Shown: positions 1-64,000 of the stretch, one piece after another | How the letters are laid out: each line of letters opens with the position of its first letter | Numbering within the stretch: position 1 is the first letter of the stretch | From: a virus | Length of the DNA: 64,000 bases | IMG/VR virus record: IMGVR_UViG_3300020162_002681 | Span: 1-64,000 of that record | Strand: one strand, 5' to 3' | Made by a program: the position numbers and the translations under genes | The notes under the pieces: generated by a model | Told to the model about the DNA's origin: nothing | The model's database searches: none | Seen by the model: the letters and a program-made list of their open reading frames with translations, nothing else

Positions 1-1
1 G

Positions 2-172
2 CTTTTTTCCACAGAAGGGAAGGAGCTAGATGCTATTGAGATTGCAACCCTCATTAATTCCAAGAAATTGAAGGTACTAAGTCATCCTGTAGCAACAAAT
101 ATAAGTTTAGCCGACTTTAAACAAAGGGCTACCATCACCAGTCCCAGTAGCCTCACATTAAAAATCTCATGA
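2..172 (+). CDS. 3' part of hypothetical protein (begins before window)
   Basis: Frame 2 is open from the window edge to a TGA that overlaps the next ATG (ATGA coupling). Confidence 0.6.
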   Translation, partial: LFSTEGKELDAIEIATLINSKKLKVLSHPVATNISLADFKQRATITSPSSLTLKIS

Positions 173-882
173 AAATTCTACCCCTCTCCGACCTGCATCT
201 AGAGTTTGCACCTCTATACATTCCCAATACCGATAAAGCAGATGTCACTTTACTGTTAGGTGACATCCATACGGGTATTAAGGGTGTCCAGTGGGCTGCA
301 AACTCTATTGAGTCAAAGCATATTATCTACGTTTTGGGTAATCATGAGTATTACGGTGGCAAATATCCAGATACACTCGATAAAATTCGCGCCGAAGCTG
401 GCAAATATAGCCCAAATTTTCATATTCTTGAAAACGAGAGTGTCACTATTGACGATGTTACATTTTTTGGATGTACGTTGTGGACAGATTTTGCACTTTT
501 TGGTGATGCAACCATTGGAAAGATGGCTTGCTATGACAAACTAAATGATTACAAACAGATTCGGCTCGGAAATGACGAGCGATATCGCAAAATTAGACCT
601 GCTGACACTGAAAATTGGCATCATAACTCAATAGAGTGGTTAACAAAAGCCTTGTACGAGCAGGAACCCAACAGTAAACGGGTAATTTGCACCCACCACG
701 CACCTTCCCGCAAGTCTCTCCACCACCCCTACTTTTCTGCCCCTGCCAGTGCAGCTTACGCAAGCAATCTGGATGGTTTTGCAGCCTATAAGGCAGACAA
801 TCCGCCACCCCAGAAAAAGTGTTGGCAACAGTTTGCATTCCTACAGATGGATTCGGAGATAACACTGACAAGCCTTGCTTAG
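169..882 (+). CDS. Calcineurin-like metallophosphoesterase, C-terminally truncated
   Basis: Motifs SDLH, LGDI, GNHEYY and THHAP are present. The final GHxH motif is absent and family-like sequence stops after ASNLDGFAAYKAD. Confidence 0.85.
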   Translation: MKILPLSDLHLEFAPLYIPNTDKADVTLLLGDIHTGIKGVQWAANSIESKHIIYVLGNHEYYGGKYPDTLDKIRAEAGKYSPNFHILENESVTIDDVTFFGCTLWTDFALFGDATIGKMACYDKLNDYKQIRLGNDERYRKIRPADTENWHHNSIEWLTKALYEQEPNSKRVICTHHAPSRKSLHHPYFSAPASAAYASNLDGFAAYKADNPPPQKKCWQQFAFLQMDSEITLTSLA

Positions 883-998
883 CGTTATATCGACATGGTA
901 CTGAGATTGGGTACGCAGAAAAAACAAAGCAAGAGTTGGGCGAATTTGTCCGTGCTAATAACTCGCAAGTGGAGATAGAGTTACCTGATGAATTTTAA
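792..998 (+). pseudogene. Startless 3' remnant of a hypothetical gene
   Basis: Open frame (QSATPEKVLATVCIP...IELPDEF*) follows a TAA, has no obvious start at its 5' end, and its stop overlaps the start of the next gene. Confidence 0.5.
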
Positions 999-1474
999 AT
1001 TCAGTATTGGGCAACGTGTTCGTTTCGGCATCACTAACCAAGAATGGAAAGTATTCTCAAGACAGTTTCCTGAGTACGCTAAGGAGCCTCAATACTATCT
1101 TGAGAGCTTAACTACTCCAAGCTACAGTCAATGGGTCTTGGAGAGCGATTTACGAGAGGCAAAGAATGTTCCAAATTAACGATGAAGTTTTTGTACTGAA
1201 TCAAGGGATTATCGAGAAAGGTGTAGTGATAGGTACTCAACAAACTACTGTAAGAGGTTGCAGTGTTTTAAATCTTGTATTGATAGATTTCCCTACTAGA
1301 CCTTGTAGCAATGTCAAGCACAGACCACCACTAGATGTCTTCCAAGACTACCCTACTAATACATGGAATGAAAATCATGTATTTGAAACTATAGAAGACC
1401 TAATTAAATATTTGAAAGAGTCTTACGCACTTATTAATGGCATTAAGACTGCTGACCCCTTCTTTCTCCGTTAA
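988..1474 (+). CDS. Two small hypothetical proteins (988-1179, 1166-1474) of the F-x-I-G/N-x-x-V family
   Basis: Coupled ORFs. N-termini FKFSIGQRV and MFQINDEVFVL resemble several other small ORFs in the window. Confidence 0.7.
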
Positions 1475-1962
1475 TATTTGATTTGGTCTTTTTTGCTCAT
1501 TGGTTTAGCTTTACTAGTTTCGCGCTTATCGGCTCCAGCCATGCCGTCTTTGTCGCTCTTACTTATGTCCATCACTGGCTTGCCCTTACCTTCTTTTCTG
1601 ACCTTATCTACGAAGTCTTGAGTCTTGTCAGTCCCTGCTCCAGCTACGGCTCTGGGCTTGCGAGGCTCGACGTACTTCAAGGTAGTGTCCTTGGCAGTTT
1701 TTTCTCTTTCTGCCGCTTTGTTAGCTGCGTTTTTGTCGCTGAGAGCTTTGTTGGCGCGACCTTTGGCTTCAGATGCACCTTTACTTAAATCGGTGTAGCT
1801 GGCGTTTTTCTTAGGGTCTTTCCATGCTGCTTTACTGGCAATGTCCTTCACGGCTCCAACTGTCGTTTTGATATCTGCCTTGGCGCGAGTTAGGAAACGG
1901 TCGAGATTGCCAAGAGCGAAGTCAGCTTCGAGTGGCGAGTTCATGTGGTGGAAGTCTGTCAT
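1471..1962 (-). CDS. Lys/Ala-rich basic protein, putative internal virion protein
   Basis: 163 aa, low complexity, N-terminal ADFA motif, upstream TG-A-TATACT promoter. Confidence 0.65.
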   Translation of the reverse strand: MTDFHHMNSPLEADFALGNLDRFLTRAKADIKTTVGAVKDIASKAAWKDPKKNASYTDLSKGASEAKGRANKALSDKNAANKAAEREKTAKDTTLKYVEPRKPRAVAGAGTDKTQDFVDKVRKEGKGKPVMDISKSDKDGMAGADKRETSKAKPMSKKDQIKY

Positions 1963-2022
1963 AAGGATGATGCAATTTTTATTATTTTTATACTAGTATA
2001 TCAGGACTAGCGAGAGGTATTT

Positions 2023-2424
2023 ATGTCGGATTTTTTACAAGTTACTAATCCACTATTGCTTGAATTGCAATTTTTACTCACATCATCTCCAGTAGATTTT
2101 GATAAAGTAGAGTCAAAGCGCAGACAAATCTACCAAGAAATTATTCGTTGGGAACACTTCAAAGACCCCACTTTTAAGTTTGAAATTGGTCAAGAAGTTT
2201 GGTTTCTCAAGCATGATATGGTGCAGAAAGGAAATGTGCGTGTTCGCCAAATTACGGAGAGTTTTCAAAAGCTTAAAGATGAGGTAGATTATTTCAATAG
2301 AAGTACAGATGACAAGCTTGTTATTGCATATTCTTTGGCAGAATCTAAAACCGCAGACCCCAATTGGTTGCTCAATGAAACTACTCTTTTTGCAAGTAAA
2401 CAAGAATTATTGGAGTCGCTGTAA
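2023..2424 (+). CDS. Hypothetical protein (F-x-I-G family)
   Basis: GAGG RBS; motifs FKFEIGQEVWFL and LFASKQELLESL. Confidence 0.75.
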   Translation: MSDFLQVTNPLLLELQFLLTSSPVDFDKVESKRRQIYQEIIRWEHFKDPTFKFEIGQEVWFLKHDMVQKGNVRVRQITESFQKLKDEVDYFNRSTDDKLVIAYSLAESKTADPNWLLNETTLFASKQELLESL

Positions 2425-2481
2425 TGTGCCAAAAACAACAAGGATTTTACGGGATTAGTATGTTCGAGGGCATGTTTTAAG

Positions 2482-2904
2482 ATGTTGATTGTAGGTCATC
2501 TCAAAGAACGTCAACTTGATTCTGATATTCGCTGCGACCGCGCAACTGTACTTGGCAACCCGTTTGACTTAGTTAGTGAAAAGTTTCGTGACGAGGTTTG
2601 TGATGCTCATGAAGCTTATTTGAAACTAGTAATCAGACGTTACAATGCTGGCATGAAAGACCAGTATGTTGACCCTAGAGAAATTAGCAAAACACTACCA
2701 ATCTCTAAAGTCTGGAAAACACCCTCAACTAAAGATATCGTCTTTAAATTACATCAACTTGTTCCCTTGTATAAAGAGAAAAAAGTATGTCGAGTACGTT
2801 GTTGGTGTCGTCGAAGTGATGCTGTTGAAACTACACCTAGATGTCATCTAGATACGGTTGTCCGTTGTGTAAAGTATTGGAGTGAGAAAAGTGTCAGCAA
2901 TTAA
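2482..2904 (+). CDS. DUF4326-like protein
   Basis: DR-x-T-x-LGNPF, CWC and P-x-CH-x-D motifs typical of this phage family. Confidence 0.75.
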   Translation: MLIVGHLKERQLDSDIRCDRATVLGNPFDLVSEKFRDEVCDAHEAYLKLVIRRYNAGMKDQYVDPREISKTLPISKVWKTPSTKDIVFKLHQLVPLYKEKKVCRVRCWCRRSDAVETTPRCHLDTVVRCVKYWSEKSVSN

Positions 2905-4058
2905 TTGTCTCGGAGACGAGGAAGTGTATGGTGAAGTAGTTGAGGGCTGGACTCTTGTGAGATTGGTTCGACCTACCAACTACAAATCTCCTGAAGGTTT
3001 CTCTAGTTGCCATCAACACTCTGCAAAATTGCACAACGATGTGTATATGTTTTGGAATGATTGGGGTTTGACACGAAGCAATGACCCAGATTTTATTTTT
3101 AGCTGTGACCCGTTACCTAAAACTAGTCGCTCGAAGAAACAACTGCAACGCTTCCAGCACTATAGAGAACGCTTGACAGGTGATGTAGAAATTGGGTATA
3201 GTTTGATGGCTGCTTGCCTGAAAGCTGGCTACAACCCCAAGAAATTGCGTCTTGCAGAATGGTTAATGGATAGAATGTATCAGCATCTGAAAAACTTGGA
3301 TTGGAAACCTATTAAAGTAAGATGAAAAACAATAACTACCGACGCTACCGAACGTCATTTAATCCTTGGGGTAAACACCAGAAGCCTGAAGGAAAACGTG
3401 GGGGTCACAAGCTCAAACGGTTAGCTTGGAAAGAAGAGATTGCTATGCTTGTGGAAGAGAATCGACTCGGCAAAGTTAATAGTGTCGAAGATTTAGTGCT
3501 TGTTCTTGTAAAGGCTGGCTATAAAGTCAGTAAAACTAAAAAAGACTGGCACTATCGTTTTGAAAATGACGTAGTTTTTGGACTATTCGGTGACGACCCT
3601 GACGACCCGATGGCTCCATACACTGAAAACAAAATTTGTGCAGCAATCGCCCTTACTTTTGACAAATGGAGTACTGCCGAACTTCTCGATTTGGAGTTTT
3701 TAGGCAAAGACGCTGAAGTGGTGTTGATGGCATTGAAAGAACTTGAACACAGTGATTGGAGTAACCCATGATTGATAACTTAGAAGCCACTTTTGAAAAA
3801 TACAACGAAGACTATTTGAAATTCGATGCGATTATCGGTGAGCCTCTCCATCGAAGACGAGACATTGCTGCTTTTTTGCTCCTAGACCAACTAGTGCCGA
3901 ATGGTGACTATCCAATGGTGTCCGATGCCTCTCACGATAAGATTTGGCTTGATGTAGACTGCGATAAACTCGCTCACGCTGCCACAGAACAAGATATTTT
4001 ATATCTGGTACGTTGCGGTATACGTTATGTTGATGATTGTTTGGGGATGTTCACATGA
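2882..4058 (+). CDS. Three coupled hypothetical proteins (2882-3325, 3322-3771, 3768-4058)
   Basis: Overlapping stop/start junctions; no recognisable motif. Confidence 0.7.
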
Positions 4059-4199
4059 TTGACCCCGATGAAATCGAGCAACCTCGACTGACTAATCGTG
4101 AAAAAGTTAGAAAACCTACAGGTGGATGGACTTATTGTTATGGTTGCGATAGATGGAAACTAAATACAAAACAAGCCTCCGCAAGAGATAGGAGGGTTT

Positions 4200-4703
4200 T
4201 TGAGTAATATCGAGCGCTCCAAGTCTTTTGCAAAAGGCAATTTTGGCGAAAAAGTCGTTAAAGAGTTCTTCATCAGTAAAAACTACGAAGTAATTCCAGC
4301 TACATTAGACCAACAAATCAATGAAAGTTGGGATTTTCGTGTGATTGGCAAAAAAGACCTGCTAATTGAGGTAAAAACTGACTATGCAGCAGCAAAAACA
4401 GGGAATATTTTCCTTGAAACTGAGGTTGGGGACGGTTTGGGCTTCATAAAGAAGATAAAACCTGACAGCAGTATAGTATTTGCGTTCGTGCTGCCACAAT
4501 CACACGAAATCCTGTTCATAGATGCTCAAATGTTGTTATGTATTGAGCTAGAGAAGCTACATTTTCGCAAGTTCACGCACAAAAGTAACAATTATACTGC
4601 TGGGGGGTACTTATGCCCACAGGAAGATTTCTTTTCTTCCTGTTTTACGCGATACTCTTATGAGATTGAACAAGACGGCTCAAAAACATTTTGGAGGGAT
4701 TGA
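4200..4703 (+). CDS. PD-(D/E)XK superfamily nuclease
   Basis: G-x-x-GE helix, WDF...IEVKTD catalytic signature, TGNIFLE; GGAGG RBS with TTG start. Confidence 0.75.
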   Translation: MSNIERSKSFAKGNFGEKVVKEFFISKNYEVIPATLDQQINESWDFRVIGKKDLLIEVKTDYAAAKTGNIFLETEVGDGLGFIKKIKPDSSIVFAFVLPQSHEILFIDAQMLLCIELEKLHFRKFTHKSNNYTAGGYLCPQEDFFSSCFTRYSYEIEQDGSKTFWRD

Positions 4704-4706
4704 TTT

Positions 4707-5684
4707 ATGTTAGATGATGGTCTTTTTGAATTGCCACTAGAGGAAAGGATTGCGGTAATACGCGAAGCTAAGCCTATAGTAAAGTTCCCAAAAACTCCTA
4801 AATTCCCTCGATTTGGAATTACGATACAAAATTCACCAGAAGAGGTGGAAAAATATGCCGAAGCTCTCTTAAAATATGCTGAATTACGACGAAACTTTCT
4901 TTCGGATTACGAGGCAGCTAATATTGCTTACGAAGCTGCAAAACCTCTGAGCGCTTCTATAGAGAAGCAGGTAACTGATTTGATTTTCAATGATGTAGGT
5001 CTAGCACAACTTGGATTGCCAGAAAAGACAGTTGCAAAGCTCTGGAAAAAGGCTTGGGACGATGCTAACAACGAAAATGAAGCTATTAGCAATTTGCGTG
5101 AACTTGTAGAACTTTTCGAGGAATAACATGGCAGTATCTTTCACTCGCACTGATTGTATGTGTATGGTTTACACAGTTGAACAAGGCGAATACCGCAATG
5201 CTGATTTAGGAAACTACTACACCAAATCGGATACACAAGAGCAAGTCTTGATTACTAGCGAGAAACTTGCCACAAAGTACGGACATCTAGTTAAAGTGCC
5301 AATTTACACAAGAAAAACTAATGACAACTGAACCTAAATTTCCACCTGACATCTCGTTTGGTAAAACCAATCTAATCACAGCATTTGAAGCGTATATTAT
5401 CGATGGTGACACTATCCGAGATATATTAGCAGCAATGGACTGCAAGACTGCTTCACAAGCATATCGTCGCGCAAAACTACTTGAAATATTGGAAGAAAAT
5501 ACTAATGAAAAATAATGCTATGGAATTGTTTGACGAACTTGAAAAATCTCTGAAAGGATTAGAGCCTTGGGAGAAAGAACGTATCGAAGTCAAGTTTTTA
5601 TCTTTGCCCGAAGTCTGTAGTCTTTTATTGCTTGATAGAACTAAAGAGCTTTTGATTGTTAACACTTACTTGCCTAGAGACTAA
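4707..5684 (+). CDS. Four small hypothetical proteins (4707-5126, 5128-5331, 5321-5515, ~5505-5684)
   Basis: Tightly packed co-directional ORFs. Confidence 0.65.
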
Positions 5685-5695
5685 ATATCTCTTCC

Positions 5696-5729
5696 GATAG
5701 AGGCGCAGAAAAATAAGTTGGGTTATAGT
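5696..5729 (+). promoter_or_regulatory. Phage promoter (GATAG-AGGCGC-N17-TATAGT)
   Basis: Member of the recurrent promoter family; precedes a non-coding region. Confidence 0.55.
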
Positions 5730-5739
5730 AATTAAGTAA

Positions 5740-6040
5740 GGGAGATACAGTTGCAGATGGAACCTCTGCTCGGTCAATGAATATTGATTGATGGCGCAAC
5801 ATAAACTTTAAGACGCGCTCCCACGATGAATTTTAGCAAGTACGGAGGTGACTCTTCAAATACAAGCTAAACAACACTGGATATTCAGGAAATAGTCAAT
5901 ACCTGATTTGTGGGTTCGTTCCTGCTAACCCTAGCCGCAACTTGTGGGACTTTTTTAGGACAGCAAGCTCTGAGAGTTAGGTCTAGGACAGGGCTATCCA
6001 GCAACAAACGTTTCAGAGGGTATCGTAAACCCTCCTCCCA
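5740..6040 (+). ncRNA. Candidate ~300-nt structured RNA of unknown family
   Basis: ORF-free on the + strand, downstream of a promoter. 5' GGGAG can pair with 3' CTCCC, next to a T-arm-like hairpin GAGGGT-ATCGTAA-ACCCTC; internal hairpins include TCAAT/ATTGA. Confidence 0.45.
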
Positions 6041-6245
6041 CTCCAAGGTGGTTAATGTCTGTGTAAAAACAGATTGAAAGACAACCATCTTTCTTAAATT
6101 AATTAGGTCATTGAGATTCTACTTGGTACAAACGTACAGATGCTTCTCCAGTCTGTACCACTTTAAATTTAAGTTGTTAAATGTTGCGTAATGGCAAGAC
6201 ATCTTAGTAGAATTGACCGAGGAGACTTACAACTAGCGATAGGAT
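6031..6245 (+). ncRNA. omegaRNA (HEARO-like) of IsrB; guide ~6031-6050, scaffold from 6051
   Basis: GTTAAT(6051)/ATTAAT(6098) closing stem, GTACAGA...TCTGTAC stem with a CTTCTCC loop complementary to downstream GAGGAG, and ATTCTAC/GTAGAAT pairing. Layout matches my recollection of cyanobacterial RRXRR-gene leaders. Confidence 0.8.
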
Positions 6246-7361
6246 TATATCTAAATGCAAAATCAAGTTCGAGTTCCAGTATTAAACGTTGATGGTCAGC
6301 CTATTATGCCCACTAAGGCAAGTAGAGCGAGACGTTGGTTGAGAGATGGTAAAGCTAAAGTCGTTCATAATGATTTAGGTGTATTTCAAATCCAACTATT
6401 ACAAGAAGCCTCTGGTACGGAGCAGCAAGATATTGTTGTCGGGATTGACCAAGGTAAGCTTTTTACAGGGATGGCTGTACAGAGCAGTAAAAATACGCTA
6501 TTGATGCTACATCTTGAATTACCCTTTCTTATTGTTAAGAAGCGTATGGAGCAACGCGCAATGATGCGTAGAAACCGTAGGCACAGAAGAATTAACAGAA
6601 GTTTAACTTTTAATCTGCGTAACCACAGACAAAGAAGGAATGATAACCGTAAACAAAAAGATTTTCTACCTCCATCAATACAAGCTAATAAAAAACTAGA
6701 ACAAAGAGTGGTAACTGAACTACTCAAAGTATTCCCAGTCTCCAGCTTTGTTTTTGAACTAGTTAAGGCTAAAGGAAATTCTAGTTTCAGTCCTGTTATG
6801 CAAGGTCAATTACGACAAGTTTCTTGGCTACAGACGCTACTACCTACAGAGACTATATTTGGTTGGAAAACTTCTATCCTACGAGATAAGTTAGGTCTTG
6901 TAAAAAACAAAACTAATAAATCACTTCGAGAACCAGCTACTCATGCAATTGATGGTGTCGCTCTTGCTTGTCACTACTTCATTAAATATGTTGAAGACAA
7001 AGTTAATCAATGTTCGGATTGGTTTGGTGAAGTTGTAACTACTAAATCTCAATTTGCAGTTGTAAGAAGACCTAACTATTTCAGAAGACAGCTACATCAT
7101 TTACAAACATCTAAAAACGGTAAATTGTTACGGTTTGGCGGTTCTATAATGATTGGAGGTTTTAGGAAAGGTGATTTAATTAAGTATAGTTCCAAGAGAA
7201 GAGAAGCGGTAGGATATTGTTCGGGTTTTTGTGGTAACAAAGTGTCTATTAGTAACTCTAATTGGGTGACTACAGACAAAGTATCGTACAAAAAATGTGA
7301 ACTTTTATCTCGCTCTTGTAATTTGCTAGTCAGTGTTGTATAATATTTTTAAACCAAGGTG
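6051..7361 (+). mobile_element. Non-autonomous IS200/IS605-derived OMEGA cassette
   Basis: omegaRNA plus isrB with no tnpA; CCAAGGTG occurs at 6043-6050 and again at 7354-7361. Confidence 0.65.
6255..7343 (+). CDS. isrB: IsrB-type OMEGA RNA-guided nickase (RRXRR/PLMP + split RuvC, no HNH)
   Basis: GQPIMPTKASRARR (PLMP), VGIDQG (RuvC-I), Arg-rich bridge helix, FE (RuvC-II), THAIDG (RuvC-III); 362 aa with no HNH insert. Confidence 0.88.
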   Translation: MQNQVRVPVLNVDGQPIMPTKASRARRWLRDGKAKVVHNDLGVFQIQLLQEASGTEQQDIVVGIDQGKLFTGMAVQSSKNTLLMLHLELPFLIVKKRMEQRAMMRRNRRHRRINRSLTFNLRNHRQRRNDNRKQKDFLPPSIQANKKLEQRVVTELLKVFPVSSFVFELVKAKGNSSFSPVMQGQLRQVSWLQTLLPTETIFGWKTSILRDKLGLVKNKTNKSLREPATHAIDGVALACHYFIKYVEDKVNQCSDWFGEVVTTKSQFAVVRRPNYFRRQLHHLQTSKNGKLLRFGGSIMIGGFRKGDLIKYSSKRREAVGYCSGFCGNKVSISNSNWVTTDKVSYKKCELLSRSCNLLVSVV

Positions 7362-7605
7362 TAGGTGCATATCAGCACAAAGCTCGGAACTCTTCGGCAA
7401 ATTCCTTAATTTTTCTGGTTATGAGTGTCACAGAAAATGACGGGGCAAGCAAGTTCTGCATCAAGCGTCGAAAAGTGGAGGCAGTCATGAGCCTTTGGTT
7501 AGTAGTGTCAGTCAGGATTGCAATCTTGCCACTTGGTTTTACATCTCCCATCTCGTAGATAATCTCAAAGAGCGAACAGTTCGGCGCTATAAAGTGGGAG
7601 CGCCA
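7362..7605 (+). ncRNA. Candidate structured RNA of unknown family
   Basis: No credible ORF. Hairpins GTGC/GCAC, GTCA/TGAC and GGCGCT/AGCGCC, plus long-range GGCAA/TTGCC and CTCTT/AAGAG complementarity. Confidence 0.35.
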
Positions 7606-7614
7606 TTTCAATTT

Positions 7615-7745
7615 AGGAGAGTGGCGGAATCACTAGACGCTAAGTGCAGAAATGCCTACAGTAGAGACTAGACCTATAAGCGAAGCAGTGGATGGGTTTG
7701 TTCTGTGAAATTAGTCTCATGCAGGTGGAAATCCTGCTTCTCCTT
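7615..7745 (+). ncRNA. tRNA-like RNA without a canonical anticodon arm
   Basis: Acceptor AGGAGAG/TTCTCCT, D-arm GCG-GAATCACTAGA-CGC, T-arm GCAGG-TGGAAAT-CCTGC, long extra arm GAGACTA/TAGTCTC; no encoded CCA. Confidence 0.7.
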
Positions 7746-7747
7746 TT

Positions 7748-7812
7748 GCGCGAATTTGGGTCACTCCCAGACGGAGGGGTAACAGCCTCTGAAAGTGTTT
7801 GAACACTAGCGC
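7748..7812 (+). ncRNA. Small four-way-junction RNA candidate
   Basis: GCGC/GCGC closing stem enclosing TGGG/CCCA, GAGG/CCTC and AGTGT/ACACT hairpins. Confidence 0.4.
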
Positions 7813-7839
7813 TTCACTTTCAAATTACTAAGGAGAGCC

Positions 7840-8584
7840 GTGCCATTTTCAAGATTTAAAATTGCTTGGAAGCCTTGGTATCTTGAGTACCATTCGGGCA
7901 TCCGACTCCATTTTTATGTATCTATAATGGTCAATAACTATCCGATTTTAGTATTGTGTAAGTTTGATGACCTACATTCTACTTGGTACAGGTATGTTTT
8001 CCATTTTTTATTTTTAGCTTGGGAGCGATTTGATAATGGATGACCAATATGATACTCAAATCTACTCACTAGGCTCAGGCTGGCTCCAAGACCGCTTTGC
8101 TGAAGATTATGTTTACTCGACTCGATATTCAGCTAGACTACTTCCGTTCATTACTCGCTTACAACAAATTGTTTTAGGACTACTGGCTGACCCTAACTAT
8201 CAGGAGGATTTTTAACATGGCACGACTGACTGGCAAAAATGACATTTACTTACCCTACAAGTCAACAGAAGAGATTGCGCGAGAAGCTGTAGAGGCACAT
8301 GAAGCGCGATTCACTAAAAACGGTTGGGAACTTGCGAAAGTCATTATTCCTATTGCATTTTTAGTATTGTTGGTCAACGACATTATTTTAGTTAAGGTGT
8401 TGTAATGTTCAACATACAATTCTTTTCTGCCTCCAAGCGTCAGTGGCTATTCTACGGTTTCGTAGCGTTTACTGGTAGTCTCGATACATTCATCAGTGTT
8501 GTGTTTGAACCTTATGCAAAGGTACGACCACGAACCAGTTTGCGTGTTATCGATTTGAACACTGGCAATGTAGTATATTCCTAA
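7840..8584 (+). CDS. Four small hypothetical proteins (7840-8043, ~8036-8215, 8217-8405 with C-terminal TM helix, 8405-8584)
   Basis: AAGGAG and GGAGG RBSs; coupled ORFs. Confidence 0.6.
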
Positions 8585-8585
8585 A

Positions 8586-8620
8586 GACAGATGCAAGAGC
8601 TTCCAAAGATAAGCTACTAT
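8586..8620 (+). promoter_or_regulatory. Phage promoter driving the stem-loop array and the 605-aa gene
   Basis: GACAG-ATGCAA-N18-TACTAT; predicted start ~8627, just before unit 1. Confidence 0.6.
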
Positions 8621-8630
8621 TGATTACATC

Positions 8631-8868
8631 AGGCAAAGAAAGTTCCTTTAAACTAGAACTTAAAAATTACTTTCCGCTTGACACAAAAAGACAAAGAGAG
8701 TTCCTTTATATATCATTTCGGCTTCACCGCCGAGCTAATCTACTCCCCGTCTCCTCTTTTCATTTCGGCAACGAGAGTTCCTTATTTTAGGTTAGTTACT
8801 CTCCGCCGACTCACTTTTGAGGCAACGAAGGTTCCTTTAAACGAACTTATAACTCCATACCTTCCGCC
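8631..8868 (+). repeat. Four-unit array of a covarying RNA stem-loop motif
   Basis: Units at 8631-8679, 8689-8752, 8765-8809 and 8821-8868. Consensus GRC-AAM-GARRGT-TCCTT-variable-TACYYYC-C-GYY with compensatory base changes. Confidence 0.85.
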
Positions 8869-8894
8869 ACTATATTTACTCAGGAAAATTAGCC

Positions 8895-10712
8895 ATGTCT
8901 GCATCGCTTAAACTTTTCGGTGTCGTTTTAGAAAATCGCGCTCCACAATCGATTCGTAAAACCGATTTCATTTTTATTCGGGAATTTGGTATTGTAATTG
9001 CTCCCAACGCCTCTGCCAAAGCCGTAGATATCCGTAGTTGGGCTAAGCAATCCGAACTCACTGGAAACCAACTTAATGGGTCGTTCCACAAGTCTTGGAA
9101 TAAGGTAATGAGCGCTTCAGGCTATAAACTAGCTACGGAACAATTGTTACATTACTTTACTACATACGGATTGGAAGCTCTAGGTTTAGCTCATCCTGAT
9201 TTGGTCTACATTCCAAATGAAGTTCTCAATACCCCTGAACCATTACCTCTCCGTATTATTCGTGGTGTCAGTCGTGATGAGTTAATTTCACGTACTTTCA
9301 AATTACTTTCATCTGGTGCTGCACTCAAGCAAGAAACTATCTCACTAGCGTTCGATTTGTTAGATGAACTTGATTATGTTTTCACAGGCTCGGAAGATAT
9401 TCGTAATCGCGAAGCTAAAGTCTACGCAATTGAGCGCACAGGAATCTTGCCAACTAACCCGATGGACTTATTTCGTTGGTTTGTCTACAAGGCGACAGGC
9501 GAAACTTTACTCATTAAGAATGATGCGCTGATTGCAAAAATCAAAGATTCGGGCTACATACTTCCAAGCCTCTCTTACTCTCAACAAATTGCTCTTGCAA
9601 CGCACTTCAATCGACTCAAACCACTTTGGCTAGCATTCAAGCACAGTGACGCGAACAACCCTGCAATCGTCAACAGCATTAGCAAGATAAGCAAAATCCA
9701 GCACAAGCCTCTCGCGGTTAATCTGTTGAGTAATGTCAGTAAGGTTCGCACAGCAGCAGAATTTCTTGACGTTTTACCTTCTGCCAATATCTTCCAATTG
9801 GTTCGTGCTTATAATCACTTAAAAGTGCGCTTAGCTTCTGATAACGATTCTCAATTGTATTTAGTCCGCAACGGTAAGGGGTTTGCAAAAGAGAAACCTA
9901 CTAAGCGCCCAGTTATTTTTTACGAGACATTAGCTGACTTGTTGATTCAAGAAATTCGCGCTCGATTCACTTACGAGAAAATTTACGTCCCTGACAACGT
10001 GGATTATGCGATTCCTACCAGTGAAAAGCAATTTGTCGGTATGATTCCTATCAACACTGAAATTCGCATCCCTAAAGACGAAAGCTTTGGTCTTGTTGGT
10101 ATTTACTGGGAAGATGGTCAAGAGCGCACTGACCTCGATTTACGTGCAGATTCCATGAGTGATTCTGTAGGTTGGAACTCGTCGTACAGAAATACAAACG
10201 AAGATTTCGAGGGTATCGCCTATTCTGGAGATATGACCTCTGCCCCTAATGGTGCTTCTGAGTGGCTATACCACAACAAGATTATCGACACTTACTCGGT
10301 GAAAATCAACAGCTATAGAGCAGATGAAAATCACTCATTCAAGTTGATTGTTGGGTATGGTGACAACGTTAAGAAAGACTATGTGATTGACCCTAATCGA
10401 ATCATCTTTAAAGCTGATTTGTCGATGGTTCAAGAGGAAATCACTTTAGGTATATTGGCTCCAACTGAAAATGGCTCATCTTTCTTTCTTTCTGGTGCTG
10501 CGACAAGCAATCGTAGTGTCGGGCGCGATAATAAAGTGAGTCAAATTGCACGACAAGCCCTAATCAAGCAGACTAAAAATGTGCTTCGACTTAGTGACTT
10601 GATGGCTTTGAATAACGATTATAGCTATGCTCTTGATGTTGAGGAAGCTAAATACGACCTCGCACCCGCATCACTAACTAAAGATTCGTTCTTGAATCTT
10701 TTCACTCATTAA
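8895..10712 (+). CDS. Large protein with helical N-terminal region and TerD-like C-terminal domain
   Basis: 605 aa. C-terminal VGIYW..DLDL, GWNS and YSGDMTSAPNGASE motifs are TerD-like; also FHKSW, EQLLHYFTTYG and PTSEKQFVG blocks. Confidence 0.7.
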   Translation: MSASLKLFGVVLENRAPQSIRKTDFIFIREFGIVIAPNASAKAVDIRSWAKQSELTGNQLNGSFHKSWNKVMSASGYKLATEQLLHYFTTYGLEALGLAHPDLVYIPNEVLNTPEPLPLRIIRGVSRDELISRTFKLLSSGAALKQETISLAFDLLDELDYVFTGSEDIRNREAKVYAIERTGILPTNPMDLFRWFVYKATGETLLIKNDALIAKIKDSGYILPSLSYSQQIALATHFNRLKPLWLAFKHSDANNPAIVNSISKISKIQHKPLAVNLLSNVSKVRTAAEFLDVLPSANIFQLVRAYNHLKVRLASDNDSQLYLVRNGKGFAKEKPTKRPVIFYETLADLLIQEIRARFTYEKIYVPDNVDYAIPTSEKQFVGMIPINTEIRIPKDESFGLVGIYWEDGQERTDLDLRADSMSDSVGWNSSYRNTNEDFEGIAYSGDMTSAPNGASEWLYHNKIIDTYSVKINSYRADENHSFKLIVGYGDNVKKDYVIDPNRIIFKADLSMVQEEITLGILAPTENGSSFFLSGAATSNRSVGRDNKVSQIARQALIKQTKNVLRLSDLMALNNDYSYALDVEEAKYDLAPASLTKDSFLNLFTH

Positions 10713-10722
10713 TAGATACCTC

Positions 10723-10753
10723 GAAAGGCAGATGCTAAACCGTCTGCCTTTTT
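10723..10753 (+). terminator. Intrinsic terminator overlapping a promoter (GGCAG-ATGCTA-N17-TATTCT)
   Basis: GAAAGGCAGA/TCTGCCTTTT hairpin followed by a T-run. Confidence 0.7.
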
Positions 10754-10793
10754 GTATTCTAAGTAAACAAATAAACAGATAAAAACTAATCAC

Positions 10794-11417
10794 ATGGCAA
10801 CAGCTAAAACCAAGTCCGATAACACCGACGTAGTAATTTCCTCCGCAGCAGCAGCACTCGTCAAAGCAACAGCAAATATTCAAGAAGCATTCAAGTCAGT
10901 TGATAGTCTCACCGAAACTGCCGAAAATCTAACTCGCGACATCGCTAGTAAGAGGGCTGAAATTGAAAGCTTGACCGAAGTATACCAAACCAAATACCGT
11001 CAGTCTGAAGTTGATTTCAATCTGAAGCTGGCAGAAAAGAAAGATGTGACCGTCAACGAGTACTTGAAGTCTGTTGGCAAGGAAGCAGTCGATACCTCTA
11101 TCTACAAGGCATTGCAAAATGAACTGACCAAAGTTGTTCAAGAACGTGATGCTGAAGTCAAACGTGCAGTTGGAATTGAGCAGAATCGTCTACTTCGCGA
11201 GTACTCGGCGGAAAAGAATCTTCTCATCAGCCAGAACGAAACTGCTACGGCTAAGCAACTTGCTCAAATTGAATCTCTTGTCGAACGCAATGGCGCGCTC
11301 AATAATGAAATCGCCAAGTTGTTCAGAGAAATCGAAGCTCAACGTAACTTGACTGCGGAAGTGGCTAAGGCTGGGTCGGTTGGCTCTATTAACGTTGGCA
11401 CACCCAATAACCGCTAG
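10794..11417 (+). CDS. Coiled-coil protein
   Basis: 207 aa, Ala/Glu/Lys-rich heptad pattern; followed by an AGGGG/CCCTT hairpin near 11445. Confidence 0.75.
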   Translation: MATAKTKSDNTDVVISSAAAALVKATANIQEAFKSVDSLTETAENLTRDIASKRAEIESLTEVYQTKYRQSEVDFNLKLAEKKDVTVNEYLKSVGKEAVDTSIYKALQNELTKVVQERDAEVKRAVGIEQNRLLREYSAEKNLLISQNETATAKQLAQIESLVERNGALNNEIAKLFREIEAQRNLTAEVAKAGSVGSINVGTPNNR

Positions 11418-11470
11418 TCTCACGCTTGATTTGGTACACATTACAGGGGGCTTTATGCCCCTTTAATATT

Positions 11471-11900
11471 ATGAACAAAACACTATTTAACAAAATCCAA
11501 GAACGCTACCTCGCTAAGATTGCAGAAAAGAATAGCTGGGGCAAGAATGAAATCAAGCAATTGTGGCAAGCTACTGTATCTGAAGTGTTGGTGGAGAATT
11601 TGACCGATGAATGATACTATCGATAAAATCTCTTCACTCATGATAAAAGAAGAATATGCTTGGAAAGACGCACAGATAATAAAAACTGCTGAATCTACTG
11701 GCATTATGGTTATGGATGAGCTAACTAAGCTTGGTTGGAGTTTTGTACTACAACGAGATGCTAGTACTGGTCAAAACGTGTTGATGTGGGGCAGAGTTGA
11801 TTCTGAGCAGAACTTTATCGAGGAGTCGCGCTTCGAGTCGAAGGTAAAGCAGGAGTTTGAGGCTATTTGTAAAGAGGCTGTGAGGCTACCACTAAGTTAA
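11471..11900 (+). CDS. Two small hypothetical proteins (11471-11614, 11607-11900)
   Basis: Coupled ORFs. Confidence 0.6.
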
Positions 11901-12553
11901 TGGATTTAAGAAATTTTGAAGTTGATTTTGATTCTATAGACTCCCTTAACAGGTTGAGGAATAAGCTAAAAACTAGATTGTGCGAACTAACAGGTAAGGA
12001 AAATAAAAGCAGAAGAGAAACTAAAGCAGAGTACGAAACTAGAAGACGCACTTGTTTTGAAGCATATTTTAGTATTCTAGATACAGACATTACACATCTA
12101 TACAGTGATATTTCTGTGTCACTAGACCCCGAACCTAAATACTATGTCTATGCTCATTTAGATACTAGCAAACCTATTGTAGATGCGAAGAAAGCTAGAA
12201 TAGCTATAACATTTGCAGCCACTTTTGGTATGCAATTTCATCCATTCTATATAGGTAAAGGGGTGGGTGATAGGGCTTACGAGTTATCACGAAACGAAAC
12301 CCATAAAAAAGTTCGAGATAGATGTAAGAAATCTGGTAAAGATATTACTCCAATAATACTAAAAGACTCTCTTAGCGAACTAGATGCTTTAGCTTATGAA
12401 GCAAAACTGATGGATATTTTTGGTTCTATTGCTTGTAATGGCTTGTTAGTCAATATCGATGATGGTCATAGGTCTAGAGAAAGGAAGCAACTTTACAAGA
12501 AACATTTAGAGTGTATAAATAGCATAAATACATACCTACTTAAAGACGTATAG
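11900..12553 (+). CDS. GIY-YIG (LEM-3-like) endonuclease, probable free-standing homing endonuclease
   Basis: YYVYAH...PFYIGKG..DRA, ALAYEAKLM and LVN motifs; AT-rich codon usage. Confidence 0.75.
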   Translation: MDLRNFEVDFDSIDSLNRLRNKLKTRLCELTGKENKSRRETKAEYETRRRTCFEAYFSILDTDITHLYSDISVSLDPEPKYYVYAHLDTSKPIVDAKKARIAITFAATFGMQFHPFYIGKGVGDRAYELSRNETHKKVRDRCKKSGKDITPIILKDSLSELDALAYEAKLMDIFGSIACNGLLVNIDDGHRSRERKQLYKKHLECINSINTYLLKDV

Positions 12554-12584
12554 TAAATACCAATTTTTGTGTTAATATAAAAAA

Positions 12585-12800
12585 GTCACTGAGATTGCTA
12601 GATAACTAGGCTGGATGGGTAGCATAAATCCAATCCTCCACCAATCTAGGGGGATGCCGCAAGGACGTTTCGACAGGTTAGTGATTCTAGCAACACGCTG
12701 GAGTTTTATGAATGAAAGCTAGGCGACACAAAAACAAATGCCAATAACAACATCGTTAAATTTGCCCGTAAGTCTGCCCTTGTAGCTGTTGCAGTTTAAC
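12585..12800 (+). ncRNA. ssrA: Circularly permuted (two-piece) tmRNA
   Basis: 3' acceptor strand ATCCTCC-A-CCA (12633-12643) precedes 5' strand GGGGGAT (12649-12655), giving G3.U70. TTTCGAC follows; TTGCTAGA/TCTAGCAA helix; tag ORF 12740-12799 reads ANNNIVKFARKSALVAVAV*; TG-T-TAATAT promoter at 12570-12578. Confidence 0.9.
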
Positions 12801-12806
12801 CAACCG

Positions 12807-12840
12807 AAGACCTCGTATACTTAACGGTTGCGGGGTCTTC
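12807..12840 (+). terminator. Hairpin ending the tmRNA transcript
   Basis: GAAGACCTCG/CGGGGTCTTC inverted repeat. Confidence 0.65.
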
Positions 12841-12864
12841 CTATATCCAAGGAGTACAAAACAG

Positions 12865-13116
12865 ATGGCAACACTTAAAAACCTCAAACCAGACCAGATT
12901 CTATATAAGGTCAGAAAAGAAAAGGCTGGGCGTACTTCAATGGTTCGCCAGTCCCTAGATGAGATTCGTATTATCAGTGTAGACCTCGAAAATGAAGCTG
13001 TAATAGCTAATTACAAGGGAAGAGAACGAAAGTACTACGAGTGGCAACTCAAGTCGTGGCGCGTCAATGAGCCTCAAGTGAAGGGTCGCGACATTCTCGG
13101 AAACCCTCGCTACTAA
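12865..13116 (+). CDS. Hypothetical protein
   Basis: AAGGAG RBS; 83 aa. Confidence 0.7.
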   Translation: MATLKNLKPDQILYKVRKEKAGRTSMVRQSLDEIRIISVDLENEAVIANYKGRERKYYEWQLKSWRVNEPQVKGRDILGNPRY

Positions 13117-13195
13117 CTCTTCCTCGCGATAGATGACCTGCCCTGCTCCACACGTTATATTAACTAAGCAATCGAGCAAACAACTACAAAAACAT

Positions 13196-13501
13196 ATGAA
13201 TCCTGATACCACAATTGCTTACGAACCTGAAGTTGCACAACAAGTTTTGACTGCTATCGAAGAAGCTGAGCCAATCACCGAGGAACCCGAAGTCATCTCG
13301 AACGACGAGTATATCCAATTGCTAGAACTAGCTATCAATGATGCTGAAGTTTGGGTTAGTCAAGCTGCACGTTTAATCGAGAAAATTGAGAATGGCGAAA
13401 AGGTGAAGGGAACGAAGTTGAATGGCGCAGTGCGTAACGGTCGTGCCAAAGCTTTAATCAGTTCTCTCAACGATGTCAGCAGTGCTAAAGTACTCAGTTA
13501 A
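13196..13501 (+). CDS. Hypothetical protein
   Basis: Start moved to 13196 because the track ATG at 13133 is the -35 of the promoter GATAG-ATGACC-N17-TATATT. Confidence 0.65.
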   Translation: MNPDTTIAYEPEVAQQVLTAIEEAEPITEEPEVISNDEYIQLLELAINDAEVWVSQAARLIEKIENGEKVKGTKLNGAVRNGRAKALISSLNDVSSAKVLS

Positions 13502-13568
13502 TCTCACCGCAACTAAATTGGGTAGGCGAAATACCTCCTCCTACTACTACTAACAGGTAAATTACACC

Positions 13569-14504
13569 ATGTCTTCAATTAAATTAGTTGCATCAGTTGC
13601 ATCTCGCCAACAAAAGCCTCTCAAGTGCCTCATATCTGCCCCCACAGGAGGAGGTAAAACTCTTGGCGCTCTGCTTATTGCTAAAGGTATCACCAATGGC
13701 GGTAAAGTCCTTGCTCTTGACACCGAAAATCGTCGCATGGATTTGAAAGTGGGCGAACCTCTTCTTGACGGTTGGCTTTGGGACAGAGTACCTTTGTCTC
13801 CTGATGAAGTTACTTCGCATCATTACATTGCGATGATTGAGAAAGCTATCGAAGAAGGCTACGAAGCACTTATTCTCGACTCAACTACTCATGAGTGGCA
13901 ATGGATTCTTGCTCAATGGAGCGCTCTTGGTGGTAAATGGGGTGTTCAGTGGGATAAGGCTTCTCGCCCTCACTTCGACTTCGTTAAAGCAATCATTAAA
14001 GCGCCTATCCATATCATCTGTACAGCTAGAGCTAAGATGACTACCGAGCAGCAAACAAACGAATCTACTGGCAAGAAGGAAGTCGTTAAGCTAGGACTAT
14101 CCAATCAACAAGAAGGCAACTTCGAGTATGACATGGACTTCCACTTTAGAATCGGCGGCACAGACAACTACGCAGTCGCAGAAAAGCAAGAAGCGGGACT
14201 TTTTGACGGTGCGTTCAAACTATCCACTGAAACTGGCATTCGACTCAATTCTTTTCTGTCTCAGGGTGAAACTCCTGCCGAAGCTAAGCGTCGCGAACAA
14301 CGCTCTAGATTGAACGAGTTGCAAATGAAGCTCATCGGACTTAAGTTGCTTGACAAAACTCAGGCAGAAAAAGAAATGGCTGAGGTGTTGTCTAAGCCTA
14401 GCGAAGAAGTGATTGCTTATGGTAAAGCTCTTCGCGCCAAGTACGACAAGGCTATTGCTGATGAGACTGCTAAAAGCGGTACTGCTTCCGAAGTGGCTGA
14501 GTAA
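13569..14504 (+). CDS. AAA_24 / Sak4-like recombination ATPase
   Basis: Walker A APTGGGKT, LDTEN, Walker B LILDS-x-THEW, HIICTARAK, FEYDMD. Confidence 0.85.
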   Translation: MSSIKLVASVASRQQKPLKCLISAPTGGGKTLGALLIAKGITNGGKVLALDTENRRMDLKVGEPLLDGWLWDRVPLSPDEVTSHHYIAMIEKAIEEGYEALILDSTTHEWQWILAQWSALGGKWGVQWDKASRPHFDFVKAIIKAPIHIICTARAKMTTEQQTNESTGKKEVVKLGLSNQQEGNFEYDMDFHFRIGGTDNYAVAEKQEAGLFDGAFKLSTETGIRLNSFLSQGETPAEAKRREQRSRLNELQMKLIGLKLLDKTQAEKEMAEVLSKPSEEVIAYGKALRAKYDKAIADETAKSGTASEVAE

Positions 14505-14578
14505 TCAGTCGCAAGATAGATACTTTAGCTACGATTTCTCGATAAACTAATTACATTCAATACAAAAAACAAAAACAC

Positions 14579-14974
14579 ATGGCTCCTTTATTTTCTCAAT
14601 TCGGTTCTGGCAAAGTTGAAGAATTTGTTGGTTACGTCCGTACTTCCCGTCCCGCAAGAGGCGATGACTTCTCTGGGTTCGCTGACCTCGGAGTTTCCGT
14701 TAATACTGCTGCCAAAGGCGCTGGGCAGTATGCCCCAAGCATTTTCCTTTCTGTTCACAGTGATGACGAAAGCATTGGAATTGGCGACAAGGTTTTGGTA
14801 AAGGGTTTGTTAAGAAGCCGCACTGATGAGAGTGGTGAAAAAACTTACCATTCACTCGACCGATATACTTCATTCCCTGTTGTTGTGCTTGAAAAGGCTA
14901 AGGCTAAAGATGGCGCGACTGCCACGAACAAGACTGTGACTGCCTCAACAGACGACTACGACGATGATTTTTAG
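14579..14974 (+). CDS. ssb: Single-stranded DNA-binding protein
   Basis: OB-fold-like GDKVLVKGLLRSR, acidic tail DDYDDDF, adjacent to the Sak4-like gene. Confidence 0.75.
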   Translation: MAPLFSQFGSGKVEEFVGYVRTSRPARGDDFSGFADLGVSVNTAAKGAGQYAPSIFLSVHSDDESIGIGDKVLVKGLLRSRTDESGEKTYHSLDRYTSFPVVVLEKAKAKDGATATNKTVTASTDDYDDDF

Positions 14975-14994
14975 GTTTAATTAGTAATTGTAAC

Positions 14995-15169
14995 AATGTC
15001 GGTTGGCATGAAAAACATATCTCTTTATTTGGTACGGTTGCTTTCTTCAACTCAGTGCTAAATAGACATCCAAGGTCAATCTACTAACTTGCTCACATAG
15101 CCCGATTAAGCTGCCGCGACTTCTAAAGGGAAGGACTGAGTTAATACTAGATAGAGATGGTTCGACATT
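14995..15169 (+). ncRNA. Candidate ~175-nt rod-shaped structured RNA
   Basis: Nested pairings AATGTCG/CGACATT, ATCTC/GAGAT, TATTTGGTA/TACTAGATA and AACTCAGT/ACTGAGTT. Confidence 0.55.
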
Positions 15170-15173
15170 TTAC

Positions 15174-15203
15174 GAGGGGCGACGATTAAGTTCTCGCCCT
15201 CTC
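15174..15203 (+). terminator. GC-rich hairpin, probable terminator
   Basis: GAGGGGCGA/TCGCCCTCTC. Confidence 0.55.
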
Positions 15204-15222
15204 ACACTATTTACTGAACAAA

Positions 15223-15390
15223 ATGACCACAGAAATAAATATCCCCAAAGTAGAATCACTGCACTCTACTCACCTCCTCTCTTCTAAATCCTACGACAGA
15301 ATACAGACCTTAAAAGCACTGCTGAACAAAACTGAAAAAGAAGTTATCGAAATTGTAATAGAACAAGGATACGAGGCATTAACTAAATGA
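15223..15390 (+). CDS. 55-aa protein, possibly ribbon-helix-helix-like
   Basis: MTTEINIPK...QGYEALTK; ATGA-coupled to dUTPase; below the ORF-track length cutoff. Confidence 0.5.
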   Translation: MTTEINIPKVESLHSTHLLSSKSYDRIQTLKALLNKTEKEVIEIVIEQGYEALTK

Positions 15391-16070
15391 CAAAAAAATT
15401 ACTTATCTCACTCCCTCTTTCTGACGCAGCACAAAAATATTACGGTAACTCTGCACCGACGTACAACAAAGTTGGTGATGCAGGGATTGACCTGCCATTT
15501 GTCAATGATGTGAAGCCTTACGATGCTGAAGTTGTCGAGACTATCGGAGTAGTTAGCTTCGAGACTGTTTTTGCGATGTGGGATGTTGTGGTTCCTCCAA
15601 AACATGATATAAGTATGATAAATTGGAAGCCAACTGCAACTAGAACCGTTAGCGACCATATAGAAGGTTTTCTAAAAAATTACAACGATATGGTGACTCC
15701 TTGTCACTTCTCAATCCGACCTCGCAGCAGCATTGGAAAATCTCCATTCCGTCTTGCTAATGCGGTTGGTACAATCGATGAAACTTATCGTGGAATTGAG
15801 AAGATTACAGAATATTCTTTTAAAACTGATTGTGATGTTGAATATTGGTCTGGAGACACTATTGGCTGCTATCTCGACTACCATCCTCAACTTGGCATTA
15901 AAGGTCGTAAGTCACACATAGCTGCTGGCGACCGCTTGTTGCAGATTGTTGCTCCAAACCTTGATAACATCCTTTGGGTGAGGTTGGACTTTACAGAAGA
16001 GAATTGTCAGTTCTGGAGTGAAGTTATTGGTAACAAGCAGAGAAATGGCTTTGGAAGCACGAATGGCTAA
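15387..16070 (+). CDS. dut: Trimeric dUTPase
   Basis: DAGIDL, PRSSIG, GTIDETYRG, GDRLLQ and RNGFGST motifs I-V. Confidence 0.9.
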   Translation: MTKKLLISLPLSDAAQKYYGNSAPTYNKVGDAGIDLPFVNDVKPYDAEVVETIGVVSFETVFAMWDVVVPPKHDISMINWKPTATRTVSDHIEGFLKNYNDMVTPCHFSIRPRSSIGKSPFRLANAVGTIDETYRGIEKITEYSFKTDCDVEYWSGDTIGCYLDYHPQLGIKGRKSHIAAGDRLLQIVAPNLDNILWVRLDFTEENCQFWSEVIGNKQRNGFGSTNG

Positions 16071-17007
16071 GAAACTGTTTGAATATACGCCTTTCATCGA
16101 ATATGCTGGCGAAATAACTGAGGAATCGGGGAAACGCCAGTATACGAGTAAGTGTGGGTTGTCCTGCGCTTCGACCACGACAGTATTAAGCCAATACGAA
16201 GATTTAACGAATGATAAAGGCGAGGATATCCTTGAGGTGTGGGGTGACAAGATGAGAGCGCTCGGTGAAGACCCTGATGAGATATCGGCTGAGAGTGCAA
16301 GAGTGGGAACGATTTCACACGAAATGGTCGAACACTATATACTGCAAGGATTATACCCATTGGGGGATAATGTTGAGAATAAACTGGCGATGAATGCTAT
16401 TGACAATTTCTATAGTTACATTTGTCCAGAGTACGCACACGCTGAGCAACCCCTCTTCTATAATTCGTTACTCGACCCAAAAAACCCAGAGGATTTTCGT
16501 ATTGCTGGTAGATACGACCAATTAATTCAGATTCCTGATAATACTTTCCAGATTCTTAAAACAGGCGAAGTTTTAGAGTCCCAATACATGATATGCGACC
16601 TCAAAACCAAGCGCTCGTACCAACGAAACAAGAACGGTACTATCAAGACTAAAGCTCTCCCACGCACTGATTGCGTAGATATGGTCTTTAAGAATTGTTT
16701 ACAACTATCGATGTACTCCGCCACAATTTCATTAATGTCAAATTTTAAAGAAGTTTATGGGTCAGGAATCACAGGTGCGGCACTAGTATACACAAACGAG
16801 GAAAAAACGAAAGTCTTGTATCTTTCACGAAGAGATTTGAACTATTACTGGCGAGTTTTTAAAGAGATTCTTAGGGATTTTTACGGTATCAAACCACTAG
16901 AAAGAGATTGGAAGACGATGATAGCTCATGCGAATAAAAGGTATAACTACGACACTGGCGAAGTTGAAAACAATATCCCCAAAGAAATTGTATTGGTGTC
17001 AAAATAA
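16063..17007 (+). CDS. PD-(D/E)XK exonuclease (RecB/Cas4-like phage exonuclease)
   Basis: STTTVL, ARVGTISH, AGRYD, DLKT and QLSMY motifs. Confidence 0.8.
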   Translation: MAKKLFEYTPFIEYAGEITEESGKRQYTSKCGLSCASTTTVLSQYEDLTNDKGEDILEVWGDKMRALGEDPDEISAESARVGTISHEMVEHYILQGLYPLGDNVENKLAMNAIDNFYSYICPEYAHAEQPLFYNSLLDPKNPEDFRIAGRYDQLIQIPDNTFQILKTGEVLESQYMICDLKTKRSYQRNKNGTIKTKALPRTDCVDMVFKNCLQLSMYSATISLMSNFKEVYGSGITGAALVYTNEEKTKVLYLSRRDLNYYWRVFKEILRDFYGIKPLERDWKTMIAHANKRYNYDTGEVENNIPKEIVLVSK

Positions 17008-17013
17008 TCTGCT

Positions 17014-18021
17014 ATGCCTAAAAAGAGTAACCTACAAGAATTCATAACTAAATCCAGAAAACTTCATGGAGATAAGTACGATTATACAAAAAGTGTTTAC
17101 GTTAATGACAGTACTAAAGTAACAATAACTTGCCCCTTTCACGGGGATTATATGCAGACAGTTAACAGCCACTTACGAGGCAAAGGTTGCATGGCTTGTG
17201 CTATATTGACTTTTGGGAAATCTAGGTATGAAACTGCAAAGAATGTCTTTGTAGAAAAGGCAAAGAAAATTCATGGTGAGCGCTATGATTATTCAAAAGC
17301 TGTCTACACTGGCGCGAAAGTGGAAATGGAGCTAATTTGCAAAAATCATGGAAGTTTCTACCAGCACGCCAATGGACATTTAAGTGGTAGGGGGTGTCAT
17401 AAATGTAGCCTAGAGGCTGCTAAAAGTACAACTGAAGAGTTTATAAGTAGGGCAAAGGAAATCCATTCTGATTTCTACGACTATTCGCAAACTGCGTACA
17501 TTAAAGCTAATATTAAAGTTATTATCGGTTGCCCTATTCATGGTTACTTCAAGCAAGAGCCTGCCATCCACTTATTAAATCATGGTTGTACTAAATGTGG
17601 TCACAAACGAAGGGGGAAACTACATTCTGAAAATCCTACAGGATGGAGCCTAAGTAATTGGAAAAAGAGTGCAGAGGTATCTCAATTTTTCGATAATTTT
17701 AAAGTGTATATATTCAAATGTTATAACGAAGAAGAGCAATTTTATAAAATCGGAAGGACATACAGGACAAGCGTTTATCGCAGCTATGACATTCCTTATA
17801 AAGTAGAGGTATTACATGAAATTAAACACGAAGATGCTAGAATTATTTTCAACTTAGAAGCCCAATTAAAACGAGAATATAAAAATCTTAAGTACATCCC
17901 AAAAATTCCGTTCAGAGGTATGCAAGAATGTTTCAGCGAACTTCCCATTTCCAACCTCATCGCCAACTATCCAACAAACTACATCCCAAAGACAGATGAC
18001 GCTCCCACTCTCACACCCTAA
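17014..18021 (+). CDS. Probable homing endonuclease with three DUF723-like Zn-ribbon repeats and a GIY-YIG-like C-terminus
   Basis: Repeats of HG-x-x-YDYS...C-x-x-HG...H-L-x-G-x-GC-x-x-C; VYIFK...YKIGRT; G-x-x-ECF. Confidence 0.8.
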   Translation: MPKKSNLQEFITKSRKLHGDKYDYTKSVYVNDSTKVTITCPFHGDYMQTVNSHLRGKGCMACAILTFGKSRYETAKNVFVEKAKKIHGERYDYSKAVYTGAKVEMELICKNHGSFYQHANGHLSGRGCHKCSLEAAKSTTEEFISRAKEIHSDFYDYSQTAYIKANIKVIIGCPIHGYFKQEPAIHLLNHGCTKCGHKRRGKLHSENPTGWSLSNWKKSAEVSQFFDNFKVYIFKCYNEEEQFYKIGRTYRTSVYRSYDIPYKVEVLHEIKHEDARIIFNLEAQLKREYKNLKYIPKIPFRGMQECFSELPISNLIANYPTNYIPKTDDAPTLTP

Positions 18022-18030
18022 ACTACAACA

Positions 18031-18803
18031 ATGAAAAACATCTTCACCAAACTAGCTAATCTATGGAATCGATTCACTCGCGAATCTGAGGACTGGGAAT
18101 ATTTCGAGTATCTCCGCCGACATCCAGACCGAACTCCATTCATCGAAGGTAAAACTAAAGCTGAACTTGCACAAGAATTGCACGATTGGAAAATGCGTTC
18201 AAGTGAACAGGCTCAAACAATAATGAAATTGGAATCTGAAATAAAAGCTCAAGAGAAAAGCTTTTGGGACAGAATTAAAAGAAGTTACAAACAGGTACTC
18301 CGATGAGCAGCAATACACCAGCATCAATCTTTCAACTCGGTCAAACTATACCCGAAGTTCATCAGTTTATCGACCTTTGGCAACACGGCAGACTTGATTG
18401 GAACACTTGTCTCCTAGAGATGCACAAAGCTTTAGTACAAAGATGCATAGAGTTAAATGACAAATGGAAAGTTGGTCTAGACATCTCCGAAAAGATGTTT
18501 ACTATATCTGAAATTCTGAAGCCATCCCCTTTTTATTTTGGGTACTCTTTGGAGGAACAAAGAAATATAATTCAAGCTATTCACATTGTCGCAAATATGC
18601 TTTATCATCTGTTAGATTTCGCAAAGAGAACCGTAGAGACTAGGCACATTAGTCAAATTATGTGTTATAAAGATGGACGCAGAGAATTTCACTACAGCGA
18701 TGGTCACGTAGAGGCTTGGGAAAATGACGGGCAACTTCTTAATTTTGAAATACCTGCACAAGCTGGAGAATGTGGAAAACCACAGAAGCTGGACTTTAGC
18801 TGA
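18031..18803 (+). CDS. Two hypothetical proteins (18031-18306, 18303-18803)
   Basis: Coupled ORFs; the first ATG lies 6 nt after TAAACT. Confidence 0.7.
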
Positions 18804-19659
18804 TTGCCCAGTTTGCGGTGAACATAAACTCAAAATCGTAACAGAAGGAAAGAAATATGGCGCATTCGGTTGTTATTCTAAAAAGGAATGTCATAAGCTT
18901 CGCAAAGAGGGTGTAGGCTACCAACCAAGTTTAATTTCAGCTAAGTTGCAAGAAGGTGAGTTTCGACCAAAGCGCCGTAGTTCAGCCTTGCGGCAGATAA
19001 AACTTCCGCCCCTTCGCGATATAGTAAAACCGCTAGAACTTAACTTACAGGAAGTCGATGTCACTCAATTCTTTTCTTCTGTCCCTTACGAGAAACCTTG
19101 GTCTACCTACTTTGAAGATGGAGATAAATTTACCATATACCCTTATGATGATTTTCAACTCATTCGTATAGACCCCTCACCTCACAAACATGAAAAGAAA
19201 TTCTTCTACTTTCGTATCAAGAAGTCTGGTAATTGGGTCAACGAAGTCCCTGTTTCTTTCAAACACGTACCCGTTTACCGTTCCGACTATCTACAACATT
19301 CAGTCATTTTCTGTGAAGGGGAGAAAGTTGCCTCTTGTCTACAAGAGCTACAACTCGCGGCAGTTAGTTTCCCCAGCTTTGTATACCAACAGTCATACCT
19401 CGCTAAGTTCTTAAGATGTTTGAGCCACAATAAAGTAAAAAACATTATCTATCTTGAAGATAATGACACTACAGGAAGAGAAAAAGCACAGAAATTCTTA
19501 CAAGAAGCATGGAAGAGTGGCATAAATGCGTCAAGCTACAACATCGCGCAACTATTAGGGCGAGGTGCAGAAAAGAATTACGACGCGGCTGACGCAATCG
19601 ACAATTGGGAAATCTGTACTAGAGAAGAATTATTAGGATTATTAAAAAATGCTGTATGA
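18724..19659 (+). CDS. DNA primase (Zn finger + TOPRIM)
   Basis: CPVC...C...CH zinc-binding domain; FCEGEK and EDNDTTG TOPRIM motifs. Confidence 0.85.
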   Translation: MTGNFLILKYLHKLENVENHRSWTLADCPVCGEHKLKIVTEGKKYGAFGCYSKKECHKLRKEGVGYQPSLISAKLQEGEFRPKRRSSALRQIKLPPLRDIVKPLELNLQEVDVTQFFSSVPYEKPWSTYFEDGDKFTIYPYDDFQLIRIDPSPHKHEKKFFYFRIKKSGNWVNEVPVSFKHVPVYRSDYLQHSVIFCEGEKVASCLQELQLAAVSFPSFVYQQSYLAKFLRCLSHNKVKNIIYLEDNDTTGREKAQKFLQEAWKSGINASSYNIAQLLGRGAEKNYDAADAIDNWEICTREELLGLLKNAV

Positions 19660-21313
19660 CCCTGCACTTGGATTAGAGAAAATTGACTTTACACTCGAAA
19701 ATAAAACACAGATTTTCGCAGAATATCAGCAAGATTTGCGCGAATACATCGCTACATTGAGTGACAAAGATTTACAGAATAAGAAGTTGGTCAAGCGCTA
19801 TTTGATGTCTTGCCTTGAAAAGAAGTGGTATCCAATTTTGGGCTTCGACTCTAAAGTGATTAACCACGACATCGAAGATATTGTTGCTCCTAAGCCTACA
19901 TTCGAGCGCAGTGTCAACATTCGTGACGTTCTCGCTAGTTATGACCCGACCGATAACTGGCTTATCCCCAACTTCCTCCGTACTTCAGGGCTTTACATCT
20001 TTGGCGCTGCCCCTAAGACTGGAAAATCGCTTATGGGCTATCATCTCGCCTACTCATTCATCATCTCAGGCAGATTTTTGGGTATGCCCGTTCGCAAAGG
20101 GAAGGTTCTCTACTTTCAATTAGAAGAAGACCGCAGAACTATAGCAGAACGCGCCCACATGACAGGTTTCGGCGCTAAAAACAACAACGAAGTCAGCTTG
20201 CAAGTTAACTTTGACCCTGACTGTCTGGTATTCGAGCGCTTATTTGACGCTACTATCGATATCCCTTACCTTCAGCAGCAGATTATTAAGCATCAGCCTA
20301 CATTGGTCATCATCGACTCTCTTCGCGCCTCTACAAGCAATTCAGAACATTCTGAAAATACGTCAGAGTTCGGTAAAATCATAGCTAAAATTCAGGCAGT
20401 ATTCGTACAGACAGATACTTGTGGCATTCTCATTCACCACTTCAGTAAACAAGGTGCTAAGGATGGTAAAAAAGGCAATCTGGTAGCTGCTTTGTCAGGT
20501 TCTACGAGCATCGCGTCCAACTCATCGGGAATTATCGGCATTTTTAAGAAAAAGGAAGACGAATATAGCTCCGACAACAACTTACCAATCACTTTAACGA
20601 CACTTCCGCGCCAAGGCAAGCCAATTACCATTGAGTACCGCCAAATTACACAGGAGGACGGTCTGTGGGGTCTTGAGGTGCTGTCTGAGTCGCAAACACT
20701 TGATGATAACTTGACTGGCAAGCTGCTACGATTCTTCTCGACTAACCCTGACAAAGAATTTACGTTGAACGACCTCAGCACCCTTGGTTCTACGTTTGAG
20801 TTGAAGCAAAGTCTACTATGTCTTGTAGATAACCAGAGCATTATTCAGAAGCACAATGGCACTACTAATGTCTATGCGATGCCGTCTGAGTCACTTTGGA
20901 TGATTGAGCCTGAGAAAGCCGCTAAGCAATACTCTCCTGCCGTTCTTGACGCACATACGATGATGCAACTACGTGACAAACGCGCCCTCTACGACCTAAC
21001 ACACGATTGGACTGCCGAACGCCGCAAAGCTGCTCTCAAACTTCTTTTTTCTGACGAGGAGCGTGAGCGACTGAAGCAACTGACAACTTCGTTCTTATAT
21101 CAAGTTGGTGATGTTATATCGCACAATGGCGAAGATTTCACTGTAACCGCAAGAAGCGAAAAAGCAAGTTTGCGCGAGGTGACTTACACAGTAGTAGATG
21201 ATTCTGGAACAGAGTATGTCTTAGAGGAGATGTTAATCGACGGTATTGCTGGTAATGTAGTTGTCACTGACAGTACAGTTGTAACTGGGGAGAATATTGA
21301 AGATGAGTTCTAA
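19649..21313 (+). CDS. RepA/AAA_25-type replicative helicase
   Basis: AAPKTGKS, VLYFQLEE, LVIIDSL, IHHFSK, SGSTSI. Confidence 0.85.
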   Translation: MLYDPALGLEKIDFTLENKTQIFAEYQQDLREYIATLSDKDLQNKKLVKRYLMSCLEKKWYPILGFDSKVINHDIEDIVAPKPTFERSVNIRDVLASYDPTDNWLIPNFLRTSGLYIFGAAPKTGKSLMGYHLAYSFIISGRFLGMPVRKGKVLYFQLEEDRRTIAERAHMTGFGAKNNNEVSLQVNFDPDCLVFERLFDATIDIPYLQQQIIKHQPTLVIIDSLRASTSNSEHSENTSEFGKIIAKIQAVFVQTDTCGILIHHFSKQGAKDGKKGNLVAALSGSTSIASNSSGIIGIFKKKEDEYSSDNNLPITLTTLPRQGKPITIEYRQITQEDGLWGLEVLSESQTLDDNLTGKLLRFFSTNPDKEFTLNDLSTLGSTFELKQSLLCLVDNQSIIQKHNGTTNVYAMPSESLWMIEPEKAAKQYSPAVLDAHTMMQLRDKRALYDLTHDWTAERRKAALKLLFSDEERERLKQLTTSFLYQVGDVISHNGEDFTVTARSEKASLREVTYTVVDDSGTEYVLEEMLIDGIAGNVVVTDSTVVTGENIEDEF

Positions 21314-21518
21314 GATGAAGAGACTATTTCTGCGTCACTATTTGACGTTATCCGCTTTCTTGTTAGGTCTTGCTTTGACCTTTTTTGTAGGGGGTTTTGT
21401 TGCTCTAGGATTAAACAACAATCAATGGGCAACTTTTAATTTCTATCGTGCTGGAGTGTTTGGCTTTGCAACTACATCTATTTCGTTTATTGGAGGGTCA
21501 ATCAGAAGTGGGGACTAA
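21303..21518 (+). CDS. Small membrane protein
   Basis: Two hydrophobic segments. Confidence 0.55.
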   Translation: MSSKMKRLFLRHYLTLSAFLLGLALTFFVGGFVALGLNNNQWATFNFYRAGVFGFATTSISFIGGSIRSGD

Positions 21519-22065
21519 AAAATTCTATGCTGGTATTGGTAGTCGTGAAACTCCTCAAGATGTACTTGAATCAATGCAGTATATTGCTGGCAAACTCTAT
21601 GAAAGATGGTATACACTTCGTTCTGGAGGAGCAAGAGGTGCTGACGAAGCATTTGCATCAGGTGTAAAAGAGTTTGCTTCTGGTAAGACTACAAACAACT
21701 ACAAAATCTATCTGCCTTGGGATGGCTTTAATGACCATCACCATAACCCCTCGAAAGGTTACTTTGATTGCTCTAGAGCATCTACTTGGGACGAGGCTCT
21801 AGAGCTGGTCAACAAATACCACCCCGCACCTGAAAAGCTAGGCGATTTTGCACGTAAATTGATGGCTCGAAATGCATACCAAGTTCTCAGCACTACACTA
21901 AAAGACCCCGTAGATTTTGTAATTTGTTGGACAAAAGGTGGTAAACTGGTTGGCGGAACTGCTCAAGCGATGAAAATTGCAATAGATTTTGGAGTGCCAA
22001 TTTACAATTTGGCGAATGTCGAAGATATACGAAGATTACACGAAGAGGTATTGGATTATGACTAG
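21508..22065 (+). CDS. SLOG/DprA-like nucleotide-binding protein
   Basis: YAGIGSRETP, LRSGGARGAD, ARNAYQVL, GGTAQA; GTG start after GGAGG. Confidence 0.8.
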   Translation: MGTKKFYAGIGSRETPQDVLESMQYIAGKLYERWYTLRSGGARGADEAFASGVKEFASGKTTNNYKIYLPWDGFNDHHHNPSKGYFDCSRASTWDEALELVNKYHPAPEKLGDFARKLMARNAYQVLSTTLKDPVDFVICWTKGGKLVGGTAQAMKIAIDFGVPIYNLANVEDIRRLHEEVLDYD

Positions 22066-22717
22066 AAAAATCATAGCTGCTGTGTCAAATATCAACGGAG
22101 GTAAAGACTTCTTGATGAATAATCTTCAGAAAAAACTTGTTTGGTCTGGCAATTATACGATGCGTACTGTACGTTGTAGGTTTGCAGACTCACTTAACCA
22201 AGCTCTTTGTGCCATTTTAGGTTTAGAAGATTGCAGGGAACTACAAGACCGTCATTTGAAAGAGCTAAAGCGATTCATCTTCGGTAAAAATCATACTGGT
22301 ATTGAACATAAATGGTCTTCAAGAGATTTGCAGAAAGAAATAGGTAGACTTCTTCGTGAATATCTCGGTGAAGATGTGTTTGTTAATGCATTGAGTAATC
22401 GCTATAGTAGCCCAAAAGCTATTTTACTCATCTCAGATTTACGTTATCAAAACGAACTCGATTGGGTGAAGCGACAAGGTGGGAAAATCGTGTACATTCA
22501 CAATGAAGCTGCTGCTCAAGCTCAGAAAGCAAGAGAGATGGTGACTTGGGATTGTGGTAAGAGAGTTCACTATCCACCTGAAAGTGAAGTGTTGCAGTGG
22601 GATTTCTACGACAAGGTGGAAACACCTGACTACTGGCTTGACAACAACGATTTCACTGCTACGCAACCTTTTGATGATTTTGTGAAGTTTGTTTTGGAGT
22701 ATTTGGAGGAAGGTTAA
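22058..22717 (+). CDS. Deoxynucleoside monophosphate kinase
   Basis: GGKD P-loop variant, FADSL, R-x-LQ-x-x-G, ISDLRYQNE. Confidence 0.8.
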   Translation: MTRKIIAAVSNINGGKDFLMNNLQKKLVWSGNYTMRTVRCRFADSLNQALCAILGLEDCRELQDRHLKELKRFIFGKNHTGIEHKWSSRDLQKEIGRLLREYLGEDVFVNALSNRYSSPKAILLISDLRYQNELDWVKRQGGKIVYIHNEAAAQAQKAREMVTWDCGKRVHYPPESEVLQWDFYDKVETPDYWLDNNDFTATQPFDDFVKFVLEYLEEG

Positions 22718-23641
22718 GTGGCAGATAGAATTTTAACGATTGACACTTTAAGCCTTTTGAAAGCTGTCAAAGACTCTGGAGGACTTACTTCATTCAATTA
22801 CTATTTGCAAGTCCTTAAAGGGCAAGTTCACCTAGCTGTGTCGTCTAATCAAGATTGGCTACTATACAAGCTAGAAGGTGAGTTCTTGCCTGAAGAACAA
22901 TTGATTTTTACATTGTCTTCTAGTTTTATTTCCGAGTTTAGTAGCTGTCGCATTAAAGATGTGAAAGTCGGCATCGAAGAATTTTTCACATTGACCGATA
23001 CTGGCGCATTAACTATCGTCGGTTTTGGCGAACATTTACTAGAAATTGTAGATATAGTGATACCTTCATTTGATGTCTCTGATATTGTTGAAGATGTTAT
23101 CTCGACTAAAACTTTCCCCACCAAAGATTTACCAAGTAACGTTTACAGCGCATTATTGCTGACACCAGACTATCTAATTGGGCATAAGCAAGAGTTATTC
23201 AGTGTGCGCCTATCAATGAGGCTTGATGTTGAGTTCGAGCCAATTGCAATAACTTCACCGTCACTATTCTCAAAGTTCATCGGCAAAGTAAAAGAAATCC
23301 AATTTACAGATGAGTTCGCACTAGTTACTCCTAAAGGTAGTTGCCTCTACAGGGGTATTACTGGTAAAGTCTACGATGACTACACTTCACTGTACCGTGC
23401 AGCAGATTTGTACCAAGAATATTTAAACGTGCAACTTGACCAACTATTCTCAAACACCGAGGAAGGTATTTATCAGTTCGTGCCTTTCAGCAACAATGCA
23501 ATCACTGAAGAGCAATATAAATGGGTTGCAGCGTTAGTTAAAGAGGCTGACCAACTCATTACAGTGAAATTCAAAGGTCATCTAGCTCTACTTTCCACAG
23601 ACTCCCTCGACATACTAATAGCGGCACTTGCAAGACCATGA
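22718..23641 (+). CDS. Hypothetical protein, possibly a divergent beta sliding clamp
   Basis: 307 aa, acidic, coupled to the polymerase gene. ILTIDTLSLLKAV and RGITGKVYDDY weakly recall DnaN. Confidence 0.45.
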   Translation: MADRILTIDTLSLLKAVKDSGGLTSFNYYLQVLKGQVHLAVSSNQDWLLYKLEGEFLPEEQLIFTLSSSFISEFSSCRIKDVKVGIEEFFTLTDTGALTIVGFGEHLLEIVDIVIPSFDVSDIVEDVISTKTFPTKDLPSNVYSALLLTPDYLIGHKQELFSVRLSMRLDVEFEPIAITSPSLFSKFIGKVKEIQFTDEFALVTPKGSCLYRGITGKVYDDYTSLYRAADLYQEYLNVQLDQLFSNTEEGIYQFVPFSNNAITEEQYKWVAALVKEADQLITVKFKGHLALLSTDSLDILIAALARP

Positions 23642-25542
23642 AAATACAGTACATTACCCTATTACCTGACCTAAAAAAATATCTTCATGAGATTCTTGAT
23701 ACTGCTAAGAGATATATCGCATTAGATACAGAAACTAGTGGACTCGACCCACACACTTCCGATATCTCTATAATTCAACTTTACAACGGTACAGGTACTT
23801 GCTATATCATAGACTGGCTTGCCCTAAAGTGTTCACAGGCTATTAAATATTTCAACGGGTTCCTAAAACAAGCTAAGGAACGCAAATTTGTAATTGCTTT
23901 TCAAAATGCAAAGTTCGACATTAAGTTCTTGTGGAAAGCTGGCATTGAGACATCGGAAAACAACATTTTTGATACCATGATTGCGGCGCAATTAATTGGC
24001 GCAGGTATTGAACATAATTTCGGGATGAAAGATATTGCTTCCCGCTATTTAGGTATTTTGGTCAGTAAAGAAGAACAGAGAAGTGATTGGACTATTCGAC
24101 CACTAAGCCCTGAGCAACTTAACTATGCTGCTGATGATGGGAAAGTGACCTACGACCTCGCGCAAGTACTCAAAGAGCGATTATTAGCCGAGGATTTGGG
24201 TAATGTGTTCCGTCTGGAAATGAGAACCGTCTTTGCGACCGCAGCAATGGAGTGGTTTGGGATGCCTGTGGATATTCCTCTACTAAAATCACTTGAGCCA
24301 GCCTATACAAAGTTACGCGATGATGCTAAAGAGAATTTCTTAGGTTTAGTAAAAGACAGATGGATTAAGAAAGATTTATTTGGCAATGTGCTTGATGAAG
24401 GACTTAATTTATCATCCTCTCAGCAAATCTTACCTATTCTGCGTGGTTGGGGCGTGGAAAATCCTAATTACAAACCCAAGACCGCTAAAGGATGGAAAGA
24501 AGGTGATGACGATAAACTGATTCGTAGCACAGACAAAAATACCTACAAACTGCTAGACTTAGAAAAGCATCCTGAGTTGGTGACTTTGATGCAGTATAAG
24601 CAATATGACAAGTTGTTGACAGGCTATGTTTATCAGCTACCTACACTCATCAACCCTGTTACTGGTAGATTGCACGTTCGGTTCAATCAGTGTGTCTCTA
24701 CGGGTCGTTTTAGCTGCTCCGCACCAAATTTACAAACCTTACCTAGAGCAGATGGAAGTGAACTAAATATCCGCAAGTGTTTTTCTGCCCCTACTGGCTC
24801 GAAGCTGCTGTCACTGGATTATGCTCAGATTGAGCTTCGGGTGATGGCAGAGATTCTATACGTGAGATTTGGCGATAGAACTCAGTTACAAGAGTTTCTT
24901 GACGGTAAAGACCCATACGCCGCTAGTGCTGCTGGTCTAAGCAATATGACTTATGAACAGTTCCAGCAATTAGAGAAACCAGAATATAAAAAACGCCGAC
25001 AATCCGCTAAGGCTGTGCGATTGGGGTTTGCTTACGGGATGCAGTCTGCTAAATTTAAGAGCTATGCTAGACAGACCTATGGTGTTACTATGTCTGCTAA
25101 GGAAGCCGAAGCAAGTCGAGACCGATATTTCAAACTGTATCCCGCACTACAAAAGTATCACGACAGTTTCAAGAGCAAATCTACATTGACCTGTAGGACT
25201 GCTGAACCATTTAAGCGTATTCGTAAATGGGCTGAGTATGCTGGTGTGCCTCAATTAGCCAATTTTCCAGTGCAAGGGGGTAGCGCCGATATGCAAAAAC
25301 TTGCTATGGCAATGGCTTACGAGAGATTATACGCTGCTGGCTATTCCCCTTTACAGTCGAACGATATTAAATTAGTCATGACTATTCATGATGAAATTGT
25401 TATTGAAGTTGTAGAGTCTAAAGGTGAGTTCGCTAAAGAGTTATTAGAGAAGTGCATGGTAGAAGCTGGTCAGTTTGTATTGAAGCACGTACCCGTTGAA
25501 GCTGAGGGTAAGTTGATGGATAATTTGAGTGAGAAGGATTAA
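23638..25542 (+). CDS. polA: Family A DNA polymerase with 3'-5' exonuclease
   Basis: DTET, NAKFD and YAADD exonuclease motifs; TGRFS, DYAQIELR, R-x-x-AK...YG, NFPVQG, HDEI. Confidence 0.95.
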   Translation: MKIQYITLLPDLKKYLHEILDTAKRYIALDTETSGLDPHTSDISIIQLYNGTGTCYIIDWLALKCSQAIKYFNGFLKQAKERKFVIAFQNAKFDIKFLWKAGIETSENNIFDTMIAAQLIGAGIEHNFGMKDIASRYLGILVSKEEQRSDWTIRPLSPEQLNYAADDGKVTYDLAQVLKERLLAEDLGNVFRLEMRTVFATAAMEWFGMPVDIPLLKSLEPAYTKLRDDAKENFLGLVKDRWIKKDLFGNVLDEGLNLSSSQQILPILRGWGVENPNYKPKTAKGWKEGDDDKLIRSTDKNTYKLLDLEKHPELVTLMQYKQYDKLLTGYVYQLPTLINPVTGRLHVRFNQCVSTGRFSCSAPNLQTLPRADGSELNIRKCFSAPTGSKLLSLDYAQIELRVMAEILYVRFGDRTQLQEFLDGKDPYAASAAGLSNMTYEQFQQLEKPEYKKRRQSAKAVRLGFAYGMQSAKFKSYARQTYGVTMSAKEAEASRDRYFKLYPALQKYHDSFKSKSTLTCRTAEPFKRIRKWAEYAGVPQLANFPVQGGSADMQKLAMAMAYERLYAAGYSPLQSNDIKLVMTIHDEIVIEVVESKGEFAKELLEKCMVEAGQFVLKHVPVEAEGKLMDNLSEKD

Positions 25543-25544
25543 AT

Positions 25545-25733
25545 ATGGCTAGACTAACAACTGCAAAATTTATTGAGGATGCTAAGGTCAAACATGGTGA
25601 GAGATATGACTATTCTCAAGTATGTTACGTCACTAAGAAAACCCCCGTAACTATAATCTGTAAAGTTCATGGTGCGTTCAATGCTACACCAGAACTCATC
25701 GAATCTGTTATCCAACAAATGACAATATGCTAA
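25545..25733 (+). pseudogene. Truncated DUF723-type homing endonuclease remnant
   Basis: One partial repeat (KHGERYDYS...ICKVHG) similar to 17014-18021; no nuclease domain. Confidence 0.7.
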
Positions 25734-26833
25734 CTAAAAACGAATATCTACTACTCAATCACATCAAAGACTGTGGCAAAGACCTGAGAAGTCTCGGACT
25801 ATCCGAAGAACTCCTGCAAAGCGTGTCAAGTAGCACCAACGAGAAAGGTTTATGGATATACGCAAGGTCGCTCCTGCAACCTAATCACAGCACACTTCTA
25901 TTTACCCGTCCCGAAACTATTGGGGAGTTTGTAGCTGAAGTAAGCTATTACGCTAAGCTTACTAGAGAAGGTCTGGAAGCTATAGAAAACTATACTCCCG
26001 AAGACAGATGACACTCACCCCAATCCCCAGCATAATACCCACATCAACTAAGTGAAACACATGACTAGCACATTTTTCTCTAAAGCCAAAGAAATCATCT
26101 CCAAATTCATCGAGGATACTAAAGACTTCCTAGATTGGTCTGCCACAGAAATCAAGCGTCAATACTACATTGAAACTCTGAAGGACTTGACAAAAGACTA
26201 CCCTGAAACTGCACTCAAAACTAACAGTCTTCTTTACTTTCTAGACCACGAAAACTACAAGCTAGAAGAGATGCAGTTCGGTATGGTTCCAGACCCTCTC
26301 TACGATTCTATTAAAGCTATTAAGAATCCCGCCAAAGATTGTCCCGATTTCGTCGAACCACCTGACAACTTCGCTTTTGAAACTGAAGAAGAAGCAGATG
26401 CACTCAAGTTTGCAGAGAAAATGCAAGAGCTGTGCCAAAATCACCAAACATTGCTCGACACTGCCCCGTTCTACGCCCCTAAAGAAATTGAAGACGGGTT
26501 CGGTCTACCAGATACCTACGAACCACGATACCCCTACGACAATGAGCCAAGCGCATGATACCTCAAGTAGTCCAAGTCTTCCACCTTTACCCTGAAGCCT
26601 GTGAAGACCTATTTCGATACACTATCACTGGCGAATTAGCCTCTGAAGGTATAGATGGTGTTACTATTCAACTAGAAGAACGTCGAAGCACTGAAAAGCA
26701 TTACAAAGCTAGCGAGACAGTTTCTTTTGACGTAGACGAAGCTAGGGAACTATACAGATGTTTAGGGCTGATTCTGGCTCAATTTGAGGCTAGTAAGGAG
26801 GCTCTTGTTCAGGTTGAGGCTTCTGCGGGATAA
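25727..26833 (+). CDS. Three hypothetical proteins (25727-26011, 26052-26558, 26555-26833)
   Basis: Co-directional ORFs; promoter GACAG-ATGACA-N17-CATAAT at 26003-26036. Confidence 0.7.
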
Positions 26834-27206
26834 GTCCACCTAGCGCTGGCAAAATATAACTAGCCGACAAAGCTACCCCACCAAGCCCAGCACCGATTTT
26901 ACCAAATCTCTTAGCTGTATTTTTAAGCTTACCAAGCCTACCAGCAGCCTGATTCGCGTTAGTACCTTTCACAAAAGCCTGATTATAGTTTTGGCGGTTT
27001 TGGGCATATAAGTCAGCCGCATTTCCGCCAGCAGCTACCTGTTTTTGCACATTAGGTACATTTACATTCTGATTTCTTTTTCTGACGGCTTGCCCAGCAG
27101 TTTTTATCCTATTAAACTCTTCTGGGTCATTCTGTCTCAAGTAGCCAAGACTATCCGCAGTTTTTTGTTGCTCTGGGCTTAGTGCAAAATTCGCAAAGTG
27201 TTGCAT
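26790..27206 (-). CDS. Basic Gln/Asn/Ala-rich protein with glycine-zipper helix, putative internal virion protein
   Basis: N-terminal FANFA; GKIGAGLGGVALSA segment. Confidence 0.65.
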   Translation of the reverse strand: MQHFANFALSPEQQKTADSLGYLRQNDPEEFNRIKTAGQAVRKRNQNVNVPNVQKQVAAGGNAADLYAQNRQNYNQAFVKGTNANQAAGRLGKLKNTAKRFGKIGAGLGGVALSASYILPALGGLIPQKPQPEQEPPY

Positions 27207-27257
27207 TTTCTCTTTTCTGTGTTATCATTTACAACAATTCTACCACCTGATAAACCT

Positions 27258-28000
27258 ATGCTATCATCACCACCACCTGACGAGCCTATCCACAATTTTG
27301 ATTTGTCCCTTCTCAGCAAGCGTATAGCCGAAGTCAAGGATGCAGACGCTCCAATGTCCACGAAGAAACTCGCGCAAGGATTCATCGACAATACAATTAT
27401 ACCTATTCTAAACACACCTCAAATCTACCAGATGCTCCAGAACCCTAAGTTCGTGGAAGAATTGAGTAACCTACTTACTGGTTTCCTTCTTACAGCCCCA
27501 AAAATCGCACCTAAAGCCAATGAGCTATAAAATAATCTGCTCCTATCGCGGAACACCGATGAAAAGCACAGTCGGACTACCAATCGGCGTTCGACTGTTT
27601 CCTCCAGACGCAAACTACTCGTACAGTCGCGTAGAAATCGAGACTAAGGCGCAATTGACACCTGAGCAAGAGAGAAAGCTGTTTAAGATTTTAAGTGATT
27701 GGTTCCTACAACTGAAGAAAGAGGTTTAACATGAAATTATTTCGCATTGTTCGCAACGAGTATTGGGACGAGTATGGTCAATTGACTAAAACTCACTGGA
27801 CTGTTCAAGAAAAGCGTAAATTTCTTTGGTGGTACTACTGGCATACAATTCAGTACCAAGCAGACTACGATTACACTTCACCTATAACCTTCGAGTCAAA
27901 CGAAGCTGCTACCAAGTTTATCGAAGATGTTCTTGTGTCGGGGAAACCTTATTCTCAGTTCATAGATGTTATCGAAGAAGAATTTTCTATATCGACCTAA
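27258..28000 (+). CDS. Three small hypothetical proteins (27258-27530, 27520-27729, 27731-28000)
   Basis: Coupled ORFs. Confidence 0.65.
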
Positions 28001-28142
28001 AGATAGTAGTAAGGCTTACTATGAAAGCTCAAAATCTGAGACTAAAAAAGTAACCTACTCGGACGATATCCCGTTCTAAATTTGCTTGCAGAGAACAACG
28101 AACTGATGATAAACTAGAAAAACTCAAGCAACGAAAAACATA

Positions 28143-30386
28143 ATGCAAGTAAAAAAACTCGATGGCTCATTGCAAAATCTTGACTACCAAAAGATTCATG
28201 CAATGGTTGAAATTTGTGTGGCTGGAATCGAAAATGTAAGCGTCTCAGACGTTATCATGGGCGCAAAACTTAACTTCTACGATGGTATCTCAACTCAAGA
28301 CATTCAGACTGCGCTAGTGAAAAGTGCCGAGAACTTGATGACTGCGCGTAACCCTAACTATTCATTGCTTGCAGGTCGCTTGCTCCTCACACAGCTTCGT
28401 AAACAGGTATGGGGGCAGTGGGAAGTTCCTTACCTCTCGGATGTAGTTTTCGCTAATACTTTGCGAGGCTTTTATGACGAGGAATTACAAAGCTTTTATT
28501 CTTCTGAAGAGTGGACTGAACTCAACGACTACATTAACCACGACCGCGACCTCGACTACACCAGCGCTTCCATTCAGCAATTCAAAGACAAGTACAGCGT
28601 CAAAAACCGTGTTACTGGACAAATCTACGAAACTCCGCAAGTAGCTTACATGCTGATTGCTGCGGCTGGGTTTGCTCACGAGGATAAATCGATTCGGATG
28701 CAGTTTGTTAAAGATGCCTACGACGCTTTTTCGACGGAAACTATCTCACTTGCCACACCAATTCGTGCAGGTATGCGTACAAGTTCCAAACAATATGCAA
28801 GTTGTGTCTTGATTGCGGCTGATGATGACCGTAAATCGATTGCTGCGGCTCAGTCTGCGATGATGGAGTACGTTTGCCTCCGTTCAGGTATTGGCGTTGA
28901 CTTTGGAAGATGGAGAGCGCTCAACTCCCCTATCCGTAATGGTTCCGTCAAACACACTGGCGCAATTGGTTTCCTCAAGTCCTATGAAGCTACAATCAAC
29001 GCCTGTAGCCAAGGTGGGGTTCGGAAGGGTAGTGCGACCATGTTTTACCCAATTTGGCACAAAGATGTCTTGTCATTCTTACCTTTAACTAATGGCAAAG
29101 GCACAGAAGAAACCAGAACAAGAGGACTTGACTATGGTGTAGGTATTTCTAAACTATTCTATGAGCGCCTTCAAAATGGGCAAGACATCGCATTGTTTGA
29201 CCCTAATCACCTTAAGGGTAAATATAATTTGTATGAGAATTTCGGGCTAGAATCTTTCGATGCTTTGTATTTAGCTGCTGAGGCTGACGCGGAAATTGAG
29301 AAGACTTATATCCCTGCAACGAAACTTTGGACAATCTTGGCTCAGGAACGTGGAGAAACAGGACAAGTTTATATTCTGAATGTTGACCATGTGAACACTC
29401 ATAGTTCTTTTACAAATCCGATATTCTCCTCAAATTTATGTATGGAAATCACGTTGCCAATCCGTCCTTTCTATTCTCTGACAGATGAGACTGGAGAAAT
29501 TGCAACTTGTATTCTCGCAGCCCTCAATCCTACAAGACTTAACAGTGAGTCCCAATACCAAAAAGCATCTCGGATTGTTGTACGTTTTCTTGACAATATC
29601 ATCGAATATCAAGACTACCCATTTGTAATGTCTGAGAATGGCTCCAAAGGCAGACGCTCAATCGGGGTCGGGTTCAACGACTTTGCACATTGGTTGGCTC
29701 TGATTGGGGTAGAATGGGGGAGTGATGAGATGTTAGCGGAAGTGCATCAACTGGCTGAGATGCACCAATATCATCTGCTCAAAGCTAGTAATGAGCTAGC
29801 TATTGAGAAAGGGGTTTGTAGTAAATTTGATGAAACTAAATACTCCCTTGGTATTCTCCCAATCGACACTTATTATAAAAATGTTGATAATCTTGTTGCC
29901 CCGAACTATCACTACGACTGGGAAGCTTTGCGTGAATCTATTCTTGAACATGGGCTTCGCAACAGCACTGTTACCGCGCAAATGCCTTGCGAGAGTAGTA
30001 GCTTGACTGGTTCTGGTTCCACCAACGGGATTGAGCCTCCACGTTCCGCTATTGGCATCAAAGACAGCAGTACAAACACACTCAAATTTGCTATTCCCGA
30101 TGTAGATAAAGTCGAATATCAATATGCTTGGTCTTTTTCTTCTAACGAAGCTTACTTGAACACTGTCGCAGTTATTCAGAAGTTCTTTGACCAGTCCATC
30201 AGTGCTAACACTTATTACAACCCTCTTCTGTACCCAGATTCAAAAGTACCTCTTCAGGTAGTTCTCGATGACCTCATTTACGCATATAGTATTGGTCTGA
30301 AGAGCTTGTATTATCACAATACGCATGACATGTCTGATAATGGTCTATCTTCGTCTTCTTGCAGTTCTGGAGCTTGTGCGCTATAA
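28143..30386 (+). CDS. nrdA: Class Ia ribonucleotide reductase alpha subunit
   Basis: N-terminal ATP cone, ETPQ, SCVL, SNLCMEI, C-terminal C-x-x-G-A-C. Confidence 0.97.
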   Translation: MQVKKLDGSLQNLDYQKIHAMVEICVAGIENVSVSDVIMGAKLNFYDGISTQDIQTALVKSAENLMTARNPNYSLLAGRLLLTQLRKQVWGQWEVPYLSDVVFANTLRGFYDEELQSFYSSEEWTELNDYINHDRDLDYTSASIQQFKDKYSVKNRVTGQIYETPQVAYMLIAAAGFAHEDKSIRMQFVKDAYDAFSTETISLATPIRAGMRTSSKQYASCVLIAADDDRKSIAAAQSAMMEYVCLRSGIGVDFGRWRALNSPIRNGSVKHTGAIGFLKSYEATINACSQGGVRKGSATMFYPIWHKDVLSFLPLTNGKGTEETRTRGLDYGVGISKLFYERLQNGQDIALFDPNHLKGKYNLYENFGLESFDALYLAAEADAEIEKTYIPATKLWTILAQERGETGQVYILNVDHVNTHSSFTNPIFSSNLCMEITLPIRPFYSLTDETGEIATCILAALNPTRLNSESQYQKASRIVVRFLDNIIEYQDYPFVMSENGSKGRRSIGVGFNDFAHWLALIGVEWGSDEMLAEVHQLAEMHQYHLLKASNELAIEKGVCSKFDETKYSLGILPIDTYYKNVDNLVAPNYHYDWEALRESILEHGLRNSTVTAQMPCESSSLTGSGSTNGIEPPRSAIGIKDSSTNTLKFAIPDVDKVEYQYAWSFSSNEAYLNTVAVIQKFFDQSISANTYYNPLLYPDSKVPLQVVLDDLIYAYSIGLKSLYYHNTHDMSDNGLSSSSCSSGACAL

Positions 30387-31520
30387 ATGAAAGTAATCAA
30401 TTTTGAAAAAGAGAATCAAACCCAACCCCTCTTTTTGGGGGAAAGCCTCGGTGTCCAGAAGTATCTATCACCCCAACACCCTAAACTCGAAGCTCTGACC
30501 GTTCGCCAAATGGAATACTTCTGGCGACCCGAACGACACGCAGCTAACATCGCTCAAGACAACCTTGACTATCCAAACCTAACCGAGTCCGAGCGCCACG
30601 TATTCCTCTCTAACATTCAATATCAGATTGTTCTCGATACTATTCAAGGTCGTGCAATCATTCCTGCTCTGATGCCTTTTGTAAGTTGCGATGAGCTTGA
30701 ATCTTGTATCACAGCTTGGCAATTCTTTGAGAATATTCACAGCCGTAGCTACTCATTCATCCTTAAAAACGTGCTTCCACAGCCTGAAGATGTGTTCGAT
30801 GGTATAGATAAGGTTCAGGAGATTATTGCGCGGTCTAACGACATTTGCAGCCAGTATGAAGAGTTGATTACCTATGCTATTCAATACTCAGAGAGAACTT
30901 CCTACTCTGAAAAAATCCCTCTTGATAAAGATGAGCTAGACACATTAAAAACTTCGATTTACCTTACGCTCATTTCTGTCAACATTCTTGAAGGTGTTCG
31001 TTTCTATACTTCATTTGCTTGCTCGTTTGCACTCGCAGAAAATAATAAAATGCTTGGTACTGGCAAGATTTTAAGTGAGATTGCGAGGGACGAAGCAGTG
31101 CATCTAAATATCACACAATATTTAGTAAATACTCTTAATTCAGATAAAGATTGGCTACACATCACTCAAGACCTTAAGATTCGCTCTCAAGTTGAAGCTA
31201 TGTATCGCTCAGCCGTACAACAGGAAGAGGATTGGGCAAAGTACCTCTTTAGTAAGGGTTGCCTTTTAGGACTTAATGAGGCTATACTGAGCGAATTTAT
31301 ACGTTGGATTTGCAATATGCGTACAGATGTTATCGGATATGGTCAACTGTATCCAGAATCGAAGTCTAACCCGATAACTTGGATTCTACGTCACCTTGGT
31401 GGTGCTGAAACTCAATCAGCCTTGCAAGAAACAGTGACCAACACTTATCTCGAAGGTGGTGGACTTGACCTTACCAAACCCCTTAATTTCAGTTCTAAAA
31501 AGAGGAAATTTTCACTATGA
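30387..31520 (+). CDS. nrdB: Class Ia ribonucleotide reductase beta subunit
   Basis: FWRPE, LDTIQGR, ENIHSRSY, LEGVRFY, RDEAVH. Confidence 0.97.
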   Translation: MKVINFEKENQTQPLFLGESLGVQKYLSPQHPKLEALTVRQMEYFWRPERHAANIAQDNLDYPNLTESERHVFLSNIQYQIVLDTIQGRAIIPALMPFVSCDELESCITAWQFFENIHSRSYSFILKNVLPQPEDVFDGIDKVQEIIARSNDICSQYEELITYAIQYSERTSYSEKIPLDKDELDTLKTSIYLTLISVNILEGVRFYTSFACSFALAENNKMLGTGKILSEIARDEAVHLNITQYLVNTLNSDKDWLHITQDLKIRSQVEAMYRSAVQQEEDWAKYLFSKGCLLGLNEAILSEFIRWICNMRTDVIGYGQLYPESKSNPITWILRHLGGAETQSALQETVTNTYLEGGGLDLTKPLNFSSKKRKFSL

Positions 31521-32280
31521 GATATTTCAACTACCGCTTTGACCAAAAAGACGGCTTCAGTAAAGCAAACTGGTACTCACCATCCTCAAATACTTGGAGG
31601 CAAGACGAATTACCTTTCTTTGCCCTCCGCGTACTAGTTGATTTCTGTCCTCGCGGAGCTGACCAAAATCAAGTTATGTTGCGCGTAGGTAATTGGAAGT
31701 TAACTATATTTTTCTCTTTCATTTACACAAAAAAGAAGCTCGTTAATTCTGAGGCGCTTGCCCACGAAATATCTCCTTACCTGCACCATCTCAGAAGTGG
31801 CGCTTTATCTGTAGAAGACATTCGCAGAGCTTTGGAGTTGACTATTGATTCAGGTGTAACCGCAGAGCAAGTTATCGAAAACATCAAACGTCTAGGAAGT
31901 AAGTAGTATGTGGCTAACACTAAAAGATTTCCAAGACCAAATCGACAAGTTCTACGAGATTAGCGGTGAATACCCCAGAGAACTTCAATTGTCACTAAAA
32001 GTTCCTAGACCTAAAGGATTTCGCGCCTACTGTAACAGAATGAAAATCAAGGTGAGTTATGTCTAACAGCGTACAAGAGCGTTTCATTATTGAGCAAAAA
32101 TATCAATTCTCAGATTGGAGTATTTACCCTTATTATCCAAGAGGATTACTTAGTCTTAATGATGCTCAAGAAGCCGTAAAGCTTGCAGAAAAGAATGATA
32201 ATGATTTCCCAGCTTACCCTAAAAGGCAATTCCAAATCGTAAGACAGACTACAACTGTTACCAGAGAGGTAATTGCATGA
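31517..32280 (+). CDS. Hypothetical proteins (31517-31906, 32059-32280, with a short ORF between)
   Basis: Co-directional ORFs. Confidence 0.6.
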
Positions 32281-32747
32281 TTGACCCAACTCAAGATGGT
32301 AAGACTCATATTAATATCTGGGCTAAAGGCGCGACTTTTATCGGCAAATTCCTCGCTCCTCGAACTCTTTGCGAACTAAATCTTCCCGAAGGACGATTCC
32401 TGTGCGTAGCTGCATACTGGTATCATCTAACTTGCAAAGAAGATAGCCGCCTGAGTCATGTAAATGGCTGGGAAACTGAACTTCTTGCTACCCAACTCTC
32501 GCCACTGCCTAGAAGCCAGCAACTACCCGCAGCCGAACTTCAAGCGAAAATCAAAAAAGCGCTCGACCAAAAAATCAAGTGGAGCGAGTACTGGCAAGAA
32601 GAGTTCACTGAATCAACACTTCCTTTTCTGCAATATCACCTTGACGTTGAGGGTAATGTGGTTGACGAGAGTAGAAAATATCGATGGCTGCTAAGCCACC
32701 TTGAAGCAAGACGTACACTATTACAACAACGGAGAGACGCAGCATGA
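32277..32747 (+). CDS. Phage protein, possibly NADAR/gp30.3-related
   Basis: DG-x-THINIW-x-KG-x-T-x-x-G-x-x-L and G-x-F-x-x-V-x-x-YWY blocks resemble a large-phage family as I recall it. Confidence 0.5.
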   Translation: MIDPTQDGKTHINIWAKGATFIGKFLAPRTLCELNLPEGRFLCVAAYWYHLTCKEDSRLSHVNGWETELLATQLSPLPRSQQLPAAELQAKIKKALDQKIKWSEYWQEEFTESTLPFLQYHLDVEGNVVDESRKYRWLLSHLEARRTLLQQRRDAA

Positions 32748-32895
32748 CAGTGCCGTTTAAATATCGTCTGCACCGCAAGACCGTCGAAGTCTACCCACAC
32801 ACCCGCACATTCTGGGCAGTTCAATTCTCTTGCGACGGACAAAATTGGTTTGAGCTTGATGAAATTACGACTGTACCACTAACCGCACTACCACA

Positions 32896-33177
32896 ATGAA
32901 TGAGCAACAATACCTAGACTACATTAAAAAATACTTACAAGAAGCAACCACGAAATATTACTTTGAGCTAGGCTTATACCCTGCCAATGGAGATAATTAC
33001 CCTCAAGAATGTTATGCAAGCTTGAATTTTGCTTTACAAGACGATAGTGTGAAAATACTGGAGTCTGGTGTTTCTATGGTAGAAGCGCTTAGTAATCTCG
33101 TAACCTATCTTCAGCACCCCTCAAACCAACATTACAGAACTACGGATTTTACATTACCTGAGTACAACCATGAATAG
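32896..33177 (+). CDS. Hypothetical protein
   Basis: 93 aa, overlaps the start of the next gene. Confidence 0.65.
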   Translation: MNEQQYLDYIKKYLQEATTKYYFELGLYPANGDNYPQECYASLNFALQDDSVKILESGVSMVEALSNLVTYLQHPSNQHYRTTDFTLPEYNHE

Positions 33178-34075
33178 CTACACTTCCGCAGACCTCACTT
33201 ATGCTTTTCTGTTGCAAGACATTCTACGCCTCAACAACGTAGTCGAAACTCGCAACCATTCATGTTACTGCAATCCTTTTCTCGATAACGTGACATTCGA
33301 CTCTCTACCCCTCATTACTGTTCGCAAGACTGCTTGGAAACTTGCTCTGACTGAGATGGAGTGGTTCATGTCAGGGGAATCAAAATGCCCTGAAAAACTA
33401 CAGAAATGGTGGGCTGGACAGCTTAATGAACACGGACACTACATCGACGGTTACAGCCACCAACTTCGCCAATCCACTTACTCTACTTCTGAAGGGCTGG
33501 CAGCCTGTTTCGACCAAATTAAATATATCCTTGACGGTATTAAAGGACATCCCCACTCTCGCCGTTTAAGAATTACGACTTGGAATACAGGGGAGATGGC
33601 TAATATTACAAAAACTAATAATAATACGAAAACACCAACTTCATGTCATGGTTCGTTTGTTCAGTTCTTTGTTGTGGATGGTGCTTTGCATATCAAGCAT
33701 CTTCAAGCTAGTATTGACACCTTACTCGGTTTGCCACACAACTTCGTCCAGTACTGGGCGTTACTCACTTACTTCGCCTTTCACGCCAATCTTAAAGTCG
33801 GTTCACTTACTTGGGTATTTGGCGATGCTCATATCTACAACGAAGAGTCTCATATCAAAGCTGCTCAGGATATAAGTTATTTTGCAAATCAAGCATTGAG
33901 AGCTAATACACTTGGGTCGTTTAGCTATCCTAAACCTGAGATTGAACTTAATCTTGCCTACAACTACTCTGGCGAACTTGACTCATTTGGCACACCTAAA
34001 TTCGCTGCTGCTGACTTCACTATCGAAGGTGAAATTCCCAAGCCAACTGTGTTGACCAAACCTAAATTGCTATAA
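33170..34075 (+). CDS. thyA: Thymidylate synthase family protein (divergent)
   Basis: EMEWF, DQI, SRR, WN, catalytic SCH, D-x-x-LGLPHN, GDAHIY. Confidence 0.85.
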   Translation: MNSYTSADLTYAFLLQDILRLNNVVETRNHSCYCNPFLDNVTFDSLPLITVRKTAWKLALTEMEWFMSGESKCPEKLQKWWAGQLNEHGHYIDGYSHQLRQSTYSTSEGLAACFDQIKYILDGIKGHPHSRRLRITTWNTGEMANITKTNNNTKTPTSCHGSFVQFFVVDGALHIKHLQASIDTLLGLPHNFVQYWALLTYFAFHANLKVGSLTWVFGDAHIYNEESHIKAAQDISYFANQALRANTLGSFSYPKPEIELNLAYNYSGELDSFGTPKFAAADFTIEGEIPKPTVLTKPKLL

Positions 34076-34105
34076 TCTATTCCTCTAGATAGATACAATT
34101 CAACA

Positions 34106-34150
34106 TTACAGAGTGTTAGCTTTAGGACAGTAAACACTCTGTAATTTTTT
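34106..34150 (+). terminator. Intrinsic terminator overlapping the promoter at 34088-34122
   Basis: ATTACAGAGTGTT/AACACTCTGTAAT followed by a T-run. Confidence 0.75.
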
Positions 34151-34152
34151 CC

Positions 34153-35551
34153 ATGCGTGAATTAGGCGACAAAGTTGCTATCATCTACAAAGCTAATGTA
34201 GTTTTTGGTACTATCATCGAGATTTTCAGTAAGAAAGTTTTCGATGAGAGTCTTTTTGGCTATCGTATTCAATCTGCTGATGCGACTGTTTATTCGCACA
34301 CTCAGCAAACCTCTTTAGACACGAATACTCCCAGACTACTTATCAGTAAAGAATCTGAAATTGCAGAAGAAACTCTTTTTACAATTTTAGATGAAGGTGC
34401 TGGAAGCGAAATTTTCAAAATCAACAATCAAGAAAAGGCAAAATATGCTTAGTTTCATAGTATTTCTCATTGCTACATTTGGAACTGCCTTTGTATGCTG
34501 GCTAATCTCATTAGCTTGCGGCACTGAAGGGAAGGATAATTAATGACAAAGCATGACATCAGACTTCGTGTTAGTTCCCTCATTCGACAACTTAACTATT
34601 CAGAGGTCAAGCTACAACGCCTTGACATCGACAAGCTTCGTAACTGGTGCAATACTAATCTCCCTAACGCAGTTGAAAAATTTAAGCGCAACCGATTCGA
34701 CCTCAATGAAGCAACAACTTGGGAAGAACTTGCTTGCTATAACACCATTCTGCAAATTTACGGTCGTAAAGTTGCCATCTATTTTACCTTTGGGTGGCTC
34801 GATTATCAGGGGGTAAAGGAATTTATCCAGTCTAAGAAGGGGGTAAAGTTCCGTGAAGATTTCGGGCTTGACCATCACAGTGCAATCCTACTTTCGCCCA
34901 CAACATTCTTTTCTGCCGAGTCGCTAGACGAGTTTTGGGTCAGCTTCGACCTAAAAAGTGGTAAGGGATACAACTTCCTCGACTATTCGCATTACAATGA
35001 CGATGAAGATATGGATTCGTCTCAGTACGACTGGCTCAACGAAGCCCTAGCCGAGCAAGAGAATGAAAAAATCAAGAATCCTTACGAAGACTTGAATCGT
35101 CGCACAACTACAACCCGCAAAACTAAAAAATAAAAAGATGTCATTATTACCAACAACTAAAAAATACGTTCGCCAGCCCACCTCGCCTCAAGTTGTCGAG
35201 AGTGAGCCGCACCCTAACACTTTAATGAGTGTACTTGAAGCAGAAGAGTCTCATCTTATAAATGAGCTATTAGGTATTCATGAAGCTAAAAATCGCGAAC
35301 CTAACCTGCGAAACCGACTTAACGTAGTCCAACAATCATTGCAAGCCTTCCGTGCCTTAGATGTTGCTCCTGAGCCTGTACAAGAGCAACAACTGGAATG
35401 TCTGCCTATCCCTCAAGAGAAGCGTATTCGGAAAGCCACAACTGCAAAGACGGTAAAACCTACCCCAAGAAGTATTGCACCAGAACCTGTTGTGAGCGAT
35501 ACTGAAGGTATTGAACTTGTACATGACGATTTCGCAACATTTCCTGAGTAA
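34153..35551 (+). CDS. Three hypothetical proteins (34153-34452, 34543-35133, 35138-35551)
   Basis: Long co-directional ORFs without recognisable motifs. Confidence 0.7.
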
Positions 35552-35556
35552 TAGCT

Positions 35557-36186
35557 ATGCTTACATCTAATGGGGAGTATTTTAATCCTCCTTATATTGA
35601 AAAATGGTACACAGACCTAGATAAACTTTGTAAAAGCCTTAATGTACCTAATCCCGCAACCTCTAGAAAAGAAGAGCCAACCATGACCGACAATAGTTTT
35701 TATTATTCTGACCTAATCGGTATTCCAGTAACCTCAGCATACTCAAAAGCAGCTAGAAACAAGGAGTTGAAGGAGCTATCCGATGCTTTGTATTTGGCAT
35801 TAATTTCCCCTCCTCCCCAATTCCCTAACACTAGCAGTAACGAGAAGTTTCTTGAGCCTGTAACTGTCTTCCATAATGAAGTTTCAGAGTATGACAACGA
35901 ACCTCTTGGCGGTACAGTAAAGTGCAAGCAATTCTACGTCTCTCTCGGCATCTTCGACCTCGACACAACTTCTGCGGTCGCTACTATCACCAAAGACAAC
36001 AAACTTGAACTCACTTGGACTGAACGTGCTGGTAAAGGAAAATTCTCTAGTAAGATTCCTAGCTACCTAGTTGCCACCTCAGCGCCTATACTTAGGTATG
36101 AAGGTGGTGTGTTAGATATTCGAGTTCCAGTGGAGTCACGAAGCAAGAATGAAGCGGTATTTGTCGGTAAGCTTGAATCGAAGTAG
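35557..36186 (+). CDS. Hsp20/alpha-crystallin-like protein (start may be 35683)
   Basis: C-terminal GKFS-x-x-IP...LRYEGGVLDIRVP; followed by a GGGTAG/CTACCC hairpin near 36248. Confidence 0.65.
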   Translation: MLTSNGEYFNPPYIEKWYTDLDKLCKSLNVPNPATSRKEEPTMTDNSFYYSDLIGIPVTSAYSKAARNKELKELSDALYLALISPPPQFPNTSSNEKFLEPVTVFHNEVSEYDNEPLGGTVKCKQFYVSLGIFDLDTTSAVATITKDNKLELTWTERAGKGKFSSKIPSYLVATSAPILRYEGGVLDIRVPVESRSKNEAVFVGKLESK

Positions 36187-36411
36187 AGACGAGCTACGCG
36201 AATTGATTCTACCTATCTTTATTGATAGGGTGAAGCAGGAAATTTCTAGGGGTAGTTGCGGCTACCCTTTCCCATATCAAGGAGAAAACCATGTTTAATC
36301 TTGACGAAATCTACAAGCTGATGTTGGAATATCTGCTAATAGTAGTATTGACTGTGTTTGGATTGAAGATTACACTTCTATTTACACAAACGATTTGGGA
36401 ACTTTATAACT

Positions 36412-36960
36412 ATGGCAGACCCTAGGCACTATAGCATTTCCATCCTTGAAAACTTCTCGGACAAACCGCTACAAGAAATTGCACTTGTAGTTGCAAAAAA
36501 GATTGAAAAAGAAATCTCCGAAGATGACTTCACTCTCTGGGACGAAGTTGAAGACTTAGAGTTAGGCACAAATTTCTTAACTACTAAAGAAGCCTACACT
36601 TGGCATTCTGTGGCGGATGACCTTGCACCAATGTTTACCGATTTCCCTGATACTTGTTTTTGCTTATCTGTCAGTGACGGTGAAGATGGAGGACAATATC
36701 GTATTCTATTTTTCAATGGTAAGGCAGTAACACAGTACCCCGAAATTCGTTACGAAGATTTTCGACCTAACGATTTCGATTACCAAGCTTCGGCAAAAAC
36801 TCCTTTGGAGAGTGCAGAAAACAATGTTGAAGAGCTTATCTCTAAAACTTGCAACAAAATCGCTGCTTCCATGACTGAAGAGCATGACCCTGAATTACTA
36901 GGACTCATCAGACAGAATTTGTTTGGCGATATTATTTTGGAGAACTCACAAGATGCTTGA
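36412..36960 (+). CDS. Acidic hypothetical protein
   Basis: 182-aa ORF. Confidence 0.7.
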   Translation: MADPRHYSISILENFSDKPLQEIALVVAKKIEKEISEDDFTLWDEVEDLELGTNFLTTKEAYTWHSVADDLAPMFTDFPDTCFCLSVSDGEDGGQYRILFFNGKAVTQYPEIRYEDFRPNDFDYQASAKTPLESAENNVEELISKTCNKIAASMTEEHDPELLGLIRQNLFGDIILENSQDA

Positions 36961-37561
36961 CCTAAATGTGACTATGATTGACCCGTCTCAACCTCCCGAC
37001 AGTATCGAAATAGCAAGTGTAGCTTCAGCAGACGACCCAGAGACTCGCAAAATAATTAGAAAACTTTTGACTATGCCACAACCAAATTTGCACTCAATGC
37101 CACAAGCTGCTAACATTCTCAACGTTGACCTGACTAAGCCTGAGAATTGTATTTTCATTCCTGTAAACTGTGTCGGGGTCATGGGTAAGGGCTTGGCACT
37201 CGACTTCAAAGAAATGTATCCAGAATTTTTTGCTCAATACAAAGAGATTTGTCGGTTACATTATTTGCGCGTTGGATTCCCTGAGATTATTTATGGGAAT
37301 GAATCTTTGGGTAGTGTAGTATTATTTGCAACTAAAAAACATTGGCAAGATAAATCCGAAGAGATTTGGATAAAAAGAGGACTTCTAGAACTTGCTGCTA
37401 CAAATGATTTAGATTACGTGAGATGGCGCAAACAAACTCGCAACATTCACATTCCCAAACTTGGATGCGGTCTTGGAGGTCTTAATTGGGCTGACGTAAG
37501 ACCTTTGATTGTGCGATTTGCCGACATGATGCCAGAACACGAAATTTATCTTTATGAATAG
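36953..37561 (+). CDS. Macrodomain ADP-ribosylhydrolase (DarG/TARG1-like)
   Basis: PVNCVGVMGKGLALDFK, FATKKHW, IPKLGCGLGGLNW. Confidence 0.88.
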   Translation: MLDLNVTMIDPSQPPDSIEIASVASADDPETRKIIRKLLTMPQPNLHSMPQAANILNVDLTKPENCIFIPVNCVGVMGKGLALDFKEMYPEFFAQYKEICRLHYLRVGFPEIIYGNESLGSVVLFATKKHWQDKSEEIWIKRGLLELAATNDLDYVRWRKQTRNIHIPKLGCGLGGLNWADVRPLIVRFADMMPEHEIYLYE

Positions 37562-37730
37562 TTATGTTAGGAAGTGTACCAACCGAACCAGAAGAAATTA
37601 AGATTGGGGTATTGACGACGGGCTTAATAAACTTTATATTGATACTCAACACCTTTTACAGAAATATTGTAGTGTAGTCTCTGCCGAATCCACTACAATA
37701 ATCCTTACTAACGTTTTCAGGAGCAAATAG

Positions 37731-38851
37731 ATGTCACGTACCAAAAAACACAGAGATTTATTCTTCCTTCGTTTTCTGCATCAAATGATTAAGGCAATTG
37801 GCAGTCCCTTCACACATCCTCGCGCATCTCGCTGGGCTAAGGTACGCCGTAGAGTCAGCAAACAGTATGGAGGCACTAACTGGGGGGACAAGCAGGGGGT
37901 AGACAGCAGATATAATGACCTACCCTACAAACGTGCAGCCAAGCGAAACGACCGTCGAGAAGCATTACAGCAAGCACATCAACAACTTGAAGAGTACAGA
38001 GATGAAGTGGATTACTTAAGAAGAGTACAGATTCAACGTGATTGGTTTGCTAGTCTTGATGAACCAGAAGAAGAGGAGTTTGACCCAATAGGAGGCTACA
38101 TTGACTAACTTGCGTTGGCAAGATAATGGACAATTTTCTTACGCTTGGTTCGGCATCACTAAGCTCAGCGTCGAGTATGAAGGTGCAATGCACCCTAGAG
38201 GTTCAGATTTACCTACTGGCTATCGAGTCAGTGTTGAGGGGTACAAAAAGCGTGAACTGAAGCACTTATTCAACAGTATGGGTAATGGAAAGATTGCTGC
38301 TGAACGTCTACTCTGGAGAATTGTAAACGAGATGCACCAAGACCTGTCTCAATATTCTTGGGATACGCACAACAAAGAAGAAGTTAAATGGGTGGTTAGA
38401 TGAAATTCCCTAGATTCAAGATTTACTACAATGTTAGTGAAGATTACTATTTCATTAAGGAACGGTTCTGTTTATTCTTCTACAGGCTGAGGATGACGCT
38501 TAATGGGCATGATTACTATACAGTAAACCGATTTAGTTCTCTAGCTGAAGCTGAGGCTTATATTGAGACTACTCTTATGCTTGAAAACCAAGCAAACACA
38601 CCTGATGAAATCAAACTAGTAAAAGAACTATGATATTTGAAGAACTGACAATTGAAGAAGAATCTCTAGAAAACCTTAAGGAGTTCCAAGAACACTATCT
38701 AGGTTTTAGACTACCTTTTTGTGATAACAATAAACTTTTGGTGTCTTTAACTGAGATTATCCTTAAGCAACAAGAACAAATTGAGGAATTAAGGCAGTAT
38801 GTTGAAGACCAAAAAAGAGAGGCTAGATTAGCATCTGAAGACTGCAACTAG
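37731..38851 (+). CDS. Four hypothetical proteins (37731-38108, 38101-38403, 38400-38633, 38630-38851)
   Basis: Coupled ORFs; upstream hairpin TATTGTAGTG/CACTACAATA near 37665-37700. Confidence 0.7.
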
Positions 38852-39357
38852 TAACTCGTAACTGATTTCACGTAAATCAAATTGTTGATACAAGTAAACT
38901 CAATAATTGCGAAGTTACTTGAAAATGCAAAGACGCTCCAAGACCCAAATCTAAAACGGGAATCAAAGCCCGTAATCGTCCAAGCACCACTATTCCTATC
39001 CAACAATAAACTGCCAGCACCATTTCTCAGCGTCGCCTGTAGGTTAATGGTGCTGTTTTGTGTGAAGACCACTCGAACCTGCTCAACGCTTGTAAAATCA
39101 GCTACAGTCGTACCAGAAGTGGTTGTGACGCTTGTAATCATGTTTAATTTATTTGCAGTATTGTTTGACCTGAACCATCGCCCAGCACCAGCAGTCGGAG
39201 CAAATATCTGTCCTGCGACAGTTGCATCAGTAGCAGTGGCATCGTATATTAACCAAGACTTAAGTTCAATGCAAACAACCGCAAAGCCTTGAGGAAGTCC
39301 ACCGACATCAAGATTGAGGACTTCAGTAAGTGTAGAAAAAGAAATAGGGTGAGCCAT
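38848..39357 (-). CDS. Putative virion/tail-associated protein
   Basis: N-terminal W-x-x-Y...P-x-x-G-x-GRWF module shared with the gene at 63224. Confidence 0.65.
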   Translation of the reverse strand: MAHPISFSTLTEVLNLDVGGLPQGFAVVCIELKSWLIYDATATDATVAGQIFAPTAGAGRWFRSNNTANKLNMITSVTTTSGTTVADFTSVEQVRVVFTQNSTINLQATLRNGAGSLLLDRNSGAWTITGFDSRFRFGSWSVFAFSSNFAIIEFTCINNLIYVKSVTSY

Positions 39358-39527
39358 GAGATTTCAAATAAGAAATAAGTTAGATTACAGTGATAGTATA
39401 GCGTTTGAATCTGATAAGTTTTGGGTTGAGATGAAGTTTTATCCTTTAAGTAGTTGGAAAAATATTTGGGTATACCGAAAAATCGCAGGGATTGTTCCTT
39501 GTATCCGTACTCCAACTATGCAAATTT

Positions 39528-41297
39528 CTATGCACTGTAAAAAATATCAGGTAAATAAGAACTAGTATATCGTGCAGATTTAGTAACTCGGAGCTGCACA
39601 ATCTCAATCCAGCTTCTACTACGGAACAATGAGGTGTTAAGGCTTGCTACTGCGCTATCTTGGCTGTACAACCTCTTGATACTGAACTCCGAACTTGACG
39701 AGCTTGCATTCATCACTTCGCTTGTGGTTGCAGTTGCTTCGAGTTCACCATTCAAGAATAAAGAACAGCTTGTGCCAGATTTTACAAAAGACACATCAAC
39801 TACTGTGCTGTCAGGAATATCAGTCACACCGTCCAAAGTGAAACTACCAAAGGCGATGCGTAGCTTAAGGTCATAGATGCCCCACGTAAAGCCACCTTCA
39901 ACATCGATAATAGCTCCGCGAGTATTGCCAGATGGATTAAATATCTGGGCTTCGAGCGTCACATTACCAGTTATCTCCAAGTTGCTGTTTGTATAGCCGA
40001 TATGAGAGTACTTATTGAGCCTTCCTGACGCTATGAGAGGCTGTACTGTAACATTCGACGTAAAACTTCGTGAGAGGCTGTACTGGGCGAAGTCGGCATC
40101 ACTGACGTTGTATTTGAGCAGCAAAACCGTAGCGGAAGCGGAGGGGTCTTTTGGCGGAACGTCATTGGTAGAAAAAGGAATACTGGCGCTTGTATTTATC
40201 GTGAGTTGGCGCAGATATCCCTGCCAACTTTGCGAAGTCCACGAAGGTGTTCCAGTAGCGTTTTTCAAACTGCCAATGCACAGTGGCTCAATTGAGTTGT
40301 TGTTGAAGTTATTAGCTGCCTTAAGGTGAGCGCTTAATACACCATCGATGAAAACCTTGTAGACTCGCCCGATTCGATTGATGACGATACTATGCTCGGC
40401 AATATCGTCTGGTAAGGCACAAGAGAGTGTGTTACTGCCAAAGATAGCGAACAAGGTACTGTCAGCCGCTACACCCACATAAAAACCTATGCTGGATGCT
40501 CGATGACTACCTAAGATGCAACCATACTCCCCTACGGTCGTCTTGGCAGAAAAGAAGGAGATAGTGAAGTCGGTTTCGTTGAAGTTTATTGCCGATGTTT
40601 TTGTCGCCTCAAGTCTGCCCCCTGAAAGGATTAGACGAGCTTTGACTATGCTCGGAGTGCCGATTGTATTGCCGATGTCTGAGATGCCAGCGCCAGTGTA
40701 CGCCGTTGTCGATGATGCAAACGCCAGATACAAAACTTCGCTGGAAGGAGCCACCCAATTTATTTTCTGCACCGTAGCGACAGCGCCTGTATTATCTACA
40801 TTGTCACTGTAATCGATATTTGCGTAGAGTTTGTTGATATATTGCAGTTCAAGTACTTGCTTGCCGAAATATGCGGTGAGAAGCATAGCTAGGCTGTATT
40901 GTTTGGGCAGGGCGAAAATGTCGGTGAAATTCTTGATTATGTGACCGTTCGGAACTAACTCGATAAAATATTTAGTGTACTTGTCAGCATTGAGGATTGT
41001 GAGTGTTGTATTGGTAGATAGGGTGATGCTGATGTACTGATTAGCTGTAGAGAGGTCGAGCGAGTATGTGTCAGTCGAAATAGTGATTGAGGTCAGGTCG
41101 TATGCGTCGATGTCGTTTTGAGGTATGTACTCGAAACCAGAGGATGCGTTGAGGCTGCTTGCCACGTTAGTATAAACGCCCCAACATTTGCGGTCGAAGT
41201 TGATTAGCGGAGTATTTTCAGGTACGATAGTAGAATCTAGAGCTGACAATTCGTTGTCGCTGTTTACTGTATAGCCGTTACGTGGAGGTCTTGACAT
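39528..41297 (-). CDS. Putative tail fibre / receptor-binding protein with two LamG-like domains
   Basis: DFTISFF, VFIDGVL, LFLNGELE and LRVTKSARYTSSY motifs; Ser/Thr-rich. Confidence 0.7.
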   Translation of the reverse strand: MSRPPRNGYTVNSDNELSALDSTIVPENTPLINFDRKCWGVYTNVASSLNASSGFEYIPQNDIDAYDLTSITISTDTYSLDLSTANQYISITLSTNTTLTILNADKYTKYFIELVPNGHIIKNFTDIFALPKQYSLAMLLTAYFGKQVLELQYINKLYANIDYSDNVDNTGAVATVQKINWVAPSSEVLYLAFASSTTAYTGAGISDIGNTIGTPSIVKARLILSGGRLEATKTSAINFNETDFTISFFSAKTTVGEYGCILGSHRASSIGFYVGVAADSTLFAIFGSNTLSCALPDDIAEHSIVINRIGRVYKVFIDGVLSAHLKAANNFNNNSIEPLCIGSLKNATGTPSWTSQSWQGYLRQLTINTSASIPFSTNDVPPKDPSASATVLLLKYNVSDADFAQYSLSRSFTSNVTVQPLIASGRLNKYSHIGYTNSNLEITGNVTLEAQIFNPSGNTRGAIIDVEGGFTWGIYDLKLRIAFGSFTLDGVTDIPDSTVVDVSFVKSGTSCSLFLNGELEATATTSEVMNASSSSSEFSIKRLYSQDSAVASLNTSLFRSRSWIEIVQLRVTKSARYTSSYLPDIFYSA

Positions 41298-41377
41298 TTG
41301 ACTATTATAACCTTAGACGGATGGCAGAAAAAGAGGTTCGAGGTAATGTTAAGTAGTTAATTACAAAGAAGTATAAA

Positions 41378-43735
41378 ATGTCTTATACATTCTCTGATTC
41401 CAGCCTTGTAATTTTGTCTCAAATTGCCTATATCAGTGAGATTACTATACTAAATGGTGTCCACGAATCTTTTGAGATAATTCTCGCAAGTGGTAAAACT
41501 ATGAAAAAACCTAACCATAGTATTCGCGGTGTTTACTCAGATGGTAACTACACATCAATAACTGAACGTGAAGGACTAATAAAAGCTTTAAAGGAAATTG
41601 CATGAACACTAGACATCTATACACATTTCAAGATGGTCGCGTACTTGTTCTTGAGCATATTGTAGCTATAGGTAGTCCTTACCCTAGTAGCCGAGATGAA
41701 GAAGTTTTGTTCTTTCAAGTAGATATGCTTGGTAATGTTTGTTATTGCTACCCAGATGTGGGTATTGAAGAAACAGCTTATGGATACTTAAAGGCTGACG
41801 GCACTCAAGACTCAGTTACTTATACAACAACTGAACGCGCTAAACTCCTCAAGGCTCTGTCAGCCATCTAATATGAAATTCAAACCATTTTTACACACCT
41901 TACCACCACTTGACCAAGCTAGTTTCGATTATCTAGAACTGGGTTTTTACCTTGGAAACTTTTACTTATGTTTAGAGTTTTTCTTTTTTCCCGTTTCTGG
42001 TTGGTCTTGGGAATGTTGTAAGATTGACCCATTTTGCTTTTTAGTGAGGGATACTAAATTTGGTTTTATTTTACCTACACTGGAATTTCAATACAGACAC
42101 CTATGCTAACAAAAACACCGAAAGTAGGCGATGAAGTTTTCGTTACCGAACGAGGCTTCCGCAACACAACCAATCTGCTAGGGATAAAAACTGTATCTAA
42201 GGTTGGTGGAACCTATCTACACATTGAAATTTATTGTAGGTTTGAAAAATTCACGTTCACTGGGCAATGCTCTACAACTAATTATTATGAGTTGTGGGAT
42301 AGCGAAGAGTCCTACCACAGTATCATCACGAAAAGAAGAGAACGTGCAGAGAAAATTGAGAAAATTAGAAACATCACTTCTGATTGGCACTTTGCCAAGA
42401 ACCTGAGAAGTGAGGCTTTGGACGAAATTTTGCAATTACTAACACCGCAGGTACATTGATGCGAAAACCTAAGAACTATTGCCAAACAAGAATAATGGGT
42501 TATCAGTACGATGAGTTGATTTTGCTGAGGCTTATACTCATACTTAAAGAAGATTTTCCTCATTACAGCGTTCGGGACATACTAAACGCCCAAGAATGGA
42601 TACCAGTAAAACGTTGTCGGTACTATCTTGAAAAGTTTTGCAGTCGTGATTGGTATAACTACGGAGTTTGCTTGGATTTAGGTTGGTTGCAGCTCGAAAA
42701 TATCCCACAAGAAGTTTACAAAGCAATGGAGTTAATATGATTAAACAGCTCCTCAGACTATTCCCTTACGTGCGACAACTAGAAGACCAACTTCGCCAAG
42801 CTATTGCTGGTGAAATCTCACTCGAAAGTCTGCAAGTGAAGGACGGAAACATCGACTTAAAGTTAAAGTCAAAAATCGTACCATTAGTGGCTGAGGCGTT
42901 CCATGAGCTACTTGACGAGATGGAAGCTCCTAACTACATCGAGTTCAGCCTAGACCACCTAGAGACGCATGAAACTATTCTTGTGACAGTGCAGAAAAAG
43001 AACGGAAAGTCTCCTGCCGAGTTGCAAGCCTTGGCAGAAGAAAAAGAGCAGTATTGGGAAGAGAAATATTACGAGTTACTCGAAGGTAGTCCCAAAGCCA
43101 TGAAAGAGTCTGATATCGAGGCAAACAACAGGATTTTACGCGAATTAATGGATGAGTGTAGGTAATATGAGTGCAGACCGTTGGATTGCTTTACTTACGG
43201 AAGAGGAGTATGAAGCAGAGAGAGATTATGCTGATAACTTTTTTGGTGATTCAGATATGTGGTTTGATAATGTATCTGTGAAAAATAACAAAAAGCCAGA
43301 TAATGTCGAAGCTTTTTGTTTTGGGGCTACTGACGACGATGTGCCCGAACAAGTGCTGAGCAACATCGATTCCCTAAAGTGCTTGGTAGATGATGTGGTC
43401 GCCCTTCTCACATTTCTCTTTCTACAAGGTTCTGAGTCGCAGCAAATCGATATGTTTGAGCGTTTCTTGACTGCTAATTTGGGTAAGGGTAAAATTGTAC
43501 ATTTTTGGAGTGAATAATGATTTCTGCAAGTGAATCTGAAATTGTATCTAAAGAAACTATTAAGAAGTACTTTGTCACTATGGCAAACATACCTATTTCG
43601 TTACCTATGACAGTATCAGAGTACAACTTAGGCGCTTGTGTTGAATTTGCCAAACATCTACAGCGACAATATCCAGCTCAGCCAATACATCTTTACGAGT
43701 CCTCCATTACTCAAATACATGTATATGGAAGTTAG
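41378..43735 (+). CDS. Eight small hypothetical proteins (41378-41605, 41602-41871, 41873-42109, 42103-42459, 42456-42740, 42737-43165, 43152-43517, 43517-43735)
   Basis: Coupled operon after promoter GACGG-ATGGCA-N17-TAATGT (41316-41349). Confidence 0.7.
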
Positions 43736-43772
43736 TGCTAAAATCATTAAAACCTAGCAAAGAGCGACGATT

Positions 43773-44477
43773 TTGGCTAAACAGAGAAACCAATCATCCA
43801 CTGCTTTATTTAACATTCAATCGCTTCTTAAGGTAGAGGCTAAGACAGAAAATCAACAACGGGCATTCGACTATTTTCTTGAGGGGTACAACCTAATATT
43901 AAGCGGTTCGGCTGGCTCAGGCAAAACAATGCTGGCTCTGTATCTCGGTCTTAAATCCTTACTACTTCGCAAATATGAAAAAGTTGTAATCGTTCGTTCA
44001 ATTGTTCCAACACGTAACATAGGCTTCCTCAAGGGGACTCAGCAGGAGAAGGAAAGTGTGTACGAACAAAGTTATTTGCATCTTGTCAACAAGCTTCTAC
44101 CCACGATTCCTAATGCTTACGATGCGATGAAAAAGGAAAAGACAATTGAATTTACATCTACTAGTTTCATCAGAGGCAATAACATCAACAACGCTGTAGT
44201 GATTATTGATGAATTTTCCAACCTTACTTACCATGAGTTGAGTTCAGTAATAACGAGACTCGGAGAGAACGTTAGGGTAATATTTTCAGGAGATTTTTTT
44301 CAATCAGATTTACGATATTCTGATGAAAAAGCTGGAGTACTTCAATTTCTTAAAGTACTCGCTAATATGCCTGATGATTTTAAGAGGGTAGACTTTACTA
44401 TCGATGATGTCGTAAGAAGTGGTTTAGTGAAAAGGTTCCTTATTTCAGAGTATGAACTAAGAGAGCAGCAGAGCTAG
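43773..44477 (+). CDS. phoH: PhoH-family ATPase
   Basis: GSAGSGKT, GFLKG, FIRG, IIDE, TRLG, GD-x-x-QSDL, DVVRSGLV. Confidence 0.93.
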   Translation: MAKQRNQSSTALFNIQSLLKVEAKTENQQRAFDYFLEGYNLILSGSAGSGKTMLALYLGLKSLLLRKYEKVVIVRSIVPTRNIGFLKGTQQEKESVYEQSYLHLVNKLLPTIPNAYDAMKKEKTIEFTSTSFIRGNNINNAVVIIDEFSNLTYHELSSVITRLGENVRVIFSGDFFQSDLRYSDEKAGVLQFLKVLANMPDDFKRVDFTIDDVVRSGLVKRFLISEYELREQQS

Positions 44478-44638
44478 TACTTACGCGAATCTTCAGGGGT
44501 TGGGGTTGGTGCATCTACGGGTGCATCATCCTCGCCATCATCATCATCTTCATAAAAGATTTCTGAGATGCTATACAATTCAAACAATAGGTTTAAGTGA
44601 GTTTCTACCATCTCACTATTCTTTTCTGTCAAGTCCAC
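44474..44638 (-). CDS. Small acidic protein (start uncertain)
   Basis: Ends ...YEDDDDGEDDAPVDAPTPTPEDSRKY*, shares a CTAG stop overlap with phoH, and has an upstream TG-A-TAGAAT. Confidence 0.45.
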   Translation of the reverse strand: MDLTEKNSEMVETHLNLLFELYSISEIFYEDDDDGEDDAPVDAPTPTPEDSRKY

Positions 44639-44779
44639 TAATGCTAGATTCTGAGCTTTCGAGATAAGCTTTATTTGATTTTCTATGATAGGGGTGAAGT
44701 CGGTGTCCGTGTTATTTCTCTAGAGGTATTGCTGTGCGAAGTGGATGATGTTTAAATGATTCTATCACTTGGAGGTTAC

Positions 44780-45844
44780 ATGACACTAACTATTTTTGGT
44801 TATAACAAACGCACCGAACTTCACCCAAATAACTTCTCAGAGCATACACCTTTCCCCGATGTAATCTACGACTTCTTTGCAAGCACTGGATTCAAGCTTT
44901 TAAAAATCTCAGCTATTACTCAAGCAGGTGAATGTGGGTCAGGTTACTCTACCGCAACTTGGGGCTACTTCAAAAAAGAAGAAATTGCCAAAATCCCTCC
45001 TCTCGAATGGATGGCTAATCCTCCTTTGTTTTACGAGGATGCAGATGAGTTTCAAGAAAATTTCACTGTCGATGAAGATGGTGGCGACGGTTATTACCCT
45101 TGCGGAAGTGCAGAACCAAAGCCAACTTTACTCGCACTTTTCAATCCTTGTCGAGTACTGGAAGAACGTCTCTATGTTTTCTCTGGTGCTAGCGCTTTAG
45201 GTAAGTCTACATTTGCCCTTTCCTTAGCCTCTGACCCCGCAGAAATCTATGAGACTGATTCTGGCATCCAAATTGATATGGAGAAGCTTGAATACGTCAA
45301 ATACGTTGTGCTGGGCAACAAGTTCCCTAAACTCAATGATGCTGCTTTAGAGGTATTGCAGAATCTCAAAGGTCGTACTGTTATTTATGTGAAATTCGAG
45401 AAATAATAGAGGAGACAGATTAACATGGAAGAAGAAATTTCTCAAGTCTGGGTAATTGTGATGCAGTTAACTTTAGAGCCGAAAAAGTTCTATTGTGGCA
45501 ACTATGTTGTTACATACCTAAAAAACATAGTAGATGGCGACTATATCCAAATCACTACTTTCCTAGAGCAAGCCAAGCACTATCCTTCGGCTGAAGCTGC
45601 GAAAGCTGTCATGAGTACTGAATACTTTAAAAAATGGTATCCTGACGGAGAACCTTTCGCAATGTTGATTTCAGAGACACGTACAGTAAAAAATTTGCAC
45701 TATCGTGACCAAGACTCGGTGCTACACCAGAAAATACAATCTCTAGTCGATGAACTTTATGCAGAAAAGGAAATTGCACAGGCACTTGAGAAATACGCAG
45801 AAACACTTAAAAATATAATTTCATCTGGGGAAATTCCAAATTAA
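44780..45844 (+). CDS. Two hypothetical proteins (44780-45406 with a C-terminal P-loop-like SGASALGKST; 45425-45844)
   Basis: GGAGG RBSs. Confidence 0.7.
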
Positions 45845-47204
45845 GCCAACTCCAGAAGCTAATGTCATCCCAGCAATAAACTCGCCTTGGCAAAGGCTGC
45901 TCAAATGGCTCAAAAGCGCTTAGACCGTCCTCTAAGTAAATTCCGTTGCACAACCCTAGAATATTATTGCAAACACTGAAATTATTAGAGTTTGTTGCTA
46001 TCGTTGTGGTATAGCTTTGCACAATGTTGATATCAGCACTATTCACTCTGAGTTTCAGTTGGGTAGCGCTTTTTTGCACCCACAGATGATTCCAAACATT
46101 TACAGGGGGAACCCATGCAGTCGAAATAATCACTGACCCATTTATTGACACCTCCAAATTATTTGAAACCGTCTTCTTAAGGGCGAACACACCATTCTTT
46201 TCTGCCAAGGCGATGAGCCGTCCCGAAGGATTTGTGGTGAAATAGCAAAAACAGTTGAAAGTGAACTCGTTAGGGAACACTACGTCTTCATAAGTAATTG
46301 ATGTACTTGCCCCAGATTGCAAACATTCTGTACCGAATAATTTGAGTTCGCTGTTATATTCAACGCCAACCATACTGTTTATGCGTGAATTACTACTCTT
46401 TTCTGCAAGTTCGCCATTAAAAGTTACGTGAAAGATGCTCGAACTATTTGAAGGGGCTTCATAAACCGTCAAATTTATCTCTGGGTCAGGAACCCTTAAT
46501 ACTAGGCTATTAGAATAAACGATAGAACTGGGCTTTAAATTAGTTGGTATTGAAATATCCGCTTCAAACCAAACTTCATTGCTTACGTCAGTGATTCTAG
46601 CTAAATTCACTACAGAGTTTATCGTGGGTAAGGTTTGTGTGTTACCGTACTCAAAAAATATCTCGCCTAGCACACCAATTTCTCTTTTTGACCACTTAGC
46701 TGCTGTCAGTGCGATTGTGGCTTGCAATGTATCGCTGTTGTCGTAATATTTGGCGTTGAGTGCGCTGGGGAATGTATTGGTTCCTTTGAAAAGCAGATTA
46801 AGTATCGCGTTGCTTAGTTTTGCTGTGCCGAACTCCAGTGTCAGTGCTATACCTGTGTCAGAGTAGAGGATTAGCTCGTTCCCTGACTCTATTGTGGTAT
46901 CAGAAAGTGCAGCATTAGCAGTGATAATGCCGTCAGAGGTAGTAAGGCGGAGTTTGAGGGGTAGCGCATAGTCAGTTAGAGCGAATCCGAAATTTATATC
47001 ACTGCTATTATTGCAGGTGTTGCCTGTGATTGTCCAGTAACTTGCATCTAGTGGTAGCGAGGAGATGCCGAAGAGTGTGTTGGTGATATTCACTCCTGCG
47101 TCGTCATGAAGAGTGGCTAGAATCGGCAAAGAAGCGGCTGTGATGGTTTGCTGCTTAATTATCTTTTCTGTTATGTCAACGCAAGTGCTGAAGAGTGTAG
47201 TCAT
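45807..47204 (-). CDS. Putative virion protein with C-terminal LamG-like domain
   Basis: LFGTECL, FTFNCFCY and WNHLWV motifs; Thr/Ser/Asn-rich. Confidence 0.65.
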   Translation of the reverse strand: MTTLFSTCVDITEKIIKQQTITAASLPILATLHDDAGVNITNTLFGISSLPLDASYWTITGNTCNNSSDINFGFALTDYALPLKLRLTTSDGIITANAALSDTTIESGNELILYSDTGIALTLEFGTAKLSNAILNLLFKGTNTFPSALNAKYYDNSDTLQATIALTAAKWSKREIGVLGEIFFEYGNTQTLPTINSVVNLARITDVSNEVWFEADISIPTNLKPSSIVYSNSLVLRVPDPEINLTVYEAPSNSSSIFHVTFNGELAEKSSNSRINSMVGVEYNSELKLFGTECLQSGASTSITYEDVVFPNEFTFNCFCYFTTNPSGRLIALAEKNGVFALKKTVSNNLEVSINGSVIISTAWVPPVNVWNHLWVQKSATQLKLRVNSADINIVQSYTTTIATNSNNFSVCNNILGLCNGIYLEDGLSAFEPFEQPLPRRVYCWDDISFWSWLNLEFPQMKLYF

Positions 47205-47281
47205 TTAGATAGTATATCAAACGAAGTATTGCAAAACTGGCACACTGAATATACACTAGCTAAATAAATTGAGGATATATC

Positions 47282-48015
47282 ATGCAAGAAACATTAGAAT
47301 CACTCGAAGACGCGCTGAATAAAAACTGCGCTATCACTGAATACCTCAACCAGCAGCAGAAAGAGAACAACGAGCGCTTTGTGCAATTGATGCGTAAAAA
47401 GTGGTGGTTACTCAATCCTGATATTGTTGAGATTTCTTATGTGGCAGTCTACGAGACGGACTATTCAGATACTACCCCTTCTTATCCTGCAATATCTTGG
47501 AAGTCTGCTATTGATAAAACCAATACAGAGGTTTCTTCAATAGATACATCAGGTTATCCTGCACTTGCGTCGGAGATTACTGATGAGGAAACTGTGATTA
47601 CTGTTCGGAATCCTTACCTAACATGAAAAAATTATTACGCAGTTGGATTGAATCTTTGTATAAGGCTACCGAGTCTTGGTCAGAGCGCGAAGGACTAGAT
47701 TATCGAAATTCTGCTGATGAAGCTAAGGAAAGATATATCGAATTACTTCCTTGGCGTATGGCAGAGGTTTACGTTAAAACAAACTATAAAATAATGCCTC
47801 GCTATGACGGTCGTGCAGAGCATGAACCAGATTGGGTGAAAACTACAAATTGGTATGTACTACACAAAGCTACAGGCATTCTTTGTGAAAGAGCTTACGA
47901 TTCAGAGCGAGAGGCTGTGAGAAGTATGACTGACTATTGGTTGAAATACTATAAAGAGTGGGTTCCACAGAATTTGCATAGGATTACCATTCCTGATAGA
48001 TATCGAAGCTGGTAG
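47282..48015 (+). CDS. Two hypothetical proteins (47282-47626, 47623-48015)
   Basis: TTGCAA-N17-TACACT promoter and GAGG RBS upstream. Confidence 0.7.
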
Positions 48016-48090
48016 TATCTCAAGCGCCGATGGGCTGTGAAGATTTGTCCGAGAAGAAGTAGTAGAAGTATAAAGGAGATATTTCAGCTA

Positions 48091-48246
48091 TTAGCAACTA
48101 GTCTCTGTGAGGGTTTCAGCGTATTTTGGTGTTAGCAAAACAACTTATTAAATTAGCAAAGCAGCCTATACAAAACTAAAAAATTATAAAACAACTCTAT
48201 TTAGTTAGCAGCCTAACTGCAAAATCACTGCTAATAGGCGTGCTAA
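48091..48246. repeat. AT-rich intergenic region with iterated TTAGCA boxes
   Basis: TTAGCA at 48091, 48132, 48153 and 48205; inverted TGCTAA at 48229 and 48241. Confidence 0.6.
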
Positions 48247-48275
48247 TATAATAATAAGAAACTAATTAAATAAGT

Positions 48276-49901
48276 ATGGAAGATAATTTAGCTCTCGTAG
48301 CCCAAGTAGAAAAAAGTTTGTGGCGTAACCCTACAGATGAGGAGGGTGTTTTGCAGCTATTTAGTGATGCAGATAGACCATTAGCCAGCGTCCTAGTCGG
48401 TGGTTTTGTCAGTATGCAAAAGCAGATGGCAGAAATTAAATCCCTGATAACTACTATTGCCAGTAACAAGACCAATTCAGTAACACCCACAGAGTTAGGT
48501 ATGTTCTTCAGTATGGACGCTTATAAGTACCTCATTGAAGACTTTAGCCTTGTAGGTGACAAAGTGGCGTATAGGGGCGAAATATGTGGTCAGAGTGACT
48601 CGGTGATTTTGCAACTGTCTATACGACTTGAAGATTTTTTTGGTTCCAAGGATGTACATTTTGCAAATCTATTCAAGGGATTGCGACGAGCCTTAACTAA
48701 ACGTGATAACGTGTTACAAGATTACAAATTACTCCTACAAAATGAGTTAGATGAATATTTCAACCAACACAAAAAAGCCAAACGAATCAAATTTAAGACT
48801 ATTGCAGATATTTTCTCTGAATTGCCTGATATGACAGAACAAAAATTAAAATTGTGGCTTGAAGAGTTAGGTTATAGACCCAAACCAGATGTAAACAGAG
48901 TATTGTGGTATACGAACAACTAAATGACTCAAACATTTGTACGGCTAGAAGACTCTAAAGGCTCTGAGATTTTATACTTGAATCTACCAGAGCTAAGAGT
49001 TGAAGAACTTCGCCACAGACTCTATACCTGCAAGTATGAAGGCAGTATAGAGATACTTTCGGAGCTATCATTACCACAACATTTTGTAAGTTACTGTCAG
49101 GCTTTAGGTGACTTACTCAAACAATACAAACTAGAGGAGTTATATAAGGTTAGTGCAAATCTAGAGGAAAATGTCCTGTGGTTGTCTTGTAAAGCTAAAC
49201 CATCTTGGTCTGTCAGCTTTGAAATGGTTCGTCTATCTTATAATCCTGAAATTAGGGCTAAGAACGCTAAGACAGTAGCGGCTAGATTACTGCATGACCT
49301 TCTGATTAGAATGGACAAATTAGAAGCAGCTTTTCGTATTTATACAGATTACCTAAAAGAAAAACAAACACCATGAACAAATACCTAGTTATAGCTTACG
49401 CAACTATCGAGTATCAAGACTACGAGAAGTATGCAATCGTAGAAGCTAAAAATGAGGCTGAAGCAATGCAGTTATTTGAGTCAGAATTTACTTACTTGAA
49501 ACTAAAAGCAGAGCAAGTTCATTTATTAGAATTTAGCGGCAATGCTGAAGTAATATACTCTAACTAAAACCATGACTAATAAAGTACTTACGAACTTCCG
49601 CGACCACCCAGCACTCCGCTTCGATGACCACCAATCTGTATTTAAAATTGACGACAAAGTGTACCTCATCCGCGAAGGTGTTGTGCGCCAAATTATTCCT
49701 CAGAGTATTCGACGCACAAATGTAGGCGAACCTTACAGAACCATAGTTAGGTTTTATTTTACATTCATTGAAGATAAAGTTAATTCTCTTGATATGGAAT
49801 CGATGGATTTTATACCCAAAGATGAAAAACAGTTGCAAGAGTTGTTCAACGAACCGCAAACCCTAATAGAGTCCTTAGATAAGGTTGGATTACTCAGTTA
49901 A
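48276..49901 (+). CDS. Four hypothetical proteins (48276-48923 with possible C-terminal winged helix, 48924-49376, 49373-49567, 49572-49901)
   Basis: Coupled ORFs. Confidence 0.7.
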
Positions 49902-50254
49902 ATCCGACAAACCTGCACATCGAGAGTCCCACTATCTAAATTTCCAATAGCATCGAACGCAGCTTGAGACAAATCGATATTATCTCCAAAGTCACCTCTG
50001 TCATTCGCGTAGACCTCCACAGATGCTCCTGTACGCTCGTTTGTGACTCTGTAGCTACCGAAACTCCTCCAGTCTGCTATTGCGGCTGTATAGCCTGAAT
50101 TACTGAACATCTCACCACTTGCAGTTTGTCTACCTTCGTAGTAGTCCGAGTAAAAAGTAGCAGTAGCGTAAAAGCATTCAGCTAGGGCGTTTGCAGGGTT
50201 TGAGACTATTGCTAGTAGTGCCAAACTTGCTGCGGAAATATTTTTAATAAGCAA
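49898..50254 (-). CDS. RlpA-like double-psi beta-barrel protein (lytic transglycosylase family) with signal peptide
   Basis: ATFYS, G-x-x-TASGE-x-F, YTAA, RVTN, NDRG, IDLS-x-AAF; hydrophobic leader ending ALA. Confidence 0.88.
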   Translation of the reverse strand: MLIKNISAASLALLAIVSNPANALAECFYATATFYSDYYEGRQTASGEMFSNSGYTAAIADWRSFGSYRVTNERTGASVEVYANDRGDFGDNIDLSQAAFDAIGNLDSGTLDVQVCRI

Positions 50255-50478
50255 ATCGTGATTCCTTTTCTTAAGTTCTTAGCTACCATAACATACTGAG
50301 TTGTTCTACCTAGAGATAGATGCAGAAAAGAGGATTGGCGCTTAGTATTAGTTTGTTGTGATTCGAGACACTAATGAAGAAGCTCGTTCTTTTTTGGCTA
50401 TGCTTCAATACGACGAACCTAATGACCATCTCAGAATCGCTAAAATCACCACCATACTTGAACTTTTAAATTAATAAC

Positions 50479-52205
50479 ATGACCACACAACCACTTCTCT
50501 CTGTCTCCAACTCTACTACCGAACTCACACCCGAAGAGAATGAACTACTTCTTTCTGCAATCAATCTCAGCAGCCAAGAGAAGACCGTAGCAGCCGAGTT
50601 AAAGAACGTAAAGGTGCAAATCACCGAACTGTTCACAAAACGCTTTGACACCGCAAAAACTGGCACTATCGCGAAGCTTGGTAAATCCAGTATTCAAGTC
50701 AAGCGCAAAGCTGGTAAAAAAGAATTACCAGAAGAACTAATCGAGTTACAATCCAAATTGGCATTCGACAAACAACGTCTACTGACCGCTAATGCTAGTG
50801 CAATCGAAGCTCTGCAACAACAGATTCTCGCTTTACAGACCGATGAAGAGATTGAACTGATGGAGTTCGACTTCAAACAACGTGTTGCTGCCTTGAAAGC
50901 ACCTGAGCCAGAGTACGAAGTAGCGATTAAGGTGTGAGTATGAGAGCCTACCATTTCTCGGCTATTTTTATTCTAGGTGCTAAATTTCATAATGCATATG
51001 GATGTAGAGTAGCTAATTCAGAACAAAGTATAAAAACATGGTTATTTTCTCAACCAGATATTATTGCCCGTTCTTGTGTTGGCTATGCTTTGACTCATTT
51101 TTCTTGCGGTTTGATTGACCCTGAAATTGCACCAATGAACCGTGAGGACACATGAACATCGTAGAATCTCCTAGACCAGACAATGAACTTGAGGAACTAA
51201 AAGCAGAGCGCTCTTATTATAGAGGCTTGCTAGATGATTTAGCTGACCGAGCTAACTTATATTCTGCGGATGCGTTTGAGCAACTAAAAAATCATATAAC
51301 ACCTAGACCTAGCGCCATTGAAACTAGACAAATCTATTGGCATATTGAAGCTACTAGAAAATGTTCAGGTTGGCGAGGATTATTTTTCAGTAGAAAGTTT
51401 GAAATCGATGTAAAAACTTTGAAAGAACTTGCCGAATGGTTATTGCATTTACAAGAGCAAGGACATATAATTACTGTGCAAACTAGAACTGGAGATAGAG
51501 AACTGTGAAACCTAAACGCGACCCTCGCGTCAAACATCGATTCGTCACAGTATTCCCCGTCAACTTCATTCGCGGCAAACACAAATGTCGCGATGGATTT
51601 GAGCGTAGTGTAGTCTGGGAAAAGCCTTGGAGACTGGGGGGAGTGATTTTTGTTCCTCTGTTTCAGTTTTATATTGTAACTCGATTTATCGATAATCAAT
51701 ACATGAAGGAAGATTACACTTACTTTAGTTTAAGATTTATTTGGTGGCAAATTAATGGAAGTTTTTGGTACAGTAAATGACTGGAATTAATGAACTACTT
51801 ATTTTCTTGTTTGGCTTTGGCTTTATAACTTTACTTCCCGTAGCTCTTTACTTGTTATTTGATAAGCCTGTAAAGATTACTATGTATGATGAGGAAGAGT
51901 ATCTTCGCAAATATAGAAACGAAGAAGTCAAACCCCGCGTAAAAGTAGCATTCATTAAAGATGCTGCAAGTAAATTTACTATTAGACAACGCCCTTCTAA
52001 CGGTAAATGGTCTGTTTGCGATGTTCTTGAGGTTGAGTGGGAACAAACTTTCCTGACTTTTGAAGAAGCGGAAAGCGCAGTTAATGCCAAAGCTACTTCC
52101 CTAGTTGATGCCTATATTGAGAAGCATGGAGAAAAACGTCTGATTCCCCAATTCAATCTACCGCCACAACTAAGTTACCTACAAAATACCGATGACTATT
52201 ATTAG
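50479..52205 (+). CDS. Five hypothetical proteins (50479-50937, 50934-51155, 51152-51508, 51505-51780, 51777-52205 with N-terminal TM)
   Basis: Coupled operon after promoter GATAG-ATGCAG-N17-TAGTAT (50315-50348). Confidence 0.7.
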
Positions 52206-55200
52206 CCAAAAAGTGACCTTTCCTTCAGTCCCAGATACTCGTAAATATTTTGCTCCACGCCTTGAATCTCCCCAGTCGTAAGCTGTCTGTTATAGAGCAA
52301 GCATCCCAGAAACAATCCATTAACATTTGAAGCAATAGAATCTACTGTCAACGCACTACTTGAACTAAATACCAACACCTGAGCGTCTGTGCTGTCCACA
52401 TTAGTTGTGAGAGCCACAGACTCTTTTTTTTGCCGAACATCGGTAATTATCTGAGGGATGCTTGCTCCGTCGCTACTGTAGAACTCTAGATTGTCAGTGT
52501 AGTTGCTTATCAGAATACTGCTGGCAGTCAGAGCGTTTGCATAGCCATATAGACCAGTACTGACAAAGCTTTTTGGTGTAGTCCAGTTGTCAGAAAAGAG
52601 GTACAGAAAAGAAGTACTTTCGTTCGGGCTTCCTACTAGTAGGTCGTAGCTGGCATTAAAGGACAACGAGTATCCAAAATTAGTGGTTGCACTTGTGATT
52701 GTTTTGATGACCGTCCAAGCGCCAGTTTCGTATTTCCAAATTTTTACCTCACCTGCAAAGTTAGCGGTCGCCAAGTAATCCCCCTTCAGCGCAAAATCCA
52801 AATCCGCGCCTGTAATCGTTTGTGTGAGCGTATCTGAGTCGAAAACCCGAACATTTCCTGAGTTGTCCATCGCTGCCCATCGCGACAAAGAAAAATTACC
52901 CAGAATTTTTTTTCCGAAAAAGTTGAAGACACTTACAGGGGTAGTGTTATATATCCCCGCAGACGAAGTGAACTTGTAAATGTTGTTACTGCCTTGAACT
53001 GAAGCAAGAAGCGCTGTGTTGTCATCACTTACAAAAGCTGCCAAACCAAAACCATCAATATAAGGCACTGGACTCGTTTGACCCAAATTAAGGCTGGATG
53101 TCCAAGTAGCGACACCAGTTCTAGTGAAATGAAGTACTCGCCCTTCCCCTAAATTACTATTCTTAACTCCAATGCAAATTAAGTCGCCAGTACTATTTAT
53201 TTGCAGCGAAGCGTTCCCCAAAGCTGCCGCATCGCCAGAAGTAAGTGAAAGAGTGACAGCCGAGCCAAAAGCCCAGATGCCTGTGATTCGACGCACTACT
53301 TTAACTGTATTTGCGAGGTCATCGATATAGACCAAATTACTTTCATCTTCCGAAATAGCAACTTTGCTAAAGCGCCCCGATTGTGTAGTTACTTTTACGA
53401 AATCTCCAATATCAAATTGAAGTGCGCCGACCAACTGAGTGCCTGCGCCACCATTAAATGTGTAGCCAGAATTTGCACCAACATATTTGCGATACGATTT
53501 AGCCGCCAACTCTCGATATACAAAGAACAAGGTGCGAACGCCGACCACCTGCGAAGCAAGATTTATTTTCTGCCCTGAGCTTGCGATGTTGTAGGTTTTG
53601 CCGTATAGGAGCGAAGTTTCTAGTGTTGCTGACGTTGTTGCATTGGATGTAGCGGTGAGGTTAGGAATTGTGCCGCTTACCGTACTTGATTTTGCAAAGT
53701 ATCCATCGAGATAACCAGAAATGTTTGCGATGCCAAAAGTACGTGATTCATTAAGGTCAACGGAGTAATCTTGATAATAAGTACCGTTTGAAACTCTTAT
53801 AGTGATTGGTTTTCGTGCTGGTCGTACTGCAAAATTACTAAGAACTAGCTGGAAAGTTGCTGTCAGTGAATTTGGGGATACAGATACAGTACTAACATTT
53901 AGAGTCGCTTCATTTGTTTGCCAATCAGAGTTATCGGGAATTAGTAAGTGTAAAAAGTACGCTGTTGAATCTAAATATGTACCAGCTTGAGTGATTGTGT
54001 AAGTTGTTGTTGAATTAGGGGCAACACTTATAGAGCCAGCTACAGAAAAAATTCGCCTAGAAAAAATCCCCTGAAAAGTTGAAGACGTTTTGTTCCTGAA
54101 TTTGATTGGGTAAAACTGCTCGACCTTGGCTTGAGGCAAAATTGGGTCGATTTGGGGAAAATATTGGTCAAGATTCGCTACTCGCTCATAGGCAGAAAAA
54201 GAAATTAGGCTAAAGTTTCCTGTTGGTGCTTGGTACTTACTTGAATTGAACCAGAACTTGTAGCTGGGTATTTTTATTTGCAGTGTTGTAGTGAGCGACA
54301 ATACACCATTTAGCCATACTTTTACTACAAACTGGCTAAATTCCAGCTTCAGTACTTGAACAGGCTCTAAAGGGTCAAAAGTGCCAATATTCTGTAGATT
54401 AATGGTGCTTGAGTTGAGTCTGCCAAATTTAAGTAGGTTGTCCAGTTTCCTTACAAAAAAACTGAGGTTAGGTGAGTCCCAATAGCTTAGTAACTCTACA
54501 TTTGCGCCAATGTTAGCAGAAAGAAATCGTAGCTCGGCTGTAAAACTTGAGGTGAGAGGTCGAGCGCTTTGTATGATAAGAGAATTAGGCGTTACTAGCT
54601 TTGTCTGTGTTTTGTAGTCGCGTGTGGCTGTGTCGGTTAGTTTTGTGAAATTGCCAATCTCGTCGGCGTATTTTAGGTAGCAGATTTGGTTGTTGCTTGG
54701 AGCATAGTTAACTAATGCACTAGCAAAAACATCTACACTTAATGATAAAAGCCAAGGTAATGCCACAGACTTATAGCCAATATTTTTGACATCGCCAGTG
54801 AAGTTTCCAATCTTGAAAGTGCCAGACTGAATTTTGTAGTTGAAGGTCAGAGTAGCCGCCGACTCATTAACTTTGATACTCAGCACATTTCCTTTTCTGA
54901 CAACGCGCAAAAGCGCCCATGTAAGCGTAGTGAAAGTTAGTCCTGTTGATATGTCCTCGAAGATACCCGAAGCTACCTGACGTTTGATTACTAGTACACC
55001 AGAGACGATTGCAAACGTGAAGCTATCCGCTACAGTGAATAAAGTTTGATTTATAACTCCAGAGGGATAAAATTGCCCAAAAAAGGAAAAATCGTATTTA
55101 TTTGTAACACTGGAGTAGCTTGTAGATGAAGTGGCGTATGAAATTGTGCTGCTATCGTATATGTCTAAAGAGGTAGGAAGATAATTCTGCTCTGCCTCGG

Positions 55201-55243
55201 TAAATTGAATAGGTTCTGGATTGTATGAGAATCGGGGAAACAT
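52202..55243 (-). CDS. Large virion protein, LamG-like N-terminal domains plus C-terminal beta-propeller
   Basis: 1013 aa; FG-x-S/A...LLVGSP and VAISED propeller-like repeats; YNRQLTTGEI. Confidence 0.7.
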   Translation of the reverse strand: MFPRFSYNPEPIQFTEAEQNYLPTSLDIYDSSTISYATSSTSYSSVTNKYDFSFFGQFYPSGVINQTLFTVADSFTFAIVSGVLVIKRQVASGIFEDISTGLTFTTLTWALLRVVRKGNVLSIKVNESAATLTFNYKIQSGTFKIGNFTGDVKNIGYKSVALPWLLSLSVDVFASALVNYAPSNNQICYLKYADEIGNFTKLTDTATRDYKTQTKLVTPNSLIIQSARPLTSSFTAELRFLSANIGANVELLSYWDSPNLSFFVRKLDNLLKFGRLNSSTINLQNIGTFDPLEPVQVLKLEFSQFVVKVWLNGVLSLTTTLQIKIPSYKFWFNSSKYQAPTGNFSLISFSAYERVANLDQYFPQIDPILPQAKVEQFYPIKFRNKTSSTFQGIFSRRIFSVAGSISVAPNSTTTYTITQAGTYLDSTAYFLHLLIPDNSDWQTNEATLNVSTVSVSPNSLTATFQLVLSNFAVRPARKPITIRVSNGTYYQDYSVDLNESRTFGIANISGYLDGYFAKSSTVSGTIPNLTATSNATTSATLETSLLYGKTYNIASSGQKINLASQVVGVRTLFFVYRELAAKSYRKYVGANSGYTFNGGAGTQLVGALQFDIGDFVKVTTQSGRFSKVAISEDESNLVYIDDLANTVKVVRRITGIWAFGSAVTLSLTSGDAAALGNASLQINSTGDLICIGVKNSNLGEGRVLHFTRTGVATWTSSLNLGQTSPVPYIDGFGLAAFVSDDNTALLASVQGSNNIYKFTSSAGIYNTTPVSVFNFFGKKILGNFSLSRWAAMDNSGNVRVFDSDTLTQTITGADLDFALKGDYLATANFAGEVKIWKYETGAWTVIKTITSATTNFGYSLSFNASYDLLVGSPNESTSFLYLFSDNWTTPKSFVSTGLYGYANALTASSILISNYTDNLEFYSSDGASIPQIITDVRQKKESVALTTNVDSTDAQVLVFSSSSALTVDSIASNVNGLFLGCLLYNRQLTTGEIQGVEQNIYEYLGLKERSLFG

Positions 55244-55593
55244 TAAATAGTTACAATTAAGTTTGCAAATCCAACCACACTGATTGAGCCTGTTAGTGAA
55301 GCGTAAGCCTTAATTACAACTGAACCTGTGTAACACATACCTGAAAGAATCGGAACTATCCCACGACCAGCAGGAATCACTTGCGAGAATATCTGATAGC
55401 CACTTGTACCGCCAATCAACACATAGAGAGTTTGGTCAATGTTGGTGTAATTAAATGCCCCTAACCAAAGTTCGTCAATATTTGTTGCGCTACTTGTGTG
55501 GATAGTATTTGCACTGCCTGATGTGACAGCATTGATGGCTATTGGCAAACCATTTGTGCTACCACCTAAAATCGACTTCTGAAAAGTATCCAA
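55243..55593 (-). CDS. Putative structural protein
   Basis: 116 aa, coupled within the minus-strand operon. Confidence 0.65.
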   Translation of the reverse strand: MDTFQKSILGGSTNGLPIAINAVTSGSANTIHTSSATNIDELWLGAFNYTNIDQTLYVLIGGTSGYQIFSQVIPAGRGIVPILSGMCYTGSVVIKAYASLTGSISVVGFANLIVTI

Positions 55594-57642
55594 TTATAAA
55601 TCCTCTGAGTGCGGTACAAGTAAACTAGCTTTTTTAACACCCTCATTAATAATAACTAAATCAGCTTCGACACCTGATAAGTCAGTATTAATCAAAATGT
55701 CTGTTTTAGCCTTAATGCTGTCTAACTTAGTTTCGTTAGCATTAATTTCACTTATTATAGCTGTTTGAGAATTACTTACGTTGGCAGGTGTAGCAAAACC
55801 TATTGCAGTTATCCATTGATTTTGATTATTTTGTAATTCATTAGTATCTTCAAGAATAGATGCAATACCAGAATTATTTGGTGCTGTGTAATTAGCTGAT
55901 GCAAGTCTAGTTGAAGTTGGAACATCAATCCTAGCTAATTCTGTAGCAAGTTCAGTTCTGACTTGACTAGCAATAACCAAAGCTGTAGGGGGGATACTGT
56001 AAGCCACAGCAGCCAAACGTGTACCTACCGCTACATCTAGTTTTGTTGAATTAGTGTCAATTTCTGAACGAATAGCGGCTACGGTAGGAGGGATTGTATA
56101 AGAAACACTTGCTAATCGACTTGAAGTTGCAACATCTATTCTTGAAAGCTCTACAGAAAGTTCAGTCCTCACTTGGGAAGCTAATGTACTAGCAGAAACT
56201 GGTGCAGAATAACCCGAAGTTGCCAATCTGCTAGATATAGTTTCATCAAGATTATTAAGTCTAGAATCGTTCGATAACAACGTATTAGTTGGTATTGCAT
56301 CTAAAGTTGTTTGTGATGCTCTGGTTGCAATATCAGCAGATAAAGAAATAGATGGAGTACCTATTTTTGTATTTATAGTTCCAATTGTTGTATTATCTGG
56401 AGAAGTATATCCAGCAGAAGATAAGCGAGTGGAAATTGCTGCGTCAATTCTTCCAAGTTCAGTTGTTAATTCAGTACGAACTTGAGTGGCAACTTGAGAA
56501 GCTGTTGGAGGTATTGTATAGGTAACTCCAGCCAGTCTTGTGCTGACTGCAACATCCAACTTAGTAGAGTTGGTATCAAGTTCTGTTCTAATTTGAGAAA
56601 CTGTAGGGGGAGTAGTTGCATTTCTGCTTGAGATAGCTACATCAATTCGTGCCAACTCTGTAAAAAGCTCCGCCCTTACTTGAGATGAAATAGTGGAGGC
56701 AGATATAGGTGCAGAGTAGCTTGCGGATGGTAATCGGCTACTTATTGCAGCATCGAGATTATCAAGTCTAAGGTCAGAAGAAAGTAATGTTGTGACTGGT
56801 ATGGAATTAACACTGGTTTGAGATGCTCTGGTTGCAATGTCAGCACTAAGAGAAACAGAAGGTGTCCCTAATTTAGTGTTTATGGTCGATATTGTTGCGT
56901 TATCAGGTGCTATGTATCCAGCAGAAGCTAAACGACTAGAAACAGTTGCATCAATTCGCTCTAATTCTGTAGAAAGTTCGGTTCTAACTGCACTAGCAAT
57001 AGTAGTAGGAGAACTACCGCCACCAGCATCAGATAAAGCTTTACCTGCACTTCCAGATATTTGATGCCCAGATAGCAATCTATCCCAAACAGCAGTAGCA
57101 ATACTAGATGCACTAGCTCCACCACCTCCACCTGTCGCACTGTTCAAAACTTCTCCCATTGTCCCAATCACATTGTTAAGTGAAGCAATAGCTCCCCAAA
57201 CTTCTTGGGCAATATCAAATGCTGAAGGTTTAAAGCCAATATTTAAAGTGGCTCCAATAATACCTTTTCCGTCTAAAGTCAATGGTTCAAAAGTAGCAAT
57301 ACCAGCAGCAGAACCAGATTTTACAATACCCCGTATTAAAAATCCTGTAGTTGTAATTAATCCGCCTAAGTTAAGTGTAGCGGCTACAGAACCTATACCA
57401 AAAAGAGAGCTTGAGGTTGTAGCTGCACCAAAAGTTCTAAAAGTACTTCCAATTTCACCTACAGATAATGGTCGCTTTAAAGCATTTTCATAATAGCCTA
57501 CAGGAGATGAGGTTGTTTTACTAAAAGCTACTCTATTAGCCATAGACCAACCAACTCTACCACGAGAATCTATAGAAGTAGAGGCTGCCCCACCACCAAG
57601 AAATCTAATACCATTAGCAGTTATCCCGTTATTAGTCAGCAT
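55594..57642 (-). CDS. Repeat-rich fibrous virion protein
   Basis: About nine (L/I)D-x-x-x-S-(S/T)-R repeats and a ~170-aa tandem duplication. Confidence 0.75.
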   Translation of the reverse strand: MLTNNGITANGIRFLGGGAASTSIDSRGRVGWSMANRVAFSKTTSSPVGYYENALKRPLSVGEIGSTFRTFGAATTSSSLFGIGSVAATLNLGGLITTTGFLIRGIVKSGSAAGIATFEPLTLDGKGIIGATLNIGFKPSAFDIAQEVWGAIASLNNVIGTMGEVLNSATGGGGGASASSIATAVWDRLLSGHQISGSAGKALSDAGGGSSPTTIASAVRTELSTELERIDATVSSRLASAGYIAPDNATISTINTKLGTPSVSLSADIATRASQTSVNSIPVTTLLSSDLRLDNLDAAISSRLPSASYSAPISASTISSQVRAELFTELARIDVAISSRNATTPPTVSQIRTELDTNSTKLDVAVSTRLAGVTYTIPPTASQVATQVRTELTTELGRIDAAISTRLSSAGYTSPDNTTIGTINTKIGTPSISLSADIATRASQTTLDAIPTNTLLSNDSRLNNLDETISSRLATSGYSAPVSASTLASQVRTELSVELSRIDVATSSRLASVSYTIPPTVAAIRSEIDTNSTKLDVAVGTRLAAVAYSIPPTALVIASQVRTELATELARIDVPTSTRLASANYTAPNNSGIASILEDTNELQNNQNQWITAIGFATPANVSNSQTAIISEINANETKLDSIKAKTDILINTDLSGVEADLVIINEGVKKASLLVPHSEDL

Positions 57643-59890
57643 TCCAATTATCTGCTATAGTTTGCAGGGCAATAATTAAATCTAGAGCTTCTTGTTTACT
57701 GTTAACTCTAATAAATCTTCCATCAACAACTTCAAAACCTACTACAGTACCTTCATTATAAGGCGGTGTAGCTAATGGGATTTTTAAGCTAGTTCCAAGC
57801 ATATTGAATTTCTCCGCAGACAATACTACCCGCAGTTAAAGCTCCGCCAACTTGAATAAACATTCCCAAGCAAGAATCATCATAAATTCTAGGTAAAGCT
57901 GGAATTTGGTTAAGAAAATCGCGTTCGCCAGCTACGTTAGCAGCAACAAGAGGAATATATGCAATTGGACGATGTAAAACTAGACAACCTACACCAGAAG
58001 TTGCTCCAGTATTGACTGCATAAGATTGTACAGATTGAATACCTAAATCTCCTGCTTGAGTAGGATGGAAAAGACCTCCAACTGTAACAGCCGTATTAGT
58101 TTGACCATAGCAAGTACCAACTGGAGTTGCTGTAGCAGGAGCAAAAAGTGACCCTGTAGGAGCTGCTGTAGTACGTCCAGAAGTGCCAGCTTCATTTGTA
58201 TAGGTTAAGGTGATTTGACCGTTACCAGCAGTTGTAGCAGTTGTGACAATAAGTGAAGCTTGTACACCATTAGCATTGGTTAGTCGTGTATCTCCAGTAC
58301 CAGTCCAAGTTGGATGGTTAGATAAAGTGCTGGGAGCACCAGTTAAAGCTAGTGACGGATACAAATGAATAATATCTGTAAGTAGTAGATAAGAAGGCAC
58401 TGCCGTTGCTGAGGATGTAATTGCTGTCATTGATAACAAATGACGAGTAAGAGCACCCACATCCCCATTAAGAGGTAAAGCACCTACACTAGAACGATTT
58501 CGAGAAATACCTGTGCCAGCAGTACCAGTTAAGACCATCTGACCTCCAGTACCACCTGCGGATAACAATTCGTGCCATCTTCCCGCTGCCGATGTTGCCC
58601 CAGTTTGAATAGTTTTATTAAAACCTAATTTTCTAATGCTTTGATTAACTGTGATTGCATTAACAAGAGCATCAATACTTGAAAAACCCATTTATTTTAG
58701 TCCTCTGTGATGCTTAAAGCGCCAGCACCTATAATTGGTTGAATGTTTAGTGAAATAGCGAGAGAAGAGTTTAGTGCGCCCTTGTAAAGTACTTTTCCTG
58801 TGCCTGTGGAAGCTGTCCCAATAGCCCAGTGAGTAGCAGTGTCAGTTCCTCCTGTGCAATTACCAAAGAGAATCTGAGCAGCATTTATCGCATTATTATC
58901 TACAACAGTCCATCCTGTATTATCTCTAGGGACAGATATTCGAGCATAACCTGTATAAGAAATTTCTGATGTAGTTTGAACACCAGTTTCCCCGACATCA
59001 GCATTATGTAAAGAAACAAATAAGTTACCACCAATACCACTAATTGCAGTAGCATTAAAAGTGAATAACATTAGGTCATTTTCGTAAGTATTTGATTTAC
59101 TCATTTTATCTTGAAACTATTAAACCGCTTAAAGTTGAGCTATTGTAAGTGCTGTAAAAAGCATCTTGAGAAGCTATGTAAGGAGAAGGTACAAATCTAT
59201 ACCTAATTGTAGCATTGTGGTTATAACTGTAGATTGAACCACCTGCAATATTCTCTACAAATGTGGGGGCAGTGTCCCAAGTGCTTACATAGTAAATCCA
59301 AGTGTTTAAAGTTGCATCTTGCCCTTTCAAACTTTGAAGCCACTCCTGCTCAGTACCAACAAAGCCGTTTATCAAAGCTATAGTATAAGCACTAAGACCG
59401 CTAACCCCTAAAGATGCTACTGTAACTTGTATGTTAGTTGCTACTGATTCTGAAACAAGAATACGAAGCTGATTTGTATTTTCAGTTGCAGTTACCCTAT
59501 ATTCTTGAGTGGTTTGATTTGCAGTTACTCGCATTAACTTATCTCTGGCAGAATAGTCCAAACTAAAGGATTAGAGCCGTCTGTAATTGTAGTGACTTTA
59601 CCATTAGGAGCAACCATCTCTATGCCAAATATGTAGCGCTGCGGTTTATAATTTATAACTTGAGGCATGAAATATATCTTACCATTTGTAGGGATTGGGC
59701 AAGTTATATTACCATTAGCAGTACTAAATTCCCAAATTACAGAACCTTGAGGGCTAGTTTTAAATTTGGCAGAAAAAGAATAACCCGTTAAATCCATATC
59801 CGAATACACGCTATTCTCTTCAGTCTCGAAGTGAAATTCAACTCCGTCCCAAGTATCGCCTTGTTTGTGTGGTTTTATTGTGTCAGCCAT
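57632..59890 (-). CDS. Five putative virion proteins (57632-~57793, 57789-58691, 58697-59104, 59106-~59534, 59534-59890)
   Basis: EISYTGYARIS..THWAIG (tail-associated family), GFVGTEQEWLQSLKG (tail-fibre motif), QGDTW..DLTGY (baseplate/BppU-like). Confidence 0.7.
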
Positions 59891-59908
59891 TTTTGTTTTA
59901 AGTTACTA

Positions 59909-60388
59909 TTATAATTTTACACTTGTTTTGTAGAGGTGGCATAAAATTGCGGCACACGCATCTGCACAGTGATTATCCCTCAATTGAAATTTTCGCTCTG
60001 GAAATACTTTTTCAACTGCTTTGATAACATCTTGTTTATCAGAACCCCCGAAATGAGCCACTGCTTTTTTGATTTCTGTTGGCATATAGGAAAATTCTTC
60101 TAGCTGGTATTTATTTGCTAAATATCGAGTCACACCTATAGACTGGTTGAGTTTTGCGCCAATATCCCCTTTTAATACAGGATTTTCATAGATATAAACA
60201 GTTGGCTTGTATTCTTTGACTATTTTTTTGAAATGGTCAACTATATCCGCAAGATTTTTTGGTAATGTATCTTTTTTATCTGTATAGAAATTTTCCGCAT
60301 AGAGAAGTTGCAATTTTTCTTTTTCTGCACTTACAATTGCAAAACCGCTATTCCTGAAGCCAACATCATTACCAAGATAAATAGTCAT
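59909..60388 (-). CDS. ruvC: RuvC Holliday junction resolvase
   Basis: LGNDVG...GFA, YE, Y-x-PTEIKKAV, G-x-x-DKQDV, NHCADACA. Confidence 0.88.
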   Translation of the reverse strand: MTIYLGNDVGFRNSGFAIVSAEKEKLQLLYAENFYTDKKDTLPKNLADIVDHFKKIVKEYKPTVYIYENPVLKGDIGAKLNQSIGVTRYLANKYQLEEFSYMPTEIKKAVAHFGGSDKQDVIKAVEKVFPERKFQLRDNHCADACAAILCHLYKTSVKL

Positions 60389-60422
60389 ATAAACTAAAAT
60401 ATAGATAAAACAACATTAACAC

Positions 60423-61331
60423 ATGACATTATCACTGGACTATATAGCAGACAACGCACTTCAATGTCGTAGCTATCTTGATTTCACTAACCCAGCCTAT
60501 ACATCTGTTAGTGGAAGTACTCTGACCCAACTAAACCTTACTGGTAACACAGATTATGACTTTATTTCCACAGGGGTGATAAACTTCCCGCAAAGAGGTA
60601 TTGAGGGGATAACATTCACTTCTACCCAAAAACTAGCTCCTCGCGTTTCAGGTATCATTGGGGCTGGCGCTTCTAGCTACTCTTTGCTTATTGTGTCAAA
60701 AAATTCCAACAACTCACTACTAAAAGTTGGCAAAACTAACCCCAATCTGCCCAAACTACTAGAAATTGACTATACCGCTACAAATTTCACGCAGAACTAT
60801 TCACGACTTAATGTTGATGACCGAGAACTAACCCTTAGTGACCTCGAAACGACTCAAGTGTGCTTGCTTTCGCATGATGTTGTTACTGGTATAACCAATA
60901 CATCAATAAATTTAGCTGATTTTCAACAAAATACCAAACTTGACGCAGGATATATGCTTCCAAACTTATCTTCGTTTATTTTAGGTGAGGGATTTGGTGG
61001 TGAACTACTTAATTTTCTTCTTTTTGTGCCAGCTATTGAAAATGTGCATCTTTTGGAGCTCGGACGAAGAATATCTGACTACATACCACAAGCAGAGCTG
61101 AAATTTGACAAACTATTACTGACAACAGAAAGTAAACTAGAATTGGCAACAACCTCTCTTTCTGCCCCTCATATGAAATTTTCGCTACCTATAAAATTAA
61201 AAAACTTAGAAACCAATAGTAGTCTAGGTTTCAATAGTTCTCTAATAGTAATTGCAAGCTACTTATGGGACAATCTAAATGAAGAATCATGGGGCAAAAT
61301 TTCTGAAGTACTATGGGACTCTATGGGCTAG
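60423..61331 (+). CDS. Hypothetical protein, probably virion-associated
   Basis: 302 aa, Ser/Thr/Leu-rich, within the structural region. Confidence 0.65.
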   Translation: MTLSLDYIADNALQCRSYLDFTNPAYTSVSGSTLTQLNLTGNTDYDFISTGVINFPQRGIEGITFTSTQKLAPRVSGIIGAGASSYSLLIVSKNSNNSLLKVGKTNPNLPKLLEIDYTATNFTQNYSRLNVDDRELTLSDLETTQVCLLSHDVVTGITNTSINLADFQQNTKLDAGYMLPNLSSFILGEGFGGELLNFLLFVPAIENVHLLELGRRISDYIPQAELKFDKLLLTTESKLELATTSLSAPHMKFSLPIKLKNLETNSSLGFNSSLIVIASYLWDNLNEESWGKISEVLWDSMG

Positions 61332-62050
61332 TACACGAACCCGTTGTAACGACGTACTTTAAAATTAGCAAAAGGCGAGGTATTGCGGCTAAAAGGTTTG
61401 CCATTAACGTCAATAGCTGGTTCTGTAGGTAAATTACCACTACGTCTTTTACCTTGCGGGTATTTTTGCAATCTTACATCTCTACGTTGTTGTTGTGATG
61501 TAGGGCTAATTTGCTCTGTACCAACACCTTTAGTATTGGGATTGTTTAAAGGATATGGCTGAGAGTTACCAGATTGAGTTTTTCCACTTGCATTTGGGAC
61601 AGTAATTGCAGTTGTGTCAATAGTTTGTGGACTTGCGGGAGCATTAGTCTGAATAGGCTGATTGGGTACTGTAGTTTGTACAGGAGCCGCCACAGGAGTT
61701 AGTAACTTCTGATTCCCAATTTGACCTGCCTTACGTGCTTGATAAGCATTCTTAAGACTTGCACCGCCATACCCTGCTGCACCACCAACGGCTGCACCGC
61801 CAGCTACTTGACCCGCAAGATTACCAATTGACTTATCTTCACTACCGAGGTAATTCAATGCACCAATCCCTGCACCGACACCAGCTCCAAGTTTACCGTA
61901 ACCTGTAGCAGTTGTAGGTAAAGCTCCCTTAGCAGCATTCAGTGCACTACTAGTTTTGGAGCCAAGTGACCCAGCCAGACCTTGCCAGTTAAAAGGTGCA
62001 AAATTTGCGTACTTAGGATTTGTTGCTAATGCGTATGTGGAAATTCTCAT
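61328..62050 (-). CDS. Gly/Ala-rich glycine-zipper protein, putative internal/ejected virion protein
   Basis: YANFA near the N-terminus and FANF near the C-terminus; GAGVGAGIG and GGAAVGGAAG segments. Confidence 0.7.
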   Translation of the reverse strand: MRISTYALATNPKYANFAPFNWQGLAGSLGSKTSSALNAAKGALPTTATGYGKLGAGVGAGIGALNYLGSEDKSIGNLAGQVAGGAAVGGAAGYGGASLKNAYQARKAGQIGNQKLLTPVAAPVQTTVPNQPIQTNAPASPQTIDTTAITVPNASGKTQSGNSQPYPLNNPNTKGVGTEQISPTSQQQRRDVRLQKYPQGKRRSGNLPTEPAIDVNGKPFSRNTSPFANFKVRRYNGFVY

Positions 62051-62059
62051 GTTGTTATA

Positions 62060-62566
62060 CTATACTTCAAAAACTACATCGGTAAAATAATAGCTACCGT
62101 CATCTGTACCGCTATTGGGAAAAGAGCCTATACTTACGCTATATCTACCGTTAGTATTATTTAACCTTACCAGACTTGAAGATGGCTCGACTGGATTAGA
62201 ATATGCTATAGAAAAAAAAGCATTTGCATTAACGGAAATAATGTATACTTCGTTTTCTAATACTGGAAAAGGGCTTGATAATGTAGCCTCATTCCATCCA
62301 ACAAATGTACTGCCAAAAGAAACACTGGTAAGTTCAGTACCGAACGTATCCCAAATACGCATTGTATGGCTACCCGTTTCTTCGATTGGCTTGTAAAATC
62401 TAAGTTTTGTAATATTTCCATTGGCAAAGAATTTTAATGGCGAACCTATTTCAAGAGGAAACTCGTAAATATCGCTGGGAATATAATTACCAAAGTAAGT
62501 GTACAGTAATTTTTCAAGTATTACAGTAGGATTATTAAAAAGTAACATTTTCAATAATGTTTTCAC
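62060..62566 (-). CDS. DUF4082-like domain protein
   Basis: LEIG-x-x-x-KF, ITKLRFYK, GWNEATLS-x-P, YIISV, YFTDVVF. Confidence 0.75.
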   Translation of the reverse strand: MKTLLKMLLFNNPTVILEKLLYTYFGNYIPSDIYEFPLEIGSPLKFFANGNITKLRFYKPIEETGSHTMRIWDTFGTELTSVSFGSTFVGWNEATLSSPFPVLENEVYIISVNANAFFSIAYSNPVEPSSSLVRLNNTNGRYSVSIGSFPNSGTDDGSYYFTDVVFEV

Positions 62567-63177
62567 TATATTGCAATACCTTTCAATCTAACAGTTGCAG
62601 TCTCAGAGTTAGCCGCAGGAGTAAAACCTGCAAGTGTGACAAGATGAGCAAATAATGATGTTCCCGTCAACTTACAGACATAATTTATATTACTTTTTTG
62701 TGCGACAACAGACCCACCTCCAATAGCCAAAGAAGCTGATAATGAAATACCAGTGGGGTTAATAATCGCAGCTCTATCACCGCTAGGAATTGAAAATCCA
62801 GTATTATCGACTTTAGCGCTTGGAGGAGTAACATTATATAGATAAAAAAGTAAATCGCCCATACCACTTGGCAAAGCTGCGATGTTAAAAATAATTTCTA
62901 TGTCTGTAATAAGAATAAACTGACCCGCTATCGGTGCTGTACCAGAAACAAGTTCAAAAGCTGCCCCGTAAACATCATTGGCAGTATAAGGTGTAGTATT
63001 TGCTCCGCGAGTAATTGTCCCACTAAATAGAAATGCAGAATTACTATTTACACCTAGAAGGCTATTAATAGTATCTAATCTCTCTATTTGGTTTTGCTCA
63101 AGTTTTTCACCATACTCGGAGGCTAAATAAGCTTCCAGCCCAACTCTTTCTACTAGTAATTTATCTGTAAGCGTCAT
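62566..63177 (-). CDS. Putative structural protein
   Basis: TRGANTTPYTANDV motif; ATG at 63177 preferred over the track TTG at 63216. Confidence 0.65.
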   Translation of the reverse strand: MTLTDKLLVERVGLEAYLASEYGEKLEQNQIERLDTINSLLGVNSNSAFLFSGTITRGANTTPYTANDVYGAAFELVSGTAPIAGQFILITDIEIIFNIAALPSGMGDLLFYLYNVTPPSAKVDNTGFSIPSGDRAAIINPTGISLSASLAIGGGSVVAQKSNINYVCKLTGTSLFAHLVTLAGFTPAANSETATVRLKGIAI

Positions 63178-63223
63178 TCGCCTATCACTTTGTAACTTTC
63201 TACTTCTAGTATACAATAAGAGT

Positions 63224-64000
63224 ATGGCAGTTCAAATCGGGTACACAATCAGCGATATCTCAGCAATTAAGGCATTGCCCACAGCTTTGCTCGTTACTGG
63301 ATATGCACGACTCTGTAGGTCAGTTAATGCGTGGTTTAGCTATAATTCAACTTCTACGGCTACTGCTGACGATGTATCAATACTTTTACCAGCTTCAGGG
63401 ACTGGGCGATGGTTTAAGCTTAAAGCTGACGTAGCGGTTGCTGATATTCTTAATTTTGCTGAAGCCGTAGATGACCGTGTAGCAGCGTTAGTACAAGATA
63501 GTGAGACAATCAGCGCGAGTTATAATGATGCAGCTAATACACTTACTTTTTTAGTAGTAAGTGGCAGTATTGGCGATACTCAGATAGACAGCATTAGCCA
63601 ATCTAAAATTACCAATTTAACAACAGATTTAGCAGAAAAACTCTCAGCTAACCAAAATATCACTGTAATTGGAGATGTTACTGGAAGTGGTGCAACTAAT
63701 ATTTCGTTAACTTTAGCAGATTCAGGAGTGACCGCAGGAAGCTATTCTGTTGCAAGTATAACTATAGATTCCAAGGGTAGGGTTACCAGTGCAACAGATG
63801 GCACGGAAGCAGTACAAGATATATTAGCAGCCACACTAGTAGCTGGAACTAATGTATCTCTAAATTATAATGATGCATCAAATACGCTTACAATAAATTC
63901 TACTGCGGGTGCTTCTGGTACTAATGTAGAAATAAGAGATGAAGGTACAAGTCTTACTTCAGCAGCTACTTCAATTAATTTTGTGGGAGATGTTGTGAAT
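63224..64000 (+). CDS. Tail fibre-like protein, 5' part (runs off window)
   Basis: Open frame MAVQIGYTIS...GTGRWF...GDVTGSG...SGVTAGSY...IDSKGRVTSA; absent from the ORF track because it has no stop in the window. Confidence 0.8.
   Translation, partial: MAVQIGYTISDISAIKALPTALLVTGYARLCRSVNAWFSYNSTSTATADDVSILLPASGTGRWFKLKADVAVADILNFAEAVDDRVAALVQDSETISASYNDAANTLTFLVVSGSIGDTQIDSISQSKITNLTTDLAEKLSANQNITVIGDVTGSGATNISLTLADSGVTAGSYSVASITIDSKGRVTSATDGTEAVQDILAATLVAGTNVSLNYNDASNTLTINSTAGASGTNVEIRDEGTSLTSAATSINFVGDVVN

What the first reader, a model, noticed from the sequence alone, without database searches (positions are those of the whole stretch)
8586..10712. Four tandem covarying RNA stem-loops upstream of a 605-aa TerD-domain protein: candidate Ro60/Y-RNA-like RNP system
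Seen: four units share one fold, an outer stem, an AAM-versus-C internal loop, a 6-bp inner stem and a loop that always starts TCCTT. Pairing is kept by compensatory changes: outer AGGC/GCTT, AGAC/GTCT, TCGGC/GCCGA, GGC/GCC; inner GAAAGT/ACTTTC, GAGAGT/ACTCCC (one mismatch), GAGAGT/ACTCTC, GAAGGT/ACCTTC. The variable part is the loop, and unit 2 holds an extra hairpin. A promoter lies just before unit 1 and the gene starts 26 nt after unit 4. Known: Ro60/TROVE proteins bind bulged terminal stems of Y RNAs encoded beside their gene, and TerD domains occur in stress-response and RNA-repair loci. Inference: the protein binds these units, either as processed small RNAs with variable loops or as a multi-site autoregulatory leader. 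The invariant TTCCT is complementary to the gene's own RBS (AGGAA, 8882-8886) and resembles the 16S anti-SD.
Basis: partly seen in the sequence, partly recalled or inferred. Interest (0 to 1): 0.9.

Follow-up and report, generated by a model that had tools for sequence, protein, structure and literature searches.

The report
Y-RNA-like hairpin array with TerD-fold partner
Four small folded RNAs with one conserved "handle" sit directly in front of an uncharacterised 605-residue phage protein. The same RNA-protein pair recurs in hundreds of phages and Bacteroidota, often beside tRNA genes or the RNA ligase RtcB, so it is probably an undescribed counterpart of the Ro60/Y-RNA particle.

Summary
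Four units (8629-8681, 8689-8752, 8765-8809, 8820-8869, + strand) share one fold. It has an outer stem, an AAM-versus-C internal loop, a 6-bp stem ending GU, and a loop starting UCCUU. They are the only four matches in the 146-kb phage genome.

The same handle forms arrays of 1-8 units, always on the gene's strand. It lies next to homologues of the 605-aa protein in nearly all of 81 phage loci and all 80 bacterial loci examined. In 151 Bacteroidota genomes, strong matches occur only in the two that carry the protein.

Covariation is strong, and G-U pairs fix the strand. In relatives the variable loop often holds a tRNA-like domain arranged as in the bacterial Y RNA YrlA. RtcB is adjacent in 66 of 80 bacterial loci.

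The protein has a TerD-like C-terminal fold (Z 10) and a helical N-domain with no detectable relative. I found no homology to Ro60. Neither RNA nor protein matches Rfam, Pfam, NCBIfam, PHROGs or PADLOC.

Best reading: a Ro60/Y-RNA-like particle that is analogous, not homologous. Binding and expression are untested. This scan has already reported the same system on other genomes.

The parts
8629..8681 (+). Handle RNA unit 1: outer stem UCAGGC/GCUUGA, AAA/C internal loop, inner stem GAAAGU/ACUUUC, 25-nt loop starting UCCUUU
   Evidence: Sequence. Model R1 51 bits, E 1.5e-15. MFE equals the proposed fold, z -2.5.
8689..8752 (+). Handle RNA unit 2: AGAC/GUCU, AAA/C, GAGAGU/ACUCCC (one A-C mismatch), 40-nt loop with an extra hairpin UCGGC-UUCACC-GCCGA
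   Evidence: Sequence. R1 34.1 bits, E 2.4e-9, although this unit was not in the seed alignment. Fold.
8765..8809 (+). Handle RNA unit 3: UCGGC/GCCGA, AAC/C, GAGAGU/ACUCUC, 19-nt loop starting UCCUUA
   Evidence: Sequence. R1 38.1 bits. MFE equals the proposed fold, z -3.4.
8820..8869 (+). Handle RNA unit 4 (gene-proximal): GGC/GCC, AAC/C, GAAGGU/ACCUUC, 26-nt loop starting UCCUUU
   Evidence: Sequence. R1 39.2 bits. MFE equals the proposed fold, z -2.7.
8882..8886 (+). Shine-Dalgarno-like AGGAA, 8 nt before the ATG
   Evidence: Sequence. SD-like elements in this spacer occur in 39/60 phage loci but only 1/70 bacterial loci.
8895..10712 (+). Gene for the 605-aa partner protein. It belongs to a large uncharacterised family.
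   Evidence: ORF. More than 300 homologues, all 'hypothetical'. 1341 clusters at 50% identity match the N-domain profile. No Pfam, PHROG, PADLOC or NCBIfam family. AF2 model pLDDT 85, pTM 0.83.
8895..10046 (+). N-terminal helical domain (residues 1 to about 384) with no detectable relative. Invariant basic and aromatic residues include Q83, H86-Y87, R240, K242, H270 and R325.
   Evidence: Alignments A1 and A2. Foldseek finds no match with E <= 0.001. Best VIA Z is about 6, on local helices only. hhalign against TROVE gives probability 0.4%. The ESM Atlas finds only unnamed viral clusters.
10065..10562 (+). TerD-like beta-sandwich domain (residues 391-556), with the conserved motifs DLDLS and SGDxTxAxxGAxE
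   Evidence: Foldseek probability 1.00 to 3ibz, 2kxt, 2qng and 2qz7. VIA Z 10.2 (rmsd 2.8, 140 aligned) and Z 9.2. No sequence-level match to TerD.
10723..10762 (+). Terminator-like hairpin (12-bp stem) with a T-rich tail, 11 nt after the stop codon. None lies between the array and the gene.

Best explanation
The four units are genes for small structured RNAs (about 45-65 nt). They are transcribed on the + strand together with the downstream gene and probably cut apart.

Each RNA has a constant 'handle': an outer stem, a 3-nt AWA bulge opposite one C, a 6-bp stem closed by G-C and U-A pairs, then UCCU. Each also has a variable apical module. The 605-aa protein (novel helical N-domain plus TerD-like beta-sandwich) most likely recognises the handle, so each RNA forms a ribonucleoprotein with it.

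In relatives the apical module is often a tRNA mimic. There the gene sits with RtcB or inside tRNA gene arrays. The particle therefore most likely acts in surveillance, repair or protection of tRNA-like or damaged RNAs, as Ro60 does with Y RNAs. In a phage this would plausibly serve during infection, when host nucleases attack tRNAs.

The gene-proximal unit ends 25 nt from the ATG. It may additionally let the protein repress its own translation.

Shown: the structure, its covariation, its strand, and its exclusive genomic linkage to this protein family; the tRNA-like cargo in relatives; the RtcB and tRNA context; the TerD-like fold.

Inferred: direct binding, processing into separate RNAs, and the biological role.
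For: Structure and covariation
- In 47 diverse units, 98.9% of cells are paired and 9 of 10 pairs show changes on both sides. 0 of 500 shuffles reach the covariation score. Sliding the register drops pairing to 33-55%.
- A test that does not presuppose pairing used anchors defined by the 5' sequence only. 396 of 686 anchors find a perfect partner for their own stems, against 106 when stems are swapped between anchors.
- G-U pairs are tolerated, for example 7 at pair 2-54, so the + strand RNA is the folded molecule.

Linkage to the protein
- 222 model matches in 81 phage loci are all on the gene's strand and none on the other.
- By descriptor scan, 152 of 230 strict + strand hits lie in the 500 nt before the gene.
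- All 80 bacterial loci have 1-5 units ending 9-19 nt before the start in most cases.
- Among 151 Bacteroidota genomes, strong matches occur only in the two that encode the protein, directly upstream of it.
- There are no matches beside 14 true Ro60 genes.
- No protein-coding neighbour is shared by more than 5 of 80 phage loci. The RNA is the only constant partner.

Trans-acting RNA rather than leader only
- Units also lie downstream of the gene or apart from it: L001 4830-4879, L003 5989-6451, L002 456-508 among tRNAs, and L057, L068, L081, L082.
- Loops of many units hold a T arm, a capped acceptor stem and a D arm in the YrlA order.
- Two such loops match Rfam YrlA positions 23-88 at 36.8 bits, E 2e-6.
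- In Chryseobacterium the same particle occurs in the other circular permutation. There a normal-order tRNA-like RNA carries the handle in place of the anticodon loop.
- Orphan T arms lie within 130 nt of a handle in 32/77 phage and 55/73 bacterial loci.

Context
- RtcB is adjacent in 66/80 bacterial loci, with a divergent WYL/WCX regulator in L103.
- tRNA genes lie within 3 kb in 35/81 phage loci.
- The homologues in S-CRM01, S-CBWM1 and Phass-1 lie in or beside tRNA genes.

Protein
- The model is confident. The TerD-like fold scores Z 10.2.
- Many residues in the N-domain are invariant, among them several basic ones. That they serve RNA binding is inference.
Against: - No experiment or fold here shows that the protein binds the RNA.
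- No RNA-seq run holds this phage, so transcription and processing are unshown.
- This phage has no RtcB, no Rnl-type ligase, and no tRNA gene near the locus. Its three tRNAs lie at 73-74 kb.
- Its four units carry no tRNA-like module. The functional inference is therefore borrowed from relatives.
- The RtcB link rests largely on one genus, Chryseobacterium, plus a few other Flavobacteriales, so the number of independent observations is small.
- The fixed position of the last unit just before the start codon fits a cis-regulatory role at least as well.
- The N-domain has no recognisable RNA-binding fold.
Confidence: 0.6

Rival explanations
1. The array is purely a cis-acting 5' leader. The units are repeated operator sites on the mRNA through which the protein, or another factor, controls translation or stability of its own message. 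No free small RNAs are made.
For: - The array is on the gene's strand and nearly always directly upstream.
- No terminator lies between array and gene.
- The last unit ends at a narrow distance from the start codon: median 17 nt in bacteria and 21.5 nt in phages.
- The last unit is a distinct subtype, with a U-A instead of a C-G closing pair, in 66/70 bacterial and 12/65 phage loci. This suggests a special role next to the start codon.
Against: - Units occur downstream of the gene, 1.2 kb away behind other ORFs (L003), or alone inside tRNA arrays (L002 456-508).
- The number of units varies from 1 to 8.
- Many units carry elaborate tRNA-shaped cargo in two circular permutations. One of these has tRNA-type free ends. 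An operator site would not need this.
- Partial autoregulation through the last unit is compatible with the main explanation.
Confidence: 0.2
2. It is a toxin-antitoxin-like or abortive-infection module of the type III kind. A tandem RNA array is processed into units that neutralise the protein encoded just downstream.
For: - A tandem RNA array lies immediately upstream of one protein gene.
- The two-part module is self-contained and moves between phages and bacteria without other conserved neighbours.
- In Chryseobacterium a WYL-type regulator lies nearby. From general knowledge, not tested here, such regulators are common beside defence genes.
Against: - The units are not near-identical repeats. 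They share only the handle and differ in stems and loops through compensatory changes.
- No terminator lies between array and gene.
- The protein matches no PADLOC model, and neither fold search returned a nuclease or toxin fold above background.
- RtcB adjacency and the tRNA-mimic cargo point to RNA repair rather than to killing.
Confidence: 0.07
3. The handle is a protein-dependent RNA cleavage-and-ligation signal. The two helices around an asymmetric internal loop would mark a cut site, and RtcB would rejoin the ends. The tRNA-like cargo would thus be excised, circularised or spliced.
For: - RtcB, the ligase of protein-dependent tRNA splicing in archaea and eukaryotes (established knowledge), is the recurrent neighbour in bacteria.
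- In L103 the handle sits exactly where tRNA introns sit, replacing the anticodon loop of a normal-order tRNA-like RNA.
- Elsewhere the tRNA-like part is circularly permuted. In red algae and archaea, permuted tRNA genes are matured through cleavage and ligation (recalled knowledge, a lead only).
Against: - Most units, including all four here, have no tRNA-like part.
- The phage in the window, and nearly all phage loci (82 of 83 within 3 kb), lack RtcB.
- No nuclease fold or motif was found in the protein.
- The acceptor stems of the permuted forms are capped hairpins without CCA ends.
Confidence: 0.06

Closest known systems
Ro60 (Rsr) with the bacterial Y RNAs YrlA and YrlB, for example the Salmonella rsr-yrlBA-rtcBA operon (Chen et al. 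2014, PMC4201824)
   Same: - One protein gene is flanked by one or several small structured RNAs on the same strand.
- The RNAs are modular: a conserved protein-side stem with bulges, plus a variable module.
- That module is often a tRNA mimic in the order variable loop, T arm, capped acceptor stem, D arm.
- Such loops in L066 match Rfam YrlA at E 2e-6.
- RtcB is a neighbour in bacteria, and the system also occurs in phages.
- The protein combines a helical domain with a second domain of a family known to bind metal ions.
   Different: - The protein has no TROVE and no vWA domain: no Pfam match even at E <= 10, hhalign probability 0.4% against 14 Bacteroidota Ro60 proteins, and structural Z only 3.8 to 1yvp.
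- Its C-domain is TerD-like.
- The handle (GRC-AWA-NNNNGU-UCCU ... ACNNNN-C-GYC) is not the YrlA stem. YrlA matches stop at the borders of the tRNA-like core.
- Model R1 finds nothing beside true Ro60 genes.
- Arrays of up to 8 units are larger than any Y RNA set I know of beside Ro60 genes (recalled, not checked here).
- Most units have only a short loop as cargo.
TerD-family proteins (K. pneumoniae TerD, PDB 2KXT; Streptomyces SCO6318, PDB 2QZ7)
   Same: The beta-sandwich of residues 391-556 superposes with Z 10.2 and 9.2 and Foldseek probability 1.00. The motifs DLDLS and SGDxTxAxxGAxE resemble the acidic calcium-site motifs that I recall from TerD. That is a lead, not a test.
   Different: There is no sequence-level match to Pfam TerD or to TerD chains in the PDB. 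The domain is fused to a 385-residue helical domain, and its genomic partner is an RNA array. It is not part of a ter operon.
Type III toxin-antitoxin loci (ToxIN and relatives)
   Same: A tandem array of small RNA units lies directly upstream of the single protein gene that presumably binds them. The module is mobile and occurs in both bacteria and phages.
   Different: The units here are divergent and covarying, not near-identical repeats. No terminator lies between array and gene. The protein is 605 aa with no nuclease or known toxin fold and no PADLOC match.

Membership tests
Ro60 / TROVE proteins | TROVE domain detectable by sequence profile (Pfam PF05731) | tested here: not met
   No Pfam family at E <= 0.1 for the whole protein, nor at E <= 10 for either half. 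The A1 profile finds no Ro60 chain in the PDB at E <= 10. hhalign of A1 against 14 Bacteroidota TROVE proteins gives probability 0.4%, E 0.15.
Ro60 / TROVE proteins | C-terminal von Willebrand A domain with a metal site | tested here: not met
   The C-terminal domain is a TerD-like beta-sandwich, Z 10.2 to 2qz7.
Ro60 / TROVE proteins | Ring of HEAT-like helical repeats | tested here: inconclusive
   The whole model aligns to 1yvp_A with Z 3.8, rmsd 5.8, 243 residues, which is within background. Ro60 is not among the 50 best matches of the N-domain model, where best Z is about 6.
Y RNA, YrlA type (Rfam RF02553) | Match to the Rfam model at its gathering score | tested here: not met
   No Rfam match in the window at gathering score, nor at E <= 10 in 8500-8950. 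Relatives reach only 36.8 of 69 bits, over the tRNA-like core alone.
Y RNA, YrlA type (Rfam RF02553) | tRNA-like domain (T arm, capped acceptor stem, D arm) | tested here: not met
   There is no T arm in the window's array. The domain is present in units of 32/77 phage and 55/73 bacterial relatives.
Y RNA, YrlA type (Rfam RF02553) | Ro60-binding 5' motif GNCGAAN0-1G (Chen et al. 2014) | tested here: inconclusive
   The handle reads GRC-AWA-N4-GU (for example GGCAAAG), one letter from the YrlA motif. The resemblance may be chance. Model R1 finds no match beside 14 Ro60 genes.
Y RNA, YrlA type (Rfam RF02553) | Encoded next to the gene of its protein partner | tested here: met
   The partner is a different protein family.
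TerD domain (Pfam PF02342) | Match to the Pfam TerD profile | tested here: not met
   No match at E <= 10 for residues 385-605. The C-domain profile A5 finds no TerD chain in the PDB.
TerD domain (Pfam PF02342) | TerD beta-sandwich fold | tested here: met
   Foldseek probability 1.00 to 3ibz, 2kxt, 2qng and 2qz7. VIA Z 10.2 and 9.2 over residues 391-556.
TerD domain (Pfam PF02342) | Calcium-binding acidic motifs | not tested
   D413, D415, D446 and E456 are invariant and lie in motifs that resemble TerD's. No residue-level superposition was available.
Type III toxin-antitoxin | Near-identical tandem direct repeats as antitoxin | tested here: not met
   Only a 17-nt core is shared, at 88% identity. 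Stems and loops differ.
Type III toxin-antitoxin | Terminator between the repeats and the toxin gene; ToxN-like endoribonuclease | tested here: not met
   No terminator-like site lies between 8600 and 8895. There is no PADLOC match and no nuclease fold.

The most novel reading that the evidence does not exclude
This is a widespread ribonucleoprotein system that has not been described, with about 1300 protein clusters at 50% identity in phages and Bacteroidota. It would have arisen independently of Ro60. A protein of new fold plus a TerD-like domain uses a universal RNA 'handle' to carry interchangeable RNA cargoes: short loops, hairpins, and tRNA mimics in either circular permutation. Phages would deploy arrays of these RNAs to protect or repair tRNAs, or to decoy host RNA-targeting defences.
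Probability: 0.5. Interest if true: 0.85.

Novelty: new variant of a known kind. Interest (0 to 1): 0.78.

Why it matters
Ro60 with its Y RNAs is the only described particle of this kind that I know of: a protein that uses modular small RNAs, some mimicking tRNA, in RNA quality control and repair. Here a protein with no detectable relation to Ro60 shows the same logic.

- It has its own conserved RNA handle.
- It has the same tRNA-mimic cargo in many relatives.
- It has the same RtcB neighbourhood in bacteria.

If the pair binds as proposed, it would be a second, non-homologous solution to the same task. It would also give function to more than a thousand 'hypothetical' protein clusters, and it would add a new RNA family to the catalogues. 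It could explain why many large phages carry such arrays among their tRNA genes.

The system is easy to test. The handle is short, its covariation tells which mutants to make, and cultured carriers exist (Chryseobacterium; Synechococcus phages S-CRM01 and S-CBWM1).

Tried and rejected
- Rfam: nothing in the window at gathering score, and nothing at E <= 10 around the array. ARAGORN finds no tRNA or tmRNA in the window.
- Protein libraries: Pfam, PHROGs, PADLOC and NCBIfam give no family. The only row is a 16.7-bit hit to NF041916, far below its 600-bit cut-off.
- PDB by sequence: nothing for the protein, the A1 profile or the C-domain profile.
- N-domain alone: no Foldseek match with E <= 0.001. 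The best VIA matches (Z about 6) are short helical hairpins such as ribosomal protein L29, which I take as background.
- Botulinum NTNH and toxin rows in the whole-protein Foldseek list have probability <= 0.28 and rmsd above 25 A. I disregard them.
- ESM Atlas: only unnamed viral clusters.
- Ro60 homology: rejected as unsupported.
- Promoter before unit 1: not found by the consensus scan. The array may be read through from the tightly packed upstream ORFs at 8030-8584.
- Anti-Shine-Dalgarno idea: rejected as a general explanation.
- RNA-seq: no RNA holder is listed for this stretch. Only freshwater DNA metagenomes hold it, one of which may be the source.
Bacterial context came from the search for related loci instead.
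- Complex prediction was not used, because it does not take RNA partners.
- My first descriptor scans were too loose or off by one base, and were replaced.
- The descriptor also mis-paired some first units in bacterial arrays with the 3' strand of the next unit. Their true partner lies upstream, because the handle is permuted there.
- Literature searches on YrlA/Rsr/phage, TerD/TROVE/Y RNA, RtcB/TerD and RtcB/tRNA-like/Chryseobacterium found no description of this pair. The library does not cover most subscription journals.
Full report
**What is in the window**

Between the stop of a small ORF (8584) and the ATG of a 605-codon ORF (8895) lie four hairpins on the + strand, at 8629-8681, 8689-8752, 8765-8809 and 8820-8869. 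Each has four features:
- an outer stem of 3-6 bp;
- a three-base bulge (AAA or AAC) opposite a single C;
- a 6-bp inner stem ending GU;
- a loop beginning UCCUU.

The shared 17-nt core occurs four times in the window, against 0.25 expected. Each unit folds alone into the proposed shape as its minimum-energy structure. In the MFE fold of the whole array, units 1 and 3 come back and units 2 and 4 do not.

AGGAA lies at 8882-8886. A terminator-like hairpin follows the gene at 10723-10752, and none lies between the array and the gene. The upstream ORFs are tightly packed on the same strand, so read-through is possible.

**The RNA is a conserved, covarying family tied to this gene**

tblastn found homologues of the protein in Synechococcus phages S-CRM01 and S-CBWM1 and in the gut phage Phass-1. 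Reading their flanks showed the same motif:
- five units before and one unit after S-CRM01 g174;
- one unit before S-CBWM1 gp22 and one among its tRNA genes;
- six units downstream of the Phass-1 gene.

I then fetched 80 phage loci (239 found) and 80 bacterial loci (263 species, mostly Bacteroidota) that encode a relative.

A strict structural descriptor gave these counts:

| Loci | Hits on the gene's strand | Hits on the other strand |
|---|---|---|
| Phage | 230 (152 in the 500 nt before the gene) | 15 |
| Bacterial | 294 | 31 |

Every bacterial locus has 1-5 units in front of the gene.

A covariance model (R1) was built from 47 diverse units. Its results:
- exactly the four units in the whole 146-kb genome of this phage, including unit 2, which was not in the seed;
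- 222 matches in 81 phage loci, all on the gene's strand;
- no match beside 14 genuine Ro60 genes;
- in 151 Bacteroidota genomes, strong matches only in the two genomes that encode the protein, directly upstream of it.

Covariation is strong. In the 47 units, 98.9% of cells are paired and 9 of 10 pairs change on both sides. 0 of 500 shuffles reach the score, and sliding the register destroys the pairing.

Those units had been picked by a descriptor that demands pairing, so I added a test that does not. Anchors were defined by the 5' sequence alone. 396 of 686 anchors find a perfect partner for their own stems, against 106 when stems are swapped among anchors. G-U pairs in the stems show that the + strand RNA is what folds.

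**The variable loop is a cargo slot**

Most loops are 17-45 nt. About twenty distinct units carry a T arm, a hairpin-capped acceptor stem and a D arm, in that order. This is the arrangement described for the tRNA-like domain of the bacterial Y RNA YrlA (Chen et al. 2014, PMC4201824).

Two such loops in L066 match Rfam YrlA at 36.8 bits (E 2e-6). The match covers only model positions 23-88, the tRNA-like core, and not YrlA's own terminal stem.

In Chryseobacterium the first element of the array is the same object in the other circular permutation. It is a normal-order tRNA-like RNA (50 bits to the Rfam tRNA model) whose anticodon loop is replaced by 46 nt. Those 46 nt hold the handle with its outer stem capped by a loop.

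One phage unit encloses a complete tRNA-Ile. T arms that belong to no tRNA gene lie within 130 nt of a handle in 32 of 77 phage loci and 55 of 73 bacterial loci. None lies in this window.

Two permutations of one shape, and units placed downstream of the gene or alone among tRNA genes, argue for folded, free RNA molecules rather than a mere leader.

**The protein**

Pfam, PHROGs, PADLOC and NCBIfam name no family, and there is no PDB relative by sequence. The family is nevertheless large:
- more than 300 close relatives, all 'hypothetical';
- 1341 clusters at 50% identity match the N-domain profile;
- nearly all are 580-690 residues long, so the two domains stay together.

AlphaFold2 gives a confident model with pLDDT 85 and pTM 0.83.

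Residues 391-556 form a TerD-like beta-sandwich. Foldseek gives probability 1.00 to four TerD structures, and VIA gives Z 10.2 and 9.2.

The helical N-domain, folded alone (pLDDT 78), has no significant structural relative. The ESM Atlas links it only to other unnamed viral proteins.

Ro60 homology is not supported:
- the whole model aligns to Ro60 (1yvp) at Z 3.8, which is background;
- a profile-profile comparison with 14 Bacteroidota TROVE proteins gives probability 0.4%.

**Context**

In bacteria the RNA ligase RtcB is adjacent in 66 of 80 loci. It lies upstream in Chryseobacterium, with a divergent WYL/WCX regulator. It lies downstream in Winogradskyella and Algibacter, where large tRNA arrays are also nearby. 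Many of these loci are from one genus, so the independent observations are few.

In phages no protein-coding neighbour recurs in more than 5 of 80 loci, and tRNA genes lie within 3 kb in 35 of 81 loci.

The phage of this window is a complete 146-kb genome with terminal repeats, found in freshwater metagenomes. It is probably a cyanophage, on the strength of a short match to Pseudanabaena phage Pam2. It has no RtcB, no Rnl-type ligase, and only three tRNA genes far from the locus. If the module works with a ligase, it must use the host's.

**How it most likely works**

The only constant partners are the handle RNA and the protein. The simplest reading is that the protein binds the handle and that each unit becomes a small ribonucleoprotein whose apical module confers specificity. 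The tRNA-mimic cargo, the RtcB neighbourhood and the tRNA-array neighbourhood place the system in RNA surveillance or repair, as with Ro60 and Y RNAs. I put this at about 0.6. Linkage and structure are shown. Binding, processing and role are inferred.

The last unit ends at a narrow distance from the start codon, with a median of 17 nt in bacteria. It is also a distinct subtype in bacteria, with a U-A closing pair in 66 of 70 last units against 1 of 157 others. Autoregulation through that unit is a plausible second role. A purely cis-acting leader gets 0.2.

UCCU is equally conserved in Bacteroidota loci, where only 1 of 70 spacers holds a Shine-Dalgarno-like element.

A type III toxin-antitoxin-like module (0.07) and a cleavage-ligation signal served by RtcB (0.06) are less likely, for the reasons given under rival explanations.

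**Novelty**

I found no catalogue entry and no paper for either partner, within the limits of the held library.

Earlier follow-ups of this same scan reached the same reading on other genomes (e1-5968733, e1-5704145, e1-5954027, e1-5325356). These are AI notes, not independent evidence. I had reached my reading before seeing them. One of them calls the protein Ro60-like. My tests do not support that homology.

I class the finding as a new variant of a known kind. It has the logic of Ro60/Y RNA, built from an unrelated protein and a different RNA handle.

Noticed in passing
L103 5689-5800 (Chryseobacterium sp. PMSZPI); similar Rfam tRNA-model matches (113-121 nt long) at L118 5487-5599 and L161 5479-5596 and 5669-5789, whose inserts I did not read: A normal-order tRNA-like RNA (50 bits to the Rfam tRNA model) whose anticodon loop is replaced by 46 nt. 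The insert contains the handle in permuted order, with its outer stem capped by a loop. It is the circular permutation of the YrlA-like units seen in phages.
   Followed up: partly
Bacterial loci L084-L163 and phage loci L004-L083, gene-proximal unit: The unit nearest the start codon has a U-A instead of a C-G pair closing the outer stem at the internal loop. This holds in 66/70 bacterial and 12/65 phage loci, against 1/157 and 3/99 for the other units. Unit 4 of this window has C-G. This may mark a specialised, perhaps autoregulatory, unit.
   Followed up: partly
L071 1905-2056: One handle unit encloses a complete, normal tRNA-Ile (anticodon AAT; ARAGORN and Rfam 66.8 bits) in its loop.
   Followed up: no
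L001 2791-2937 (S-CRM01 g173c, minus strand): The annotated 48-aa reverse-strand 'hypothetical protein' lies entirely on top of the handle RNA array before g174. It is probably not a gene.
   Followed up: no
window 7615-7745 and 12570-12840: Other notes of this scan place a tRNA-Leu mimic without an anticodon arm, and a possible permuted tmRNA, within 1-4 kb of the array. The tRNA mimic carries no GTTCCT handle. The array thus sits in a segment rich in small-RNA genes, although the phage's three real tRNA genes lie at 73-74 kb.
   Followed up: partly
G135:C45:97112-97522: A Bacteroidota genome has a 695-aa ORF that matches only profile positions 350-471 (linker and start of the TerD-like domain, E 1e-14), with no handle RNA in that genome. 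The TerD-like part may occur in another architecture.
   Followed up: no
L118 10307-11014: In Winogradskyella the module (tRNA array, R2K ATP-grasp, handle RNAs, gene, RtcB) is followed by a DUF434/DUF5616 protein. It may be a further RNA-processing partner.
   Followed up: no

Follow-up and report, generated by a model that had tools for sequence, protein, structure and literature searches.

Whether a Pseudanabaena phage carries a working tmRNA of its own, and where the unusual order of its parts came from, are the questions raised by one locus in the window analyzed here, the first 64 kb (64,000 nucleotides) of an IMG/VR virus record that is complete at 146,232 bp and bears direct terminal repeats. 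The locus lies in a 311-nt gap between plus-strand open reading frames, and is followed on the same strand by a DNA-metabolism module coding for a Sak4-like annealing protein, a dUTPase, and an exonuclease. The region shares 95% identity with Pseudanabaena phage Pam2 (ON014754), a Lake Chaohu siphophage, and shows a more distant kinship to phage PA-SR01 (MT234670). Positions 12585-12840 of the plus strand constitute a circularly permuted tmRNA gene and, judged from sequence, we put at roughly three in four the probability that this gene, of the two-piece type and carried by a Pam2-like Pseudanabaena siphophage, is functional. The comparisons below draw on a family of six genes, namely those of the window, Pam2, PA-SR01, and the IMG/VR contigs L004, L005, and L007, together with a fragment, L098; L004, L005, L007, and L098 were recovered by pattern scans of IMG/VR.

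Anatomy of the permuted gene

All of the features described here are on the plus strand. A promoter-like extended -10 element, TGTTAATAT (12570-12578), predicts a transcript start near 12585, and the same TGnTAnTAT pattern is found at an equal upstream distance in L004, L005, L007, and PA-SR01; a consensus scan upstream of the gene yields no -35/-10 pair. The acceptor piece is predicted to span ~59 nt (12585-12643), with its 3’ end at an encoded CCA; the alignment to the Rfam model RF04321 covers 12582-12799, and ARAGORN run with -ps85 places the 3’ tRNA domain at 12604-12643. From 5’ to 3’ this piece contains the outer (12595-12602, TTGCTAGA) and inner (12605-12613, ACTAGGCTG) strands of helix P2, a T arm at 12616-12632 that is defined by the Rfam alignment and by covariation (TGGGT, 12616-12620; loop AGCATAA, 12621-12627; ATCCA, 12628-12632), the 3’ strand of the acceptor stem, ATCCTCC (12633-12639), and ACCA (12640-12643), which supplies the discriminator A and the encoded CCA.

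The two halves of the tRNA-like domain are separated by an intervening segment of five nucleotides, ATCTA (12644-12648), which is presumably removed during maturation. The coding piece then begins with the 5’ strand of the acceptor stem, GGGGGAT (12649-12655, with G3 at 12651), and an enlarged D-loop analogue, GCCGCAAGGACGTTTCGA, that together extend over 12649-12673. The gene is thus permuted, with the 3’ half (12616-12643) upstream of the 5’ half (12649-12655), and the order of acceptor strand, ATCTA, and GGGGGAT described by the first-pass annotation is confirmed by the exact positions of these strings (12633-12655). Read in the sequence, the acceptor stem comprises 7 bp, including G1-C72, G2-C71, G3.U70, and G4-C69, and is followed by discriminator A73. 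The alanine determinant G3.U70, which that annotation had called intact, is indeed so, and is invariant in the seven sequences compared. Further along, GTTTCGAC at 12667-12674 is a hallmark of the tmRNA 5’ region. A CCA is encoded only in the window and in Pam2; L004, L005, L007, and PA-SR01 are without it.

The coding piece contributes two P2 strands, CAGGTTAGT and TCTAGCAA (12674-12693). In the outer helix 12595-12602 pairs with 12686-12693, and in the inner helix 12605-12613 pairs with 12674-12682, the inner pairing having been drawn by eye and for the window and L007 only. The outer helix is TTGCTAGA/TCTAGCAA in the window and TTTTAAGA/TCTTAAGA in L007, with three double (compensatory) changes between them, while the counterparts are TTCTAGG/CCTAGAA in L004 and GGTCTAG/CTAGACC in PA-SR01. 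This outer helix (TCTAGCAA/TTGCTAG) recalls a PK3 helix of one-piece cyanobacterial tmRNAs, but the likeness is no greater than expected by chance and the topological position is wrong, and it was discarded.

At the usual position of PK1, folding predicts a small hairpin (12696-12725) with an AGTTTT/AAAGCT stem, an ATGAATG loop, and an outer CGCT/GGCG helix. Its folding energy is not significant by itself (z = -0.5); the inner stem sequence is retained in all six family members, and the outer helix reads GCCT/AGGC in L007. No PK1 pseudoknot could be demonstrated at the locus, only this hairpin. Two further candidate pairings were rejected: a pseudoknot between CAACCG (12802-12807) and the hairpin-loop sequence CGGTTG has uncompensated mismatches in L004, L005, and Pam2, and a pairing of the 5’ region of the acceptor piece with the end of the tag, seen in the minimum free energy (MFE) cofold, is not kept in L007. 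The earlier statement that most pseudoknots are missing therefore stands, as none can be demonstrated.

The tag reading frame occupies 12740-12799, with the resume codon GCC, 19 codons, and a TAA stop (12797-12799), as delimited by ARAGORN with -ps85. The first-pass annotation had ended the gene immediately after the tag, at ~215 nt; this proves too short, since a conserved hairpin lies beyond it at 12806-12840. In this hairpin GAAGACCTCG (12806-12815) pairs with CGGGGTCTTC (12831-12840), giving a comparative stem of 10 bp, 12 bp in the MFE fold, around a 15-nt loop, TATACTTAACGGTTG. The fold is strong (-20.6 kcal/mol, z = -4.5), and the hairpin is the best-conserved block in all six members, the few changes found in the relatives all being pair-preserving. 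It has no U tract, and a terminator scan does not identify it as an intrinsic terminator. With the hairpin included, the mature RNA would measure ~253 nt, compared with ~390 nt for one-piece cyanobacterial tmRNAs.

Detection and covariation in a phage family

Running ARAGORN and the permuted Rfam models had been proposed as a check on the gene, and the outcome depends on the settings. At default settings ARAGORN makes no call at the locus, and Rfam reports no match there at its gathering thresholds. At 85% thresholds, however, ARAGORN reports a permuted tmRNA (tmRNAp*) whose 3’ domain ends at 12643, whose 5’ domain starts at 12649, and whose tag is identical to that given above. The permuted tmRNA model of Rfam (RF04321, tmRNA_permuted) aligns over its full length to 12582-12799 with 21.5 bits against a gathering cut-off of 47; the E-value is 0.02 in a search of 501 nt and 0.0014 in a search of the entire 146-kb phage genome. 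The window copy has no match to RF01851 listed at E ≤ 10. The relatives score between 26 and 44 bits on RF04321, where the cut-off is 47. For L004, default ARAGORN does call a permuted tmRNA, and the match to RF01851 is full-length (37.1 bits, E = 3.7e-7, cut-off 70).

The gene has likewise gone without notice in published genomes. The GenBank records of Pam2 (ON014754) and PA-SR01 (MT234670) hold no annotation under the matching region, and the Pam2 publication describes an ARAGORN screen that yielded four tRNAs and no tmRNA (PMC9382816). Its unusual elbow and tag end are why standard detectors, and the published annotations of relatives, miss this copy. As divergent phage tmRNAs fall below default detector thresholds, surveys under-count such genes.

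Evidence that the permuted structure is genuine comes from the family. Every sister gene is permuted, and the members have in common the motif AGTTTTATGAA, the 3’ hairpin, and the extended -10 element; AGUUUUAUGAA is a further family motif alongside that of the 3’ hairpin. A scan of metagenome and genome contigs with the 3’-hairpin pattern returned no match. The acceptor stem is GGGGGAT/ATCCTCC in the window and Pam2, GGGGGTT/AACCTCC in L007, GGGCTAT/ATAGTCC in L004, GGGCGGG/CCCGTCC in L005, and GGGGCAA/TTGCTCC in PA-SR01; the T stems, in the same order, are TGGGT/ATCCA, TGGGG/CCCCG, TTGGG/CCCAA, GTTGG/CCAAC, and GAGGG/CCCTC. The acceptor stem is fully paired in all seven sequences compared (the six members and the Synechococcus phage S-CRM01), with two to four pair types at each of positions 4-7 and an invariant G3.U70, and the T stem is also fully paired in the seven, with several pair types. 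The gene and its promoter are 70-85% identical between the window and L007, but the flanks on either side are no more alike than unrelated sequences. The nucleotide identity of the tag drops to as little as 53%, while the stems change in a compensatory manner. Two members carry additional sequence: L005 has a tRNA-Trp nested in its spacer, and PA-SR01 has a 227-nt intron-like insert in its T loop, in which Rfam finds no match to Intron_gpI. Together, covariation and conservation indicate that the structure across the permuted junction is real and under selection.

The same data bear on the idea that the locus is not the phage’s own gene but a set of host tmRNA fragments left at an attachment site by integration or excision. 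Integration into tmRNA genes is common, and the 3’ ends of such genes are often found in phages (PMC9004378). Here, however, both halves are present in permuted order behind a conserved promoter-like element, and covariation between them contradicts the attachment-site reading. Moreover, matches in the cellular genomes searched are confined to the tag, and lysogeny-associated genes are reported for Pam1 and Pam5 only, and not for Pam2 (PMC9382816). We give this explanation almost no weight, and consider the locus a gene that belongs to the phage.

The elbow and the tag

The corner of the tRNA-like domain is unusual in this gene. By the Rfam alignment, the T arm has a 5-bp stem and a 7-nt loop (UGGGU/AGCAUAA/AUCCA). 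An alternative register, TGGAT/ATCCA with an 11-nt loop, had been drawn in the first-pass annotation, but in L007 the TGGAT strand would face CCCCG and no pairing would result. The register is fixed because L007 (TGGGG/AGCATTA/CCCCG) fits the 5-bp and 7-nt arrangement only; hence the earlier observation that the loop is without TTCRA holds, whereas its length of 11 nt does not. The consensus T loop is UUCRANY (TΨC), with a canonical U54-A58 pair. In the loop of the window, AGCAUAA, C56 and R57 alone fit this consensus, and U54-U55 are missing. The window, Pam2, and L007 have in common an AGCAUWA loop with A54, G55, and U58, so that the canonical U54-A58 pair is reversed.

The same three sequences have the D-loop analogue GCCGCAAGGACGUUUCGA, which is ~6 nt above the usual length and may form a CC-GCAA-GG mini-hairpin; this hairpin is present in the MFE fold and invariant among the three. 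A scan with the 19-mer of this loop retrieved only L007 and L098 from IMG/VR, in addition to four chance matches in GC-rich metagenome DNA. L004, L005, and PA-SR01 have canonical T and D loops. A54 and U58 are also present in the T loop (AUCGUAC) of a compact permuted gene on L119, a small contig from a cyanobacterial metagenome-assembled genome; that gene still scores 62.9 bits on RF04321, and loops of the A54/U58 type may recur. Since the T loop of the window copy is without U54-U55 and the D-loop analogue carries an insertion, the remodelled elbow could impair binding of SmpB and EF-Tu.

The tag, ANNNIVKFARKSALVAVAV (GCC at 12740, TAA stop at 12797-12799), follows AAAT, a resume context (AAAT|GCN) common to the relatives and to one-piece cyanobacterial tmRNAs. 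In all six family members the tag starts at an alanine resume codon, stays open for 17-19 codons, and is closed by a stop codon. With its NIVKFARK core, the tag of the window copy belongs to the Nostoc ANNIVKFARK type. This motif is present in 76 genomes, mostly Nostocales, and the three instances that were checked all lie on one-piece genes, in agreement with the resemblance to a Nostoc-type tag originally proposed. The C terminus of tmRNA tags is hydrophobic and usually ends in -AA. The family is divided at this position, with -VAVAV in the window, Pam2, and L004, and -VAA in L005, L007, and PA-SR01.

These departures from the standard tmRNA could signify that the gene is a decaying relic, or that its RNA acts as a decoy, binding to SmpB, AlaRS, or ribosomes and hindering host tmRNA instead of tagging proteins. 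A T loop without the TΨC consensus, an enlarged D-loop analogue, sub-threshold detector scores, and the unusual tag end would all be in keeping with this possibility, for which a precedent of sorts exists in the CDS-less tmRNA of mycobacteriophage DS6A, cited in PMC11915505 as an inhibitor of endogenous tmRNA in E. coli. Decay is nevertheless difficult to reconcile with variant T and D loops that are kept in the window, Pam2, and L007 while the adjoining stems change in a compensatory way. Tags that have diverged to 53% nucleotide identity still remain open, start with alanine, and end in a hydrophobic C terminus, and G3.U70, A73, and the resume context are all intact. A relic or decoy is therefore unlikely, and a functional two-piece tmRNA remains the preferred reading.

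Origin of the permutation and possible roles

Alphaproteobacteria, some Betaproteobacteria, and Cyanobacteria are established carriers of two-piece tmRNAs (PMC11915505), and a 2022 survey classified 53 of 133 unique phage tmRNAs as two-piece, mostly in aquatic phages; the Synechococcus phages S-CRM01 and S-SSM7 are entered as permuted in Table S1 of that survey (Buchholz et al. 2022, PMC9004378). Phage two-piece tmRNAs are thus already known, and the basic finding is not new. One close comparison is S-CRM01 (HQ615693, ~88.3-88.6 kb), whose gene default ARAGORN calls as permuted, with Rfam scores of 82.5 bits (RF04321) and 74.3 bits (RF01851). Like the gene in the window, it is phage-borne and compact, has its acceptor piece before its coding piece with a short spacer (6 nt, against 5 nt in the window), has a GAGAUU motif ahead of the outer P2 strand, exhibits no demonstrable PK2-PK4, carries a hairpin after the tag, and codes for a cyanobacterial-type tag (ANNVVKF...; in full ANNVVKFRRTAVTSLVAAL). 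Unlike it, S-CRM01 has a canonical UUCGACU T loop, a normal D loop, no encoded CCA, and a tag ending in -LVAAL; it passes both the Rfam cut-offs and default ARAGORN, and its gene is situated within the tRNA cluster of a T4-like myophage.

Among cellular genomes, 14 of the 151 cyanobacterial genomes sampled contain a permuted tmRNA above cut-off. Nine of these are small genomes with picocyanobacterial tags, four are genomes of 4.2-5.1 Mb, and one is the L119 contig; the genes of the four larger genomes read CATCTCC-ACCA, a spacer of 4-5 nt, and GGGGATG. Because S-CRM01 and these four cellular genomes display such traits, the short spacer, encoded CCA, and small size of the window copy are features of a known kind. 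Cellular cyanobacterial two-piece genes (RF01851, and the merged RF04321) resemble it in gene order, tRNA-like domain, P2 linkage, tag type, and terminal hairpin, but differ in scoring 111-146 bits on RF04321, compared with 21.5 in the window, and in having a canonical T loop, a 5’ hairpin in the acceptor piece, other P2 and PK1 sequences, and a tag end of -VAA. One-piece tmRNAs of Nostocales and other filamentous cyanobacteria match it in the tag core NIVKFARK and the resume context AAAU|GCN, but are ~390 nt long with the standard gene order and four pseudoknot regions. What is new, then, is the combination of a non-canonical T loop and enlarged D loop, the -VAVAV tag end, and the presence of the gene in a group of Pseudanabaena phages without a reported tmRNA.

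The first-pass annotation had proposed that permutation and minimisation took place independently in a phage lineage. According to such a scheme, a functional two-piece tmRNA would derive from a separate permutation of a one-piece gene, whether Nostoc-like or host-like. The tag and its resume context are in fact closest to the one-piece tmRNAs of filamentous cyanobacteria, and BLAST against 401 cyanobacterial genomes matches the tag region only. Beyond the tRNA-like domain and tag, cellular genes show little sequence similarity to it; P2 and the sequence that follows do not clearly resemble members of RF01851, and the window copy itself is without a match to that model. Other observations weigh against a separate event. 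First, such permutations are rare, with three main bacterial clades described (PMC11915505). Second, RF01851 is the best match within the tmRNA clan for both L004 and PA-SR01. Third, the order of elements, the 3’ hairpin, and the short spacer are as in S-CRM01 and the picocyanobacterial genes, and most family members resemble these in having no encoded CCA. Fourth, a CTGAAG motif following P2 is common to L004, L005, and cellular two-piece genes. L004 has both the terminal hairpin and the CUGAAG motif as in RF01851, although the 5’ hairpin of RF01851 is absent and its P2 and PK1 sequences are unlike those of that family. With the RF01851 match of L004 and the similar layouts of S-CRM01 and cellular genes, an independent origin is unsupported and we regard it as improbable. 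Most likely, the gene falls within the cyanobacterial and cyanophage two-piece lineage, by descent or exchange, and is not the product of a fresh permutation.

From the observed anatomy, covarying helices, and conservation, we infer a course of transcription, processing, charging, and tagging, and a benefit to the phage. A single precursor would be transcribed from ~12585 to at least 12840 and fold so that 12633-12639 pairs with 12649-12655 as the acceptor stem and 12595-12613 with 12674-12693 as P2. Host RNase P would then cleave 5’ of G12649, and exonucleases would trim the 5-nt trailer AUCUA back to the encoded CCA at 12643; in relatives without an encoded CCA, cleavage after A73 would be followed by CCA addition instead. 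The expected products, an acceptor RNA of ~59 nt and a coding RNA of ~192 nt, would stay joined through their base pairs. Charging by host AlaRS would proceed through G3.U70 and A73. The phage encodes no SmpB gene, and consequently host SmpB would be needed, together with host EF-Tu, for delivery to stalled ribosomes. Translation would resume at GCC 12740, append ANNNIVKFARKSALVAVAV, and stop at UAA 12797.

The likely benefit to the phage would be an extra or altered capacity for ribosome rescue during infection. It is plausible that rescue is maintained in this way as host RNA synthesis falls, or that the gene helps the phage to cope with RNA-cleaving defences; the type III CRISPR system of the Pam2 host carries spacers that target Pam2 (PMC9382816). 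The altered tag end may also allow tagging without degradation. A more far-reaching scenario, which we advance only tentatively, is that the window, Pam2, and L007 use a re-engineered elbow with which the RNA can still be charged by host AlaRS and delivered by host SmpB and EF-Tu, that -VAVAV is perhaps unread by host proteases so that ribosomes are rescued without proteolysis, and that the family is a phage-only lineage in which tRNA-like and mRNA-like modules are swapped by recombination.

Pam2, PA-SR01, and their relatives are a phage group without a reported tmRNA, despite the ARAGORN screen of the Pam2 genome. The six genes amount to a natural experiment in which canonical and remodelled elbows, a nested tRNA, a T-loop insert, a CCA that is encoded or not, and -VAA or -VAVAV tag ends can be compared. 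The family should thus help in exploring the minimal requirements of a tmRNA, and the reasons for its presence in phages.

Changing neighborhoods of the tmRNA gene

Comparison of the window with L007, an IMG/VR contig from the same family of phage permuted tmRNA genes, reveals a conserved island of 70–85% identity that spans the tmRNA gene together with its promoter-like element (window 12566–12848; L007 minus strand, ~895–1180), whereas similarity in the flanks is undetectable. The tmRNA gene therefore has different neighborhoods in related phages. Upstream of it, L007 carries an ORF whose end holds a motif that may be HNH-endonuclease-like, and the window carries a 217 aa ORF (11900–12553) with no match in Pfam.

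Insertions within permuted genes

Two other family members carry additional sequence within the gene itself. In L005 (IMGVR_UViG_3300008121_000001, 13665–13757), a ~78 nt spacer separates the acceptor 3’ strand CCCGTCC-A from the 5’ strand GGGCGGG, and ARAGORN identifies a complete tRNA-Trp inside it (13676–13749; anticodon CCA), with an encoded CCA and two mismatches in the acceptor stem. This tRNA scores 47.2 bits with the Rfam tRNA model; the surrounding tmRNA scores 41.2 bits with the permuted tmRNA model RF04321 and is not called by ARAGORN at default settings.

The permuted tmRNA of Pseudanabaena phage PA-SR01 (L002:2705–2956, MT234670 reverse strand) has a split T arm, in which a 227 nt insert parts GAGGG-TTCGAT (2705–2715) from T-CCCTC (2943–2948). 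The GTTCGAT at the exon end pairs with GTCGAAC (2733–2739), which places a U.G pair at the junction; the last base of the insert is G. Exon-end pairing with a junction U.G and a terminal G are hallmarks of group I introns, and on these features the insert is a candidate intron; Rfam Intron_gpI has no match in it. The table of forms in the 2025 tmRNA catalogue does not list intron-plus-permuted as a combined category.

Permuted genes in cyanobacterial genomes

Two compact permuted genes, neither called by ARAGORN, occur in sampled cyanobacterial genomes. The first, L119 (G453:C345:2734–2885, minus strand; RF04321, 62.9 bits), is very compact and lies on a 4.9 kb contig of a cyanobacterial MAG. 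Like the window gene, it has A54 and U58 in its T loop (ATCGTAC); its ACCA is followed by a 6 nt spacer, its tag is ANNIVRFARVAVAA, and it may be of phage origin. The second, L120 (G227:C1:926965–927111, minus strand; 61.6 bits), with the 5 nt spacer TTTAC and the tag ANNIKRTERTLAIAA, is a second permuted tmRNA copy beside the normal one in a small, picocyanobacterium-like genome, and may be located in a prophage or genomic island.

Four larger genomes of 4.2–5.1 Mb (G412, G484, G426 and G507; one chromosome is 4,659,019 bp, matching Gloeobacter violaceus PCC 7421 in size) contain two-piece tmRNAs (L115–L118) in which ACCA is encoded, the spacer is just 4–5 nt long and the tag reads ATNNVVPF[A/V]RARATVAA. 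In the PK1 region, these genes and the picocyanobacterial ones have almost the same sequence.

Possible exchange of tmRNA halves

The mRNA-like half is common to the IMG/VR contig L004 (100–400) and Pam2 (L001, 3040–3302): over 160 nt the two are 92% identical, and both encode the same tag, AKNQIVKFARKSTPVAVAV. In the tRNA-like half the two sequences are unrelated. Similarly, L005 and PA-SR01 have a second tag type in common, AKNNICQFSRKAA[L/P]VAA, although their tRNA-like halves differ. By these sequence comparisons, the permuted tmRNA family is mosaic, and the pairing of related mRNA-like halves and tags with different tRNA-like halves suggests recombination within the tmRNA gene.
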